Assembly (NCBI GenBank): GCA_947478395.1
Contig: CANJVR010000002.1
Span: 672,001-736,000, forward strand
DNA from: Opitutia bacterium
GTDB lineage: Bacteria > Verrucomicrobiota > Verrucomicrobiia > Opitutales > Opitutaceae
Reading direction: 5' to 3'
DNA length: 64,000 bases
Positions 1-64,000 of the stretch are shown here, piece by piece. The translations under genes and the position numbers were made by a program. Position 1 is the first letter of the stretch, and each line of letters begins with the position of its first letter. A model generated the notes under the pieces. That model saw only the letters and a program-made list of their open reading frames with translations, did no database searches and was not told the origin of the DNA.

Positions 1-982
<982 letters not shown>

Positions 983-1091
983 GATGGTTTAAGTGCGAGC
1001 CACGAAATCCAGATCGCCCGGAATAGCCATTCTCGCCTCACGGGAAGCACCGGCAAGATTCAATGACTGGGGCGTGGCTTCAAACCCGGAT

Positions 1092-1152
1092 TGGGAGCGC
1101 GGCCGCCCTCGGCCGCATTGTCGAAAAGCGGCTGGGGGTGGCCGCGCTCCCA
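1092..1152. repeat. REP-like GC-rich inverted repeat
   Basis: TGGGAGCGCGGCCGCCCTCGGCCGC...GCGGCTGGGGGTGGCCGCGCTCCCA; imperfect ~25-bp arms, intergenic. Confidence 0.7.
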
Positions 1153-1163
1153 GCGGACACTCC

Positions 1164-1859
1164 CTAGCCAGCGACAATCGCTCGCAAGTCCGGCACCGTG
1201 AGTTCGTCGAGCCGTGCCACCACGCGATGCACCCGGCCCTCAAGCACGGCGGCCGCATGCGTCGTCGCCACCCCCACGACCTTCATTCCGCCCGCGTGCC
1301 CCGCTTCGATGCCGGCTAAGGCGTCTTCGAACACGATGCACCGCGCCGGCGGCACGCCGGTCTTGGCCGCGGCTTTTAGGAAAACGTCCGGGTGCGGTTT
1401 GCCGTGATTTACATCCTCCGACGTGACCATGCCGCCAAACAACCCGTCGAACTTCAAAACGCCGAGGATTGTCAGAATGTTTTCCCGGTGGGTCGATGAG
1501 CCGATGCAATTCGGCACGCCCGCCGCGCGCAATCGCTCGAGGAAAATATGCACGCCGGGCAAAGCCTCCAACCCGCGCTCCACGACGATTTCTCGGTAGA
1601 GCGCTTCCTTGCGCAACGAAAGCCGGCGCACTTCGGCGGGATCTTCGGTCCACTGTAAAAGATGCGGAATGATCCACTCGTTCTTTTTTCCGAAGCCCAC
1701 TTTAAAATGGTCGGCGGGGAGCGCCACGTTCTCTTCAACAGCGAGGCGTTCCCAACTCTCCTCATGCTGCCGGGATGAATCGATGATCACACCATCCCAG
1801 TCGAAGAGCACTGCCACGGCATCGCCGCTCCGGGATTTTTGAACTTCAGGAAGACTCAT
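1164..1859 (-). CDS. HAD-family phosphatase (beta-phosphoglucomutase/CbbY-like)
   Basis: FDWDGV motif I, GKPHPDVF, FEDALAG. Start placed at MSLPEV. Confidence 0.88.
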   Translation of the reverse strand: MSLPEVQKSRSGDAVAVLFDWDGVIIDSSRQHEESWERLAVEENVALPADHFKVGFGKKNEWIIPHLLQWTEDPAEVRRLSLRKEALYREIVVERGLEALPGVHIFLERLRAAGVPNCIGSSTHRENILTILGVLKFDGLFGGMVTSEDVNHGKPHPDVFLKAAAKTGVPPARCIVFEDALAGIEAGHAGGMKVVGVATTHAAAVLEGRVHRVVARLDELTVPDLRAIVAG

Positions 1860-2048
1860 GATCGCCGAAAACTGGGGGCACGTCCGGCCTTGGCCGCAAG
1901 TCCGAACATTGACCCAAACGATGCCGTTGCCTTCGAGGTGGGTGAGATCGCTCACGAGCGTCGGAGCGTCGGCCAGCGGAGCGGCCTTCGCACGTTCTCC
2001 ATTATCGCCCCCGACCGAGCGCGCTTCAGGTCGACCGCTGCGTTCCGG

Positions 2049-2696
2049 CTAAGACGTCAGGCCTCGGCCGCCCCGTTTCAGAAAAAACCGCGCGATACGG
2101 CGCGCGGTCGGGCCCAGCAGAAACAACCACGCCGCCGCGACCGCCCAAGGACTCTCCCACTCCCACGCTGCCTCGACATAGTATCGAACGCGCGATCGCT
2201 TCACCTCCGCTTGCTTCAAACCCGCTTCCGTTTTCGCGAGGGCGATTTCGATTCCGTCACGTTCCCACGTAGCGCGCGTGTAGTCTTTCTTGGACTGCAA
2301 CACCTTCTTCCCTGCGTCGTCCCGCACCGTCTGCATGCGCTCGAGTTGCTCCGCGTTGGCCTTCTGTTGCGCGCGATTGCCGAAATATTTCTCCCAGGTG
2401 CTTTCGAGCTCATTCAGCCGCACGATGATGCTGTCCGCCTGCTTGAGTCGCTCCAACTGCGCGGTCGTTTCCCCGGACAAGCGCGCCAATTTTTTTTCCA
2501 CGTCAACGCTCGCCGCCTTGAACTTAATTCGTTCGGCATTCAACGCCCCCAACCGGTCCTGGCGCACGGCCTCGAAGTCCGCCGAATCGTGAGCGAAAAG
2601 CCAGTAGGCGCCCGCCGCCACCGCGAGTCCGAGCAGGACCGCCGTGACCAGCGCCCTAATCACCAACCGGCGAATAAAAAGTGAGAGTTGGTCCAT
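2049..2696 (-). CDS. Hypothetical membrane protein with coiled-coil
   Basis: N-terminal hydrophobic helix, long charged helical region, C-terminal hydrophobic segment. Start placed at MDQLSL. Confidence 0.7.
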   Translation of the reverse strand: MDQLSLFIRRLVIRALVTAVLLGLAVAAGAYWLFAHDSADFEAVRQDRLGALNAERIKFKAASVDVEKKLARLSGETTAQLERLKQADSIIVRLNELESTWEKYFGNRAQQKANAEQLERMQTVRDDAGKKVLQSKKDYTRATWERDGIEIALAKTEAGLKQAEVKRSRVRYYVEAAWEWESPWAVAAAWLFLLGPTARRIARFFLKRGGRGLTS

Positions 2697-3166
2697 GAAT
2701 ATTTTAGTGCCCCGCGTAAAAGCGGTGAATGGCGAATTGATGAAGACGGCACGGTTGAAGCCAATTGCTAAACCGATCAGACGCGCCAAACCCCCGTGGT
2801 GCCTTGCGGCCGCGGCCACGAATACCCGGACGACCGACCGACGCGGACAAAATTATCGCGCAATGCGGCGACATCGAATTGGTCCCGGATCTCCTCTGAA
2901 ACTCCATTGGCGTGATTTTTCGTATTTCGAGTGGGGGCAAAAAAACTTTCCAATTTTTATTGGAGGCGTGACGAGGTCCTCACGAAACTTCCCCCCATCC
3001 TCGATGCCGCGAAGGAGTCGGCGAAAGCGCCGAAGGACAAATTCGGCTTCAGCCGTCGCCTCGCCGCCGCTCACGCTCCGTATCCAAAGCGTCGCTCAAC
3101 CCCAAGACCGCGCAGGGCCTCCTTCCTTAATTCAGCGCGGTTTATTTTTTCCCGTGGCCGTTTTAA

Positions 3167-3236
3167 GTAGCGGCAGGCGTCTCTGCGGGGCGGGTTAGGC
3201 GTTCGCCCATCGGCAGGCAGGGACGCCTGCCGCTAC
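3167..3236. repeat. GTAG-type REP doublet
   Basis: GTAGCGGCAGGCGTCTCTGC (3167-3186) / GCAGGGACGCCTGCCGCTAC (3217-3236), 19/20 complementary. Confidence 0.8.
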
Positions 3237-3267
3237 GTCGTTAGCGCTACGCTTTGGGTTGAACCAA

Positions 3268-4710
3268 TCAGAGCACCAAGAAGCAAATTGCCATCACGAG
3301 GGTCGGCACCAGCGCGCCGAGAAATAAACCCAGCGGCGCGATGCCGTCGGGGAAGTAGTTTTTCAGAATCGCCTGCCCCGCGGGGTTGGGGGCGTTGGCG
3401 ATCACTGTGAGTCCTCCGCCGGTCACTGCACCGGCGACGACCGCGTGCTTCATGGCGTCGCTGAAATTCGGCACGAGCGTCGCGAGATAGGTGATCGCCG
3501 CATTGTCGTTGAACGCCGTCAGTGCGGTCGCCGCGAAAAACAACGGCTTCTCCGCGAGGCTCTGTAGGACAGGCTGGATCCACCAACCTTGCAGCCCGCC
3601 GTGCACGACGAGCCCAGCGAGGAAAAATCCCACGAGCACCGGCGCGCGCAGGTCGATACCGCTTTGGTGGTGCGCCGTTGCCTGCGTGAACGCGATGAAG
3701 AATAAAAACGCCGCGATAAACAGCACCGGATAGTGCGCCGTCGCGACCACCATCGCCAGGAAGCCGAGCTGCGCGACCGTCACCCACGCCGGAATGGGCG
3801 CCACGTTCGCTTCGTCGCCGCGGGCGGCATCCTGCTCAGACGCGGGCCTTAATGTGCGCAGCTCCCCGCGAAACCGGAAAAAATAAACGAGCGTCGCGGC
3901 CGCGATTCCGACCACCGCCTTCCAGCCAAAATTCTGCAGCATGTGCCCGAGCCCCCACTGCCAAGGTGCCGCCACCATCAATACCGGCGGCGCGGCAAAA
4001 TGCGTCAGTGTGCCGCCGACCGACACGTTCACGAAGAGCAGCCCGAGTGTCGCGTATTTGAGCCGAGGGCTCGGATTCAACGCGTAGAATTGTTTCCCTA
4101 GCAGCAGCGCCGCAATGGTCATGGCCGCCGGTTCGGTGATAAACGACCCAAGCACCGGCGCGACGATGAGGATGGAAAGCCACCACGCCGCGGGCGTCGC
4201 GCGGCCCAGTCGGGCCACACCACGCAAAAACCGCTCCGCCAGCACGAGCACCGGACGCGTCCCCGCGACCGCCATCACGACCACGACGAACATCGCCTCG
4301 GTGTAGTTCGCCGTGTGCGCGACGTAGTCGATCGCCGTCGGCAGGCCCTTGAAAACGACGATCGCAGCGCCGAGCACCACGGCCCAAATCCCAAAGATCG
4401 CCTCGATCTCGCCGAAAAAATGTAAGATCTGGCCCGCGAAGCTCACCTCGGCCGATTGGCTCCCGGGCGCGTTGCGCTGTCCGTTGGTGTGGGCCCGCGC
4501 GGCGTGCTGCTCTTCAACTCGGTGCGCGAGGTGCTGGATTTTTCCGGCCAGAAACGTGTGCAGAATCGCCGCGAAAAATAGACCCGAGGCGATGACGTTG
4601 AATGGCTCCGCTTGCCCGCGGGCGATCAGCGTCTCGAGTAGTCCTGCGCCCACGGGCGGCGTATACGCATCGAGCGGCAGCGGAAACAGCGCTGTTCCCG
4701 CTGCACTCAT
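3268..4710 (-). CDS. Putative Na+/H+ antiporter (DUF1504-like)
   Basis: Polytopic membrane protein with GSFITEPAAMT, GGTLTHFAAPP, GGGLTVIANAPNPAG. Confidence 0.8.
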   Translation of the reverse strand: MSAAGTALFPLPLDAYTPPVGAGLLETLIARGQAEPFNVIASGLFFAAILHTFLAGKIQHLAHRVEEQHAARAHTNGQRNAPGSQSAEVSFAGQILHFFGEIEAIFGIWAVVLGAAIVVFKGLPTAIDYVAHTANYTEAMFVVVVMAVAGTRPVLVLAERFLRGVARLGRATPAAWWLSILIVAPVLGSFITEPAAMTIAALLLGKQFYALNPSPRLKYATLGLLFVNVSVGGTLTHFAAPPVLMVAAPWQWGLGHMLQNFGWKAVVGIAAATLVYFFRFRGELRTLRPASEQDAARGDEANVAPIPAWVTVAQLGFLAMVVATAHYPVLFIAAFLFFIAFTQATAHHQSGIDLRAPVLVGFFLAGLVVHGGLQGWWIQPVLQSLAEKPLFFAATALTAFNDNAAITYLATLVPNFSDAMKHAVVAGAVTGGGLTVIANAPNPAGQAILKNYFPDGIAPLGLFLGALVPTLVMAICFLVL

Positions 4711-5351
4711 GCGAGTAACGCCGGCAACGCGTCCAGCGAACGGATGAAATGATGGGCACCGGCCTTCACCTTCGCTCGTTCGACGTAACGACCGAAACCG
4801 ACAAACACATCCACCATCGGCTTCGCCTCCATATCGCTTACCCCGTCGCCCACCATTACCGTGCGGGCCGGCTGCAACTCACGCCGCAGCGCCGCGACGA
4901 CTTCCGGTTTTCCACCCGAGCGCGTTGTTGGAAACCGCTCGTCGAATCCACGGTAATTCCCTGCTTCGTCGAAAAATAAATCAACCGCCTCCACCCGGGC
5001 CACGCCGAGTAGATCCGCCAGAGGCCGGATGGCCGGTCGAAACCCGCCGCTCACGATCACCACCTGCCAGCCTTGTCGCTGGAGCGCGGCCACCGTCGCA
5101 CGGGCCGTCGGCTCGATCGTTTCGATATAGCGCTGGCCGATCGCCACCACGTCAACGAGCCGGGGCTGGATGATTTCCAGGCGGCGAGCGAATACGGCCT
5201 CGACGGAAAGTTTCCCGTTCATGGCGTCGTTCGTCATAGCCTCGACCTGTGCAAAAATATCAGGACCGCGCACCCGCGCGAGTTCGTCGATGCCCTCGAT
5301 CGCGCTGAGCGTGCTGTCGCAGTCGAAGCAAATGAGTTTGGGAAATTCCAC
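4707..5351 (-). CDS. HAD-IB phosphatase, phosphoserine phosphatase-like
   Basis: FDCDSTL, VSGGF, GK, MVGDGVSD. GTG start inferred; 4-bp overlap with the antiporter start. Confidence 0.85.
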   Translation of the reverse strand: MEFPKLICFDCDSTLSAIEGIDELARVRGPDIFAQVEAMTNDAMNGKLSVEAVFARRLEIIQPRLVDVVAIGQRYIETIEPTARATVAALQRQGWQVVIVSGGFRPAIRPLADLLGVARVEAVDLFFDEAGNYRGFDERFPTTRSGGKPEVVAALRRELQPARTVMVGDGVSDMEAKPMVDVFVGFGRYVERAKVKAGAHHFIRSLDALPALLA

Positions 5352-5564
5352 GGAACCACACGGAACACACGGAAATGCCAGCCGACTCAAACTCCATTTT
5401 GCGCCCGGATCCGAACAAGGTGGCGCGCGGCCCCCGGGCGCGACCAAGGCGCTTTAACCAAAAGCGTCGCCGCTACACAAACGGGCACAGAAAACTCAAG
5501 CCGCTCTAGATGGGGCGCCGAACCGCTCGCCGCCGGCGGCCGCCACGTCCCCTGTTTCGGACCA

Positions 5565-5592
5565 ATAAAAAACCCGCCGGAATCGGCGGGTT
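5565..5592 (-). terminator. Intrinsic terminator after rpmJ-rpmE
   Basis: Minus strand AACCCGCCG-ATTC-CGGCGGGTT followed by a T run. Confidence 0.85.
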
Positions 5593-5619
5593 CGGTCCTG
5601 ACGGCGTTCGGGAAGGACC

Positions 5620-5874
5620 TTATTTCTTCGCGGAAACGCGCTTGAACTTGTTCGTGAACTTCTCGACGCGGCCGGCGGTGTCGACGAGACGCTTCTCGCC
5701 GGTGTAGGCGGGATGCGAGTCCATCGTCACGTCGCGCACGACGACGAAATATTCAGTGCCGTCGATGACTTCCTTGCGAGCGGACTTCATCGTGGACTTG
5801 GTGAGGAAACGCTTGCCGCTCGCGACATCGAGGAAGCACACGTTATTGAGGATGGGATGGCCTTCGGCTTTCAC
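5620..5874 (-). CDS. rpmE: 50S ribosomal protein L31 type B (no Zn ribbon)
   Basis: GTG start VKAEGHP...FLTKST...SHPAYTG...VDTAGRVEKF; no CxC/CxxC pairs. Confidence 0.93.
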   Translation of the reverse strand: MKAEGHPILNNVCFLDVASGKRFLTKSTMKSARKEVIDGTEYFVVVRDVTMDSHPAYTGEKRLVDTAGRVEKFTNKFKRVSAKK

Positions 5875-5894
5875 GGTGATAAGAGATTTTTTTA

Positions 5895-6020
5895 TTAGCC
5901 TTGGCGCGCTTTGTAACGCGGCTCGACTTTGTTGATCACGTAGATCTTGCCTTTGCGACGCACGACTTGGCATGCCGGGTGACGCTTCTTGGCGGATTTA
6001 ATGGAGGAAACGACTTTCAT
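5895..6020 (-). CDS. rpmJ: 50S ribosomal protein L36 type B (no Zn ribbon)
   Basis: [41 protein letters not shown]. Confidence 0.96.
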
Positions 6021-6030
6021 AAAACGGGTG

Positions 6031-6059
6031 AAAACAGAGCGCGAGTTCACCCCTGTCAA
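6031..6059 (-). promoter_or_regulatory. Putative sigma70-type promoter of rpmJ-rpmE
   Basis: TTGACA-17 nt-TGTTTT ending 10 nt before ATG; overlapped by a GGGTGAA/TTCACCC inverted repeat. Confidence 0.5.
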
Positions 6060-6287
6060 CTGAATAGTCCCTACAGAATCAATCCGGCCCATCAACCGGC
6101 GAGGCGGCAAAAGTCATCGGACTTTTAGCCACGAAAAGGCGCAGGAATTTCGATACATCCGGGGGAGTCTTGATCGCGCTTGTAAGTGCGCGGGCGACGG
6201 GAACGCGGGAAGAGAAATTTTAGCGTCTCTTTAAGGCCAACTCTTGCGGAGTTTTCTTGGGCTCAGCGGCAACACGATCCACTCCCC

Positions 6288-6848
6288 TCAATTTTTCTCC
6301 GGTTCATCCGGCTCGTCCGCCAGGAGCTTCCACTCTTCGCCTTCGCGCGAGAGCAGCGTTCGCCACAGATTATCGTCCGGCGGCAGGGAAAAAAGATCGG
6401 ACGGCGCCGGCGCCACCACCCACGTATTCTGACCCAGTTCGTTCTCCAACTGACCCTCTGACCAGCCGGAGTAGCCCACATAGGCCCGCAATGACGTGGC
6501 CTCTTCGTCGAAGAGTTGCGCCGCCTTTTCCGGCTCGATGCCGAAGTGCAGGCGGAAACCGTCGTCGCGTTCCTGCCACGCGACCAGCACCAGTTGTTTC
6601 TCCTCGACCGGTCCGCCCTGACACACGGGCACACTCGCGAGCGGCCCGAGCGCGAAATCGCCTTTCAATTCCCCCAAACGCCGGCCCAGCGGACGATTCA
6701 AAACCACACCCATCGCGCCCGAGGCGCTGTGAGCCGACATCAACACCACCGCGCGCCGAAAATTCGGATCGCGCAGAGACGGATGCGCCAGCAACAGCGC
6801 CCCTGCCAGCGATTCCCGGCCTACTTTTTCGCGTTCGCGCATGATCAA
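6288..6848 (-). CDS. YqgE/AlgH (UPF0301) family protein
   Basis: LLAHPSLRDPNFRRAVVL, GVVLNRP, GGPV, GYSGWSEGQLENEL. Confidence 0.92.
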   Translation of the reverse strand: MIMREREKVGRESLAGALLLAHPSLRDPNFRRAVVLMSAHSASGAMGVVLNRPLGRRLGELKGDFALGPLASVPVCQGGPVEEKQLVLVAWQERDDGFRLHFGIEPEKAAQLFDEEATSLRAYVGYSGWSEGQLENELGQNTWVVAPAPSDLFSLPPDDNLWRTLLSREGEEWKLLADEPDEPEKN

Positions 6849-6888
6849 AGAACGACTATTTAACTCCGGACATCGTGAAGGGTCAAAG

Positions 6889-7365
6889 TCACAGCTTTAA
6901 AATCGTGACCTCGGCATCCGCCAGCAGCGGAGCGACCAGAGGGTCGTTCATGTAGTCCATGCGGTACTTGATTACCGCCATACCGGCGGCCGCCATAATT
7001 TTCGCGCAGTTGATGCATGGGTAGTGCGTGACGTAGGCCACACAGCCCTCCACGGAAATTCCGCGCCGCGCCGCATCCGCGATCGCGTTTTGCTCGGCGT
7101 GCACCGTCGCCTGCTCGTGGCCGTCCCGCAGCCGCGAAAGGTGGGGCGTGCCCGGCAGGAAACCGTTGTAGCCCGCGGCCACGAGGCGATTTTTACGCAC
7201 CCCACCGCTCACAATCACGCAGCCCACATGCAGCCGCTCACAATTCGAGCGGGTCGACATCAACACCGCGGTCGCCATGAAGTACTCATCCCAAGATGGG
7301 CGGCGCGGAAACTTTTCGGCCGCGAGGGCGATGAGGTCGACGGGCGGGAGTTCGGGAGTGCTCAT
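6889..7365 (-). CDS. dCMP deaminase family protein
   Basis: RPSWDEYFM, GYNG, HAEQNAI, PCINC Zn motifs. Confidence 0.92.
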   Translation of the reverse strand: MSTPELPPVDLIALAAEKFPRRPSWDEYFMATAVLMSTRSNCERLHVGCVIVSGGVRKNRLVAAGYNGFLPGTPHLSRLRDGHEQATVHAEQNAIADAARRGISVEGCVAYVTHYPCINCAKIMAAAGMAVIKYRMDYMNDPLVAPLLADAEVTILKL

Positions 7366-7795
7366 ACGGGAAATCGAGCGCGCACGCTGCACTCGCGCCG
7401 AGCTCCCGGCAACCCTTGTCTCATCGAATTGTTCCCGCCGTCGGACAGCCCGGGGCGCCCAAGCTCAAAGCCGCTCGCGCGCAACGGGGAAAAAAGACGC
7501 CCACCCGAGAACGAACCGGATTTTCGCCCAAGGCTTAGCCGAAATTCGGCGGGCGCGCCATGCAGGCCCATCACGCTGAACCGGGCGACTTCATCGATGG
7601 TCGCTGCGACCCCCGACCACTTCGCCCTCGCGATCACCCTGTTGTTAAACACCTACTTTACCTTTCTGAACGCTTTGATCGCATTTCTATGGCGCTCATT
7701 TGCTCCGATCCCGATCTCGGATAACCTTTGCGCCTTCACCCTTCGGAACCGCTAACGGCTCCGCGTTCCGAATCCATTCTTACCCGCTCACGACG

Positions 7796-8440
7796 ATGAT
7801 CCGCACGCTCCAGCCGGAATTACTTGATTCCCTGCCGCCGCAGCACCCCGCCGCACTGCACAGTCGGCGCGACCTGCGAATCACCAATCGCGTGCTCGGC
7901 AATCCAGAATGGTTTGCGCGAACACTGACGCCGCTGCTTCAGGCCGGTGAGCGCGCCCTCGAAGTCGGAGCGGGTACGGGCGAACTGCTCGCTTACCTCG
8001 CCGCCCGCGGTCTCGTGGCCGACGGACTTGATCTCTGGCCCCGCCCCTCCGCCCTGCCCTTCAAACAAACCTGGCACAGCTCCGACGTGGTCACGTTTAC
8101 GGGGCTCGCCGAGTATCCGGTCGTTTTTGGCAGTTTGATTTTCCACCAATTTGGGTCCGACGATTTGGCCGCGCTCGGCGCGCGACTCGGCGCATCGGCT
8201 CGGGTCATCGTCGCGAGCGAACCGGCCCGCCGCCGGGTTTCCCAACTACTCTACCGCACGATCGGTCCGCTTCTCGGCGCCAACTATGTCACGTTACACG
8301 ACGCCCGCGTGAGCATTGCCGCCGGCTTTCTTCACGACGAACTGCCCCACGCCCTCCGCCTCGATCCCACCGCGTGGTCGTGGCAGTGCACGATCAGCTG
8401 GCTCGGGGCTTATCGCATGATCGCGATTCGTCGGACGTGA
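7796..8440 (+). CDS. Class I SAM methyltransferase-domain protein (type III PKS-associated)
   Basis: N-terminal PELLD, LEVGAGTGE, SLIFHQF; first gene of a three-gene unit. Confidence 0.8.
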   Translation: MIRTLQPELLDSLPPQHPAALHSRRDLRITNRVLGNPEWFARTLTPLLQAGERALEVGAGTGELLAYLAARGLVADGLDLWPRPSALPFKQTWHSSDVVTFTGLAEYPVVFGSLIFHQFGSDDLAALGARLGASARVIVASEPARRRVSQLLYRTIGPLLGANYVTLHDARVSIAAGFLHDELPHALRLDPTAWSWQCTISWLGAYRMIAIRRT

Positions 8441-9465
8441 TTCCCGTGCGGCCCATCGAAATTGTCGGCGGCGGACTCTCCGGCCTCGCGCTGGGCCTCG
8501 CGCTGCGGCGTGAAGGCATCCCGGTCACGCTCCTTGAAGCCGGTCATTATCCGCGCCATCGCGTTTGCGGCGAATTCATCACGGGGCTAGGGCCAACGAC
8601 GATCGCGCGACTCGGCCTCGCGCCATTCTTCCAGGACGCGTTGCGTCACCGCGAAATCGCTTGGTTTCATCGGGAGAAAATCGCGCGCCTCCAACGTCTG
8701 CCGGCCGCCGCCCTCGGCCTGAGTCGTCACGCGCTCGACGCCCGACTGGCTGATGCCTTCGTCGCCGCCGGCGGCGATCTCCGCACCGGGACCCGCGCGA
8801 CCGATCTCGCACCGCGTGCCGGGCGCGTTCACGCCACCGGCCGTCAACGTGGTGACGCGTCCTGGATCGGCCTGAAGATCCACGTGCGCGGGCTCGCGGT
8901 TTCGCGTGATCTCGAGGTGCACCTCGGCGACCAAGCATACGTGGGTCTTGCTGCGATTGAGGATGGCGAAATCAATCTATGTGGCCTGTTCCGCCAACGC
9001 CGCATCTCGGCGACTGGGCCGGCACTCCTTTCTGCGTATCTGGTCGCAAGCGGATTGCCTGCAATGGCCGCGCGCTTCGCCGGGGCCGCCAGCGATGCCA
9101 CTTCCTTCTGCGCGGTGGCCGCGCTGAGTTTTTCCGCGCCGACCACGTCGCCGCCCGCAGATATAATTGCACTGGGCGACGCCCACGGTCTCATCCCGCC
9201 GTTCACCGGCCACGGCATGGCGCTGGCATTTCAAAGCGCCGAGACCGCGCTCGATCCGCTGCTCGCTTACGCCCGCGGCCAGGGGGAATGGTCCGCGACG
9301 TGCCGCCGCGCCACCGAGGCGATGCACCGTCGGTTCCGGCGCCGCTTCGCCGCAGCCGGTGCGCTTCATCCTTTTTTCCTGCAGCCGCGGCGCCAACGCT
9401 GGCTCGCCGGGCTGGCTCGCGCCCACTGCCTACCGCTCCGTCCCCTATATTCGCTGCTCCACTGA
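8437..9465 (+). CDS. FAD-dependent oxidoreductase (geranylgeranyl-reductase/monooxygenase-like)
   Basis: IVGGGLSG, PRHRVCGE, GDAHGLIPPFTGHGM; GTGA overlap with upstream stop. Confidence 0.87.
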   Translation: MIPVRPIEIVGGGLSGLALGLALRREGIPVTLLEAGHYPRHRVCGEFITGLGPTTIARLGLAPFFQDALRHREIAWFHREKIARLQRLPAAALGLSRHALDARLADAFVAAGGDLRTGTRATDLAPRAGRVHATGRQRGDASWIGLKIHVRGLAVSRDLEVHLGDQAYVGLAAIEDGEINLCGLFRQRRISATGPALLSAYLVASGLPAMAARFAGAASDATSFCAVAALSFSAPTTSPPADIIALGDAHGLIPPFTGHGMALAFQSAETALDPLLAYARGQGEWSATCRRATEAMHRRFRRRFAAAGALHPFFLQPRRQRWLAGLARAHCLPLRPLYSLLH

Positions 9466-9548
9466 TACGATGGGCTGCAACCGAAACGGCCTCTCCCCAT
9501 CGAACGCTGCGTTCTCCATCACGATCATCGCGCCTTCTGCTTCCTTTT

Positions 9549-10589
9549 ATGTTTCTCCACGCCCTCGCCACCGCCGTTCCACCGGCGAAGTTCGCCCAAC
9601 CGGATTGCTGGTCCATCATCGAGCGCTCCGACGCGCGTGTGCGGCTGCATAAACGCACGCGGCTGATTCTGCACAGCATTCTGCGCGGTGACCATGGCAT
9701 CGCGACGCGGCATTTTGCCGCGCCCGAAATCGAGAAGATTTTCGACCGCACGTCGGACGAGTTGAACGCCATCTTTCGCACCGAGGGCCCGGCGCTCGCG
9801 AGCCGCGCGCTCACCGCGGCCCTTGCGCAGGCCGGGATCAAGGTCACCGATCTCGATGCGCTCCTGATCTGCACCTGCACCGGTTACCTGTGCCCGGGCC
9901 TGACAAGCTACGTGGCGGAAACGCTCGGTTTGCGGACCGATGCTTTTCTGCAGGATCTTGTTGGCCTCGGCTGCGGTGCCGCCATTCCCACGCTGCGCGC
10001 CGCGAGCCACGTGCTCGCCGCCAATCCGAACGCCACGGTCGCGTGCATCGCGGTGGAAATCTGCTCGGCGGCATTTTACCTCGATGACGATCCCGGCGTG
10101 ATCATCAGCGCGTGTCTTTTCAGCGACGGGGCGGCCGCTTCCATTTGGCGTAATACGCCCGGACCAACGGGGTTGCGCGCGTTTGGATTTCAAACGCTCC
10201 ACCGCCCCGCTGACCGGGACAAACTGCGTTTCGAACAACGCGACGGAAAACTCCGCAATCTGCTCGACCGAGCCGTCCCCGAACTCGCGGCCGCCGCCGT
10301 CAGCGAACTCTGGTCAGCGCGAGGACCGCGCCCCGTCGCTCGCGTCGTCGCCCACCCGGGTGGACGCGATGTACTCGACGCCCTCGCGCCCGTGATCGCC
10401 CCGCTGCAGCTCGACGCCAGCGCCAAAGTCCTGCGCGATTTCGGCAACATGAGCAGCCCCTCGGTGCTGTTCGCCCTACAACAAACGCTCAAAGAAGAAA
10501 TGCCGTCCGCAACGACCGGCGATTTCTGGCTCGTGAGTTTTGGGGCCGGATTCAGCGCGCATGCGTGCCGTCTCGGCTTGGGCGCATAG
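9549..10589 (+). CDS. Type III polyketide synthase (chalcone/stilbene synthase family)
   Basis: Cys-His-Asn triad in GLGCGAA, HPGG, FGNMSS; also LFSDGAAA and FGAGF. Confidence 0.93.
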   Translation: MFLHALATAVPPAKFAQPDCWSIIERSDARVRLHKRTRLILHSILRGDHGIATRHFAAPEIEKIFDRTSDELNAIFRTEGPALASRALTAALAQAGIKVTDLDALLICTCTGYLCPGLTSYVAETLGLRTDAFLQDLVGLGCGAAIPTLRAASHVLAANPNATVACIAVEICSAAFYLDDDPGVIISACLFSDGAAASIWRNTPGPTGLRAFGFQTLHRPADRDKLRFEQRDGKLRNLLDRAVPELAAAAVSELWSARGPRPVARVVAHPGGRDVLDALAPVIAPLQLDASAKVLRDFGNMSSPSVLFALQQTLKEEMPSATTGDFWLVSFGAGFSAHACRLGLGA

Positions 10590-10799
10590 CCCGGCGAGGT
10601 GGGGCCCCTCGCTGGCGCGCGCCAGAGCAATCAAGAGCGGACGGCCCAGGCATTCAAAAACCATCGCGGCCGCCCCAGCGTCCTTCGGTCAACGCCACCC
10701 TTACGGCTAAGATGGAATCGGGCTGGTGATCGCAGCCCTGATCGTACTCGATTAATTTCCGTTCGATCCCGCACAGAAATAACGACCACGAGCCCTCCC

Positions 10800-11558
10800 A
10801 TGCCGACTGTCACCCTCACCGACCTCGTCGCGTACTGCGACCAACGTACGCGTCGCACAGCCTACAAGGACGCACCGGGTGCTTTTAACGGTCTCCAGTT
10901 CGCGAACTCCGGCCGCGTCACAAAAATCGGCGCCGCCGTCGACGCGGGCCTTGTCCCATTTCAAAAAGCCGTCGCGGCGGGCGTAGATTTCCTGATCGTG
11001 CACCACGGCATGTACTGGGACATGCCTCGGCCCATCACGGGGCCGGTCTATGACCGTGTGACGACCTTGGTCGGCGGCAACTGCGCGCTCTACTCGAATC
11101 ATCTTCCACTCGATGGCCATCCCGAGATCGGCAACAATGCGCGGCTAGCCCAGCAACTCGGGCTCAAAGCGACCCGCCCGTTTATGATCCGCGACGGCGA
11201 GGCGATCGGCCGCATCGCTCCAGCAAAAATAAAACGCTCCGCGCTCCGCGCGAAACTCGAAGGTCTCTACACGCGCGTGATCGCCCTCGAATACGGCTCG
11301 ACTGCGCCGCCGGCCATCGCGTTCTGCAGCGGCAGTGGCAACGGTGCCATCCCCGAACTCGCCGCCGCCGGCGTCGATACGCTCGTGACCGGCGAACTCC
11401 GCGAGGAATGGTTCAACGTCGCCCAGGAGCAACGGCTCAACCTCTATCTCTGTGGTCACTACGCCACTGAAGTTCACGGCGTGAAAGCCCTCGCGGCCGA
11501 ACTCGCGAAAAAATTTCAACTGCCTTGGGAATTTATCGCCACGGAAAATCCGCTTTGA
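10800..11558 (+). CDS. Nif3-like dinuclear metal centre protein (YbgI family)
   Basis: NGLQ, VHHG, HLPLDGHPEIGNN, CSGSG, GHYATE. Confidence 0.92.
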   Translation: MPTVTLTDLVAYCDQRTRRTAYKDAPGAFNGLQFANSGRVTKIGAAVDAGLVPFQKAVAAGVDFLIVHHGMYWDMPRPITGPVYDRVTTLVGGNCALYSNHLPLDGHPEIGNNARLAQQLGLKATRPFMIRDGEAIGRIAPAKIKRSALRAKLEGLYTRVIALEYGSTAPPAIAFCSGSGNGAIPELAAAGVDTLVTGELREEWFNVAQEQRLNLYLCGHYATEVHGVKALAAELAKKFQLPWEFIATENPL

Positions 11559-11639
11559 GTTCTGCTACCGCGCCGCCATGAGTACGCGGCGGACTTCTTC
11601 CTATTCCCCTTCGGAACGCCGAACCAAATTACATTTCGG

Positions 11640-12074
11640 ATGAAAAAAATCGCCGTCCTTCACGGCCCCAATCTCAACCGTCTGGGCCAACGCGAGCCCG
11701 CGATCTACGGCCACGCCACCCTCAAGGATCTCGAGCAGTTGATCCGCGATGAAGGGCGAAAGCTCGGCGTGAGCGTGTCGTTCTTCCAATCCAATCACGA
11801 GGGAGCGCTCATCGACAAAATCCACGCGCTCGCCGATCGCGGTACCGCAGGGTTCATCGTGAACTTCGGCGCCTATTCGCACACGAGTATCGCGCTGCAT
11901 GACGCGTTGAAGAGCGTCAGCCTGCCGGCGATCGAGGTGCACATTTCAGATATCAAGCAGCGCGAAAAATTCCGCCGGACCTCGATGACCGCCGGCGCGT
12001 GCGTGGCGATGATCAGCGGCCAGGGGTTTCCAGGGTATCTGGTCGCGCTCCGCCAACTTGTCGGCCAAGTCTGA
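11640..12074 (+). CDS. aroQ: Type II 3-dehydroquinate dehydratase
   Basis: HGPNLNRLGQREPAIYG, QSNHEG, SHTSIAL, IEVHIS. Confidence 0.95.
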   Translation: MKKIAVLHGPNLNRLGQREPAIYGHATLKDLEQLIRDEGRKLGVSVSFFQSNHEGALIDKIHALADRGTAGFIVNFGAYSHTSIALHDALKSVSLPAIEVHISDIKQREKFRRTSMTAGACVAMISGQGFPGYLVALRQLVGQV

Positions 12075-12399
12075 CGCCTTGGAATACATTCCAAAAACCT
12101 CAAATCCGAATTTGCGAATGGCGGAACGCGTGCGGGTTTCGGAGGAGGCGCCCGAAAGCCCACTTTCTTTAAGGCCAACCGCTGTATGGCGCCACCTTCG
12201 TCGAATCCTGGCGTTCGGCCATGGTTCGTCGGCCACACCCGCCCCCGGTGTGAGAAAAATTGCCACCCTTCCGGCCGCCGCGGATTTTATGGCGCCTCAA
12301 ACTCCTACGGCCTCGTGCTATCCGCGGACGTGCCTAGACAAGGCTTGCTCGTCGAACTGACCGTCGAACCACTCACGCTCTACGCTGACCAACTTTTTG

Positions 12400-13311
12400 A
12401 TGCGCTCCTACCCCCTGATCCGCTTCAAATCAATTGCTGCGCTTATCGTTTTGATCGGCGTTCTGAGTTCGGCTCCGCGCGCGCACGCCGAGGTTTCGTC
12501 GCCCGGAGATCCCTCAACGTGGTGGGACCTTACCGACTTTCTCGACCAGCTCCCGGACCTCCGGCGGTTCGATATGCCCCAATTTCACGACGAGCGGGTC
12601 CGAATCTCTGTCCGTCCGCATTTTGGCGACATCGTTCGTCGCGACTACCTACGCCTGCCAGTCAGCGTGCGGGTCCAGCCCGATGAGCAGCTGGAACTCA
12701 TCTCCGAACTCGAAGGCTATTTCACACACGGACTGCGCGATGCCACGGGCTATGGCCTCTCGCGACTGCGACTAGGCGCAAAACGAGAACAGACACTCGA
12801 TGAAAATCACCCGTTGGCGTGGAGCTACGGCGTCGACTTCTACACTCCCCTCAGCCGGCCCCCGCGCGAACTAAGCGATGGCTTCCGCCACACCACGCCC
12901 TACGTCGCAATCACGCGGCAGGTGGTCCCGAGGTTGAAACTCATCGGTTTTGCGTCAGTCGGTGCGGATCTGATCGACCACACCCAACTCACCCCAAATT
13001 TCGGGCGCAACCAACTGCACGGTAACTCGACCTCCGCAGCCGCCGGCGTCACCCGCCAATGGGGGCGATTCCGGACCGCGTTGACCACGACGTGGTCGAC
13101 GACCGCGCTCATCGGGGACGAGAACCGCCACGTCTATGCGATCCGTCCCGACATCCTGATTCCTCTGAATATTCGAGAAGGTCATCATACCCGACTGCTG
13201 CTCACTTTGGGCACACGTGCGATCTGGGGGCCGGACGGCTTTGAGTCCGGCATCAGCAGCAGTGTGCGAGTGGAGTTCAGCGCCTACGCCTCACCAAAAA
13301 AAGGCAACTGA
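12400..13311 (+). CDS. Secreted hypothetical protein, possible outer-membrane beta-barrel
   Basis: Signal peptide ending AHA; alternating beta-strand pattern; VRVEF near the C-terminus. Confidence 0.65.
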   Translation: MRSYPLIRFKSIAALIVLIGVLSSAPRAHAEVSSPGDPSTWWDLTDFLDQLPDLRRFDMPQFHDERVRISVRPHFGDIVRRDYLRLPVSVRVQPDEQLELISELEGYFTHGLRDATGYGLSRLRLGAKREQTLDENHPLAWSYGVDFYTPLSRPPRELSDGFRHTTPYVAITRQVVPRLKLIGFASVGADLIDHTQLTPNFGRNQLHGNSTSAAAGVTRQWGRFRTALTTTWSTTALIGDENRHVYAIRPDILIPLNIREGHHTRLLLTLGTRAIWGPDGFESGISSSVRVEFSAYASPKKGN

Positions 13312-13346
13312 CTCGCGCCGGACGAAGCTGCACCCAGCGGTCGCGA

Positions 13347-13859
13347 TCAGTGAAGGGACCACAGCCAGACACCCGCATGCAGACTCGCGCAGGCCGCGAG
13401 CGCGGCGGCCAGGTCATCCCCGACCACGCCCCAGCCACCGGGTAGATTTTGGAGCCGGGCAATACCCAGCGGTTTTAGAATATCGAAAAAACGAAACAGC
13501 GCGAAACCGGCTAGGGCCAATCCCCACACCGGCACGGTCGCGATGAGCGCCGGCCATCCGATGAAGCAAAGGGGCATCGCCACAAACTCATCCAGAATCA
13601 CTTCACCTGGATCTTTTTTTCCGAGTCGCACTTCGGCTTCACCGCACAATCCGACGGCCAGATACGCCGCGGCGAGACCGACGGCGAGCGCCCAGCCGCC
13701 ATCGAGCCATCGAAAAATTCCCGCGCAATAGACCAAACCCACGAGCGAACCCCACGTGCCCGGTGCCGGTAACTTTACTCCGATCGGGCCGAGCGTCGCA
13801 CATCCCACCACCAAAGCCATCGGCAGCGATCGAGGCCAACTCGGTCGGACGAAGCTCAT
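13347..13859 (-). CDS. pgpA: Phosphatidylglycerophosphatase A
   Basis: APGTWGS, KDPGEVILDEF, LFRFFDILKP, GGWGVVGDD. Confidence 0.93.
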   Translation of the reverse strand: MSFVRPSWPRSLPMALVVGCATLGPIGVKLPAPGTWGSLVGLVYCAGIFRWLDGGWALAVGLAAAYLAVGLCGEAEVRLGKKDPGEVILDEFVAMPLCFIGWPALIATVPVWGLALAGFALFRFFDILKPLGIARLQNLPGGWGVVGDDLAAALAACASLHAGVWLWSLH

Positions 13860-14464
13860 GGCCGTCCGTCGAGCAACACATGCCGATGCCGTCTGAAATA
13901 GGCCGAGCCCGACGTCACCGTCAGGATGGCGGACAGGACGAAGAGGGCCAGCCCCAGCCCTTGCACCGCCGTGACCTGCCAGTGCTCGGCCCCGCGGAAT
14001 AATTCGCCAAAGTCCTTTTCCAGCATTCGAGCGCCGAGCATCCAGCCGATGGCATTGAGTTGGATAAACGTTTTCAGTTTTCCGCTCGCGTCGGCTTCGA
14101 CGATGACGCCTTTCGACGCCGCGACCATCCGCAGCCCCGAAATCATGAATTCCCGCCCTAGAATGCACAGCAGAAGCATCGTGCCTGCGATCTTGTGGCC
14201 CATGAAGTAGTCCTCGCCCGCGACGAATGCGATCATGATGCCGAGCACCATAACCTTGTCGATGACCGCATCCATGAAACGCCCGAACGTCGTGACCTGC
14301 CCGCTTTCACGCGCGAGTTTTCCGTCGAGCCAGTCCGTGAGCGCCGCGGCCACAAACAGCCAGAACGCGCTCGTCGCCGCCCACTGAAAATCCGAATTCA
14401 TGAGGGCGACGATGGCAAACATCGCGGGCAAACGGGAAAACGTCAGAATGTTAGGCAGGGTCAT
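13856..14464 (-). CDS. pgsA: CDP-diacylglycerol--glycerol-3-phosphate phosphatidyltransferase
   Basis: PNILTFSR, TDWLDGKLAR...FGRFMDAVIDK, REFMISGLR, GKLKT; overlaps pgpA by 4 bp. Confidence 0.9.
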   Translation of the reverse strand: MTLPNILTFSRLPAMFAIVALMNSDFQWAATSAFWLFVAAALTDWLDGKLARESGQVTTFGRFMDAVIDKVMVLGIMIAFVAGEDYFMGHKIAGTMLLLCILGREFMISGLRMVAASKGVIVEADASGKLKTFIQLNAIGWMLGARMLEKDFGELFRGAEHWQVTAVQGLGLALFVLSAILTVTSGSAYFRRHRHVLLDGRP

Positions 14465-14739
14465 TCGAGGGGCAGAACGGGACAAACGCATGCAGCCGAG
14501 CCGAAATCAAGTGCGGAGCCAATCATACCCGTGACGCTCGCATGAAAATTCGCGCCGAGCCTTGCCGGAAGATGGAGCCTTGGCGGCCGGCTGGACTGGC
14601 CGGGAAATGGCGCCCCGATAAAATTTTCCTCCCCCTTTGAAAGCGCACCGGGCGGCCCGCCCGCGCCGCCTCATCCCAACTCGGGTGCTGAAAACGTCAT
14701 CGCCAATCCTCTTCTGCTCGTTTTCTTTGGCACCCCGTC

Positions 14740-15219
14740 ATGCGTCACTGCATCTATCCCGGGACTTTTGATCCCATCACCCACGGACATCTCGATGTGC
14801 TCGCGCGCGCCGCGAAGTTATTCGATCGCGTGACGGTGGCCGTCGCGCTCAACACGGGCAAAGGCCCGCTGTTTACCGCCGAAGAGCGGCTCGCGATGTT
14901 GCAGCCGAACTTGGCTGCGATGCCCAACGTCACGGCGACGATCTTCGGCGGATTGCTCGTGGACTTCGCGCTCGAGCAAAAAGCCGATGCGATCATCCGC
15001 GGCCTGCGCGCCCTCTCCGACTTTGAATTTGAATTCAACATGGCACTGATGAACCGGCACCTCCAGCCCAAGATCGAAACCATCTTTGTGATGCCCAACG
15101 AACAATTCAGTTACACCAGTTCCACCCTCGTGAAACAGGTCGCAAAATTCGGCGGCGACATCGCTCATTTCGTTCCGGCCAACGTCGCGGCCGAATTAAA
15201 GAGGGCCTACCGTCGGTAG
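14740..15219 (+). CDS. coaD: Pantetheine-phosphate adenylyltransferase
   Basis: YPGTFDPITHGHLD, IRGLRALSDFEFE, SSTLVK. Confidence 0.97.
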   Translation: MRHCIYPGTFDPITHGHLDVLARAAKLFDRVTVAVALNTGKGPLFTAEERLAMLQPNLAAMPNVTATIFGGLLVDFALEQKADAIIRGLRALSDFEFEFNMALMNRHLQPKIETIFVMPNEQFSYTSSTLVKQVAKFGGDIAHFVPANVAAELKRAYRR

Positions 15220-15425
15220 CCCACCCGCCGCGCCGCCCGCGAAAGTCCCGAAGCGATTCGCGTCCCGGGCGGTGCAAACAATGCCCTAAAGATTTTTACG
15301 TCACCTTTTAATTAACCCTTCGTCTTGGCTCCCGTTGCCAGCTATCGGGGAATAGCCTAAAAAACTCTACCCGCATCGGCTGCAACACGTTTCAACTCCA
15401 CAATTTCTCCTCACTCAACTTCGTC

Positions 15426-16898
15426 ATGGCCAAATCAAAAAGCTACGGTGGTATCATTTTTATCATAATCGTCATCCTCGCTGCCGCGGGCGGCACCGGA
15501 TACTATTTCTTCGGACGGCCCGAAAAACAGCCGGAGTATTCGACCGTTAAAGTGAGCAAGGGAAACATAGTGCAAAGCATTAGCGCCACCGGCGCACTTC
15601 AGACGACCTCCCAGGTCACCATCAGCAGCCAGGTATCCGGCAACGTCGTCGAAATTGGCGCCGACTTTAACGATAAGGTCAAAAAGAACCAGATGCTCCT
15701 GAAGATCGACCCGACCACCTACGAGCAACGCCTAAAGCAGGCCGATGCTGATCTCGTGGCCGCCAAAGCGAATACGACTAAAATCCGTGAAGACACCACC
15801 CGCACGAAGGGCCTATTCGACGCCAAGCTCGTCGCCAAAGCCGACTACGACGCCGCGATCGCCCAGCTCGCCCAATCTGAATCTACCCTCGTGAGCCGCG
15901 AAGCCGCCGCCGAAAACGCCCGCACCGATCTCAAGCGCTGCACCATCTACTCCCCGATCGACGGCGTCGTGCTCAACCGCACCACCGACGTCGGCGGCAC
16001 CGTCAACGTCAACCAGTCCGCTGTCGCTCTTTTCACGATCATCAACGATCTCTCGAAATTGCAGATCAGCGCCGACGTTTCCGAAGCGGACATCGGCAGT
16101 GTCAAGGAAGGCCAGAACGTCCGTTTCGCGGTCGACGCTTATCTCAATCAACCATTCCGGGGCACCGTCACGCAGGTCCGCAATTTCGCCAAGAATTCGA
16201 GCGGTGTCGTAACGTTCTCGGTCATCATCGACGTCGATAATTCCGACCTCCGCCTGAAACCAGGCATGACCGCTACCGCCAACATCACCATCGCCGAACG
16301 CGCCGACGTCCTCATGGTCACCAACAACGCCCTTCGCGTCCGGATCCCGTCCGAACTTCAGGCGAAAATGACCAAAGCCACCGCCGGCCCAGTGGCTCCA
16401 GCCTCTCCCGCCGCGACGGCACCCGTCGCGCCCAAGGAAGATCCCGCCGCCGCCCTCGCGGCCATGGCTCAGGATCCCACTGCCGAAGGTCGTCGCGGCA
16501 ATCGCGGTCAAGGCGGCGCCGCCGGTCCCGGCGGCCGTGGTCAGGGCGGCGGCGGCGGCGGCGGCCGGCGCAACGGTGGCACAGGTGTCACCAGCGGTGT
16601 CGGCATGAATATCAGCAACGCCCCTCGCACACTCTACAAACTAGTTACGGATGCCGCGGGCAAAACCTTACCCCAACCCGTCATGGTCCGCCTCGGTATT
16701 TCCGACGGAAGCAGCACTGAAATCGTCGATGGCCTCGTCGATGGCGACACCCTCATCACTTACGTCGCGATGCCCGGCGCCGCCGCGGCGATCAGCGGTC
16801 CAGCGGCTCAGACGTCCAACCCATTCCAGCAAGGCGGCGGTCAGCGCGGCGGTGGTGGTGGCGGTGGTGGTGGTTACGGCGGTCGCGGTGGCTTCTAA
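15426..16898 (+). CDS. MacA-like efflux periplasmic adaptor
   Basis: N-terminal TM, SSQVSG, IYSPIDGVV, VSEADIG, LKPGMTA; Gly/Arg-rich insert and tail. Confidence 0.9.
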   Translation: MAKSKSYGGIIFIIIVILAAAGGTGYYFFGRPEKQPEYSTVKVSKGNIVQSISATGALQTTSQVTISSQVSGNVVEIGADFNDKVKKNQMLLKIDPTTYEQRLKQADADLVAAKANTTKIREDTTRTKGLFDAKLVAKADYDAAIAQLAQSESTLVSREAAAENARTDLKRCTIYSPIDGVVLNRTTDVGGTVNVNQSAVALFTIINDLSKLQISADVSEADIGSVKEGQNVRFAVDAYLNQPFRGTVTQVRNFAKNSSGVVTFSVIIDVDNSDLRLKPGMTATANITIAERADVLMVTNNALRVRIPSELQAKMTKATAGPVAPASPAATAPVAPKEDPAAALAAMAQDPTAEGRRGNRGQGGAAGPGGRGQGGGGGGGRRNGGTGVTSGVGMNISNAPRTLYKLVTDAAGKTLPQPVMVRLGISDGSSTEIVDGLVDGDTLITYVAMPGAAAAISGPAAQTSNPFQQGGGQRGGGGGGGGGYGGRGGF

Positions 16899-16931
16899 TC
16901 GCAGTCGAGCAATTCAACGTTACCTTAATTC

Positions 16932-17702
16932 ATGCCTCCCGTAGTTAAAATCGAGGACCTCCACAAAATCTATGATTCCGGCGAAGTCCCCGTGCACGCG
17001 GTGCGCGGAGTTTCACTCGAAATCCAGCAGGGGGAATTTCTCGCGCTGATGGGCTCCAGCGGCTCGGGGAAGTCGACCCTGATGAACATGCTGGGCTGTC
17101 TCGACCGCCCCACCCGTGGGCGGTATATGCTCGACGGAATCGATGTGTCCCACCTCGACAAGGACGAGCTTGCGGACATCCGAAACCTCAAGCTCGGTTT
17201 CGTTTTCCAAGGCTTCAACCTGCTGGCCCGCACCACGGCCGTCGAAAACGTCGAGCTCCCGTGCCTCTACGGAAAAAAGCGCATGACTTCAAAACAGATG
17301 CGCGAGCGGGCGATGCACTGTCTAGATATCGTCGGCCTCTCCCAGCGCGCCGACCACATGCCCAATCAGCTTTCAGGCGGTCAACAACAACGCGTCGCCA
17401 TCGCCCGAGCCCTCGTCAACGAGCCGCAAGTTCTGCTCGCCGACGAGCCCACCGGCAATCTCGATACCAAAACCTCGATGGAGGTCATGGGCGTCTTCCA
17501 AAAGCTCAACGAACAGGGGATCACCCTCGTGATGGTCACCCACGAGCTCGACATCGCCCACTACTGCAAACGCAACCTGATCCTGCGCGACGGTGTCATC
17601 GTACGCGACGAACCCGTGCTGGATCGCTCCATCGCCGAAAAGGAACTAGGCAAGCTCAAGACAGCGGAAACCGCCGCCAAGCTCCTCAACTCCGCCGCCT
17701 GA
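16932..17702 (+). CDS. MacB/LolD-like ABC transporter ATPase
   Basis: [37 protein letters not shown]. Confidence 0.95.
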   Translation: MPPVVKIEDLHKIYDSGEVPVHAVRGVSLEIQQGEFLALMGSSGSGKSTLMNMLGCLDRPTRGRYMLDGIDVSHLDKDELADIRNLKLGFVFQGFNLLARTTAVENVELPCLYGKKRMTSKQMRERAMHCLDIVGLSQRADHMPNQLSGGQQQRVAIARALVNEPQVLLADEPTGNLDTKTSMEVMGVFQKLNEQGITLVMVTHELDIAHYCKRNLILRDGVIVRDEPVLDRSIAEKELGKLKTAETAAKLLNSAA

Positions 17703-17727
17703 TCCTCGTATTCTTCCTGAGATTTCC

Positions 17728-19044
17728 ATGCGCTTTTTTACGACCTTCCTGATGGCTCTGCGGGCTCTACGCCGCAATACCATGCGTTCCATTCTGACCG
17801 CCCTAGGCATCATCATCGGCGTCGCCGCCGTGATCGCGATGGTCAGCATCGGCAACGGAGCCAAGGCCCAAGTCCAGGCCGCGATCGCCAGCATGGGCGA
17901 CAATCTCGTGCTCGTGACGCCTGGCACCCAAAGCCAAGGCGGCGGCGTACGCAGCGGAGGCGGCGGCGCCACCACCCTCACCATCGAGGACTCTCTTGCG
18001 ATCATCAAAAGCTTTCAGAATGGCCCGGAAGAAAAGGACAACAATGTCGCTGCCGTCAGCCCTTACGTCCTAGGCCAGAATCAGATTTTGGCGAATGGTT
18101 TGAATTGGCGCAGCCCAGTTTACGGCGTCTCCCCGGACTATCCCGCCATTCGCAGCTGGCGCGTCGCCGAGGGCGTGTTCTTCGACGAGGCCGAAGTCGC
18201 GTCCGCCGCCAAGGTGGTCGTTGTCGGTAAAACCGTGGTCGAAACCCTTTTCCCCGACAAAGATATTTCCAGCGTGATCGGACAAAGCATCCGCATCGTG
18301 GCTCAAGGTGGTGGTGGCGGCGGCGGCATGGCTGTCGCGGGTGGCGGCGCCGGCGGCCAAGGTGGCGGCAGCAACGGCGGCACGCCATTTCGCATCATCG
18401 GCGTCATGGCCACGAAGGGCTTCAGCAACAATCAGGACCAGGACGACGTGTTGTTCATTCCCTATACCAGCCACATGAAGCGCGTCTCGCGCTCACTTTT
18501 CCTCCGCACCATTTACGTCCAGGCCAAGAGCGAAGACGTCCTCAACCAGGTGAAAACCGACGTCAATGACCTACTCACCCAGCGTCACAACGGCCTCCCC
18601 GATTTCCAGGTGCAGGACCAGGCCGACATTACCGCTGCGCGCACCGCTTCAACCGATGCCATGACTTATCTCCTCGGCGCCATCGCCGGCGTGTCGCTGC
18701 TCGTCGGCGGCATCGGCATCATGAACATCATGCTCGTGTCCGTGACCGAACGCACCCGCGAAATCGGCATCCGGCTCGCCCTTGGCGCCCACGGCAGCGA
18801 TGTCCTCACTCAATTTTTGATCGAAGCAATCGTGCTCAGCTTGCTCGGCGGGTTGATCGGCGTCGCGCTCGGTATCGGCGGCTCAGTCGTCCTTGGCAAC
18901 TACAAGGGCTGGCCCGTCGAGCCCTCGACGATGGCCATGGTCATAGCGGTCGGCTTCAGCGCCGCGGTCGGCGTGTTCTTCGGCTATTATCCCGCCCGCA
19001 AGGCCGCCCAGCTCGATCCGATCGAGGCTCTGCGCTACGAATAA
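17728..19044 (+). CDS. MacB/FtsX-like ABC transporter permease
   Basis: RSILTALGIIIG, VGGIGIMNIMLVSVTERTREIGIR, PARKAAQLDPIEALRYE. Confidence 0.95.
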   Translation: MRFFTTFLMALRALRRNTMRSILTALGIIIGVAAVIAMVSIGNGAKAQVQAAIASMGDNLVLVTPGTQSQGGGVRSGGGGATTLTIEDSLAIIKSFQNGPEEKDNNVAAVSPYVLGQNQILANGLNWRSPVYGVSPDYPAIRSWRVAEGVFFDEAEVASAAKVVVVGKTVVETLFPDKDISSVIGQSIRIVAQGGGGGGGMAVAGGGAGGQGGGSNGGTPFRIIGVMATKGFSNNQDQDDVLFIPYTSHMKRVSRSLFLRTIYVQAKSEDVLNQVKTDVNDLLTQRHNGLPDFQVQDQADITAARTASTDAMTYLLGAIAGVSLLVGGIGIMNIMLVSVTERTREIGIRLALGAHGSDVLTQFLIEAIVLSLLGGLIGVALGIGGSVVLGNYKGWPVEPSTMAMVIAVGFSAAVGVFFGYYPARKAAQLDPIEALRYE

Positions 19045-19265
19045 TTTACCGCCACCGTCGCAGGGCGTGGGCGTATAGAATTTTTTGCCGTAGCGGAGGC
19101 CGTACGGTTGACCCGCGTGATCCGACGCGCAGACGACGACGGGGTTTCGAGCATCACCTCCGAAACGCTTACACGTTCCGCTGATCGAAAAATTCGGAAT
19201 CAGGTTACAGGACTGCCAGCGAACCGACGCTTGTAACTTTTGCTCTGCCCGCTGTCTTACGAGCG

Positions 19266-20132
19266 ATGTCTCTTCGTCCATTCAGCCTCGCGATCGGGGT
19301 TATACTGACGCTCGCGGCCGCAGCGCTGGCTTCTCCGTTGGATGACGGCATCTCACTCTACCGGGATAAAAAATATCCTGCAGCGCGCGAGGCCTTCGAA
19401 AAAATTGCCACCAGCGATCCCAAAAGCGCCGCCGCATGCTATTACCTCGGTATGACGTTGCGCCACCGCGGCGACGCCACCGCGCTGGACGATGCGGCCC
19501 GGTGGCTGGCCAAGGCGGTCGAACTCGAACCCGCCAACGCCACCTATCTCGCCGATTTTGGCGGTACCAGTCTCCAATTAGGGGAGAAAACCCGATCACT
19601 TTCCGCCGTCGCCAAGGGACGCGACGCCATGATCCGCGCCATCGAGCTGACCCCAGACAACCTCGATGTGCGCGAAGAGCTCATGCAATTCTACGCCCGA
19701 GCTCCCTTCTTTGTGGGCGGCAGTAACGCCAAGGCTTACGCCCAAGCCAGTGAAATTCGCCAGCGCTTTCCCCAACGGGGCCTGCTCGCGTTCGTCAGTC
19801 TAAAGATCCTCGAAAAAAAATTCGATGAAGCCCTCGCGCTTTGCGACGATGCGCTCAAAGCCAGCCCCGACAACTACGTTGTACTGTATCAAATCGGGCG
19901 CATCGCGGAGCAAAGTGATGGTCATGGCGCTCGCGCGCTCGCCGCGCTCCGCCGCTGTCTCGAGCTGACCCCGCCGCCAAACGCCCCGACTCACGCTAGT
20001 ATCCAATTCAGATTGGGAAAACTCGCCGAAAAAAAAGGCGATGCCGCCGCCGCCCGCGCGGCCTATGAATCGGCCCTCAAACTCGAACCCGAGCACCACG
20101 CCGCCGCTTCGGCGCTGGCCACACTCAAATAA
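19266..20132 (+). CDS. Secreted tetratricopeptide-repeat protein
   Basis: Signal peptide; repeated TPR patterns such as YYLG...KAVELEP and ALKLEP. Confidence 0.85.
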   Translation: MSLRPFSLAIGVILTLAAAALASPLDDGISLYRDKKYPAAREAFEKIATSDPKSAAACYYLGMTLRHRGDATALDDAARWLAKAVELEPANATYLADFGGTSLQLGEKTRSLSAVAKGRDAMIRAIELTPDNLDVREELMQFYARAPFFVGGSNAKAYAQASEIRQRFPQRGLLAFVSLKILEKKFDEALALCDDALKASPDNYVVLYQIGRIAEQSDGHGARALAALRRCLELTPPPNAPTHASIQFRLGKLAEKKGDAAAARAAYESALKLEPEHHAAASALATLK

Positions 20133-20181
20133 AACTTCCCGGATCGGCTGACCGACCACGCGCCCCTATTTTCTACCCAAC

Positions 20182-21378
20182 ATGACCGTTCCGCCCCTCG
20201 ATCGCTTCCTTGGCCTGCTCCGTACCGCAGCGAACGACGGCTCACTCGTTAAGCTCACCCTCGGTAAGGCGCGCGCCGCCGATCCTTCGTTACAAAATCT
20301 TTTTGTCCGCCCCGTGGCCCTCAAGGCAGGCCCCCAGCTGACCTTGGTCTGGCGGCACGCAACCCGCGACATCACAAAAAATTTTCCGCCGGCCGATGGA
20401 CTTGCGCTAATCGAGCCTCTGGTCGGTCATGACTTTCTCGATGCGCACCTGTTCACCGCGACACAGTCCGCCCAGCTCGAAACTCAGCCCGACGGGTCCG
20501 CGCGCCTCCGCGTGAAAGTCCAAAATCCTCGATCGACCAGCGCAACCGTTCCGGATGGTTCCGCCTCCGATCACAATCACACCAAACACTATCCCATTGC
20601 TCCGACGGCGGCGTGGCTTCGCACGCTCGGCGTCACCAACGAACACGGCCAGCCCCGCGCCGAGATGACCGGGAAGTTTCGCCAGATTCAAAAGTTCGCC
20701 GAGTTGCTGCAGCATCTCGTAGGGGAAACATTTCCTCATCAAACCGCGCTGAAGGTCGCAGATATGGGCTGCGGCAAAGGCTACCTCACATTCGCGGTCG
20801 CGGAATTATTGAGCGAATCGGCGCGCATCCAAGGTATCGAGACGCGTCCGGAATTGGTCGCAGCCTGCAACCGCGCCGCCGAGACGCACGGCCTGGGAAC
20901 GCGACTGACATTTAACGCCGGCACGATTGCTGACGCCGAACTCCCCGCGCTCGACGTCCTCATCGCACTTCACGCCTGCGACACCGCGACGGACGACGCC
21001 CTCGCCCGTGGGCTGGCCGCCGGCGCGGCGCTGTTGGTCGTCTCACCCTGTTGTCACAAGGAACTCCGCGCGCAGCTCACTCCGCCGCCGGTCCTCGCGT
21101 CCGCGCTGCGCTCCGGAATTTTTCAGGAGCGTCAGGCCGAATTCGTCACCGACGCCCTGCGAGCCCAATTGCTCGAATGGGCCGGGTACCGCACGAAAGT
21201 TTTCGAGTTCATCTCGACCGAGCATACCGCCAAAAACCTGATGATCTCGGCGCAACGAATTCGTCCGCGCGGATCGCCCGACGATGCTATCGCCGCGGGC
21301 ATTCGGGACCTCGCCCAGTTTTATGGCATCCGCCACCACGCGCTCGCCACGCACTTGGGTTTTGTCCTCGTCAGATAA
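20182..21378 (+). CDS. SAM-dependent methyltransferase (Methyltransf_32-like)
   Basis: KFRQIQKF, DMGCGKGYLTF, LHACDTATDDA, PCCH, EFISTEHTAKN. Confidence 0.88.
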   Translation: MTVPPLDRFLGLLRTAANDGSLVKLTLGKARAADPSLQNLFVRPVALKAGPQLTLVWRHATRDITKNFPPADGLALIEPLVGHDFLDAHLFTATQSAQLETQPDGSARLRVKVQNPRSTSATVPDGSASDHNHTKHYPIAPTAAWLRTLGVTNEHGQPRAEMTGKFRQIQKFAELLQHLVGETFPHQTALKVADMGCGKGYLTFAVAELLSESARIQGIETRPELVAACNRAAETHGLGTRLTFNAGTIADAELPALDVLIALHACDTATDDALARGLAAGAALLVVSPCCHKELRAQLTPPPVLASALRSGIFQERQAEFVTDALRAQLLEWAGYRTKVFEFISTEHTAKNLMISAQRIRPRGSPDDAIAAGIRDLAQFYGIRHHALATHLGFVLVR

Positions 21379-21520
21379 TACGCCGCCATTTTCCACCCGC
21401 AGCGAAAGGGTACGTGACCTTAGGTGAAATTCCCCTCACGCCCGCGGCTGAAAATTCAATCAGAGGTCGGCATGCACGTTTTTTCGTGGACCCGGAGCCG
21501 CGGCCCGCTGGGCTCGGGGG

Positions 21521-22588
21521 ATGACGTGGAACGAAATCGACTGGACGGCCCTTGAGCGGTTGCGCGCAGGCTTCCTGCACGGCGCCGCCGCCGAGGGCGC
21601 TTACTGGCAAAATGCCCGCGATCTCGCCAGCTACGACTTCACCTACGGGGAACGCATTGGCTGGAAATGGGACGCCGTACTCACGGAACTCAAACTGCGC
21701 GGCTGGCGCCCGACCGCCGGCGAATCCGTGCTCGACTGGGGCTGCGGCAGCGGAATCGCCGGACGCAGAGTCATCGGCGCGTTTAGCCCCACTCGGTTCG
21801 CGCGGCTGCGGGTCTGGGATCACTCGCCTCTCGCCATGGATTTCGCCGCCGACGCCGCGGCCCGCGCATTTCCCGGGCTCGACGTAGCCGCGGCGACGCC
21901 GGATTTATTACAGGGCGACGACGCGATCGGTTTGCTCGTCATCAGCCACGTGCTCAACGAACTGCCGCCGGCGATCCTCGTCGAATTGCGCGCCCTCTGC
22001 GCCCGCGCGCGCGCCATCATCTGGGTGGAGCCTGGCACGCACGGCGTCAGCCGCCAGCTGAGCGCATTGCGCGACGAACTGCGCGCAACGTTCGCCATCA
22101 TCGCGCCGTGCACCCATGCGAAGGCATGTCCGATCCTCTTGCCGGAAAATTCCCGCGACTGGTGTCATCATTTTGCCCCGCCCCCTTCGGAAATATTCGC
22201 CCAGCCCGACTGGGTGAAATTCGGCCAGCGCGCCGGGATCGATTTACGTAGCCTGCCCTACTGTTTTTTCGCTCTCGATCGAACGTGGAATGAGAGTCGT
22301 CCCTCCCACTTCCCCGCCCCTGCAGACGGTGAAAATTCAGCGGTGCCGCCTGACGCACCGCTCTCGCGCATCATCGGCCGGCCGGAGCATTTCAAACCGT
22401 ATGCGCGTTTTCTCAATTGCGACGCCAGCGGTCTCGCGGAACTGACGCTGCCGAAACGCGCCGATCCCGCACTCTACAAACAACTCGATCGGACCAAAGC
22501 GCCGCTCGTCTACCGGTGGCGACGCAGTGGCGACGAGGTGCTAGGCGGCGAACCGTTGGATAAACCGACATCCATTCTACCCACGTAG
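21521..22588 (+). CDS. Rsm22/METTL17-like SAM methyltransferase-fold protein
   Basis: VLDWGCGSG, SHVLNEL, VEPGT, IAPCTHAKACP, DWCHH. Confidence 0.8.
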   Translation: MTWNEIDWTALERLRAGFLHGAAAEGAYWQNARDLASYDFTYGERIGWKWDAVLTELKLRGWRPTAGESVLDWGCGSGIAGRRVIGAFSPTRFARLRVWDHSPLAMDFAADAAARAFPGLDVAAATPDLLQGDDAIGLLVISHVLNELPPAILVELRALCARARAIIWVEPGTHGVSRQLSALRDELRATFAIIAPCTHAKACPILLPENSRDWCHHFAPPPSEIFAQPDWVKFGQRAGIDLRSLPYCFFALDRTWNESRPSHFPAPADGENSAVPPDAPLSRIIGRPEHFKPYARFLNCDASGLAELTLPKRADPALYKQLDRTKAPLVYRWRRSGDEVLGGEPLDKPTSILPT

Positions 22589-22945
22589 CATCTACTCCAC
22601 CCTGCTCTCGGCCGCGGCTTCATGCTTCCCGCGTCCCGCCCACCCTTTCGCTCCGAGCGACTCGCGCCGGGCCGGGATTTCTCCTGGTCGGGACGATAAT
22701 GCCGGCGGACTTCAGCTGCGGGCGTCGAGCGACGCCTTCGATCAAAACGTCGCACCGGATGGGAACCCACGCGTTCGGTCCATCGCCGATCTCGGTGCGG
22801 GCCGAAACGCCAAATTTCCCGGGAGGTTCCGGACGCGCCGAAGCGACGGGGCGACATCTTACCGAAACTACGCGGCCCGGAAGCCATACGCCCCCGCAGT
22901 TATAAAGCCCTCGACCGATTCGCGCGGAACCGATCATTTCGCTCC

Positions 22946-23335
22946 ATGCTTAAAACCGGCATACTTAACCCCGCCCTGCTCGAGCTGGTCGCGCGTGTGC
23001 GCCACACCAACACGCTCGTGATCGCCGACCGCGGTTTTCCGTTCTGGCCGCAGATTGAAACCATCGACATCTCCCTCGTCGACGACGTGCCGACGGTCCT
23101 CCAGGTGATCGACGCCCTCCGAGCCAATTTCGCGATCGGTCGCGTCTGGGCCGCCCAGGAATTTCTGGCGCGTAACGACGGCGCGCAGCAGCACGAACTC
23201 CGGCGCCGCTTCGAAGGGATCCAACTCGAATTTGAGCCTCACGTGGAATTCAAGCGACGCGTCCCGCACGCGCTCGGACTGATTCGCACGGGCGATTCCA
23301 TCCCGTACTCTAACCTCATCATCGAATCAGCGTGA
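22946..23335 (+). CDS. RbsD/FucU family sugar mutarotase/pyranase
   Basis: MLKTGILNP, RHTNTLVIADRGFP, IRTGDSIPYSNLII. Confidence 0.9.
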   Translation: MLKTGILNPALLELVARVRHTNTLVIADRGFPFWPQIETIDISLVDDVPTVLQVIDALRANFAIGRVWAAQEFLARNDGAQQHELRRRFEGIQLEFEPHVEFKRRVPHALGLIRTGDSIPYSNLIIESA

Positions 23336-23559
23336 GCAAGCATCGGAAACCCCTTGCAGCGCAATTTCCGAGTAGCGGAACGCGCGAGCGTTTCAAATCC
23401 TACACTCGAAAGCATCATGGCGTCCGCCACCCTGAAAACTCTTTCGAGGAATTTCCCGACGCAGTCTTTCTTGAATTTAGAATCGCCCTATGACGCACTG
23501 CTCGTCCAACGGGTGATTTCACGCTTTCCCGATACAGCTCAGCGCCACCGCAATTTTCC

Positions 23560-24513
23560 ATGAACCGCCGCCTGTTGGGCCGCACCGGCCTCAATGTTCC
23601 CGTCCTCAGCTTCGGCGCTTCGTCGCTCGGGGGCGTGTTTCGCACGACCGATGACACCGAGGCGATCCGCACGGTTCACGTCGCGCTCGATCTCGGCATG
23701 GATTTCATCGATGTGTCGCCCTACTACGGCGCCACGCGCGCCGAGACGGTGCTAGGCCGCGCGTTAAAAGGTATTTCCCGCAGCCGGTACGTGCTCGCAA
23801 CGAAGATCGGCCAATACGGGAACAACGAATTCGATTTTTCGGCGGCCCGCGTCGTTCGTTCGCTCGACGAAAGCTGCGCGCGTCTGGGCGTCGATCATAT
23901 CGATCTGTTGCAATGCCACGACATCGAGTTCGCCGATCTGGACCAGATCGTGAACGAGACTCTCCCCGCCCTCTTAAAGCTGCGCGAAGCCGGGCGCATC
24001 GGCCACATCGGTATCACCGGCCTGCCGCTTAACATTTTCCCCGCAGTCATCGATCGGGTCGCTCCTGGCGTGGTCGAAACCGTGCTGTCGTTTTGCCGCT
24101 ACGAACTCAACGACACCGCGCTCGATACGCTCGTCCCGTATTTCAAGACCGCCGGAATAGGCATCATCAATGCCTCACCAACCGGCATGGGCTTGCTGAC
24201 AGAGCGCGGCGTTCCCTCGTGGCATCCCGCGCCGCCCGCGATGGTCGCTGGCGCGCGCCGGGCGGTCGACTATTGCAAGTCAGTCGGAGCCGACATCGTG
24301 AAGCTCGCGGTGCAATTCTGCGTCGCGCACCCCGGGATCGCCACCACGCTCGTCGGCAGCGCGAACCCCGACAACATCCGCAAGAACGTCGCGTACATTG
24401 AGGAACCCCTCGACTTTGAATTGATGGCCAAGGTGCTCGAGCTCCTCCAGCCGATCCACAATCACAACTTCACCCGCGGCCGCCCGGAAAACCGCGATCC
24501 CCTCATCGGCTAA
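23560..24513 (+). CDS. Aldo/keto reductase, L-galactose/L-fucose dehydrogenase-like
   Basis: RLLGRTGL, FGASSLG, IDVSPYYG, TKIG, CHDIEF, IGITGLPL. Confidence 0.85.
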   Translation: MNRRLLGRTGLNVPVLSFGASSLGGVFRTTDDTEAIRTVHVALDLGMDFIDVSPYYGATRAETVLGRALKGISRSRYVLATKIGQYGNNEFDFSAARVVRSLDESCARLGVDHIDLLQCHDIEFADLDQIVNETLPALLKLREAGRIGHIGITGLPLNIFPAVIDRVAPGVVETVLSFCRYELNDTALDTLVPYFKTAGIGIINASPTGMGLLTERGVPSWHPAPPAMVAGARRAVDYCKSVGADIVKLAVQFCVAHPGIATTLVGSANPDNIRKNVAYIEEPLDFELMAKVLELLQPIHNHNFTRGRPENRDPLIG

Positions 24514-24611
24514 AATGGAACGCTCCTCTGTGCTCATCTGCGCTGATTCGAACTCCGGGATGTATTTCAGGCTGAGCGAAAATGAGCGCAGATCAGCGTC
24601 CCCGTAAATTT

Positions 24612-25634
24612 ATGCTCCAAATTTCCCTCGAAAAACCCGGTCACTTTACGGCCACCCTCGACGCCCCGGAACCCACGCTCGCTCCCGGTGAGGCGCTGGT
24701 GCGTGTGCATCGCATCGGGGTCTGCGGCACCGATCTTCATGCGTTCGCGGGCCAGCAACCGTTCTTCAACTATCCGCGCATTCTCGGGCACGAACTTGGC
24801 GTCGAGGTGATCGATCCCGGCAGCGAACCGCACGGCTTGTCTGCCGGCGACCGCTGCTCGGTCGAGCCGTATTTCAACTGTCAGCGCTGCGTGGCGTGCC
24901 GCCGCGGCAAGACCAATTGCTGCACCGACCTCAAGGTCATGGGCGTACACATCGACGGCGGCATGCGTCCGTTCGTGGCCATCCCGGCGCGCAAACTCCA
25001 TCGTTCCACGAAACTGAATTACGACCAGCTCGCGCTCATCGAAACGCTCGGCATCGGCGCGCACGCCGTTGAGCGGGCCGAGATCAAGCGCGACGACACC
25101 GTGCTCGTCATCGGCGCCGGGCCGATCGGACTCAGCGTGATTCAATTTGTCGTCGTGACCGGCGCGAAGCTTGCAGTCATGGACGTGAGCGCCTCTCGCC
25201 TCGCCTTTTGCCGCGAGCAACTCGGCGTGACACACACGCTCGCCCCCAGCCCCGACACGGCCGCCGATCTCAAAGCTATTTTCGACGGCGATCTTCCCAC
25301 CGTCGTGATCGACGCGACGGGCAACGCCAAGTCGATGGCCAGCACGTTTGAACTCACGGCCCACGGCGGCCGCATTGTTTTCGTCGGACTCTTTCAAGGC
25401 GACGTGACGTTCAACGATCCCAATTTTCACCGGCGTGAACTCACGCTCTGCGCGAGCCGCAACGCGTTGCCCGGCACCTTCCGTGAAATCATATCACTCG
25501 TGGAAGCGGGCCGTGTGAACACGCAGCCGTGGATCACCCACCGATTGTCCCTCGCAGACGTCCCCACCCTTTTCCCGGCCAACATCGCCGGCAATCCCGC
25601 CGTCTTAAAGGCGATGATCGAAGTAACGGCGTAA
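24612..25634 (+). CDS. Zn-binding dehydrogenase, L-galactonate 5-dehydrogenase (YjjN/LgoD)-like
   Basis: GVCGTDLHAF, YPRILGHE, CxxCxxC...C, GVHIDGGM, GAGPIG, FHRRELTL..SRN. Confidence 0.85.
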   Translation: MLQISLEKPGHFTATLDAPEPTLAPGEALVRVHRIGVCGTDLHAFAGQQPFFNYPRILGHELGVEVIDPGSEPHGLSAGDRCSVEPYFNCQRCVACRRGKTNCCTDLKVMGVHIDGGMRPFVAIPARKLHRSTKLNYDQLALIETLGIGAHAVERAEIKRDDTVLVIGAGPIGLSVIQFVVVTGAKLAVMDVSASRLAFCREQLGVTHTLAPSPDTAADLKAIFDGDLPTVVIDATGNAKSMASTFELTAHGGRIVFVGLFQGDVTFNDPNFHRRELTLCASRNALPGTFREIISLVEAGRVNTQPWITHRLSLADVPTLFPANIAGNPAVLKAMIEVTA

Positions 25635-25656
25635 TTGAGCACGCCCGATTGCGCGC

Positions 25657-27990
25657 ATGGCCCTCACGCCACTTTCAACGTCGCCTCGTTCGAGCAGCTC
25701 CTTTGACGACGACTGGCTCTTTAGCCGAAGTGAGGATCAAAACCCGGAAGCCATCGCCTTCGACGATCGCGCCTGGCGGCGACTTTCGGTTCCACACGAC
25801 TGGAGTATCGAAGGACCGTTTGAGGAAAAAAATCCCACCGGCGGCGCGGGCGGATTTCTGCCGTCGGGCGTTGGTTGGTATCGGAAACATTTCACGCTCT
25901 CCGCTGCAGCCGAAAGCCAACGTGTCTTCGTCGCATTTGACGGCGTGATGGAAAACAGCCGCGTTTGGATCAACGGCACCTTCCTCGGTGAACGACCCTC
26001 CGGCTATGTGAGTTTTCGCTATGATCTCACGCCGCACGTCCGATTCGGCACGGCCCAGGAGAACGTGATCGCGGTCCGCGTGGATACCTCTGCCCAACCC
26101 GCCTCGCGTTGGTACACCGGCGCAGGAATTTATCGCCACGTCCGTCTGATCGTTTGCCACGCCGTACACCTGGAGGCCTGGGCCACTTTTATATCGACGC
26201 CGAAAATCGCCGCTGAGTTCGCCACCGTGCGCGTGCAGGCTCGGGCCAACAACCAATCGGCCAAAGTCCGTTCGATCTCACTGCACGTGACCCTGCGCAG
26301 CCCCGACGGGGAAATTGCGGCCGCAGCCGAGACCCCGATCCAATTTCTGCCCGCCAATCAGAACTGCGACTTTACTCACGATCTCACCCTCCCGCATCCG
26401 CTGCTCTGGAATCTCGATGCTCCGCGGCTTTATCAAGCGACCGTGAGCCTCTGTGATGAGGGCGCGGCGCTCGATGCGGAAACGGTGACGTTTGGGCTGC
26501 GCGACGCGCGTTTCGAAGCGGCGTCCGGCTTCTGGCTGAACAACCGAAACCTAAAAATCAAAGGGGTGTGCCTGCACCATGACGGTGGCGCGTTCGGCGC
26601 GGCGGTCCCGCTTACCATTTGGGCCCACCGCCTGACCGCTTTAAAATCGCTTGGGGTGAACGCCATTCGCACCGCCCACAATCCGCCGTCGCCGGAGTTT
26701 CTCGATCTGTGTGACCGCATGGGTTTCCTCGTGGTCGACGAACTTTTTGACTGCTGGACCGTCGGGAAAAATCCGCACGACTTTCACCGCCATTTCACGG
26801 CGTGGTCAGAGCGCGATTTGCGCGACACCGTGCGGCGCGATCGCAACCACCCGAGCATTATTCTCTACAGCGCTGGCAACGAGATTCACGACACCCCGCA
26901 GGAGAAAATGGCCTTCGGGATTCTGACCAAGCTCGTCGCGGCGTTTCACGAAGAGGATCCGACGCGGCCGGTAACCCAGGCGCTTTTTCGGCCCAACGTG
27001 AGTCACGATTACGACCACGGTCTGGCCGACTTGCTCGATGTGATCGGCACCAACTATCGGGATCTTGAATTGCTCGCCGCGCATGCGGCGAAGCCTTCCC
27101 GGAAAATTCTCGGCACCGAACAATCGCACGAACGCGGCGTGTGGCTGCGCTGTCGCGATAATCCGCCCCACAGCGGACAGTTTCTGTGGTGTGGCATTGA
27201 TTATCTCGGTGAATCCCGGGCGTGGCCTAATGTTGCGGCCGCGTCCGGTCTGCTCGACAAAACCGGCGGAGTGAAATCGATGGCTCTGGAACGAGCCGCG
27301 CTTTGGTGTGTTCAGCCCGTCGTACACGTCGTGCGTCGCACCGGTCGCTGGGAGTTCGCGCCGACGGATCCCGGTTTTACGCCGCTGGATCGCAAGCAGG
27401 TGCTGTTCGCCGACTGGACGCCGCGCGATTCCTCCGCGCATGAGGAGACGGTCGAGGTCTACAGTAACGCGGAGGAAGTCGAACTGGTTTTGAACGACCA
27501 CTCCCTCGGCACCCAAACGCGCGCGATCGACGACGCCCCGCGGATTTGGTCCGTCATTTATGCGCCGGGCATACTGCGAGCCATCTCCCGCAATGCGGGT
27601 ACGATTGTGGCCACCGCCGAACTCCGCACGGCTGGCCCACCGGTGCGCATCGCTCTGAGCTGCGCGCGCAAAATCATTTCCCCTGGTTGGGATGAAGTGG
27701 CGGTCATCACCGCGGTCGTCGTCGATGCGCAGGGCGTTCGCGTGCCGGATGCGACTCCACCAATTTCATTTTCAATTCAAGGCGCGGGCGCGGTCGTCGC
27801 AGTCGATACTGAGGATATTGCCAGCCACGAGCCGTTTCAGACCAATGTCCGCCACGCTTACCAGGGGCAGTGCGTCGCCTTTGTGCGCGCAACGGCCGCG
27901 GGCGGGCCGATTCATCTGCGCGCCAGCGCGGCGGGGATGGTGGACGGTGCGTTGGAGTTGGGCGTCGTGGGGACTGACCGCGTGCGGTAG
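25657..27990 (+). CDS. Glycoside hydrolase family 2 (beta-galactosidase-like), no obvious signal peptide
   Basis: VPHDWSIE, WYRKHF, SRWYTGAGIYR, KGVCLHHD, RTAHNPP, RDRNHPSII.YSAGNE, DYLGE. Confidence 0.93.
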   Translation: MALTPLSTSPRSSSSFDDDWLFSRSEDQNPEAIAFDDRAWRRLSVPHDWSIEGPFEEKNPTGGAGGFLPSGVGWYRKHFTLSAAAESQRVFVAFDGVMENSRVWINGTFLGERPSGYVSFRYDLTPHVRFGTAQENVIAVRVDTSAQPASRWYTGAGIYRHVRLIVCHAVHLEAWATFISTPKIAAEFATVRVQARANNQSAKVRSISLHVTLRSPDGEIAAAAETPIQFLPANQNCDFTHDLTLPHPLLWNLDAPRLYQATVSLCDEGAALDAETVTFGLRDARFEAASGFWLNNRNLKIKGVCLHHDGGAFGAAVPLTIWAHRLTALKSLGVNAIRTAHNPPSPEFLDLCDRMGFLVVDELFDCWTVGKNPHDFHRHFTAWSERDLRDTVRRDRNHPSIILYSAGNEIHDTPQEKMAFGILTKLVAAFHEEDPTRPVTQALFRPNVSHDYDHGLADLLDVIGTNYRDLELLAAHAAKPSRKILGTEQSHERGVWLRCRDNPPHSGQFLWCGIDYLGESRAWPNVAAASGLLDKTGGVKSMALERAALWCVQPVVHVVRRTGRWEFAPTDPGFTPLDRKQVLFADWTPRDSSAHEETVEVYSNAEEVELVLNDHSLGTQTRAIDDAPRIWSVIYAPGILRAISRNAGTIVATAELRTAGPPVRIALSCARKIISPGWDEVAVITAVVVDAQGVRVPDATPPISFSIQGAGAVVAVDTEDIASHEPFQTNVRHAYQGQCVAFVRATAAGGPIHLRASAAGMVDGALELGVVGTDRVR

Positions 27991-28002
27991 CCAGAAAAAA
28001 AT

Positions 28003-28077
28003 TGGGCGCGGTGCCCTCGCCCCGCGAATCGTCGATCAACCAGAGACGCCCAAGCGGATGAGTGTACCCCGCCTACA
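28003..28077. repeat. Degenerate REP-like doublet (GGCGGGGTGCCCTCACCCCGC family)
   Basis: GGGCGCGGTGCCCTCGCCCCGC...GCGGATGAGTGTACCCCGCCTACA; related to the copy near 53807-53879. Confidence 0.5.
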
Positions 28078-28100
28078 TATCGTTTCCACGCTTGAGAACG

Positions 28101-28134
28101 AAAAAAGCGCCGGCCCTTGCGGGCGCGGCGCTTT
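28101..28134 (-). terminator. Intrinsic terminator after ahcY (possibly bidirectional)
   Basis: Minus strand AAAGCGCCGCGCCC-GCAA-GGGCCGGCGCTTTTTT between convergent genes. Confidence 0.8.
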
Positions 28135-28174
28135 GAAATTTTTGCCGGAGGATTTCTCCCGCAAAAGGCCCGGG

Positions 28175-29608
28175 TCAGTAGCGATAGTGCTCGGGCTTGT
28201 ATGGGCCTTCGACGGGCACACCGAGGTACTCGGCCTGATTCTTCGTAAGGAGCGTGAGCTTCGCCCCGATTTTATCGAGGTGGAGTCGGGCGACTTCTTC
28301 GTCGAGGTGCTTCGGCAGACGGTAAACGCCGGCCTTGTACGTGTCCTTGTTCTTCCAGAGATCGAGCTGGGCGAGCGTCTGGTTGGTGAAGGAGTTCGAC
28401 ATGACAAACGACGGATGGCCCGTCGCGCAGCCGAGATTCACCAGCCGGCCTTCGGCGAGCAGGTAGATATTCGGACCGCCCGCGAACGTGAAAAGGTCGT
28501 ACTGCGGTTTGATGTTCGTACGCGTGACGTTCGGCGCCTTGTAGAGGCGGTCGACCTGGATCTCATTGTCGAAATGGCCGATATTACAAACGATGGCCTG
28601 ATCCTTCATCCGCGCCATGTGCTCCAGCGTGATGATGTCTTTGTTGCCGGTCGTGGTGACGTAGATGTCGGCTGTGCCGAGGGTGGATTCGATCGTATTG
28701 ACCTCGAAGCCTTCCATCGCCGCTTGGAGCGCGTTAATCGGATCGATTTCAGTGACAATGACGCGGGCGCCAAAACCCTTGAGTGAAAACGCGGAGCCTT
28801 TGCCCACGTCGCCGTAACCGCACACGCAGGCCACTTTGCCGGCGATCATGACGTCGGTGGCGCGTTTGAGTCCGTCGGCGAGCGACTCACGACAACCGTA
28901 GAGATTGTCGAATTTCGATTTCGTGACGGAGTCGTTCACGTTGATCGACGGGACCAGCAGCTTGCCCTGTTCGTGCAGTTGATAGAGGCGGTGCACGCCG
29001 GTGGTCGTCTCCTCGGAGACGCCGCGCCAGTCTTTCACCATGCGAGTGAAGACGAGCGGATCTTCGGCGTGGACTTTCTTGAGCAGCGCCTTGATGACCG
29101 ATTCCTCGTGGGAGCCGGAAGCGGAGTCGACCCACGTGGAGCCGTTCTCGAGTTCGTAGCCCTTGTGGATCAAAAGCGTCACGTCACCGCCGTCATCGAC
29201 GACGAGTTGCGGGCCTTTGCTCCCGGGATGCACGACCGCCTTCCAGGTGAGATCCCAGTATTCCTCGAGCGTCTCGCCCTTCCAGGCGAACACGGGCACG
29301 CCGGCCTTCGCGATAGCGGCGGCGGCATGGTCCTGCGTCGAGAAGATGTTACAGGAAGCCCAGCGCACTTGGGCGCCGAGTTCGACCAGCGTCTCAATCA
29401 GCACGGCGGTCTGGATCGTCATGTGCAACGAACCCGTGATGCGCACGCCCTTCAGCGGCTTGGAAGGTCCGAATTTTTTGCGGACGGAAACGAGACCAGG
29501 CATCTCGTGTTCGGCGACCGAGATCTCTTTGCGACCCCATTCGGCGAGCGTGATATCTTTGACGTGGAAGTCAGAAGACTTGGATTGGGCGGGAGCGAGC
29601 GTAGACAT
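28175..29608 (-). CDS. ahcY: Adenosylhomocysteinase
   Basis: [57 protein letters not shown]. Confidence 0.98.
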
Positions 29609-29645
29609 GGTTAAAGCAGATGCAGAGCGCGGATTGAGCTTGGTG

Positions 29646-30824
29646 TCAGAGGGCTTTGACCGCGGCTTTGAGCGCGGCGGCCTTGTTTGTGATTTCCCAC
29701 GGGAGGCCGGCTTTGCCGAAGTGTCCGTAGTTGGTGGTCTGGCGATAAATTGGGCGGAGCAGGTTAAGCTGCTTCACGATGTCGGCGGGCTTGAAGCTGA
29801 AAACCTTCTGGACCGCGGCGGTGATCTGCTCGTCAGAGATGCCGAGCTTAGCGGTGCCGAACGTTTCTACGCGCACCGACACCGGCTGCGGATGACCGAT
29901 GGCGTAGGCGAATTGGATCTCGGTGTGGGAGGCGAGCCCCGCGGCGATAATGTTCTTCGCGACCCAGCGACCCATGTAGGCCGCGGAGCGATCGACCTTC
30001 GAAGGATCTTTGCCGGAGAAGGCGCCGCCGCCGTGCCGGCCCCAGCCGCCATAACTGTCGACGATGATCTTGCGGCCCGTGAGGCCGGAGTCGCCCTGCG
30101 GTCCGCCGACCACGAAACGGCCGGTCGGGTTGATCAGATACTCGGTATTTTTCGTCAGCATCGCAGCCGGGATAACCTTCTTGATGACGTTATCGATGAG
30201 GTAGCTTTCGATCATCGCATGCGCCGCCGCTTCCGTGTGCTGCGTAGAGATGACGACGTTGACCACTTCGACCGGCTTGTCGTTTTCGTAGCGGATCGAC
30301 ACCTGCGACTTTGCATCAGGGCGAAGCCAGGGGGCGGCGCCGCTTTTGCGGATTTTGGTGAGCTCGCGGCCCAAACGGTGGGCGAAGATGATCGGGGTCG
30401 GCATCAACTCGGGCGTCTCGCTACAGGCGTAGCCAAACATGATGCCCTGATCTCCGGCGCCCTGCTCGGCGGTCTTTTTGCCCTTGGCCTTTTTCGCGTC
30501 AACGCCTTGGGCAATATCCGGTGACTGGCGCGTAAGGTAGTTGTTGATGAAAACACTGTCAGCGTGGAACACGTCATCGCTGTTCACATAGCCGATGTCG
30601 CGAATCGCGGCGCGCACGATGGCCTCGTAGTTGAGTTTCGCGCGCGTGGTGATTTCGCCGGCCAAAATAACCATGTTCGACTTGACCATGGTTTCACACG
30701 CCACGCGGCTCGACTTGTCCTGCGCCAGACAGGCGTCCAGCACGCTGTCGGAAATGAGGTCAGCGACTTTGTCGGGGTGACCTTCGCCCACGGATTCAGA
30801 GGAGAAAACAAATGAGTTAGCCAT
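29646..30824 (-). CDS. metK: S-adenosylmethionine synthetase
   Basis: [43 protein letters not shown]. Confidence 0.98.
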
Positions 30825-30880
30825 AGATTTATTGGAAAGAGCTTGGACAAAAACCACCGCCTCAGAGCGGCGCAAGTCTA

Positions 30881-30900
30881 ATATCAACATATACTGATTT
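30881..30900. promoter_or_regulatory. Candidate operator upstream of metK-ahcY (SahR-like)
   Basis: ATATCAACATATACTGATTT, an AT-rich imperfect 20-bp palindrome (ATCA-N8-TGAT) just upstream of a putative TTGCGC-17-TTTTGT promoter (30875-30847). Confidence 0.5.
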
Positions 30901-31283
30901 TGTGATGTGAGTAGAAAGAAGTTTCCTCACCAAACGCGGATTCACTGCATCCGTGGGCATGAATCTGAATCCTCGGAGCTTGGAACGCGGGCTACTCCCG
31001 AGTGGCTGTCCGGCCGGTGCCATCTCGCTCGGGCGAACGACCGCGCCGCTTATAAACCGTGCAAGCCGAGTTCGCGCGCTGCGGCTCGAACGGAAAAAGC
31101 GGCTTCCGCCGGCCTGAAAGCGTCGCGTTCCGAAAAGGTGGCGGCGGGTCCTCCGGGCGCGAACAGATCAAGTGCACCGCACCGCGACCGAGAGCGGTTT
31201 CAGTTTTTCCCTCTCCGTTTTAGGTGGCGGCGAGGGCTCTCCGCGTGCCGGATGCGGTGGCGGCGAAGCGGGCGCGCTTTGCC

Positions 31284-33425
31284 TCAACGATAAAGGGCCG
31301 TCGTCGGCGCCGCCGTCAGCACGTTGTACTGGCGGATCGCGAGTCGCCACCATTCGGCCACCGCGCTGGAAGGACTACTCCACAGCTCGCGGTGCAGCCA
31401 AATCATCGAATCGGCATCGAGCAGCAGCGCCATTTTCTCCTTTGTCGCGAGCTTCTCCGGACCTTCCCGCAACAGGCGCTGACGCAGCTGAGCAAACCAC
31501 TCGCGCGCCTCCTCACTCGGCCGGCGCTGACGCAGCAGACCGACGTGCATGGCATTGATGTACGGATCAAGCACCGCTTGCATCAGGCCGTAATCGGTGC
31601 GCAATGGCTCGAAAGGCGGCAGATGCCGGTAGCACTCCGCGAGATTTTGCTGGAGCCGTTTAAGCTCGTACGGCGGATGCGTCTCCTCGGGCGTGAGAAA
31701 AAGGCCGAGGTCGCGCGAGCGGCGGCCGAACGCGGCGTTGCTGAGGAAAATTGAGAGCGGAATCGAAAGCACCAAACCGGCGATCACGGGACTCAGCCAC
31801 CAGAAGAATGCCGGCTGCAAAATGAACGACGACAAGCCCCACACCAGGCCGAAAACTGTCTGGCCTCCATGAGTGAGAATCGCCTCACGCCAGTCCGTGC
31901 CACCGTCCTCGCTCGCGCGCTGCTGGGTCACCCACGCCACCCCTTGGCCGAGCAGTGTGAACAGAACAAACTTCGCGTTGAAAATCATGTTGATCGGCGC
32001 CAACAGCGCGGAGGCCACAGTTTCCAGCAAAGCGCTGAGCACGAGTCGGCCGCGTCCACCGAACCGCGCCACCTCGCGGCCCCGGCCGAGCATGGCCACG
32101 ATGCTTACGACCTTCGGCAAAAAAAGCAGCAGCATCGTAAACGCGAACAGCGTCAGCGCCTCAGGGACTTCCACCATGTAGCCGAAGACCGAAGTAAAAT
32201 CCTGCGGTCGAGTTACCGTTGGCCGCGTCATCAGGCCGAATACATAGATTGTGCTCAACAGCAGGAACACGAGCCAGAGCAGCGACGAGGCGTACGCCAT
32301 CACCCCCATGAGCAGGTGAAACCGGTTCGCCGGACGAAAGCCCCGCGTCGTGAGCAGCCAGGCATGCTGCATGTTGCCCTGACACCAGCGCCGGTCCCGC
32401 TTGGCGCTGTCGATGAGCGTCGGCGGACCCTCCTCGTAACTGCCCTCGATCTCTGCCGCCAGCCACACCGCCCAGCCGGCTCGGCGCATCAGCGCCGCCT
32501 CGACAAAATCGTGCGAAAGAATCCGACCGCCAAAAGGCTCGCTCCCCGGGAGGTCCGGCAGCGAACAATGATCAATGAAAGGCTGCACGCGGATGATCGC
32601 GTTATGCCCCCAGTAATTCCCATCGTGTTGCTGCCAATAATTCAGCCCCGCGAGAAATAGCGGGCTGTAAAGACGGTTCGCGAACGATTGCAGCCGCGCA
32701 TAAAGCGTCTCGCCCTGCACGATGGCGGGCGCGGTCTGAATGATTCCCACAAGGGGATTCTTCTCCATCATCGCCACCAGCTGCACCAGCGCCCGACCCG
32801 TCATGATCGAATCCGCGTCGAGCACCACCATGTAGCGGTAATTTTTTCCCCAGCGCCGGAGAAAATCCGCCACGTTGCCCGCCTTCTTGTTAATCTGCTG
32901 GCGGCGCTTGCGGTAAAAAATCCGCCCGAATCCGCCCACCTGTTTGCACAATTCAACCCAAGCGACCTCCTCCTGGATCCACTGATTCGGGCGGGTCGAA
33001 TCGCTGAGGATAAAAAAATCGAAATGCTCGAGCTGCTTCGTCTCCTGTACGGAGCGATAGATGAGCCGCAGCCCCTCAAACACGCGGCTGACGTCCTCGT
33101 TGAAAACGGGCATGACAATCGCGGTTGATGCGAGTGTTGGCACCTCATCCGGATCGACCGTGGCCGCAATGCGCGAGCTGTCGCCGCCGCGGTTGATCAC
33201 ATAAAAGCCGACGAGCGCCGTGCAAAACCCCGTCGCGATATGGGCGAACAAAACCACGAAGAGCGCCAGCAAAACCAACTCCATACCGGTGATCCCATTT
33301 CGCCAGAGCAGGTCCGCCATGAACCATGAAGCGAGACTCGTCAGGCAGAAGATGCTCGAGAAAAACAAAAACCGCCGGCGGTTCAGCCGTCGCGAATCCA
33401 TCCGGTCATTAAGGAAAATGCGCAC
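31284..33425 (-). CDS. opgH: Osmoregulated periplasmic glucan glucosyltransferase H
   Basis: MPVFNED, FFILSDS, KKAGNVADF, LDADS, NYWGHNAIIR, LSHDFVEA, RDRRWCQGN. Confidence 0.96.
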   Translation of the reverse strand: MRIFLNDRMDSRRLNRRRFLFFSSIFCLTSLASWFMADLLWRNGITGMELVLLALFVVLFAHIATGFCTALVGFYVINRGGDSSRIAATVDPDEVPTLASTAIVMPVFNEDVSRVFEGLRLIYRSVQETKQLEHFDFFILSDSTRPNQWIQEEVAWVELCKQVGGFGRIFYRKRRQQINKKAGNVADFLRRWGKNYRYMVVLDADSIMTGRALVQLVAMMEKNPLVGIIQTAPAIVQGETLYARLQSFANRLYSPLFLAGLNYWQQHDGNYWGHNAIIRVQPFIDHCSLPDLPGSEPFGGRILSHDFVEAALMRRAGWAVWLAAEIEGSYEEGPPTLIDSAKRDRRWCQGNMQHAWLLTTRGFRPANRFHLLMGVMAYASSLLWLVFLLLSTIYVFGLMTRPTVTRPQDFTSVFGYMVEVPEALTLFAFTMLLLFLPKVVSIVAMLGRGREVARFGGRGRLVLSALLETVASALLAPINMIFNAKFVLFTLLGQGVAWVTQQRASEDGGTDWREAILTHGGQTVFGLVWGLSSFILQPAFFWWLSPVIAGLVLSIPLSIFLSNAAFGRRSRDLGLFLTPEETHPPYELKRLQQNLAECYRHLPPFEPLRTDYGLMQAVLDPYINAMHVGLLRQRRPSEEAREWFAQLRQRLLREGPEKLATKEKMALLLDADSMIWLHRELWSSPSSAVAEWWRLAIRQYNVLTAAPTTALYR

Positions 33426-33458
33426 AGGATCGTTCGATGTTCTTGGGGCGTTAAGGAC

Positions 33459-34034
33459 TCAACGTGTAACGCGGAAGATCGCGCCAAGCGCAGCGACGAA
33501 AAGCAGCCAGAGAAACAGGGTCCGCAGGATCGGCCATTTCTCGAAACGCTCGAGGGTTTCGCCGGCGGCACCGGGAATCAGACCGAGGTCGATGGGCCGC
33601 GGCACCATATTCGACACGGCCAGGTCGGGGCCTGCCACCAGCGAACTCGCTCGGATCGCATCGGCGAATTCTGCCGGGATGTTTTTCACGTCCAGGAAAG
33701 CGTACGGCCAGCGCTCCGAGCCGTCGCTGAGGAGCAGCGCCAGCCGTCCGTCGATCGCAATGCGCTCGTGCGGCTGGCCGCTCCGGTCAAGGACCGTGGC
33801 AAACCACGCATCCATCATGGCCTCGGTTTCCTCCGCGGCCAACGTGGTGAGATCGAGCGCGGGCTGCGCCGCGTGACGCTGCGCCGCGCGCTCCAGAATT
33901 TCCTGAATGAGCCGGCTTTGGTGCAGTCGGTTGTGGATGCGGTGCGCGCGAAGATAATCCTCAACCCGCACATAGGCGGCGTTCCACGCGTCCATCGTTC
34001 CGGTTCGCGGCCGAAACGAACTCAGGGATTCCAT
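33459..34034 (-). CDS. Hypothetical protein between opgG and opgH, C-terminal TM
   Basis: Start overlaps the opgG stop; RVEDYLRA, SNMVPRP, hydrophobic C-terminus. Start could also be MDAW at ~33995. Confidence 0.75.
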   Translation of the reverse strand: MESLSSFRPRTGTMDAWNAAYVRVEDYLRAHRIHNRLHQSRLIQEILERAAQRHAAQPALDLTTLAAEETEAMMDAWFATVLDRSGQPHERIAIDGRLALLLSDGSERWPYAFLDVKNIPAEFADAIRASSLVAGPDLAVSNMVPRPIDLGLIPGAAGETLERFEKWPILRTLFLWLLFVAALGAIFRVTR

Positions 34035-35641
34035 AGATAGCTCCATGTTTCCGTCAAAACGTGGGGACTCTTACGCAGAAAACAACGCAGTTCCACGGGC
34101 CGCCCCGTGCCGTCAGGTTTGATGCCGAAGCCCAGCCGCCAGCTTTGGTTAAACGGATTTTTCTGAACGGTTTTGTACGCGAGGGTCGCGCCGGCGCCCA
34201 CGATCACCACGGGCTCGATCTTGTAGTCGTTGGGCTGACCCCGCAGATCGGCCCCATCGAAGTCGATCACGAAGCGCCTCAGTTCCGGCTCATGCGTCCG
34301 AGAAAATCCGATACGCGTCGCAACCGCCACGCCCGCCGGCGGGTGAATCTGGTCACGAAACCAGTGGAGCTTATACTCGTAGTCGATCGGCTGGCCCACC
34401 GCCGGCAGCTGATCCGGCACCCAGAAGGCGACGATGTTATCGTTGGTCTCATCCGCCGCGGGTAACTCGGCCAGACGGACCGTACCACGGCCCCAATCGC
34501 CGACTGGCTCAATCCACGCATTGGTGCGGGCGTGATACGACGCCTCCAAATCCTGATAGGAGTCAAATTGACGGTCACGTTGGACCAGACCGAAGCCGCG
34601 CGGGTGATTGTCCGAGAACGCAGCTACACGCGTCGCCTTGGGATTAGAAAGCGGGCGCCAAATCCATTCGCCGGCGCCCGTGGCGACCATCAAGCCGTCC
34701 GAATCGTGCACTTCAGGTCGAAAATCTCCGTAGTTGGTCCCTGAGTTTTCGCCGTACCAAAACATGCTCGTCAGCGGAGCCAGTCCAAGGACCTTCGGAT
34801 TCTTCCGGCAGTAGAGCGCCGCCTTGATTTCCATCAGTGTCTCCGCGCCCGGCGTGACGGTAAACCGGTACGCGCCCGCCAGACTCGGGCTGTCCATCAG
34901 CGCATAGATCGTGAACTGCTTCGCGGTGGTCGACGGCCGCTCGATCCAGAATTCCTCGAAAACGGGAAACTCCTCCCCGTCGGACTCCGCGGTATTGACC
35001 GCCAGACCGCGCGCCGAGAGCCCGTAGACCGTGTTGATGCACAGTGAACGGAAGTAGCTCGCGCCCTGAAACGAAACGAGTTCGTCCCACGGACGGTCGA
35101 GCGGACCGAGCATGCGAAACCCGGCGAAACCAATTTTATCGCTGAGACCTTCGCCGACCTTGAGCTTGCCGTACTTGAACAAGCTGGACGAAAACCGGAT
35201 CGGCACCACGGTGCGTCCGGCAATTTCATTGAGCTGAATGGTCCGGTCGAAAACGAAACCCGGGTGGGAAAACTGAACTTGAAACGGGACGACCTCGCGG
35301 CGCCAGCGGGTCTGCTCTTCTTCGAACGTGATGAGCCGGTATTCGTCGTAGCTCAGGCGCAGGAGCGATTCGGGCACCGTGGTCGGCCGCCGTACGAACG
35401 GGCGCGCGGAAAGGTCCTTGGCCTTGGCGCGCAACGACTCGAAGTCGAAACCCTTATCCGCCGCTTGGCTCAAGTCCGCGGCGACGACGAACGCCAGTAA
35501 CGCACCCACCAGGCGGGTCGCCGCTTTCCAGCCGGATCGTATTTGTGCGCGGCCCGATGTGCTCGGGGCACCCTCGCCCCGCGCAAAATTATCGTTGGCC
35601 GCACCAACGGTTTCGCCCGAGCAAAAATATGAATCGTTCAT
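34022..35641 (-). CDS. opgG: Periplasmic glucan biosynthesis protein G/D
   Basis: FQGASYFR, YGLSARGLA, EEFP.F, APLTSMF, RPEVHDSDGL, ETNDNIVAFW, TETWSY. True start may be downstream. Confidence 0.94.
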   Translation of the reverse strand: MNDSYFCSGETVGAANDNFARGEGAPSTSGRAQIRSGWKAATRLVGALLAFVVAADLSQAADKGFDFESLRAKAKDLSARPFVRRPTTVPESLLRLSYDEYRLITFEEEQTRWRREVVPFQVQFSHPGFVFDRTIQLNEIAGRTVVPIRFSSSLFKYGKLKVGEGLSDKIGFAGFRMLGPLDRPWDELVSFQGASYFRSLCINTVYGLSARGLAVNTAESDGEEFPVFEEFWIERPSTTAKQFTIYALMDSPSLAGAYRFTVTPGAETLMEIKAALYCRKNPKVLGLAPLTSMFWYGENSGTNYGDFRPEVHDSDGLMVATGAGEWIWRPLSNPKATRVAAFSDNHPRGFGLVQRDRQFDSYQDLEASYHARTNAWIEPVGDWGRGTVRLAELPAADETNDNIVAFWVPDQLPAVGQPIDYEYKLHWFRDQIHPPAGVAVATRIGFSRTHEPELRRFVIDFDGADLRGQPNDYKIEPVVIVGAGATLAYKTVQKNPFNQSWRLGFGIKPDGTGRPVELRCFLRKSPHVLTETWSYLWNP

Positions 35642-36552
35642 TTATCCAAAAAAAAGCCGCGCTGTTTATCGGTAATGGGAAGCGCGGCGCGCTCCATCAC
35701 CTTCAGTATATCTTCCCAGATCATCCGCTTCGAGCGGTTCGTCTGACTGCGCAAAATATAGCTCGGGTGGTAGGTCACCATGAGCTGCTTACCCGCAAAT
35801 TCGTGCCATCTCCCACGCACTTCGCCGAGCGTTTTAAATGTTCCGAAACCGAGCAATCCCTGCGCCGCGGTGGAACCCAACGCGACGATCACCGCCGGTT
35901 GCACCACCTCGATCTGCGCCCGAAAAAATGGGAGACAGTAGCGCATCTCCTCCTCTGTCGGAGGACGATTTCCAACCGGCTCCCCGCCCCCGACCACGGG
36001 CACATCGGGCCGCCAGTTCATGATGTTAGCGATATAGACGTCGGACCGTTTCAGCCCCATCGCGCCAATCATTTTAGTGAGCAACTGCCCCGCGGGCCCG
36101 ACGAAAGGCTCGCCCTGGATCTCTTCTTCCGCTCCCGGCGCCTCGCCGACAAACATGATCTGCGCATCGAGATTACCGACCCCCAGAACGACTTTCTTGC
36201 CCGGACGCATCTGCGCACGATAGACCGGATCAGCAGTCACAAGCGCCAGCAGCGCCGCCGACCGCGCGGCTTTGTCGCCCTCGGGTAATTTAAAACTGGG
36301 CGAAGGCGGCAACGTTGAGCGCGACGGGGCAACCGGGACGGCCACCGCGGGCTTTGCTGCGAGCGACACCGCCGGAGACGCGACCGCCAATACCACCCCA
36401 GGTTTTGTCGGCGGCGTATCTCCCGCCGCGGGTTGCCGAGCTACAGCACGACGCAACGCCAGCAAACCCTCGGCGCTCACGCTGACCGTTTTCACTCCCG
36501 CCGATTTTAAACGGCGGAGTTCATTTGTGAGCACAGTGAGAGCGGATCGCAT
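35638..36552 (-). CDS. Uracil-DNA glycosylase family 4-like
   Basis: FVGEAPGAEE, PFVGPAGQLL, NRPP, TYHPSYILR. Confidence 0.9.
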   Translation of the reverse strand: MRSALTVLTNELRRLKSAGVKTVSVSAEGLLALRRAVARQPAAGDTPPTKPGVVLAVASPAVSLAAKPAVAVPVAPSRSTLPPSPSFKLPEGDKAARSAALLALVTADPVYRAQMRPGKKVVLGVGNLDAQIMFVGEAPGAEEEIQGEPFVGPAGQLLTKMIGAMGLKRSDVYIANIMNWRPDVPVVGGGEPVGNRPPTEEEMRYCLPFFRAQIEVVQPAVIVALGSTAAQGLLGFGTFKTLGEVRGRWHEFAGKQLMVTYHPSYILRSQTNRSKRMIWEDILKVMERAALPITDKQRGFFLDK

Positions 36553-36561
36553 GGCTGCTTT

Positions 36562-37155
36562 CTAGACGCGGAGCTGAATGAGTTTCTCCACGTGCTTGCC
36601 GAGCAAATCAAATTCGAGGTTCACGGCCTCACCGCCGCGGCGCGCGTGAAGATTCGTGGCCAGCATCGTGTGTGGAATCAGCCAGACGGCGAACTCGGTG
36701 TCGGCGACTTCGGCGATGGTCAGGGAAATCCCATCGATCGCGATGCTGCCTTTGTGGACGATATAACGCGTCAGATCCCGCGAAACGCGCACCCGTAAAT
36801 AATAATCTTTCCCACGTGGTTCGAGCGCCACCACGGTTCCCGTCGTATCGATATGGCCGGTCACAAAATGTCCGCCCACTTTACCGCCGAAGCGGAGACT
36901 GCGCTCGAGATTCACGGGGGAGCCCGCGGCCAAAGCCCCGAAATTCGTGAGACGGCGCGTCTCCTCCAGCACGTCGAAGTGCAGCGCGTTTTCACTTAAG
37001 CGCGCGAGGGTCAGACAACAGCCATTAACGGCAATGCTGTCGCCGAGCGTCGCATCGATGCGGGCCCGTTCACCCGCGATCGAAAGCTCCCATGCCTCAG
37101 CCTCCGGCCGGAACGAAACCACTTTACCAACTTCCTCAACGATGCCCGTAAACAT
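36562..37155 (-). CDS. ribE: Riboflavin synthase
   Basis: MFTGIVEE, GDSIAVNGCCLT, VNLERS, GGHFVTGHID, KGSIAIDGISLT. Confidence 0.96.
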   Translation of the reverse strand: MFTGIVEEVGKVVSFRPEAEAWELSIAGERARIDATLGDSIAVNGCCLTLARLSENALHFDVLEETRRLTNFGALAAGSPVNLERSLRFGGKVGGHFVTGHIDTTGTVVALEPRGKDYYLRVRVSRDLTRYIVHKGSIAIDGISLTIAEVADTEFAVWLIPHTMLATNLHARRGGEAVNLEFDLLGKHVEKLIQLRV

Positions 37156-37167
37156 GGTGCGATCGGG

Positions 37168-38595
37168 CTATTTCAACTTGGCGCGCAGGACCGCCGTGTC
37201 GCCGCCGCGGCTCACCAGCAGCACAAATTCGGTCCGCTGCGCATCCGCTTCGATGGCGACGAGTTTTTCCACGGCGGCGGCAAACGTCTTCACCTCGACG
37301 CCGTCGATCTCACGGATCCAGTCATCGGGCCGCAGGCCGGCGGTGGCGACGGGACTGTTGCCCCGCGCAAAATCCGCGACGACGCCGGTACGCTCGGTGA
37401 ATTTCACGCGGCGCGCGACCGCATCCCCGTAGACGAATTCGCGCGCGGTGAAACCGAGCCGTTCGAAATATTTGCGCTCCGCCTCGCGCATCAGCTTCGG
37501 CTCGTCACCGAGCGTCGCCTTCAATTCCACTCGCTCGCTTCCGCGCAGCACGGTGAAAGCCATGACGTCGCCCGGCACGCGCCGCTCGACCTCGCGTTCG
37601 ACAAACGCAACCACCACGCGGTCGGGCTTGAAGCGCGGCAACGGTTTGCCGTCGATCGCGAGCACGATATCGCGCGCCTGCATGCCGGCTTTTTCGGCGG
37701 GACTGCCGTCGAGGATTTCGCTGACGACCGCGCCGGACTGCGATTCCAGTTTCAAAAACGCCGCGACCTCGCGGTCCATCGGCTCAAAGCCATCGGCCCC
37801 CAGCCAAGCCAGCGGGCGGCCCGAAATATTTTTCGGAATCCGCCCGAGATACGGGAGTACTTCCTCAGCGAGCTGAAACGCACTGCTTTCCTCGACGTTG
37901 ATCAGCATGATCGGCGAGCCGCCTCGCTCCATGCGGGAAAACTGAACAAAGGTCTGGCCGAACGACGTCGAGGCGAGCCCGATGAACTGGCCCGCGAGAT
38001 TAAACACCGGCAGGCCGGGACCAGCGATTTCCTGCTGGGCGATCGCGGTGCGCTGCGGGAGCGCCTGAATCAGGGCGATGTGACTTTTCAAAATATAAGG
38101 GGCGAAATCCTCATCCTTGTTGCGCAAGCCCAAGCCCCAAATTTCCTCCGCCAAAGCCGGGACCGGCGGTACGCCCGGTGCCGCAAACGCGGTGATCGGC
38201 ACGAGTTGCCCCCGCAGTTTTTCTTCCACCCGGACGAAATGCCAGCCGGTGAGCACGTCCTGTCCGAGGTATTCGCCGGTTGAACTCGTGGCGTCGCCCG
38301 GCAGGTAAACCTTGAAATCTTTCATCTGCGCGGCTGCAGCGCGGGGATCGATCGCGGCCGCGGGCAGGATGATCGTGCCCATCTTGTCCGCCACGATCCC
38401 GAACGCGACGTTCGGGCGGCGGTCGGTTTCAGTGATCGCGATGTATTCCACGGCGACCACGCTCTTCAGGCGCTCCGCCCAAAGGGCCGGTAAGTCCGAG
38501 GCTTTGAGTCTCACCGGTCCTGTTAGACCTAGAAGACTGAGAAGACCGACCCGTGCGACCAGCGGTAGTTTAAATTTCAGAAAACGAAATTTCAT
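37168..38595 (-). CDS. Secreted PDZ-domain protein with degenerate trypsin-like domain
   Basis: Signal peptide, two PDZ-like regions (SPAEKAG, SPVATAGL); no GNSGG, PGLPVFN in its place. Confidence 0.8.
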   Translation of the reverse strand: MKFRFLKFKLPLVARVGLLSLLGLTGPVRLKASDLPALWAERLKSVVAVEYIAITETDRRPNVAFGIVADKMGTIILPAAAIDPRAAAAQMKDFKVYLPGDATSSTGEYLGQDVLTGWHFVRVEEKLRGQLVPITAFAAPGVPPVPALAEEIWGLGLRNKDEDFAPYILKSHIALIQALPQRTAIAQQEIAGPGLPVFNLAGQFIGLASTSFGQTFVQFSRMERGGSPIMLINVEESSAFQLAEEVLPYLGRIPKNISGRPLAWLGADGFEPMDREVAAFLKLESQSGAVVSEILDGSPAEKAGMQARDIVLAIDGKPLPRFKPDRVVVAFVEREVERRVPGDVMAFTVLRGSERVELKATLGDEPKLMREAERKYFERLGFTAREFVYGDAVARRVKFTERTGVVADFARGNSPVATAGLRPDDWIREIDGVEVKTFAAAVEKLVAIEADAQRTEFVLLVSRGGDTAVLRAKLK

Positions 38596-39950
38596 GGTTT
38601 GAGAATATAGAGCGACACCCGCCGGTCGCGGCGCGCTTCGAAGAGCGTCGGTGCCGGCTTGAGTTCATAGGCGGTGTGCGCGGCCTGAATGACCGCGAGC
38701 GAGGCGACCGGTTGCTGATTAATTTTCGTGATGATATCGCCGCGGGCTACCCCGGCTACCTCGGCCGGGAAGCCCGGTTGTACGCCGATCACGAGCACGC
38801 CGCTGTCGTCGGCCAGCTGCGATTCGCGGGCGAACGCCCGCGATACCTTGCGTACACTCAGACCCCATTTTTCAAAGGCCCATTCTTCGCCGACCCGACT
38901 TTCGAGGCGCTCCGTCGTGACCGTGACGTCGGTGGTCTGGCCCGCGCGTTTGTAGGTGAGCCGAAGCTTCGAGCCGACGGGCTGGCTCGCGATGAGATTT
39001 TGAATCGGCGGCAACTGCTCGGGAAAACGTCCATCCAAGTTGGTGCCGTCGACGGACAGGACAATGTCGCCGCCGCGCAATCCGGCCTTCGCGGCCGGCG
39101 AACCCGGGTCGACGCTGTCGACGAGTACGCCGGTGTTGAGCGCCAGCGCGTAGAAGTTTTCCAGATCCTGCACCTTGCGCGGGACAATGCCGATGTAGCT
39201 GCGGACGATCGTGCCATCCTTAACCAGGCCGCTGACGATTTTTTTGGCGATATTGGCGGGGATGGCGAAGCCCAGATTGTTTGCACCGAGATAGCCACGG
39301 GAGCTGATGCCGACAACCTTGCCGTCCTCCGTGACCAACGGACCGCCGGAGTTGCCGGGATTGATCGCCGCGTCGGTTTGCAACCAGGTATTGAACGCGC
39401 CGGTCTCGTAGCCATTGACCCCGATGTCGTCGGCGAAGTAGCGGTTGTTATTGGAAATGATTCCGCGGGTGACCGTGCGGGTCAGGCCATGCGGCGTGCC
39501 GACAGCGTAAACGGTCTGACCCGGGAAAAGTTTTCCGCTGTCCCCAAAATCAGCGGTCGCGAATTTTAATCCGCGGCGTTTTGCCTCCGCCATATCGATC
39601 CGCAAAAGCGCGAGATCCGTCCAGTGGTCCCAGCCGACCAGCTTCGCGTCGACGTTCTCAAGGTTGGCCAGCGTGATCGTGAGCTCGACCGCGTGGGGAT
39701 TGGCCACATGGGCATTCGTGAGGACCAGTCCGTCCGCGTTCAAAATCACGCCGGACCCAATGCTACCCACGTAACGGCGCGCGCCCGATTCGAACGACAC
39801 CTCGCGCACGGTGATGCAAACGACGGCGTCCAACAACTGGTTAAATCCTTTGCTCATGGCCGCGTGCGCCGAGGAAATCGCGAGGCCCGCGGCGAGCGCG
39901 AAGGCGAAGATTGACCGAGCAACTGAAAGATTAACAGTGGAGTGTTTCAC
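38592..39950 (-). CDS. HtrA/DegP-like serine protease with two PDZ domains
   Basis: [29 protein letters not shown] start gives a signal peptide ending AHA. Confidence 0.92.
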
Positions 39951-39953
39951 GCG

Positions 39954-42530
<2,577 letters not shown>

Positions 42531-42658
42531 CCTCGTCCGCAGATAGGAGCCCTGCGAGTCCCTTCCTGCATCCGCCCCACGCGCTGGAGCGTCGCGTTCG
42601 TTTTTCGCCGCCCCATTTCCGTCTTCCGCCCCGGCCCTCGCGCCTCCAACCTGCGCCG

Positions 42659-43504
42659 GTGCCGCTTTCCGCCTTCCTGCCTTCCGGGTTCGATCCCACC
42701 AAACCCGTCGCCCTCATCGCCGGCCAGGGCCTCTATCCGCAACTGGTCGCTCACGCCATTCGTGCCGCCGGCATTCCACTCAAACTGGTCGCGTTCCACG
42801 AAGAGACCAACCCCGAGCTCGTGGCGTCGTTTTCCGACGCCGACCGCCGCACGTTGCTCGTGGGTCAACTGGGGAAAATGCTGCGTGCCCTGCAGGATTT
42901 CGACGCGGGAAGCGCCATCATGGCCGGACAAATCGCGCCGAAACGGCTGTTCAAGGGTCTGCATCCCGACCTGAAGGCGACCCGGATTTTATTTTCCCTA
43001 AAACGCCGCAACGCTGAGACGATCTTCGGTGCGATCGCCACCGAAATTACCCAGCTCGGCATCGCGTTACTCGACGCCCGCTCGTTCCTCGACGATCAAC
43101 TCGCCACGACCGGCAACATGACGGGGCGCAGTTTCCCGATCGATGACGAGTATCTTAAACACGGTATCGAGATCGCCCGCGAATGCGCTCGGCTCGACAT
43201 CGGTCAGGGCTGCGTCGTGCGCAAGGGCACGGTGCTCGCAGTCGAGGCTTACGAAGGCACCGATGAAATGCTCCGCCGCGCGGGCACGCTAAAAACCGAC
43301 GGCACCCTCTTCGTGAAAACCGTGAAGGCCCGCCAGGATTTTCGGTTCGACGTGCCGTGCTTCGGGCTGCGCACGCTCGAGACCATGCGCGAAGCCAAGA
43401 TCTCCGCCGCGGCTCTGGAAACCGGGCGTGTGCTGATCCTCGACAAGCCCGCCGTCCTAACTCAGGCGCGGGCGTGGGGCATTAATTTGATGGGGTTTGA
43501 ATAA
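42659..43504 (+). CDS. lpxI: UDP-2,3-diacylglucosamine diphosphatase LpxI family
   Basis: LIAGQG, DIGQGCVV, AVEAYEGTD, QDFRFDVP. Confidence 0.88.
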   Translation: MPLSAFLPSGFDPTKPVALIAGQGLYPQLVAHAIRAAGIPLKLVAFHEETNPELVASFSDADRRTLLVGQLGKMLRALQDFDAGSAIMAGQIAPKRLFKGLHPDLKATRILFSLKRRNAETIFGAIATEITQLGIALLDARSFLDDQLATTGNMTGRSFPIDDEYLKHGIEIARECARLDIGQGCVVRKGTVLAVEAYEGTDEMLRRAGTLKTDGTLFVKTVKARQDFRFDVPCFGLRTLETMREAKISAAALETGRVLILDKPAVLTQARAWGINLMGFE

Positions 43505-43618
43505 CGGCGCGGCGGATTAGGTCCGCTTTGTGAAATGCGGCCGGGGCCGGCGGCGCTCCCGCGAATCCTTGCACCGCCCGACTTGCGCTCGACCCGTCTC
43601 CCTCCATCGTCCTTTCCT

Positions 43619-44098
43619 ATGCAACCCGACGTCGTCGCCGTCACCATCAAGGGAGTCATTCCCACCTCGAATGGCTGTGCCGTTTTTCTCGGCGACGACT
43701 CGAAAAGCTTTGTCATCTACGTCGACAATTCCGTCGGCAACGCGATCCAGATGACGCTCAGCGGCATCAAAAAAGAGCGTCCACTCACGCACGACCTGAT
43801 CGGCAGCATCCTGCTCGGCCTCGACGCGCGTCTCGAACACATCGTCGTCAACGACGCGAACAAGGACACGTTCTTCGCCCGTATCCTCCTGCGCATGGAA
43901 AACGAGCTGGGCAAAAAAATCGTCGAAATCGACGCCCGCCCGAGCGACTCCATCGTTCTCGCCCTCCAGCAACGCCGCCCCATTTACGTCGCGCGCGAAG
44001 TGTTCGCCAATGCGCCCGACATGTCGGACACGCTCGCCCGTTTTGAAAAACAACGGGCCGAGGAACGGGAATCATCGAGCGACGAAGAGACGACCTGA
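43619..44098 (+). CDS. Bifunctional nuclease family (DUF151)
   Basis: RPLTHDL, FFARI, IDARPSDSIVLAL. Confidence 0.9.
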   Translation: MQPDVVAVTIKGVIPTSNGCAVFLGDDSKSFVIYVDNSVGNAIQMTLSGIKKERPLTHDLIGSILLGLDARLEHIVVNDANKDTFFARILLRMENELGKKIVEIDARPSDSIVLALQQRRPIYVAREVFANAPDMSDTLARFEKQRAEERESSSDEETT

Positions 44099-44100
44099 AC

Positions 44101-45183
44101 GTGCCGCTCCCCTCGCCGCAAATCCCCGGCCAGCCGCGCACCGCGCTGGCGCCGATGCAGGACGTCACCGACCTCGCCTTCATGGGCGTGATCGCGCACT
44201 ACGGCGCTCCCGACTATTTTTTCACCGAGTTCTTCCGCGTGCACGCGTCGTCGCGCCTAGAGAAACATATCCTGCGATCCATCGATGAAAACAAGACGGG
44301 GCGCCCGGTCTTTGCCCAATTGATCGGCGAAGATCTCGAACAGCTCGCCCGCACTGCCGCCGAATTGCTCGAGCACCGCGTCGCCGGCATCGACCTCAAC
44401 CTCGGCTGCCCCGCCCCGAAGGTTTATAAAAAAAACGTCGGCGGCGGTTTGCTGCGCGATCCCGAACGTATTGGAGAAATCCTCGGCACGCTTCGCGCCA
44501 CCGTACCCGGGTTGTTCACGGTGAAAATGCGCATTGGTTTCGAGGACGCGCGGCACTTCGACCGGATTCTCGATCTGGTCAACGAACACCGCGTCGACCT
44601 CCTCAGCGTTCACGGTCGCACCGTGAAGGAAATGTACCGCAGTGAAGTGCACTACGATTTCATCGCCCGCGCCGTAGCGCGCGTGCAGTGTCCCGTGCTC
44701 GCCAATGGCAATATTACGTCGTCCGCTACCGCGGTCCGCGTGGTCGGATCGACGCGAGCCGCCGGAGTGATGATCGGCCGCCACGCCATCCGCAATCCGT
44801 GGATTTTCCGCCAGTGCCGCGAGCAGTTCGCGGATACCAATGTTCCGGTCTTTCAGCCCACGCTAGGCGACGTGCGTGACTACATCGAGCGACTCTATCG
44901 TGCCACGCAAGCGCCCGGACTCCTCGAGCGCTATCACGTGAACAAGATGAAAAAGTATCTCAACTTCGTCGGCCAGAGCGTGGACGCGACGGGCGCTTTT
45001 TTGCATGACATGCGCCGCGTGGAGAGTGAGACGGAGTTATTTTCCATCTGCGATCGCCACCTGCTCGCCGAGCCCGCGAAAGCATTTTCCTCCGAGCCCT
45101 ACGCCGGGGTGATCGCACGCCCGAATTGCGAAACCCCGAGCGAGACGAGCGACGGTTGCTCGTTGGAAGCGATCACCGCCTAA
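44101..45183 (+). CDS. tRNA-dihydrouridine synthase family
   Basis: LAPMQDVT, IDLNLGCP, VKMRIG, VHGRT, ANGNI, MIGR. Confidence 0.92.
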   Translation: MPLPSPQIPGQPRTALAPMQDVTDLAFMGVIAHYGAPDYFFTEFFRVHASSRLEKHILRSIDENKTGRPVFAQLIGEDLEQLARTAAELLEHRVAGIDLNLGCPAPKVYKKNVGGGLLRDPERIGEILGTLRATVPGLFTVKMRIGFEDARHFDRILDLVNEHRVDLLSVHGRTVKEMYRSEVHYDFIARAVARVQCPVLANGNITSSATAVRVVGSTRAAGVMIGRHAIRNPWIFRQCREQFADTNVPVFQPTLGDVRDYIERLYRATQAPGLLERYHVNKMKKYLNFVGQSVDATGAFLHDMRRVESETELFSICDRHLLAEPAKAFSSEPYAGVIARPNCETPSETSDGCSLEAITA

Positions 45184-45199
45184 TTTAGCCGGTCGGTCC

Positions 45200-45736
45200 C
45201 TACTCGAGGCCCAACGCCTTCCGTCCTTCGGGCGAGATCATCTGGGGAGTCCAAATGGGATCCCAAACGATGTGAACTTTCGCGGATTCGACTGAGGGCA
45301 GCGCCGCGATCTTTTGCCGCGCATCCTCGGCGATCGTCGGGCCCATGCCACAACCTTGCGCCGTCAGCGTCATTTTTACTTCGACCGAATTTCGTCCGGC
45401 CGCGACCGGCTCGATCGCCAGATCATAGACGAGCCCAAGATCCACGATGTTCACCGGGATCTCGGGATCGAAACAGGTCTTCAACGTCGCCCAAACCGCC
45501 TGCTCGTTAAACTCCCCCACACCCTGCGCGGCGCTCTGCGCTTCCGCTTTGGGCACGTAGCCGCGAAGCGCCGGAGCGTTTTCCGCTGCAATGCGAAATA
45601 GGCCGCGATCCGTGCGCACCGTCACATTGCCGCCGAGGCTCTGGGTGATGAATACATCCGTCCCCGCCGTTAAAGTCACCACGTCGCCCGCCGGGATCGC
45701 GGTCGCCGAAACATCCTGAATCAAAATTGTTTCCAT
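45200..45736 (-). CDS. sufT: Fe-S assembly protein SufT-like (DUF59)
   Basis: ITQSLGG, DPEIPVNIVDLGL, MTLTAQGCGMG, VWDPIW. Confidence 0.88.
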   Translation of the reverse strand: METILIQDVSATAIPAGDVVTLTAGTDVFITQSLGGNVTVRTDRGLFRIAAENAPALRGYVPKAEAQSAAQGVGEFNEQAVWATLKTCFDPEIPVNIVDLGLVYDLAIEPVAAGRNSVEVKMTLTAQGCGMGPTIAEDARQKIAALPSVESAKVHIVWDPIWTPQMISPEGRKALGLE

Positions 45737-45745
45737 GGTAGGGCC

Positions 45746-47572
45746 TTAGCGAATGGACAGATCGATGGGCAGCCGCGCGTAGACCCCCTTAGGATCATTA
45801 AAGGTGCGTAGCGTCGAAAGCTCGGTTTTTAAGCGCTCCGTGATTTTTTCCACGACGTCGCCCCGCGCCGCGGCCCGGGAGTCGGGGGAGAATTTCTCGA
45901 ACAACTCGGCGATCGCCTCCGCCAATTCTTTCTTCTGCGGATACTCCAAAAGGCGGTAGTTGGTCCCTAGGTTTGCCTTCGATGCGGCATATTTGATCGC
46001 CGCATCAAGTCCGCCAATTTCATCGACCAAGCCGAGTTTCTTCGCTTCCGCACCGGACCACACGCGACCCTGCGCGATTTCCTCGACGGTCTCGCGTTTG
46101 ATTTTGCGGGCGTCCGCGACCTTGGTCACGAACTCGCCGTAGATCCAGTCCACCAGGTTTTGTAGGACCGCGAGTTCCTCCGGTGTCTTCGGACGGGTGA
46201 TGGTGAGGGCGTCGGCAAACTTCCCGGTCTTCACGCTTTCAAAGGTGAGGCCAAAATCGTTCGCGAGTTTTTTGACGTCGAATTGAATCCCAAACACCCC
46301 GATCGAACCCGTGATCGTCGTGGGCTCCGCGAAAATTCGGTCGCCGTAGGCTGAAATCCAATAGCCGCCCGAAGCCGCGTAGGAGCCCATCGAAACAATC
46401 ACGGGCTTAACCTTGCGGGCGAGGCGCACTTCGCGGCCGATGTTTTCCGAGGCGGATGCGCTGCCGCCGGGGCTGTTCACGCGCAACACGATCGCCTTGA
46501 CGGAAGCGTCCTGCCGCATCTCGCGCAGCTCGCGCGCAAATTTTGTCCCGCCGATTTCGCCCCGCTCGCCTTCGCCATCGACGATCGAACCCTCCGCGTA
46601 AACCACCGCGATCCGATCGTGGCCCGACATGCCAGCCGCTTCCCCGGGCTTGGTGGAGTCAAGTTTGTCCCGCGCGATCTTCGCATAGTCCCCGAGCCCG
46701 ATTTGCTTGAACGTATGTTTGTCGGTTCCTGCGCCCGTTTGGGCTTTGAGGTCGTCGATGACTTCGTCGCGGTAGGCAATGCGGTCCACCAGATGGCCCG
46801 CCTTTGCGGCCTCGGGCCGGATGAGACCTTGGGCGTCGACCACTTCTTGGAGTTTTCCGGCCGTGATACCACGCGCGAGGGCGATATCCCCGACCATGCT
46901 ACCCCAGATGTCATCGAGTAATTTTTGCGTCTGCTCGCGATTCTCCGGGCTCATGTCCTTGCGGGTATAGGGCTCGACGAACGATTTGTATTTTCCGACG
47001 CGCGTGACCTGCACGCCGATCCCGTATTTTTCGAACGCACCCGTGTAGAACATCGCCTCGCTCGCGAGCCCGGGCATCATAATCAGCCCGTAAGGATCGA
47101 GGGCGATATCGGTCGCGGCCGAAGCCAGGAAATAGTCTTTCGTGGTCGCCGACTCGAGATAGGCCTTCACCGGTTTGCCGCCGGCTTTGAAATCGAGCAG
47201 CGCCGCGCGCACTTCCTTCAAAGCCGCGTAACCGGATCCGTAACCCGAAGGAGCCAGCGCGCCCTTGAGGAGAATGCCCGCGATGCGGTTGTCGTCCCGA
47301 GCCGCGCGAAGGGCGCGCGTGACCGAGCGTAATTGCAGCGTGTTGGTATGGCCGCCGGTGAACTGGCTCAAATCAACCACGGGGGGAGAATCGGTGATAT
47401 TGGCGTCGAGATCGAATACCAGATATGCCCCGCGCTCCAGCGACGGCGCCTTTTTTTCACCGCTCATTGACACGATCGCGCCAAGGATGCCGATGAACAA
47501 TAGCGCCGCACCGCCGGTGAAGATGACGAGCGCCGCGATCGCACCGAGCATCGAGGTGAAAAAGTTTTTCAT
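45746..47572 (-). CDS. sppA: Signal peptide peptidase SppA, long form
   Basis: VGKYKS, LRVNSPGGS, AASGGYWIS, TGSIGV, AQGRVWSG. Confidence 0.95.
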   Translation of the reverse strand: MKNFFTSMLGAIAALVIFTGGAALLFIGILGAIVSMSGEKKAPSLERGAYLVFDLDANITDSPPVVDLSQFTGGHTNTLQLRSVTRALRAARDDNRIAGILLKGALAPSGYGSGYAALKEVRAALLDFKAGGKPVKAYLESATTKDYFLASAATDIALDPYGLIMMPGLASEAMFYTGAFEKYGIGVQVTRVGKYKSFVEPYTRKDMSPENREQTQKLLDDIWGSMVGDIALARGITAGKLQEVVDAQGLIRPEAAKAGHLVDRIAYRDEVIDDLKAQTGAGTDKHTFKQIGLGDYAKIARDKLDSTKPGEAAGMSGHDRIAVVYAEGSIVDGEGERGEIGGTKFARELREMRQDASVKAIVLRVNSPGGSASASENIGREVRLARKVKPVIVSMGSYAASGGYWISAYGDRIFAEPTTITGSIGVFGIQFDVKKLANDFGLTFESVKTGKFADALTITRPKTPEELAVLQNLVDWIYGEFVTKVADARKIKRETVEEIAQGRVWSGAEAKKLGLVDEIGGLDAAIKYAASKANLGTNYRLLEYPQKKELAEAIAELFEKFSPDSRAAARGDVVEKITERLKTELSTLRTFNDPKGVYARLPIDLSIR

Positions 47573-47742
47573 AAGTTTTGCGCACCGTAGCCGCTTTCCC
47601 CCCCGCAGCCAGTAGAAAGGAAAAACGCCCGGCCAGCCCCCGGCCTTAAGCCCCGGTCCTTTGGGCCGATCTTAGCGGGATCGTCACATTTTCAATCCAC
47701 GAAGAATTTGCCTAGCTCCCCTCCAAAACTAAACTCGGCTTC

Positions 47743-49236
47743 ATGAGTGACCAAAAAGAGCTGCTAACGACGAACCGCAAGGCTCTCACGATCAACCTCG
47801 ATGAACCGCGCTACGGAACGTTCGCCGAGATCGGCGCGGGCCAAGAAGTGGCGCGGGTGTTTTTTCAGGCCGGAGGTGCTTCCGGGACCATCGCGAAATC
47901 CATTTCGGCCTACGACATGACCTTCAGCGACGCCATCTATGGCAAGGCGCCACGTTACGTCTCGCGTGAACGCCTGCTGCTGATGCTCGACCGCGAGTAT
48001 CAATTGCTCATCGAACGCCTGGCAGCGCAGCGCGGCGATCGCACCACTTTCTTTGTTTTCGCCAACACGGTCTCGGCTCGGAATTTCAAGGGGACGAACG
48101 AGGCCCACGGCTGGCTCGGCGTCCGATTTCAAACCGCACCCGGCGATGAACCCAGCGATGTCCTCCTGCACGTCCGCATGTGGGACAAGGAAAACGTACT
48201 CCAGCAGCAGGCGCTCGGCATCATCGGCGTCAATCTCCTCTACGGCGCATTCTACTACCACGCGGACCCGAAAAAATTAATCGAGTCGCTTCTCGACGGC
48301 CTTTCGTCGGATCGCATCGAGGTCGATATGCTCAAGCTCACCGGCCCGGCGTTCAAGAACGTCGATAACCGGCTCATGTCACTCTGCCTCGTGCAGTACG
48401 GCCTCACCAACGCGGTGATGTTCGGCCCCAACGGCGATGTGCTCCAGCCGTCCGAGGTGCTCTACAAAAAGGCGATCCTCGTCGAGCGCGGTAGCTTCCG
48501 GCCGGTCACACATGTCAACGTCGACATGCTCACCTGCGCCACGGCCCAGTTCGTCCAGGAGTCACCTGTAAAGGGCAAGGATGTCGTGGTGCTCATGGAA
48601 ATCACGATGAACAACCTGCTCGCGGCCGGGGAAATCGATGCGGAAGATTTTCTCGCGCGCGTCGACCTGTTGGGCGACATCGGCTTCACGGTGCTGATTT
48701 CCAACTACTCCGAGTACTACCGGCTCACGTCTTACTTCCGGCGGTACACGAAGGAAATGATCGGCGTCGCAATGGGCATCAACAACCTGATCGAGATTTT
48801 CAACGAGAAGTACTACGAGAATCTCGAAGGTGGCATTCTAGAATCGTTCGGGCGCCTCTTCCGGAACTCCGTCAAGCTGTACATCTATCCAATGCGCCAG
48901 GAAGGCTACGACCGCTACAGCACGGCGAGCGACAGTGCGTACGGCGGCGGAACCGTGACCACCCACGCGTTCGCTTCCTCGGTGCTGATCAACGCGAAGA
49001 ACGTCCACATCGTCGACCGCCTGCGCAATCTCTACGCCCATTTGCTCGAGGCGCACTACATCGAGTGCATCATTGGCTTCGATCAGAGCATCCTGCATAT
49101 TTTCTCCCGCGACGTCCTCCGCCGCATCAAGGAAGGCGATACCCAATGGGAAACGATGGTGCCCACCGCCGTGGTGTCCGCGATCAAGAAGCGCGGATTG
49201 TTCGGCTACACCGCCGCCATCAAGCAGGCCAGTTAA
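47743..49236 (+). CDS. Conserved cytoplasmic protein with CinA-like N-terminal and nucleotidyltransferase (NadD-like) C-terminal domains
   Basis: YGTFAEIGAGQEV...YVSRERL; RGSFRPVT; C-terminal MVPTAVVSAIKKRGLF. No signal peptide or barrel pattern. Confidence 0.65.
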   Translation: MSDQKELLTTNRKALTINLDEPRYGTFAEIGAGQEVARVFFQAGGASGTIAKSISAYDMTFSDAIYGKAPRYVSRERLLLMLDREYQLLIERLAAQRGDRTTFFVFANTVSARNFKGTNEAHGWLGVRFQTAPGDEPSDVLLHVRMWDKENVLQQQALGIIGVNLLYGAFYYHADPKKLIESLLDGLSSDRIEVDMLKLTGPAFKNVDNRLMSLCLVQYGLTNAVMFGPNGDVLQPSEVLYKKAILVERGSFRPVTHVNVDMLTCATAQFVQESPVKGKDVVVLMEITMNNLLAAGEIDAEDFLARVDLLGDIGFTVLISNYSEYYRLTSYFRRYTKEMIGVAMGINNLIEIFNEKYYENLEGGILESFGRLFRNSVKLYIYPMRQEGYDRYSTASDSAYGGGTVTTHAFASSVLINAKNVHIVDRLRNLYAHLLEAHYIECIIGFDQSILHIFSRDVLRRIKEGDTQWETMVPTAVVSAIKKRGLFGYTAAIKQAS

Positions 49237-49390
49237 CCTGAGGTTGGAGTTGTCCGCACGTCCGGCGGCCGCTCGCGTTATATTCCCGATGCGCCGGGTC
49301 GGCAACGTTTACGCGGTGAGCTGAGTCGCGGCGGCGGGCGAGCGACAACCTGCCCTACCTCCGGAGCATATTTCTTAAAGCGCCGTCGGA

Positions 49391-50482
49391 CTACACCAAC
49401 GGCACAGCCAGTCCCAGCACAGCGGGGGTGGATTTAACGTGACGCCAGCGCCACGTATCCAAATCAGGCCAGCGCCCGACGGTCAGTTGCACCTCGATCT
49501 GGTCACCCACGGCAAAATCATCGCGCTCGCACCGCAAAATCCGGAAGCCCCAGTGGGGCGCGCGGCAGGGATCGAGCGGATTGGAGCTCAACGTCAGATC
49601 GTCATCAACCCGCGCGCGAAAATAAACGGCCAGCCCATCTAGCCGCCCCGCGTTGACCACCGTCCGCCGGAACGTCACCTCACCCGGCAGATCGCCCTCA
49701 TTGAGCGTTTGGAGGTCGATCGTCAGCAAGGGCTCGGGCTCGCCGAGAAAATGCTCGACGAGATGGAGGTCGGTACTGACGAGTTGATAATAATTCGGAT
49801 CCTGCGGCCGGTGCCGTTCCAGCGAGGCGTAGTCGAATCCGCACACCTCAAGCTCCCAGATAAACGGCACGAGCCGATCATCGCGCACTTTGATCGGCTC
49901 ACAGAAGAACTCAAAAGCACTCGGCAAAATGAGGCCGCCAGGCTTGAGCACGCGGTCCCGCAGATCAGCAACGTTTGCAACCATGCCTTCATCGAAAAGG
50001 CCGTCACCCATTTGCTCGTGCAAGATGACGTCCACCCGCTGCGTCACCTTGAAACCCGTGCTGTGCGTGGCGATGAACTCCACTTCCTCAATCCCATTTT
50101 CCACCGCGAGTGTGCGGGCGTGTTTTAAAATTTCCGAATGGTCGATCGCGTACACATGCGCGGCTCCCCGCCGCGCGGCGAGTGCCGCCAGGATGCCTGT
50201 GCCCGTGCCTAGGTCGATGACGCGGTCCCCGGGCTGGATGTGGCGGGTGATCGCCGCGTCGTAAAATGCCATGCGACGCTGATCCGCCAGCATGCGCTCC
50301 TGCGCGTGAAAACCCGCAAACATACGGCCGTTGTGCGCGCGATAATCGGATTCAGCCGAGAGCGGCGGATAAACCCACGCGGCAAAACGGGGCCGGGCCT
50401 CAATCCACGCCCGCAACATCCAGCTGCACTGCCGGCAGAAGCCAAAAACGCGAACGCTGAGAGATTGGAGCAGTGATAACAT
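49391..50482 (-). CDS. PRMT-like (protein-arginine N-methyltransferase fold) SAM methyltransferase
   Basis: MLADQRR, VIDLGTGTGIL, VYAID, VDVILHEQMGDGLFDE (double-E loop), LKPGGLILP, LDGLAVYF, APHW. Confidence 0.85.
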   Translation of the reverse strand: MLSLLQSLSVRVFGFCRQCSWMLRAWIEARPRFAAWVYPPLSAESDYRAHNGRMFAGFHAQERMLADQRRMAFYDAAITRHIQPGDRVIDLGTGTGILAALAARRGAAHVYAIDHSEILKHARTLAVENGIEEVEFIATHSTGFKVTQRVDVILHEQMGDGLFDEGMVANVADLRDRVLKPGGLILPSAFEFFCEPIKVRDDRLVPFIWELEVCGFDYASLERHRPQDPNYYQLVSTDLHLVEHFLGEPEPLLTIDLQTLNEGDLPGEVTFRRTVVNAGRLDGLAVYFRARVDDDLTLSSNPLDPCRAPHWGFRILRCERDDFAVGDQIEVQLTVGRWPDLDTWRWRHVKSTPAVLGLAVPLV

Positions 50483-50582
50483 CGGAAGTATCAAGAGGCG
50501 AAATTAGGCCGCGGATAAATCCGCCCGGCACGCAACCATCTCTCGTGGTCGCCAGAACGTCGCTCCACAAAACCGGGGCATG

Positions 50583-50608
50583 AAAAAACACGGCGAGAGC
50601 CGTGTTTT
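50583..50608 (-). terminator. Intrinsic terminator after the small Lys-rich ORF
   Basis: Minus strand AAAACACGGC-TCTC-GCCGTGTTTTTT. Confidence 0.8.
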
Positions 50609-50650
50609 GCCTTTGCGCTGACGGCACCTTAAGGCGCCGAGTTAGACCGC

Positions 50651-50752
50651 TTAGCGGCTGCTCTTCTTGCCGCCTTTGGCGACTTTTTTCTTCGCAGCAG
50701 ATTTAGCGGGGGCTTTTTTAACAGGTTTCTTGGAGCTTTTTGATTTGGCCAT
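50651..50752 (-). CDS. 33-aa histone H1/histone-tail-like basic peptide
   Basis: Manual translation MAKSKSSKKPVKKAPAKSAAKKKVAKGGKKSSR*; ATG start, TAA stop, own terminator; below the ORF-track cutoff. Confidence 0.8.
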   Translation of the reverse strand: MAKSKSSKKPVKKAPAKSAAKKKVAKGGKKSSR

Positions 50753-50803
50753 GGTGATATTTGTTATCGTCCGGATCGAAAGGTTCGCCCGGAACTCCAG
50801 CGA

Positions 50804-50884
50804 GAAGCCGTGATCTCCGTGCTAAGCGCAAGCTTTAAGATAATTTTTGTACACCGACTGCATCGCACACGAGATCACGGCTTC
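50804..50884. repeat. Perfect 14-bp inverted repeat with 53-bp spacer
   Basis: GAAGCCGTGATCTC (50804-50817) / GAGATCACGGCTTC (50871-50884). Confidence 0.8.
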
Positions 50885-50977
50885 CATCAAAAAAGTGATT
50901 CCCGCAATTTAACGGGCGGGCGATCGCAGCCTTCGAGCGCCGTTTTCAAAACAGACGACATCGGACGCGGACCACAG

Positions 50978-53719
50978 CTAGAGGAGCTCCCCGTCCGGCG
51001 TCGAAGTGCGCCGCGCCGTGACCCCCGCCAGACGACGGCAGGTTGCCAGCGTATCGATCTCGCCCACTGTCTTTTCATTACGGATACGGGCAATGCGGGG
51101 AAAACGCAGCGCAAAACCGCTCTGGTGCCGCGTACTCGGCTGGATCGAATCAAAGGCGATCTCAATGACCGTGTCAGGCACAACGTGACGCCGCCGGCCC
51201 TGGACCTCGAGTGTCGTTTCCAAAAAATGACCGGTCAGCGCGGCGATCTTAGCATCCGTGAGACCCGAGTATGCTTTCCCCACCGTGAGGAGCCGATTGC
51301 CGTTTTCTTCGTCGCGGATGGCGAACGTGTAATCGCTAAGCACATCGCGACGCTTGCCGTGACCGAACTCGACCGCGACCACGACAACATCGAGCGTGGC
51401 GTAGGCTTTTTTAAATTTGATCCACGCGAGTCCGCGCCGACCCGGCGTGTAAAGACTCATCGGATCTTTCGCCATCAGGCCTTCGTGTCCACGCGCGCGC
51501 GCGGCGAGGAACGCGGCCTCGATTTCGCGCGCCGTGCTGGCTTGTGTCACCGGCGCGATGGCCAACGACGTTCGTCGGGCCCCGCTTGAAACCGAGAGGA
51601 TTTCCGCCAGCGCGGCGCGGCGTTCCAGCAAAGGAGTTTTCAGCCAGCTCACACCGTCCCGCCAAAGAAGATCGTAGACCGAAAAAGCGACCGGGATTTC
51701 GGCGCCGAGGAAAAAATCGTCACCCTTGCGCCCGAGTCTTTTTTGCAGCTCGGCAAACGGCAGCGCGCGATCCCCCCGCCACGCGAGCAGTTCGCCGTCG
51801 AGGATACAGTCGGCCGGTAGCGATTGAGCGGCGCGCACGAGGTCGGGAAATTGCTCCGTGATCCGGTGTAGATCGCGCGAGTACAGCTCGACCCGTTCGC
51901 CCTGCTTGTGCAGCTGGCAGCGGATGCCGTCGTACTTTTCCTCGAGCCAAACCGGGGCGGCCAGGCGCTCGAGCACCGCCGTGGCGGTGGGCTCGGGACT
52001 CGCGAGCATAAATTGGACGGGGTGAAACACCCGTAGCTGGATCGCTTCGAGTTGACCGGCAAACGCCGCGACCGTGACCGCGGACAAATCGCCGCACTGC
52101 ATGTGGGCTTCACGAATAAGATCGAGCGCCTGGCCAGTGGCCGCCGCGAGCGCTTCCTCCACCAGGCTGTCCTTCAAACCAATGCGGAGATCGCCGAGAA
52201 TAATCTTGGTCAGATATTTTGCTTCGAACGGCGCTAGCGTCGCGAAACGAGCCTGAAGCAGGTCGAGTTTCGCCGTGGGCTCACGCTTCGTGGCCAGCAA
52301 AGCCAATAGTTCGGCGAGGTCCGCCAACGCCCATGGCTGCGGCGCGGTACGGCCGGTGAGCACCGCCTCGGCGGCATCGCCCGCGTCAGGGAATCTTTGA
52401 TAAGCGGCGCGGTAGTCCGCCGGAGTCAAACCGGCGACGGCGAGCACCGCACGCTGCACCACCGCCCACCCGAGATTGAGCGTACGGTCCGAGGATTGGG
52501 GAAAAGCCCGTCCGGTTAAATAAAGCGAGGCGAGTGCGGCATTTCCCGGCGTAAGCCGCCCCAGGTAGTCGCGGATCAAGGTGATCTTATCCCGACGTGC
52601 GGCGGTGAGCTTGAGCTGATCCGCGAGTCGGGAAAACGCGGCGAAATCCTCGGGGCACGTGACCGCCGGAGCCGTCGGCAAAGTTGTCGAAGGCAAATCC
52701 GATCTCAGCGGCGACCGGCGGATATTTTGCGCCGGAAGTGAAAGCTCGATCTGGTTGGGCTGATTAATCGCCCACGCGTCGACCCCGCGCTCGCGCAGCG
52801 TCTGCGCGAATTGCGCGGAGAATCCATGCAGCGTCAGCACGCGTCGCGGTTGCACCAATTCGACAAACCGCAGGAGGTCGTTGAAGTCGGCGTGGTCGGA
52901 AAGCGGGAACGCCGCGTCACATTGATAGCGATAAATCGCGGCGGGATCGAGCGCCCAGCCGGTGATGACCGCCGTGCGGTGACGCGTAATTTTCTTCAGG
53001 AAAGCGGAGGCGCTCGACTGGGGCGGACAAATCACGACGTGGCCCGCAAGTTCGGGCGCGGAAAATTCACGGTAAGCAGGAAACGTCAGACCCAGTTCCT
53101 CGCAGACCCGCGTGAGTTTTAGCGTTTGCGGATGGAGCATCACGGGCAACCCGGCACCCGCAAGACTCGCCAGCAGTTCCTGGCTCTTCCCGAGACTGTA
53201 ACCGAAGAGCACAGGCGTCTCGCCGTCTTCGAGGGTCTGATGACAAAAGAGAACAATCGCGGCGAGCACCTCGACGGTGGGAGGAAGCACGTAGCGCGGC
53301 AGACCGTAGGTCGTTTCCATGATGAGCACATCGGCGCGCGGCGTGGCGCATGGCTCCGCGGAAAGGCCGCGGCGGAGTTTGAAGTCGCCGGTGTACAACA
53401 AAGAACCGTGCGCGGCGTGATCGAGCAGACATTGGGCCGAGCCAAAAATATGGCCCGCCGGATGGAGTGTCACAGTGGTATCGGCGGTGAGCTGTTCGGT
53501 GTGGCCGAAAGGCAGCACGTGTTCGATTCGCTTCGCCGGTAGTCGTGCCCGCATGAGCCGGGCGGTTCCGGACGAGCAGAGAATTTCCCGATGGGCCGCG
53601 AGGTGGTCGAAATGCGCATGGGAAACAAACGAGCGCGCGGTCGGAAAGTGCGCGTCGAGCCACCAGTCGGTTTGCGGCAGATAAAGGCTGCCCGAACGAA
53701 ATTGAATGTCCCAAGCCAT
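50978..53719 (-). CDS. MBL-fold (beta-CASP-like) nuclease fused to ATP-dependent DNA ligase
   Basis: SHAHFDH, AGHIFGS, YTGDF, METTYG, LSDHAD; ligase EEKYDGIR, LDGE, EGLMAK, ALRFPR. Confidence 0.92.
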   Translation of the reverse strand: MAWDIQFRSGSLYLPQTDWWLDAHFPTARSFVSHAHFDHLAAHREILCSSGTARLMRARLPAKRIEHVLPFGHTEQLTADTTVTLHPAGHIFGSAQCLLDHAAHGSLLYTGDFKLRRGLSAEPCATPRADVLIMETTYGLPRYVLPPTVEVLAAIVLFCHQTLEDGETPVLFGYSLGKSQELLASLAGAGLPVMLHPQTLKLTRVCEELGLTFPAYREFSAPELAGHVVICPPQSSASAFLKKITRHRTAVITGWALDPAAIYRYQCDAAFPLSDHADFNDLLRFVELVQPRRVLTLHGFSAQFAQTLRERGVDAWAINQPNQIELSLPAQNIRRSPLRSDLPSTTLPTAPAVTCPEDFAAFSRLADQLKLTAARRDKITLIRDYLGRLTPGNAALASLYLTGRAFPQSSDRTLNLGWAVVQRAVLAVAGLTPADYRAAYQRFPDAGDAAEAVLTGRTAPQPWALADLAELLALLATKREPTAKLDLLQARFATLAPFEAKYLTKIILGDLRIGLKDSLVEEALAAATGQALDLIREAHMQCGDLSAVTVAAFAGQLEAIQLRVFHPVQFMLASPEPTATAVLERLAAPVWLEEKYDGIRCQLHKQGERVELYSRDLHRITEQFPDLVRAAQSLPADCILDGELLAWRGDRALPFAELQKRLGRKGDDFFLGAEIPVAFSVYDLLWRDGVSWLKTPLLERRAALAEILSVSSGARRTSLAIAPVTQASTAREIEAAFLAARARGHEGLMAKDPMSLYTPGRRGLAWIKFKKAYATLDVVVVAVEFGHGKRRDVLSDYTFAIRDEENGNRLLTVGKAYSGLTDAKIAALTGHFLETTLEVQGRRRHVVPDTVIEIAFDSIQPSTRHQSGFALRFPRIARIRNEKTVGEIDTLATCRRLAGVTARRTSTPDGELL

Positions 53720-53806
53720 CAGGGAAGGAAAACGCAGGGGACGCGCCCCCGCGTTGGACGCAAGCCCAAGCTCGGAAAATCGCAGGAGCTCAGGGTCCCG
53801 ATGCAG

Positions 53807-53879
53807 AAGGGGTGCCCCACCCCGCTTGGACGTTATATCGCCGGCGACGCTTTTGCGGGGTGAGGGCACCCCGCCTCCA
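53807..53879. repeat. REP-like doublet
   Basis: GGGGTGCCCCACCCCGC...GCGGGGTGAGGGCACCCCGCCTCCA. Confidence 0.65.
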
Positions 53880-53922
53880 TGGCAGACGTTTCAGCGCCGG
53901 AACATCCAGCGCCGGAAATGAA

Positions 53923-54180
53923 TCAGGGCCAACCAAGCGCGCGGACAATAAGGAGCGCGGCGAGCAGGCTCAAAACCGTCCCCATCAACCAACGCCAAAA
54001 CCAAGCGGTTCGGGCTGGCTCGGGCGCTTCGTCGGGCAGGTCCAGCCCATCGTAGATCGATTGCTCCCGCCAGCCGGTGCGTTCGTCCGCTCCGCACTCC
54101 GGACAGGCCAAGGCGCGCGGCGCGATGTCCGCGCCGCATTGCGCACATTCCTCCGGAGCGATTCGCTCGGACGCCTTCAT
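53923..54180 (-). CDS. Small zinc-ribbon membrane protein
   Basis: CAQC...CPECG then a C-terminal TM; ATG overlaps the upstream stop by 4 bp. Confidence 0.78.
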   Translation of the reverse strand: MKASERIAPEECAQCGADIAPRALACPECGADERTGWREQSIYDGLDLPDEAPEPARTAWFWRWLMGTVLSLLAALLIVRALGWP

Positions 54181-55325
54181 GCACTTAGTGGCTTCAGGTA
54201 TTTTCGTTTCCCGAGACGCCAGGCGGTCACGACAAAGGCCGTGAGCGGGATGGCCAAAAGCATACCAAGGATGCCATCGAGCGCCGTGCCCCAAAAGAAA
54301 ATCGAAATAATGATTATGACCGGATGAAGCCCGGTGCGCTGGCCCATGATCTTCGGCGTGAGAAACCAGCCCTCCACCGATTGCACGACGACCTTTACCG
54401 CCAGCACAAGCGCGGCGAGTTTCCAACCACCGCCCGGTTGAAAAAACGCCAGCGGCAGCGTCACGAGCAGACCGATGATGCTGCCGAGATAGGGCACGAT
54501 GTTGAGCAGCCCCACGGTCAAACCGATCACGAGGCCGAATTTGAGACCGATCAGCGTGAAGCCGAGCGCGAGCAGCACGCCCATGATCAGGCCAATGAGC
54601 AGCTGACCGCGGAAAAACGATTCGACGATGCCCACGAATTCGCTGATCAAAAAAGCGATGTCTTCGCGCCCACCGGATGGGACGAACGGGAGCTCCATCG
54701 AAACTTTCTGCTTCGGATTGCCGCGCATTAAGAGGAAGAAAAATAGATAGACGGGAACGATAGCGACGTGGCTAAGAAACGCGAAGGTGCCGACCACGCC
54801 GCCGCCGGTGGCGGCGAGCGACGGCAGAAACGAGGCGATCTTGGTGTTCAGCTCGTAGAGCGTCGAATCGACCATTTTACTCACGGTCGGATTCTCGATG
54901 CGGGCGCGGATGACCTCGATCCAAGTCGGATAATGAATCTGGCCGTATTTGGTCACGTCGCTCCAGAGCGTGGGAACGTAGTCGATGAAATCCAGCACCT
55001 GATCGATCACGGGTGGCACGATCAGCAGCAACATGCCGCCGATCACGATCACGAAGAGGGCATAGAGCACAGAAACCGCGACGGTACGCCGGCCGCGGAC
55101 CCATATTTCCAGACGTTGCACCACGGGTCGCAGGATCAACGCTAGCACGCCCGCGACGGCGAGCGGCCATAGCACTCCGGAAAAATATCCGACCAGGCGG
55201 CTCACGCCGACCAGGACTGCGACCATCATCGCCGCCACGCCCAACACGGCGAAAAACGTGATGCTGAAAGCGACCGCTCGACGCTGCCCGGGGCCGAGAA
55301 GAGGTGAACCTGTGGACAAAGACAC
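54177..55325 (-). CDS. AI-2E family transporter
   Basis: FFRGQLLI, LNIVPYLG, QSVEGWFLTPKIMG...GLHP, GMLLAIP. Start uncertain. Confidence 0.9.
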   Translation of the reverse strand: MSLSTGSPLLGPGQRRAVAFSITFFAVLGVAAMMVAVLVGVSRLVGYFSGVLWPLAVAGVLALILRPVVQRLEIWVRGRRTVAVSVLYALFVIVIGGMLLLIVPPVIDQVLDFIDYVPTLWSDVTKYGQIHYPTWIEVIRARIENPTVSKMVDSTLYELNTKIASFLPSLAATGGGVVGTFAFLSHVAIVPVYLFFFLLMRGNPKQKVSMELPFVPSGGREDIAFLISEFVGIVESFFRGQLLIGLIMGVLLALGFTLIGLKFGLVIGLTVGLLNIVPYLGSIIGLLVTLPLAFFQPGGGWKLAALVLAVKVVVQSVEGWFLTPKIMGQRTGLHPVIIIISIFFWGTALDGILGMLLAIPLTAFVVTAWRLGKRKYLKPLSA

Positions 55326-55602
55326 GGCGGCGAGGTTGAGAATGCCGGAGGCGGTTGACGAGTGCGGAAACAGGAAGAGCAAACGCGTCCGCCGCCAAAA
55401 CAATACCTTCAAAATCAAGATCGGCGGCTCGCTGGCGAGCGCCGGAGCATCCGCGAGCGGACCGGCCCACACGCGCACTCAACCCTCGCGGCCATCCGCG
55501 CGGCCTTCAGGTATTGGCGGAGCAAGCTTCGTCGGCGCACCGCAGAAAGTGCGCGAGGTGCATTGACCTACGCCTCGGATGCGTAAGCTGCGCGTTCAAC
55601 GA

Positions 55603-58467
55603 ATGCAGGCCGCGACCCACATCCACGTCAAAGGTGCACGTGAGCACAACCTCAAGAACCTCGACCTGCGCATCCCGCGCGGAAAACTCGTCGTTTTTAC
55701 CGGGCCAAGCGGCTCCGGCAAATCGTCGCTGGCTTTCGACACGATCTACGCGGAGGGCTACCGCAAATACATGGAGAGCCTTTCCACCCAGGCGCGCCAG
55801 GTCCTCGATCAACTGAAGCGGCCTGATGTCGACTTTATCCACGGACTTTCACCCGTGCTCGCGATCGAGCAGCGCACCGGGGGAAGTTCGCCGCGCACCA
55901 CCATCGCAACCGTCACCGAGCTGGCCGACTACGCGCAGTTACTCTGGGCGCTGGCGGGCGAGCAGCGGTGTCCGAAGGACGGCGGACGCGTGGTGCAGCG
56001 ATCACTCGACGACAATGTGCAACGCGTGCTCACCGCGTGCGCCGGCGAGCGGGTCGTGCTCCTCGCGCCAGCCCTGCGGGCCAAAACGAGCGTGTTACGG
56101 GACGAACTGCCTCGTCTGCGTCAGCGCGGCTTCCAACGCGTGCGGCTCGATGGAGAAATAAAAAACCTCGACGATCCCAAGTTGGTCGCCACCGGTCTCG
56201 GCACGAAGGAAATTCAGGTCGACCTCGTGATTGACCGGCTGGTCGCCAACGCGGACCAACGCAGCCGGCTGGCGGACTCGCTCGAACTCGCGTTCCGCGA
56301 GGGCAAGGACCGCGTGATCGTACTCGCGCAAAAAAACGCCGAAGCCCCGTGGCGCGAATTGGGCCTGAGCCAGTCACTCGCGTGCGAAATTTGCGGCGAC
56401 GTTTTCGACAAACTCACGCCGCGGCATTTTTCGTTCAATCACGGGGAAGGCGCCTGCGGCACGTGCAGCGGCTTGGGGCGCAAACTGCGTTTTGTGCCGG
56501 AGCTGATCGTACCTGATCCGGAAAAATCCGTGCGTGAAGGCGCGCTCAAGCCGTGGCGTATCGGCGGGAAAAATCTCATCATCAAACACAACGCGCTGCT
56601 GAAACAGCTCGCGGCGCAGTTGCCCTTCGACGCGGAAGTTCCGTGGAAAAAACTCCCGGAGGAAACGCGAACCGCCATCCTGCGCGGCGCGGGGGAACGC
56701 GAATTCGCGTTTAAGCTGCGGCGGATGCGCGAGGCCAAGGCCACCCCATTCGCGGGCGTGATCGCCGACCTGGAGGACAGTTTTCGGAACACGGACAGCG
56801 ATGGTTTTCGAGCGCGCCTGACGACCTTCATGGTCAGCGGCGAGTGCCCCGAGTGCCACGGCACCCGGCTTACCGCGCGCAGCGGCGCGGTGATGGTCGC
56901 GCAGAAAACGTTTCCCCAATTCATGGCGCTCGACATCGGCGAGGCGCATGCGTTTGCGCGCGATCTCGTCACGACCTACAGCGGCGATGCGGCGTTGAAT
57001 GAAGTCGTCGTTGGTATCGAGCAACGGCTCCATTTTCTCCTCGAAACCGGCCTCGGCTACCTGACGCTCGAACGCGACTACGCAACCCTCTCAGGTGGGG
57101 AATCACAGCGCGTTCGCCTTGCCACCCAGCTGGGCATGGGACTGATCGGCGTGATCTACGTGCTCGACGAACCGAGCATCGGGCTGCACGCACACGACAA
57201 CCAAAAGCTGATCGAGACACTCGTCGCCCTGCGCGATCGCGGCAACACCGTGCTCGTGGTCGAACACGACGAGGACACGATGCGGGCCGCGGATGAAATC
57301 ATCGAACTCGGTCCGCAGGCTGGAGTCGAAGGCGGACGCCTTTTATTTCAAGGTACGCCGCTCGCGCTCGCTGCGCTGCCTCCGACGCTGTCGCGGACCG
57401 GACCATATTTGGCCCGGATCCAATCGGTCACGAAGGAAGCAAAATTAAAAACGCCGGACGGCGCCTGGCTGACCGTGCGGGCCGCGGGGGAACACAATCT
57501 CAAGGGCATCGACGCGAAGTTTCCCATCGGGTTGCTGACCTGCGTGACCGGAGTTTCGGGTTCGGGCAAAAGCACCCTGGTGAACGATGTGCTCGCGGCC
57601 GCGGCCGCGCGAAAACTCAACGGCGCACGCACCCTTCCCGGCAAACACCGGCACATCGAGAATCTCGATTTCTTCGAGAAACTCGTGCAGGTCGACCAGG
57701 AGCCCATCGGGCGAAGCCCGCGGTCTAATCCCGCGACGTATACCGATCTGCTCGGGCTGTTGCGGGATCTTTTTGCCCAGGTGCCGCTCGCCAAAGTGCG
57801 CGGCTATAAGGCCAGCCGGTTTTCTTTCAACGTGCGCGGCGGACGTTGCGAGCGCTGCCAAGGCGATGGGGCGATCAAACTCGACATGCAGTTCATGGCG
57901 GACGCGTATGCGCCGTGTCCGAGCTGCAACGGACAGCGTTACAACCGCGAAACGCTGGAGATTTTGTTTCACGGAAAATCGATTGCGGACGTGCTCGCGA
58001 TGACCGTGCGGGAAGCGATCGTACTTTTTCGCAACATTCCACGGGTCCTCGACAAACTTGCCACGCTCGACGCCGTCGGGCTCGGTTATCTCACACTGGG
58101 GCAGTCGGCGACGACCCTTTCAGGCGGCGAGGCGCAACGACTGAAACTGTCGCTCGAACTCAGCAAACGCCAGCAGGGCTCGGTGCTCTACATTCTCGAC
58201 GAACCCACGACGGGGCTGCACTGGGTCGATATCCAAAATCTCATGGATCTGTTGTTCAAGCTGCGCGACCAGGGCAACACGGTCATCGTGATCGAGCACA
58301 ATCTCGACGTGATCCATCTCGCGGACTGGGTCATCGATCTGGGACCGGGCGGTGGACGCGATGGCGGCGAACTGATTTACGCCGGTCCGCGCGCCGGGCT
58401 CGAAGCGAGCGAACGTTCCCTGACCGGCCAGGCGCTGAAACGCTGGAGCCGGACCTCAAAGAAGTAG
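55603..58467 (+). CDS. uvrA: Excinuclease ABC subunit A
   Basis: [54 protein letters not shown], Zn fingers. Confidence 0.97.
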
Positions 58468-58604
58468 ATCAGCGGACCGTGCGGCCTACCACGCATTGCG
58501 CCCGCCAAGGTACGAATCCCGGCCACTTTGCTGCCCGCCGACGCCCCATTTTACGCCCGCGGGCGGCTCGCAGCCCCCTCGCCTGCGCGTTTTGCCCGCC
58601 GCCC

Positions 58605-58625
58605 ATGTCACTTATTAAGTGACAT
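58605..58625. repeat. 21-bp palindrome, copy 1
   Basis: ATGTCACTTA-T-TAAGTGACAT, perfect 10-bp arms. Confidence 0.9.
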
Positions 58626-58652
58626 TCCAACCGGCCGTCCCGCGGAAATTTT

Positions 58653-59018
58653 TCACGCGGGCCGGCGCTTGAGATGCACAGCGGCAAGCCACGCGAGCAA
58701 TTGCAGGGTGCGTTCGGCGTCGGGCATCTGGGTGCGCGAGGTGACAAAGGCGTTTACCCGCTGGCGGTGAAGTCCAAGCAGTCGGGCCAGATTAGCCTGC
58801 GTACCATAGCGGCGAAGGTGCGGTCGCAGTTGAGCGCGCAATTCGTTCCATAGTGGAGTCTCGCGCCCTGGACGCAGCGTAACGCCCCGCTTGGGCCTCC
58901 GGCCAATCTGAAAGGCCTTGATCGAGTGTGCCGCGTAGCTGGCGGACGCCTGAAGGATAATATCCGCGAGTTGGATGGGAAGTTCGAGCGACCGGGGGAT
59001 GATTGAAGGTTGGGGCAT
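58653..59018 (-). CDS. Small basic putative HTH DNA-binding protein
   Basis: TLRPGRETPLWNEL...YGTQANLARLLGLHRQRVNAFV...MPDAERTL; Cro/XRE-like spacing. Confidence 0.7.
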   Translation of the reverse strand: MPQPSIIPRSLELPIQLADIILQASASYAAHSIKAFQIGRRPKRGVTLRPGRETPLWNELRAQLRPHLRRYGTQANLARLLGLHRQRVNAFVTSRTQMPDAERTLQLLAWLAAVHLKRRPA

Positions 59019-59042
59019 GTCACCTATTAAGTGACATGCCCC
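59012..59042. repeat. Palindrome copy 2 (extended to 31 bp, overlaps HTH start codon)
   Basis: GGGGCATGTCAC-CTATTAA-GTGACATGCCCC. Confidence 0.9.
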
Positions 59043-59084
59043 GCGCATTTCCACGGTCGGCGCTGTCTTATGAGTACGTTTTGA

Positions 59085-59105
59085 ATGTCACTTAATAAGT
59101 GACAA
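59085..59105. repeat. Palindrome copy 3
   Basis: ATGTCACTTAATAAGTGACAA. Confidence 0.9.
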
Positions 59106-59218
59106 GTGCGTGGTCCACGACGGCGGAAGAGGGGCGATGTGAGCCGACGCGTGTGGCGCGGGAGTGAAAGGGCTAGTTGGGTCTCGTATCGGGAGGTCGA
59201 AGGGTAAAGGGTGCCCCC

Positions 59219-59881
59219 ATGCCGCCTGACCCCAACGCGCAGTTTGACCAGACCGTTTTGTCGATGATCGAGCACAGTCCAGTAGGCGCGGTGCCCCACA
59301 CCCCCGCCTACCGCGACGCCCTCGTGCGACTGTACGCCACCCATCAAGTCTACGCCGACGCAGACCACAAAGACGGGCATGTGACCGTGCGCTCGCTCAC
59401 CCAGAGTGCCAGCTTTCAGGCCGCAAACGCAGAGGCTTTCGCGGAGAGCAAAATAGCCGCCGAGGCGCTGGAATCCAACGGGGCCATTTTCGATCGCTAC
59501 CTGCAATCGCGGCCCGAAGCGACGCGCGCGAAGGCCGAGAGTTTTCGGTTACGCGTAGTGGGCCGGTCGATTCATCACCGCAAACATCACGGTGCATCCG
59601 CTCCGCCCCTCGTGCATGACGCCGTGCACAGCCTTTTCTTGGTGCCGGGCGCCGGTCCTCATCCAGGACTGCCGGGAAATTATCTTTATGGCTCGGTATT
59701 CGAGGTGAACGCGACGATCACCCCCAGCCCATGGGCGATCGCCGTACACGACGCGGATGACGGTGCGGCGTTGTTCGACGCGCCCGATTTGGCGTCAGCC
59801 TGGGCCAAATTGCGCGAGCTGCAGGAAAGCGCGCCTTTTCACTTGAGCGAGTTGGCGGCGCTGGGCTTCAGGCCGAATTAA
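59219..59881 (+). CDS. Hypothetical protein
   Basis: 220-aa ORF from MPPDPNAQ with genome-like codon use, His-rich; no family recognised. Confidence 0.7.
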   Translation: MPPDPNAQFDQTVLSMIEHSPVGAVPHTPAYRDALVRLYATHQVYADADHKDGHVTVRSLTQSASFQAANAEAFAESKIAAEALESNGAIFDRYLQSRPEATRAKAESFRLRVVGRSIHHRKHHGASAPPLVHDAVHSLFLVPGAGPHPGLPGNYLYGSVFEVNATITPSPWAIAVHDADDGAALFDAPDLASAWAKLRELQESAPFHLSELAALGFRPN

Positions 59882-60003
59882 GAGCCGATCCGAACGGCCC
59901 CAGGAAATATTCTTGGGTAGGTCAACCCGCTTGCCCGCGCTCCGGGTTAAAGAGCGCGCGCAGCCGCGCAAACCTACGGGAGGAGGATGATTCGGATCGG
60001 ATC
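59882..60003. mobile_element. Putative 122-bp MITE
   Basis: TIRs GAGCCGATCCGAA / TTCGGATCGGATC (12/13), flanked on both sides by TAA. Confidence 0.6.
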
Positions 60004-60141
60004 TAAGTCTGGATGCTCTCCAGCCCGACAAATTTCTCTGTCTGTCTTGGATGATCCTTCGCGTTTACCTGCGACGTCTCCGCGGCCGGCTTAATTTCCG
60101 CTCGCCCCGCCCTTCGGCGTCGCATCCTCTCGACGCTTCGC

Positions 60142-60978
60142 ATGCGTTTTTTCCGGTTAATTTCTCTCTTGGGCCCCAGCATCCTTGCCGCGTGGGCGCA
60201 GCCGCCCGCCACGCTCCAGCCGGGTGAAGTGTTCACCTATAGCGTGGGTTGGGGGATTTTCGGCGGAGCCGGGGAAATCAAAATCGCCGCGGACCAGCCG
60301 CCCACCCAGCCTGACCAACTGCGGATTATGACCACAACCCGAACGCGCGGGTTTGCCCACACGCTCTACGCTTTCGACGCCGCGTCGGAATCCATTTTTG
60401 ACCTGAAAACCGGCCACCTCCTCCGCATCGCCGAAAAATCTGCCACGGAGAGCAAGCAGACCGAAACGCGGCTCACGTTCGAATATCAGGCGCGCACCTT
60501 CCGCTACACCGACACGCTTCGTCCCGCGCGTTCGCTCACGCTGCCCCTACCCGCGGGCGAGCCGCTCGATCTCATCAACTGCCTCCTGCAAACCCGGACC
60601 TGGAATCTTCCGCTGGGCGAGCACCGCGACGTTCTCGCGGTCTTCGATGACGAGCTTTATGAGCTCACGGTCTACGCGGAAAGCTACGAAGAAATTACCA
60701 CGCCGCTGGGTACGTTCAAGACGCTGGTGCTCGTGCCCAAAATGGAAAAGGGCCCGCTCAAGGGCATGTTCAAACGCGGCTCGACCGTACGCGTGTGGAT
60801 TTCCCAGGACGAACGTCACCTGCCGGTGCGTTTCAAAGTCGACTTCAGATTCGGTGCCGGCACGGCGACGCTCACCGATTACCAGCCGCCCTTGGCGGCG
60901 GCCACTTCCACTAAAAAACCGGCAGCTAACCGGGTCGGCGCCGGACCTCAGCCGAATGGATCGAATCCTCATCCTTAG
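60142..60978 (+). CDS. DUF3108-like secreted protein
   Basis: Signal peptide, GEVFTYSVGWG, TPLGTFKT, VWISQDERHLPV. Confidence 0.8.
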   Translation: MRFFRLISLLGPSILAAWAQPPATLQPGEVFTYSVGWGIFGGAGEIKIAADQPPTQPDQLRIMTTTRTRGFAHTLYAFDAASESIFDLKTGHLLRIAEKSATESKQTETRLTFEYQARTFRYTDTLRPARSLTLPLPAGEPLDLINCLLQTRTWNLPLGEHRDVLAVFDDELYELTVYAESYEEITTPLGTFKTLVLVPKMEKGPLKGMFKRGSTVRVWISQDERHLPVRFKVDFRFGAGTATLTDYQPPLAAATSTKKPAANRVGAGPQPNGSNPHP

Positions 60979-61867
60979 AGGCGGCGCGCTCGGCGATTTT
61001 ATCGTCACGCTACCAGCGCTCGCGGCCTTGCGCGCGCGGTGGCCTGCCGCCCGGATCGAATTCGCGGGAAACGCCATCGCTGCGCGGCTCGCGCTGACGC
61101 GCGGTTTGCTCGACGCGATCCACTCACAACATGAATCCCGCTGGGCGGCGCTCTACTCCGGGCGCCCGTTGCCTGCGGATTTCGCCGCGTGGCTCGCGCG
61201 CTTTGACCTCGTGCTCGCCTTCTGGCCCGATCCCGCCGGCGATCTTGCGCGCCATTTTCCTTTCTCTCCGGCGCAGACTTTTCTTTTCGAGACCGCCCAG
61301 CCGGCGACCGCGCCCGCCGCAGCGCATTTTTGCGCGCCGCTGCGTGGACTCGGCCTCGCGGTGCCGCCAGACCAGCTCTGCTTTCAGTTTTCGTTGCCGA
61401 AGCCAGAACAGTTCAGGACTGACGCGCCCGGCTCGCCGCAAATCGCAATTCATCCCGGCAGTGGATCGCCCACGAAAAACTGGCCGCTCGAACGGTGGCT
61501 CAAGCTTTGCTCGCAGCTCAAAACTTCCCATGACGCGGAGTTTCTGATCATCACCGGCGAGGCCGAGCCAGCCGCGACGCGCGACGCATTCGCCCACTTG
61601 GGTCGCTCCGCTCACGCTCTTCCGTTGGAAGAACTGATCGTCGCGATCGCGTCGTGCCGATTATTCCTCGGCCACGATTCCGGCGTAAGCCATCTCGCGG
61701 CGGCCTGCGGCGTACCGAGCGTGTTACTTTTTGGCCCGACCGATCCGGCTACATGGGCTCCGCCGGCACCGCACGTCAGTGTGATCAGGCAAGGCGGGAC
61801 GCTGCCGGCGATTTCCGTTTCTGACGTCGAGTCGATGGCGACGCATCTGCTCGCGGCGCAAAAATAA
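60956..61867 (+). CDS. Glycosyltransferase family 9 (heptosyltransferase-like)
   Basis: RGGALGDFI, IHPGSGS..KNWP, GHDSGVSHLAAA, LFGPTDP..WAP. Confidence 0.9.
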   Translation: MDRILILRGGALGDFIVTLPALAALRARWPAARIEFAGNAIAARLALTRGLLDAIHSQHESRWAALYSGRPLPADFAAWLARFDLVLAFWPDPAGDLARHFPFSPAQTFLFETAQPATAPAAAHFCAPLRGLGLAVPPDQLCFQFSLPKPEQFRTDAPGSPQIAIHPGSGSPTKNWPLERWLKLCSQLKTSHDAEFLIITGEAEPAATRDAFAHLGRSAHALPLEELIVAIASCRLFLGHDSGVSHLAAACGVPSVLLFGPTDPATWAPPAPHVSVIRQGGTLPAISVSDVESMATHLLAAQK

Positions 61868-62378
61868 AGCGCCAGCGTTTCGCCGCCCAAACCGGGCCCG
61901 CGTAGTCCACTCCGATCCGCGGAGTCGTATTCACCCTGCGCTTTGGCACCGTCACACCGCGATCTTCGATCCAAAGCGAATCCAAGGTGTCGGCTATCTT
62001 CGCATTGAACTGTCGGTCGATGCCCAGCGCTTTGGTTACCCGGCCCGGCCCGCTCGTACCTTCGACACCGCGGATCAAGACGGCGGCCGGCCAGTCTTTC
62101 GGTCCGACCACGAGGTTAAGCATTTCGTGAATTCCGTAGCAGAGATAAACGTACCAACGTCCGCCTTCGGCATAAAGCACTTGAGTTCGCCGGGTGCGCC
62201 CCGCGCGGGCGTGGCAGGCCAGATCACGTTCGCCGTCGTAGGCTTCGACTTCGGTGATCATACGCGCTGCTTCGCGCCCATCTGGCCAGCGTCGCACGAG
62301 AAATTTTCCCAGCAACGCTCGCGCGTGCGCCACGGTTCGCTTTTCGGCCCACGCTTTCGCTTTGATTATCCGCCCCAC
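61785..62378 (-). CDS. mpg: DNA-3-methyladenine glycosylase (AAG/MPG)
   Basis: ITEVEAY, DLACHA, YVYLCYGIH, AVLIR, GPGRV, TPRIGV, WRF. Confidence 0.92.
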   Translation of the reverse strand: MGRIIKAKAWAEKRTVAHARALLGKFLVRRWPDGREAARMITEVEAYDGERDLACHARAGRTRRTQVLYAEGGRWYVYLCYGIHEMLNLVVGPKDWPAAVLIRGVEGTSGPGRVTKALGIDRQFNAKIADTLDSLWIEDRGVTVPKRRVNTTPRIGVDYAGPVWAAKRWRFIFAPRADASPSTRRQKRKSPAASRLA

Positions 62379-62404
62379 GGCCTTTGATTGCGCGCAACTC
62401 TTTC

Positions 62405-63805
62405 GTGAACGCAACCACCGCGCGCTCAGCCGCCGCTCACCGCAAGGCCGATCTTCTTCGCAGCTTTCGCCTGTGCACGGCCGACGGCTTGGTTGCGATG
62501 CCAGTGGTCACGATGTCGCTGCCGGTAAATGTTTTTATCACCGCGCTGGTGACCAAGGCATTCGTGCTGCCCAAACCGGCGATCGGGCTGATGAGCGCGA
62601 TGCCCTTCCTCGCGAATTTCCTCCAGATCTTCACCGCCTCCGCCATCGCCCGCTGGCGTCCACCCCGCGTCGTCAGCGTAATCGCGGCCACGATCCACCT
62701 CACGCTCTGGGTCGCGCTCGGCGTTTTAATGCCGCTGATCCCGCGGGCCGACCCCGATGCCGCAGCCCGCTGGCTGATTCTCTGGTTTTTCATGTCGAGC
62801 TGCTTCGCGGCCGTCGCGGGCGTGACGTGGAATTCCTGGGTGCAAGAATGGGTGCCGCCCCGACTGCGGGGGAAATACTTTTCCCGCCGCAACGCATCCC
62901 TGCAGTTTTCCACGCTCACGTTCCTGTTTATTACCGGGTGGGTGCTGGCGCACTGGGACTACGCGATCCCGGCGTTCCAGGCGATCATCGCGGGCGCGGT
63001 ACTCACGCGGGGTTTTTCGCTGTACTGGCAGGGGATTGCGCCGACGCGTGCGCTGCCGCACGCGCACGTGCCGGCGCGATCGTTCAGCGAGCAAGTGCAG
63101 ATCCTGCGGCGGTCGTCCTCGTTTTTGCGGTTCATCGCATTCGGCGCGGTGTGGTCATTCGCCGCCAACTGTTTCGGACCATTCTATCACGTGTTCATGT
63201 TTGAACAGCTCCGGTTTTCCGCGTTCGACGTTGGCGTACTCTCCACGCTCACGGCGCTTGGCGGTGCGCTGGCGCTACCGGCTTGGGGTCGGTTGCTCGA
63301 TCGATTTGGCAACAAGCCAGTGATGACCTTCGCGCTAATCTGCTGGCAGCTGCAAAATTTTCTGTGGTGCTTCGTGACGCCCGCGAACCGGAATCTACTT
63401 TATGGCATGTGGGTGTTCGGCGGACTCACGAGCGCGTGTTTTGTTCTCGGTCAATTTACGCTTTTGCTCCGATTACTTCCCGTCGAAGCCAAAAATCTCG
63501 CGATCGGGCTAAACCTCGCGATCACGTCTCTGGTGGCCGCCATCGCTCCCATCGTCGGCGGCGCCGTCCTCGCCTGGGGGCTCGGGCGCTGGAGCGATAG
63601 CCTCGCCGTCTACCATACTACATTTCTCCTTCAGCCCATTCTGGCCATCGCGAGTGCGGCGATTCTTCTCAGCGTCCATGAACCCGCTGCCGGGTCGCTC
63701 ACGATGGTCTTCGGGGCGATGCGGAACATCCGCACGTTAGGCGGCGTGCTGGGGTTGGATTTCCTCATCAACTACGTTTTCTACCGCGGGCCGATGAAGC
63801 GGTAA
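62405..63805 (+). CDS. MFS transporter
   Basis: About 12 hydrophobic segments; RLRGKYF, WGRLLDRFGNKP. Start may be 62384. Confidence 0.88.
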   Translation: MNATTARSAAAHRKADLLRSFRLCTADGLVAMPVVTMSLPVNVFITALVTKAFVLPKPAIGLMSAMPFLANFLQIFTASAIARWRPPRVVSVIAATIHLTLWVALGVLMPLIPRADPDAAARWLILWFFMSSCFAAVAGVTWNSWVQEWVPPRLRGKYFSRRNASLQFSTLTFLFITGWVLAHWDYAIPAFQAIIAGAVLTRGFSLYWQGIAPTRALPHAHVPARSFSEQVQILRRSSSFLRFIAFGAVWSFAANCFGPFYHVFMFEQLRFSAFDVGVLSTLTALGGALALPAWGRLLDRFGNKPVMTFALICWQLQNFLWCFVTPANRNLLYGMWVFGGLTSACFVLGQFTLLLRLLPVEAKNLAIGLNLAITSLVAAIAPIVGGAVLAWGLGRWSDSLAVYHTTFLLQPILAIASAAILLSVHEPAAGSLTMVFGAMRNIRTLGGVLGLDFLINYVFYRGPMKR

Positions 63806-63952
63806 CCGCAGCAGCGCTTGCAGAGCCTACAGCCAAGCCGAATAACGCGTCGCCCGTGGATCAGCGCGCTTGGAGCGCTAGCCAGTAAGGACAATCGCCG
63901 GGTTAATCGGATAGCCTCGAGGTTTCCAGAGTGAGATTCGCCAAATAAAGCC

Positions 63953-63981
63953 TTGCGTTAGCTCCCGCGAAACCGTTTTTT
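63953..63981 (+). promoter_or_regulatory. Putative promoter for a gene starting at 63996 (off window)
   Basis: TTGCGT-17-TTTTTT, then ATG at 63996. Confidence 0.35.
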
Positions 63982-64000
63982 CTCCGTTTTTATTCATGAA

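Follow-up and report, generated by a model that had tools for sequence, protein, structure and literature searches.

A predicted PRMT-fold methyltransferase of Opitutaceae with a type I-like active site and eukaryote-like relatives

Methyl-arginine is common in bacterial proteomes, and in eukaryotes the typical substrates of protein arginine methyltransferases (PRMTs) are RGG-type RNA-binding proteins and helicases. According to PMC4655611, the double-E glutamates are the only residues conserved in all PRMTs, type I enzymes are determined by M163, H415 and YFxxY (CARM1 numbering), and the PRMT7 of Trypanosoma brucei carries Gln329 at the THW position. Bacterial PRMT homologues are described, in PMC3417536, as members of secondary-metabolite pathways and as the proposed source of the eukaryotic PRMTs. 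Two bacterial guanidino methyltransferases are also on record: SznE, an N-methyltransferase of a metabolite (PMC12637814), and BlsL, which methylates delta-N (PMC5572114). In the open-access literature, we found no report of the verrucomicrobial clade described below, no bacterial enzyme of this fold that had been tested biochemically and acts on a protein of the cell, and no link between verrucomicrobial and algal PRMTs.

The window, a stretch of 64,000 nucleotides from an Opitutia bacterium, contains a gene with the following features:

49391..50482, minus strand: PRMT-fold methyltransferase ORF of 363 aa, from the ATG at 50482 to the stop at 49391, single copy in the genome
50363..50482, minus strand: N-terminal basic amphipathic helix, residues 1-40 (model, alignments and hydrophobic moment)
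50240..50356, minus strand: alphaX/alphaY helices, residues 43-81, with N51, F55, Q61, E62, M64, D67 and R70 (PRMT6/PRMT8 alignments and conservation counts)
50195..50221, minus strand: SAM-binding motif I, residues 88-96, with the post-I Asp114 after it
49988..50017, minus strand: double-E loop E156-E165, with the acidic D160 and D164 inside it and M167 after it
49805..49879, minus strand: dimerization arm, residues 202-226 (dimer model; low confidence in the monomer model)
49430..49918, minus strand: PRMT beta-barrel, residues 189-351, with the arm inserted (model and fold matches; Pfam PRMT_C below its cut-off)
49550..49558, minus strand: PHW, the THW-loop equivalent, residues 309-311 with H310 and W311 (aligned to the THW of PRMT6)

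The genome is 98.8% complete, and the GC3 of the gene is ordinary (0.72 compared with a genome mean of 0.74). An in-frame TTG lies upstream at 50494, and 25 aligned orthologues favor the ATG. All of the motifs quoted in the initial annotation are present in the translation. When the protein was searched against the PDB with phmmer, there were 68 matches at E<=0.001, and the best 60 of these were all arginine methyltransferases but one named MGC151858 (8rbk), whose entry title says PRMT9. The top match, PRMT6 (E 2e-25), extends over residues 55-318, covering the Rossmann domain, the arm and the barrel. The predicted structure has the PRMT-family arrangement of a class I SAM Rossmann domain followed by a PRMT beta-barrel, and Pfam PRMT_C gives a weak match to residues 212-312 (E 7.7e-5; 23.1 bits, with the cut-off at 27 bits). 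The head-to-tail dimer of the family is present by prediction only: the homodimer score is 0.79, against 0.01 for the best control, on a scale whose mark is reached by 20 of 30 solved pairs and 1 of 23 single chains, and the prediction may echo solved PRMT dimers remembered by the predictor. In the dimer model, the arm (202-226) lies against the alphaY and Rossmann helices of the other subunit (55-75, 95-101, 121-129). The ORF encodes a real, intact PRMT-fold protein, a variant of a known family, with likeness far beyond chance.

The initial annotation had read a Rossmann domain, arm and barrel from the letters alone, and the PDB matches, the predicted structure, in which the barrel was found and PRMTs are the structural matches, and the dimer model bear out that part. 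The novelty that it implied was overrated. Bacterial PRMT relatives are already known and in print (PMC3417536), and many of the orthologues carry machine-made PRMT names. The annotation was also right that this is not a PrmA, the L11 lysine methyltransferase whose name is the usual automatic one. The likeness to PrmA is limited to the class I Rossmann motif I region: NCBIfam PrmA models score 32-38 bits against cut-offs of 183-269 (e.g. 38.4 compared with 188) and do not match over the full length, while Pfam PrmA passes its cut-off but covers residues 78-155 only. We also rejected a type II PRMT5, which needs a Phe at alphaY (F327) and an N-terminal TIM barrel; here there is Met64, with 40 residues before the core. 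By structural fold matching, type I and type III (the TbPRMT7 type) are tied, and the profile scores are 182 bits for type I PRMTs compared with 137 bits for TbPRMT7.

Active-site residues were mapped through the PRMT6 and PRMT8 alignments, and conservation was counted in an alignment of 152 domains, 146 of which were grouped as 39 verrucomicrobial, 20 eukaryote-like, 63 wider-family and 24 outgroup rows. E156 and E165 are nine residues apart, align to the double-E loop of PRMT6, and are invariant in the verrucomicrobial (39/39) and eukaryote-like (20/20) rows; in the wider family they are kept in 56/63 and 60/63 rows, respectively. Two type I residues are kept, M64 at the CARM1 M163 position and H310 at the CARM1 H415 position, and the PRMT7-type Gln of the THW loop is absent, His310 standing in its place. 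H310 is found in 37/39 verrucomicrobial and 20/20 eukaryote-like rows. W311 is kept in all 39 verrucomicrobial rows. The YFxxY of helix alphaX, a type I feature, is replaced by N51-x-x-x-F55, in which N51 is kept in 38/39 verrucomicrobial, 20/20 eukaryote-like and 45/63 wider-family rows and F55 in 38/39 verrucomicrobial rows, and the position of the alphaY His is Gln61. Judged by alignment, then, the enzyme is a PRMT by fold and putative catalytic pair, and it is type I-like with one type I feature failed because M64 and H310 are kept while YFxxY has become NxxxF.

In the structure model, the N-terminal extension forms helices at residues 2-28 and 31-37. Its hydrophobic moment is 0.44, compared with 0.51-0.77 in seven orthologues, and it has no hydrophobic h-region. 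In alignments, this conserved 40-aa extension is loosely common to the wider bacterial family and absent in the eukaryote-like relatives. One possible role for it is to hold the dimer at the inner membrane face or on nucleic acid. The initial annotation had overlooked this extension, as well as Gln61 and the replacement of YFxxY.

The gene belongs to a broad bacterial family, in which 779 homologues were found at E<=0.001 among 8000 candidates scored. Named orthologues come from Opitutaceae, Opitutus and Cephaloticoccus, one of them from a cultured Opitutaceae (L055), and many are named "type I protein arginine methyltransferase" or "protein arginine N-methyltransferase 1" (JGI). Within 200 family genomes, 47 have an orthologue (E<1e-100), including 6/6 genus-mates, and one (G037) has two copies; the weaker matches belong either to other methyltransferases or to a second, more distant family. 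The latter is PRMT-like over its full length (E 1e-42 to 1e-29) and occurs in G036, G061, G186, G194, G171, G070, G115, G010, G021 and G077. Across 300 genomes of the phylum, the family profile at E<=1e-40 matched 9/26 genomes of the same family and 1/274 others, and this single match (L042) falls outside the clade in the tree. In a pattern scan of all species, among the matches listed, the clade gains Oceanipulchritudo, Luteolibacter and Akkermansiaceae bins, and the wider family gains Chloroflexota, Actinomycetota and Pseudomonadota bins. One wider-family member, in a Planctomycetaceae bin (L060, 1070-2118), is apparently split over two frames and was excluded from the trees.

The presence of an orthologue in only 47/200 family genomes suggests that the gene is dispensable, and RNA-library contigs cover only a 151-base 5' piece of it (50316-50466), in 1/3 runs. 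It also appears to spread and relocate among Verrucomicrobiota. We consider that it moves within the family because the genus-mates' copies lie at another locus, beside dxs, and because, in a tree of 27 orthologues, a group made up of this copy and the four genus-mates sampled is rejected (AU p 0.010). Identity to those copies is 71-73%, compared with up to 79% in another genus and 85-86% for the genus-mates' dxs. This patchy, relocating pattern would suit a mobile conflict gene whose arginine methylation shields host targets from phage or toxin proteins, or disables those proteins. We regard such a role as very improbable, given that the loci examined have no defense-island context, that there is no match among 72,556 plasmids and 50,697 phages and one weak match to a viral contig, and that GC3 is ordinary.

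The preferred reading, which we think somewhat more probable than its negation, is a cytoplasmic omega-N arginine methyltransferase of PRMT fold that uses SAM, stands alone and acts on one or a few cellular proteins. Its computed part consists of the fold, the catalytic residues, the predicted homodimer, the family range and the tree position; SAM binding, the guanidinium pocket, the peptide groove and the products we infer from PRMT chemistry. SAM would bind at motif I and post-I with alphaX and alphaY folding over it, and the guanidinium would be held by E156 and E165 together with H310 and M64; the head-to-tail dimer would form the peptide groove. The expected product is monomethyl-arginine and possibly asymmetric dimethyl-arginine, the second methylation being uncertain because YFxxY is lost, though M64 and H310 are type I-like.

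A protein substrate is suggested by the intact arm and barrel, the predicted dimer, the lack of pathway context and the RGG proteins encoded in the genome. The latter include a 134-aa RRM protein with GGRG repeats (G000:C3, locus L209 1321-1725) that adjoins an RG-tailed DEAD-box helicase; as a guess, this RGG-tailed RRM protein or the DEAD-box helicases could be substrates, and the acidic residues of the double-E loop would suit a basic one. We also observed in this genome (G000) several large proteins with long Gly/Arg-rich RGG insertions, most with signal-peptide-like N-termini (C1 895104-898847, C1 870008-872698, C2 787500-790292, C3 109886-112783 and C9 6430-9345).

Several observations count against this reading. 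YFxxY is absent, and the His of the THW loop is kept in only 24/63 wider-family rows. The gene is dispensable, with the sparse RNA-library cover given above. Bacterial PRMT homologues are reported mainly from secondary-metabolite operons, the bacterial sister groups of PRMTs occurring in antibiotic-like operons and NRPS domains (PMC3417536), and among the distant homologues found here L074, L068 and L070 lie in such clusters. The nearest non-verrucomicrobial bacterial relative (L054) is beside a polysaccharide flippase of Wzx type. The enzyme might instead N-methylate a small guanidino or amino compound, such as free arginine, agmatine, or an amino or guanidino group carried by a lipid-linked intermediate or an envelope glycan; the amphipathic helix would then anchor it at the membrane. 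Bacterial N-methyltransferases that act on arginine or guanidine groups of metabolites are known, such as SznE (PMC12637814) and BlsL (PMC5572114). The homologue in L074 follows PLP aminotransferase-type, DUF6190, DHDPS, iron redox and Rieske genes, and P0162 is fused to NTP_transf_5. We nevertheless find a small-molecule substrate rather unlikely, since the verrucomicrobial clade has no recurring pathway neighbors, the arm and barrel that would build a peptide groove are kept with a predicted dimer, and proteins of the L074 type match the family query only remotely (E about 1e-22).

The flanking genes of the methyltransferase are:

47743-49236, plus strand: convergent neighbor of 497 aa, no clear family
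50978-53869, minus strand: upstream neighbor of 963 aa, a fusion of a metallo-beta-lactamase-type nuclease and an ATP-dependent DNA ligase

The 497-aa protein has no Pfam or NCBIfam match above cut-off and a weak nicotinate-nucleotide adenylyltransferase match at its C-terminus. Across 118 loci, duplicates included, which form 78 groups at 90% identity, no neighbor within 1.6 kb occurs in more than 8 groups. We rejected a RiPP or NRPS tailoring methylase, as the gene is flanked here by the DNA ligase fusion and by an unrelated gene in convergent orientation, and no cluster recurs in the 78 locus groups. No RRE, TPR or NRPS fusion was found among the bacterial members examined, and of 10 longer homologues 9 are eukaryote-like and 1 has a weak NRPS match.

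Some distant relatives have neighborhoods of their own. In L074 (2290-6957; also L072 and L076), a distant PRMT-fold gene closes the cluster that runs from the PLP aminotransferase-type to the Rieske gene, which we take to resemble the azomycin (nitroimidazole) pathway with a methyltransferase added; the L076 gene also adjoins an apparent conjugative coupling gene. The genes in L068 (346-7143) and L070 (3936-7131) adjoin asparagine-synthase-type genes that are presumably lasso cyclase-like. Another PRMT-fold subfamily, in two Myxococcota bins, has a gene that by eye is LexA-like about 1.6 kb (L065) or 0.1 kb (L069) upstream.

Two further features lie between the methyltransferase gene and the ligase fusion:

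50651..50752, minus strand: Lys/Ala-rich ORF of 33 aa that precedes the methyltransferase gene in the same orientation, with RNA-library contigs in 3/3 runs
50583..50612 (ends approximate), minus strand: hairpin then U run, between the 33-aa ORF and the methyltransferase gene (fold z -3.95 for 50570-50650)

The consensus scan does not list this hairpin. It is terminator-like, and the two genes may be transcribed apart; the 33-aa ORF is probably a neighbor and not a functional partner. We guess that its product resembles a small nucleoid- or ribosome-associated basic protein. Relatives of it occur at G000:C9 19914-20006 and near the methyltransferase gene in L047 and L157. A conserved family of 47-aa Lys/Gln-rich small proteins (L002 2717-2860, L005, L022, L131, L137, L176 and L200) is present in 54/200 family genomes and lies directly downstream of the methyltransferase gene in several.

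Lys-rich ORFs (25-80 aa, within 600 bp) recur at 5/56 dereplicated loci, while the whole 3.3-Mb genome holds 15 such ORFs; those near the gene fall into three peptide families. One family is found in 20/47 genomes with an orthologue, compared with 34/153 without, and 5 of the 20 have it within about 1.1 kb of the methyltransferase gene, counts that come from a profile built on gene-adjacent copies and including 3 of the 5 adjacent genomes. The enzyme could accordingly be imagined to modify these peptides at Lys, at the N-terminus or at their single Arg. We give this little credence: the family is missing in 27/47 orthologue genomes, this one too, and kin are not independent, while the peptides hold 0-3 Arg, some none. 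The hairpin separates the 33-aa ORF from the gene, and double-E pockets are suited to guanidinium.

We searched 1.84 billion representatives and obtained 8556 matches at E<=0.001. Among the best 150 of these, the top matches outside Opitutaceae, at about 41-55% identity, have acidic and Lys/Ser-rich tails and in many cases carry a further methyltransferase-like domain at the N-terminus; the wider bacterial family comes next at about 32-46% identity. A eukaryote name was attached to 1/20 such proteins looked up (EukProt GSChrysophyteH1). Of the metagenome loci, 4/80 are of the eukaryote-like type, and we consider one of these contigs (L136) to be eukaryotic because its WD40-PFU-PUL (PLAA/Doa1) gene is interrupted by a 42-nt GT...AG stretch; the remaining sister rows are called eukaryote-like from clade and composition only. 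In the long eukaryote-like homologues P0123, P0133 and P0289-P0298, the extra domain lies at residues about 35-255, has no common Pfam family, and is nearest to oomycete-rich and viral/bacterial methyltransferase-like clusters.

Three trees were built, with FastTree (152 rows), IQ-TREE quick (55) and IQ-TREE careful (32; LG+G4, no mixture model), and rooted on more distant bacterial PRMT-like proteins. The careful-tree rows were hand-chosen to span the groups, with fragments and near-duplicates omitted, and canonical PRMTs are absent from the trees. All three recover a joint clade of Verrucomicrobiota, the eukaryote-like rows and one Pseudomonadales bin (support 99, 99 and 100/99), nested inside the wider bacterial family. 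A topology that places the eukaryote-like rows elsewhere than in this family is rejected (AU p 0.016), for a hypothesis framed after the first trees. Inside the joint clade, the careful tree gives 58/95 for eukaryote-like monophyly and 38/77 for verrucomicrobial monophyly, so the order is not settled. Compared with Opitutaceae-type proteins, the chrysophyte protein reaches about 330 bits; with solved PRMTs, it reaches no more than 82. Canonical PRMT classes do occur in stramenopiles (PMC3145265).

Based on these sequence relationships, the closest outside kin appear to be in microbial eukaryotes. This suggests that the gene crossed between bacteria and eukaryotes on a separate occasion. We favor the direction from bacterium to eukaryote because of the nesting and because the N-terminal helix is kept in bacteria; a relative of the gene would have passed into chrysophyte-type microbial eukaryotes independently of the canonical PRMTs. 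The nesting inside a broad bacterial family speaks against a eukaryote-derived gene. Movement from an algal or protist donor into Verrucomicrobiota could draw on the unsettled branching and on the aquatic habitats that the two presumably share. We judge it improbable: besides the nesting and the AU result, a return trip would require the helix, missing in the eukaryote-like proteins, to be regained, and the chrysophyte protein scores are far closer to Opitutaceae-type proteins than to solved PRMTs.

The full proposal, a working protein arginine methyltransferase that marks RGG-type RNA-binding proteins and that a verrucomicrobial-type ancestor donated to chrysophyte-type protists, is one that we put forward as a doubtful but possible combination. 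If true, eukaryotes have a second PRMT lineage that had gone unrecognised, of NxxxF/HEQMG type and in many cases joined to a further methyltransferase-like domain, whose origin does not lie in the PRMTs that the last eukaryotic common ancestor possessed. Given the tie to eukaryotic sequences, the passage from bacterium to eukaryote that has been proposed as the origin of PRMTs may have recurred more recently, and therefore donor-like and recipient enzymes about 50% identical would be open to direct comparison. With its orphan status, altered alphaX motif and eukaryotic sister group, this branch offers an above-average test case, and a clean one, being a cluster-free, single-core enzyme with an intact pocket and with orthologues in cultured Opitutaceae. 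The loss of YFxxY while other type I residues stay is a natural experiment on product specificity.

Compared with known systems, the bacterial PRMT-like peptide methylases of Aravind and colleagues (PMC3417536) belong to the same superfamily radiation, and distant members found here lie in metabolite and lasso-type clusters; in contrast, the gene of the verrucomicrobial clade stands singly, an orphan outside any cluster. SznE and BlsL are a precedent for SAM-dependent guanidino methylation in bacteria (PMC12637814 and PMC5572114), but they act on small molecules in natural-product clusters and are likened here by their described reactions. The type III PRMT7 of Trypanosoma brucei, a single-core dimer (4m36/4m38/5eku), has Gln329 at the THW position where this enzyme has His. 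The best sequence scores are to the eukaryotic type I PRMTs (PRMT6, PRMT8/1, PRMT2, CARM1 and plant PRMT10), which have in common with it the Rossmann domain and beta-barrel, the double-E pair, the alphaY Met, the His and Trp of the THW loop and, by prediction here, the arm dimer. Structural identity to them is only 23-30%, methylation is the predicted function of the Opitutaceae enzyme, and it differs from them in having NxxxF for YFxxY, Gln for the alphaY His, HEQ ahead of the double-E loop and an extra amphipathic N-terminal helix.
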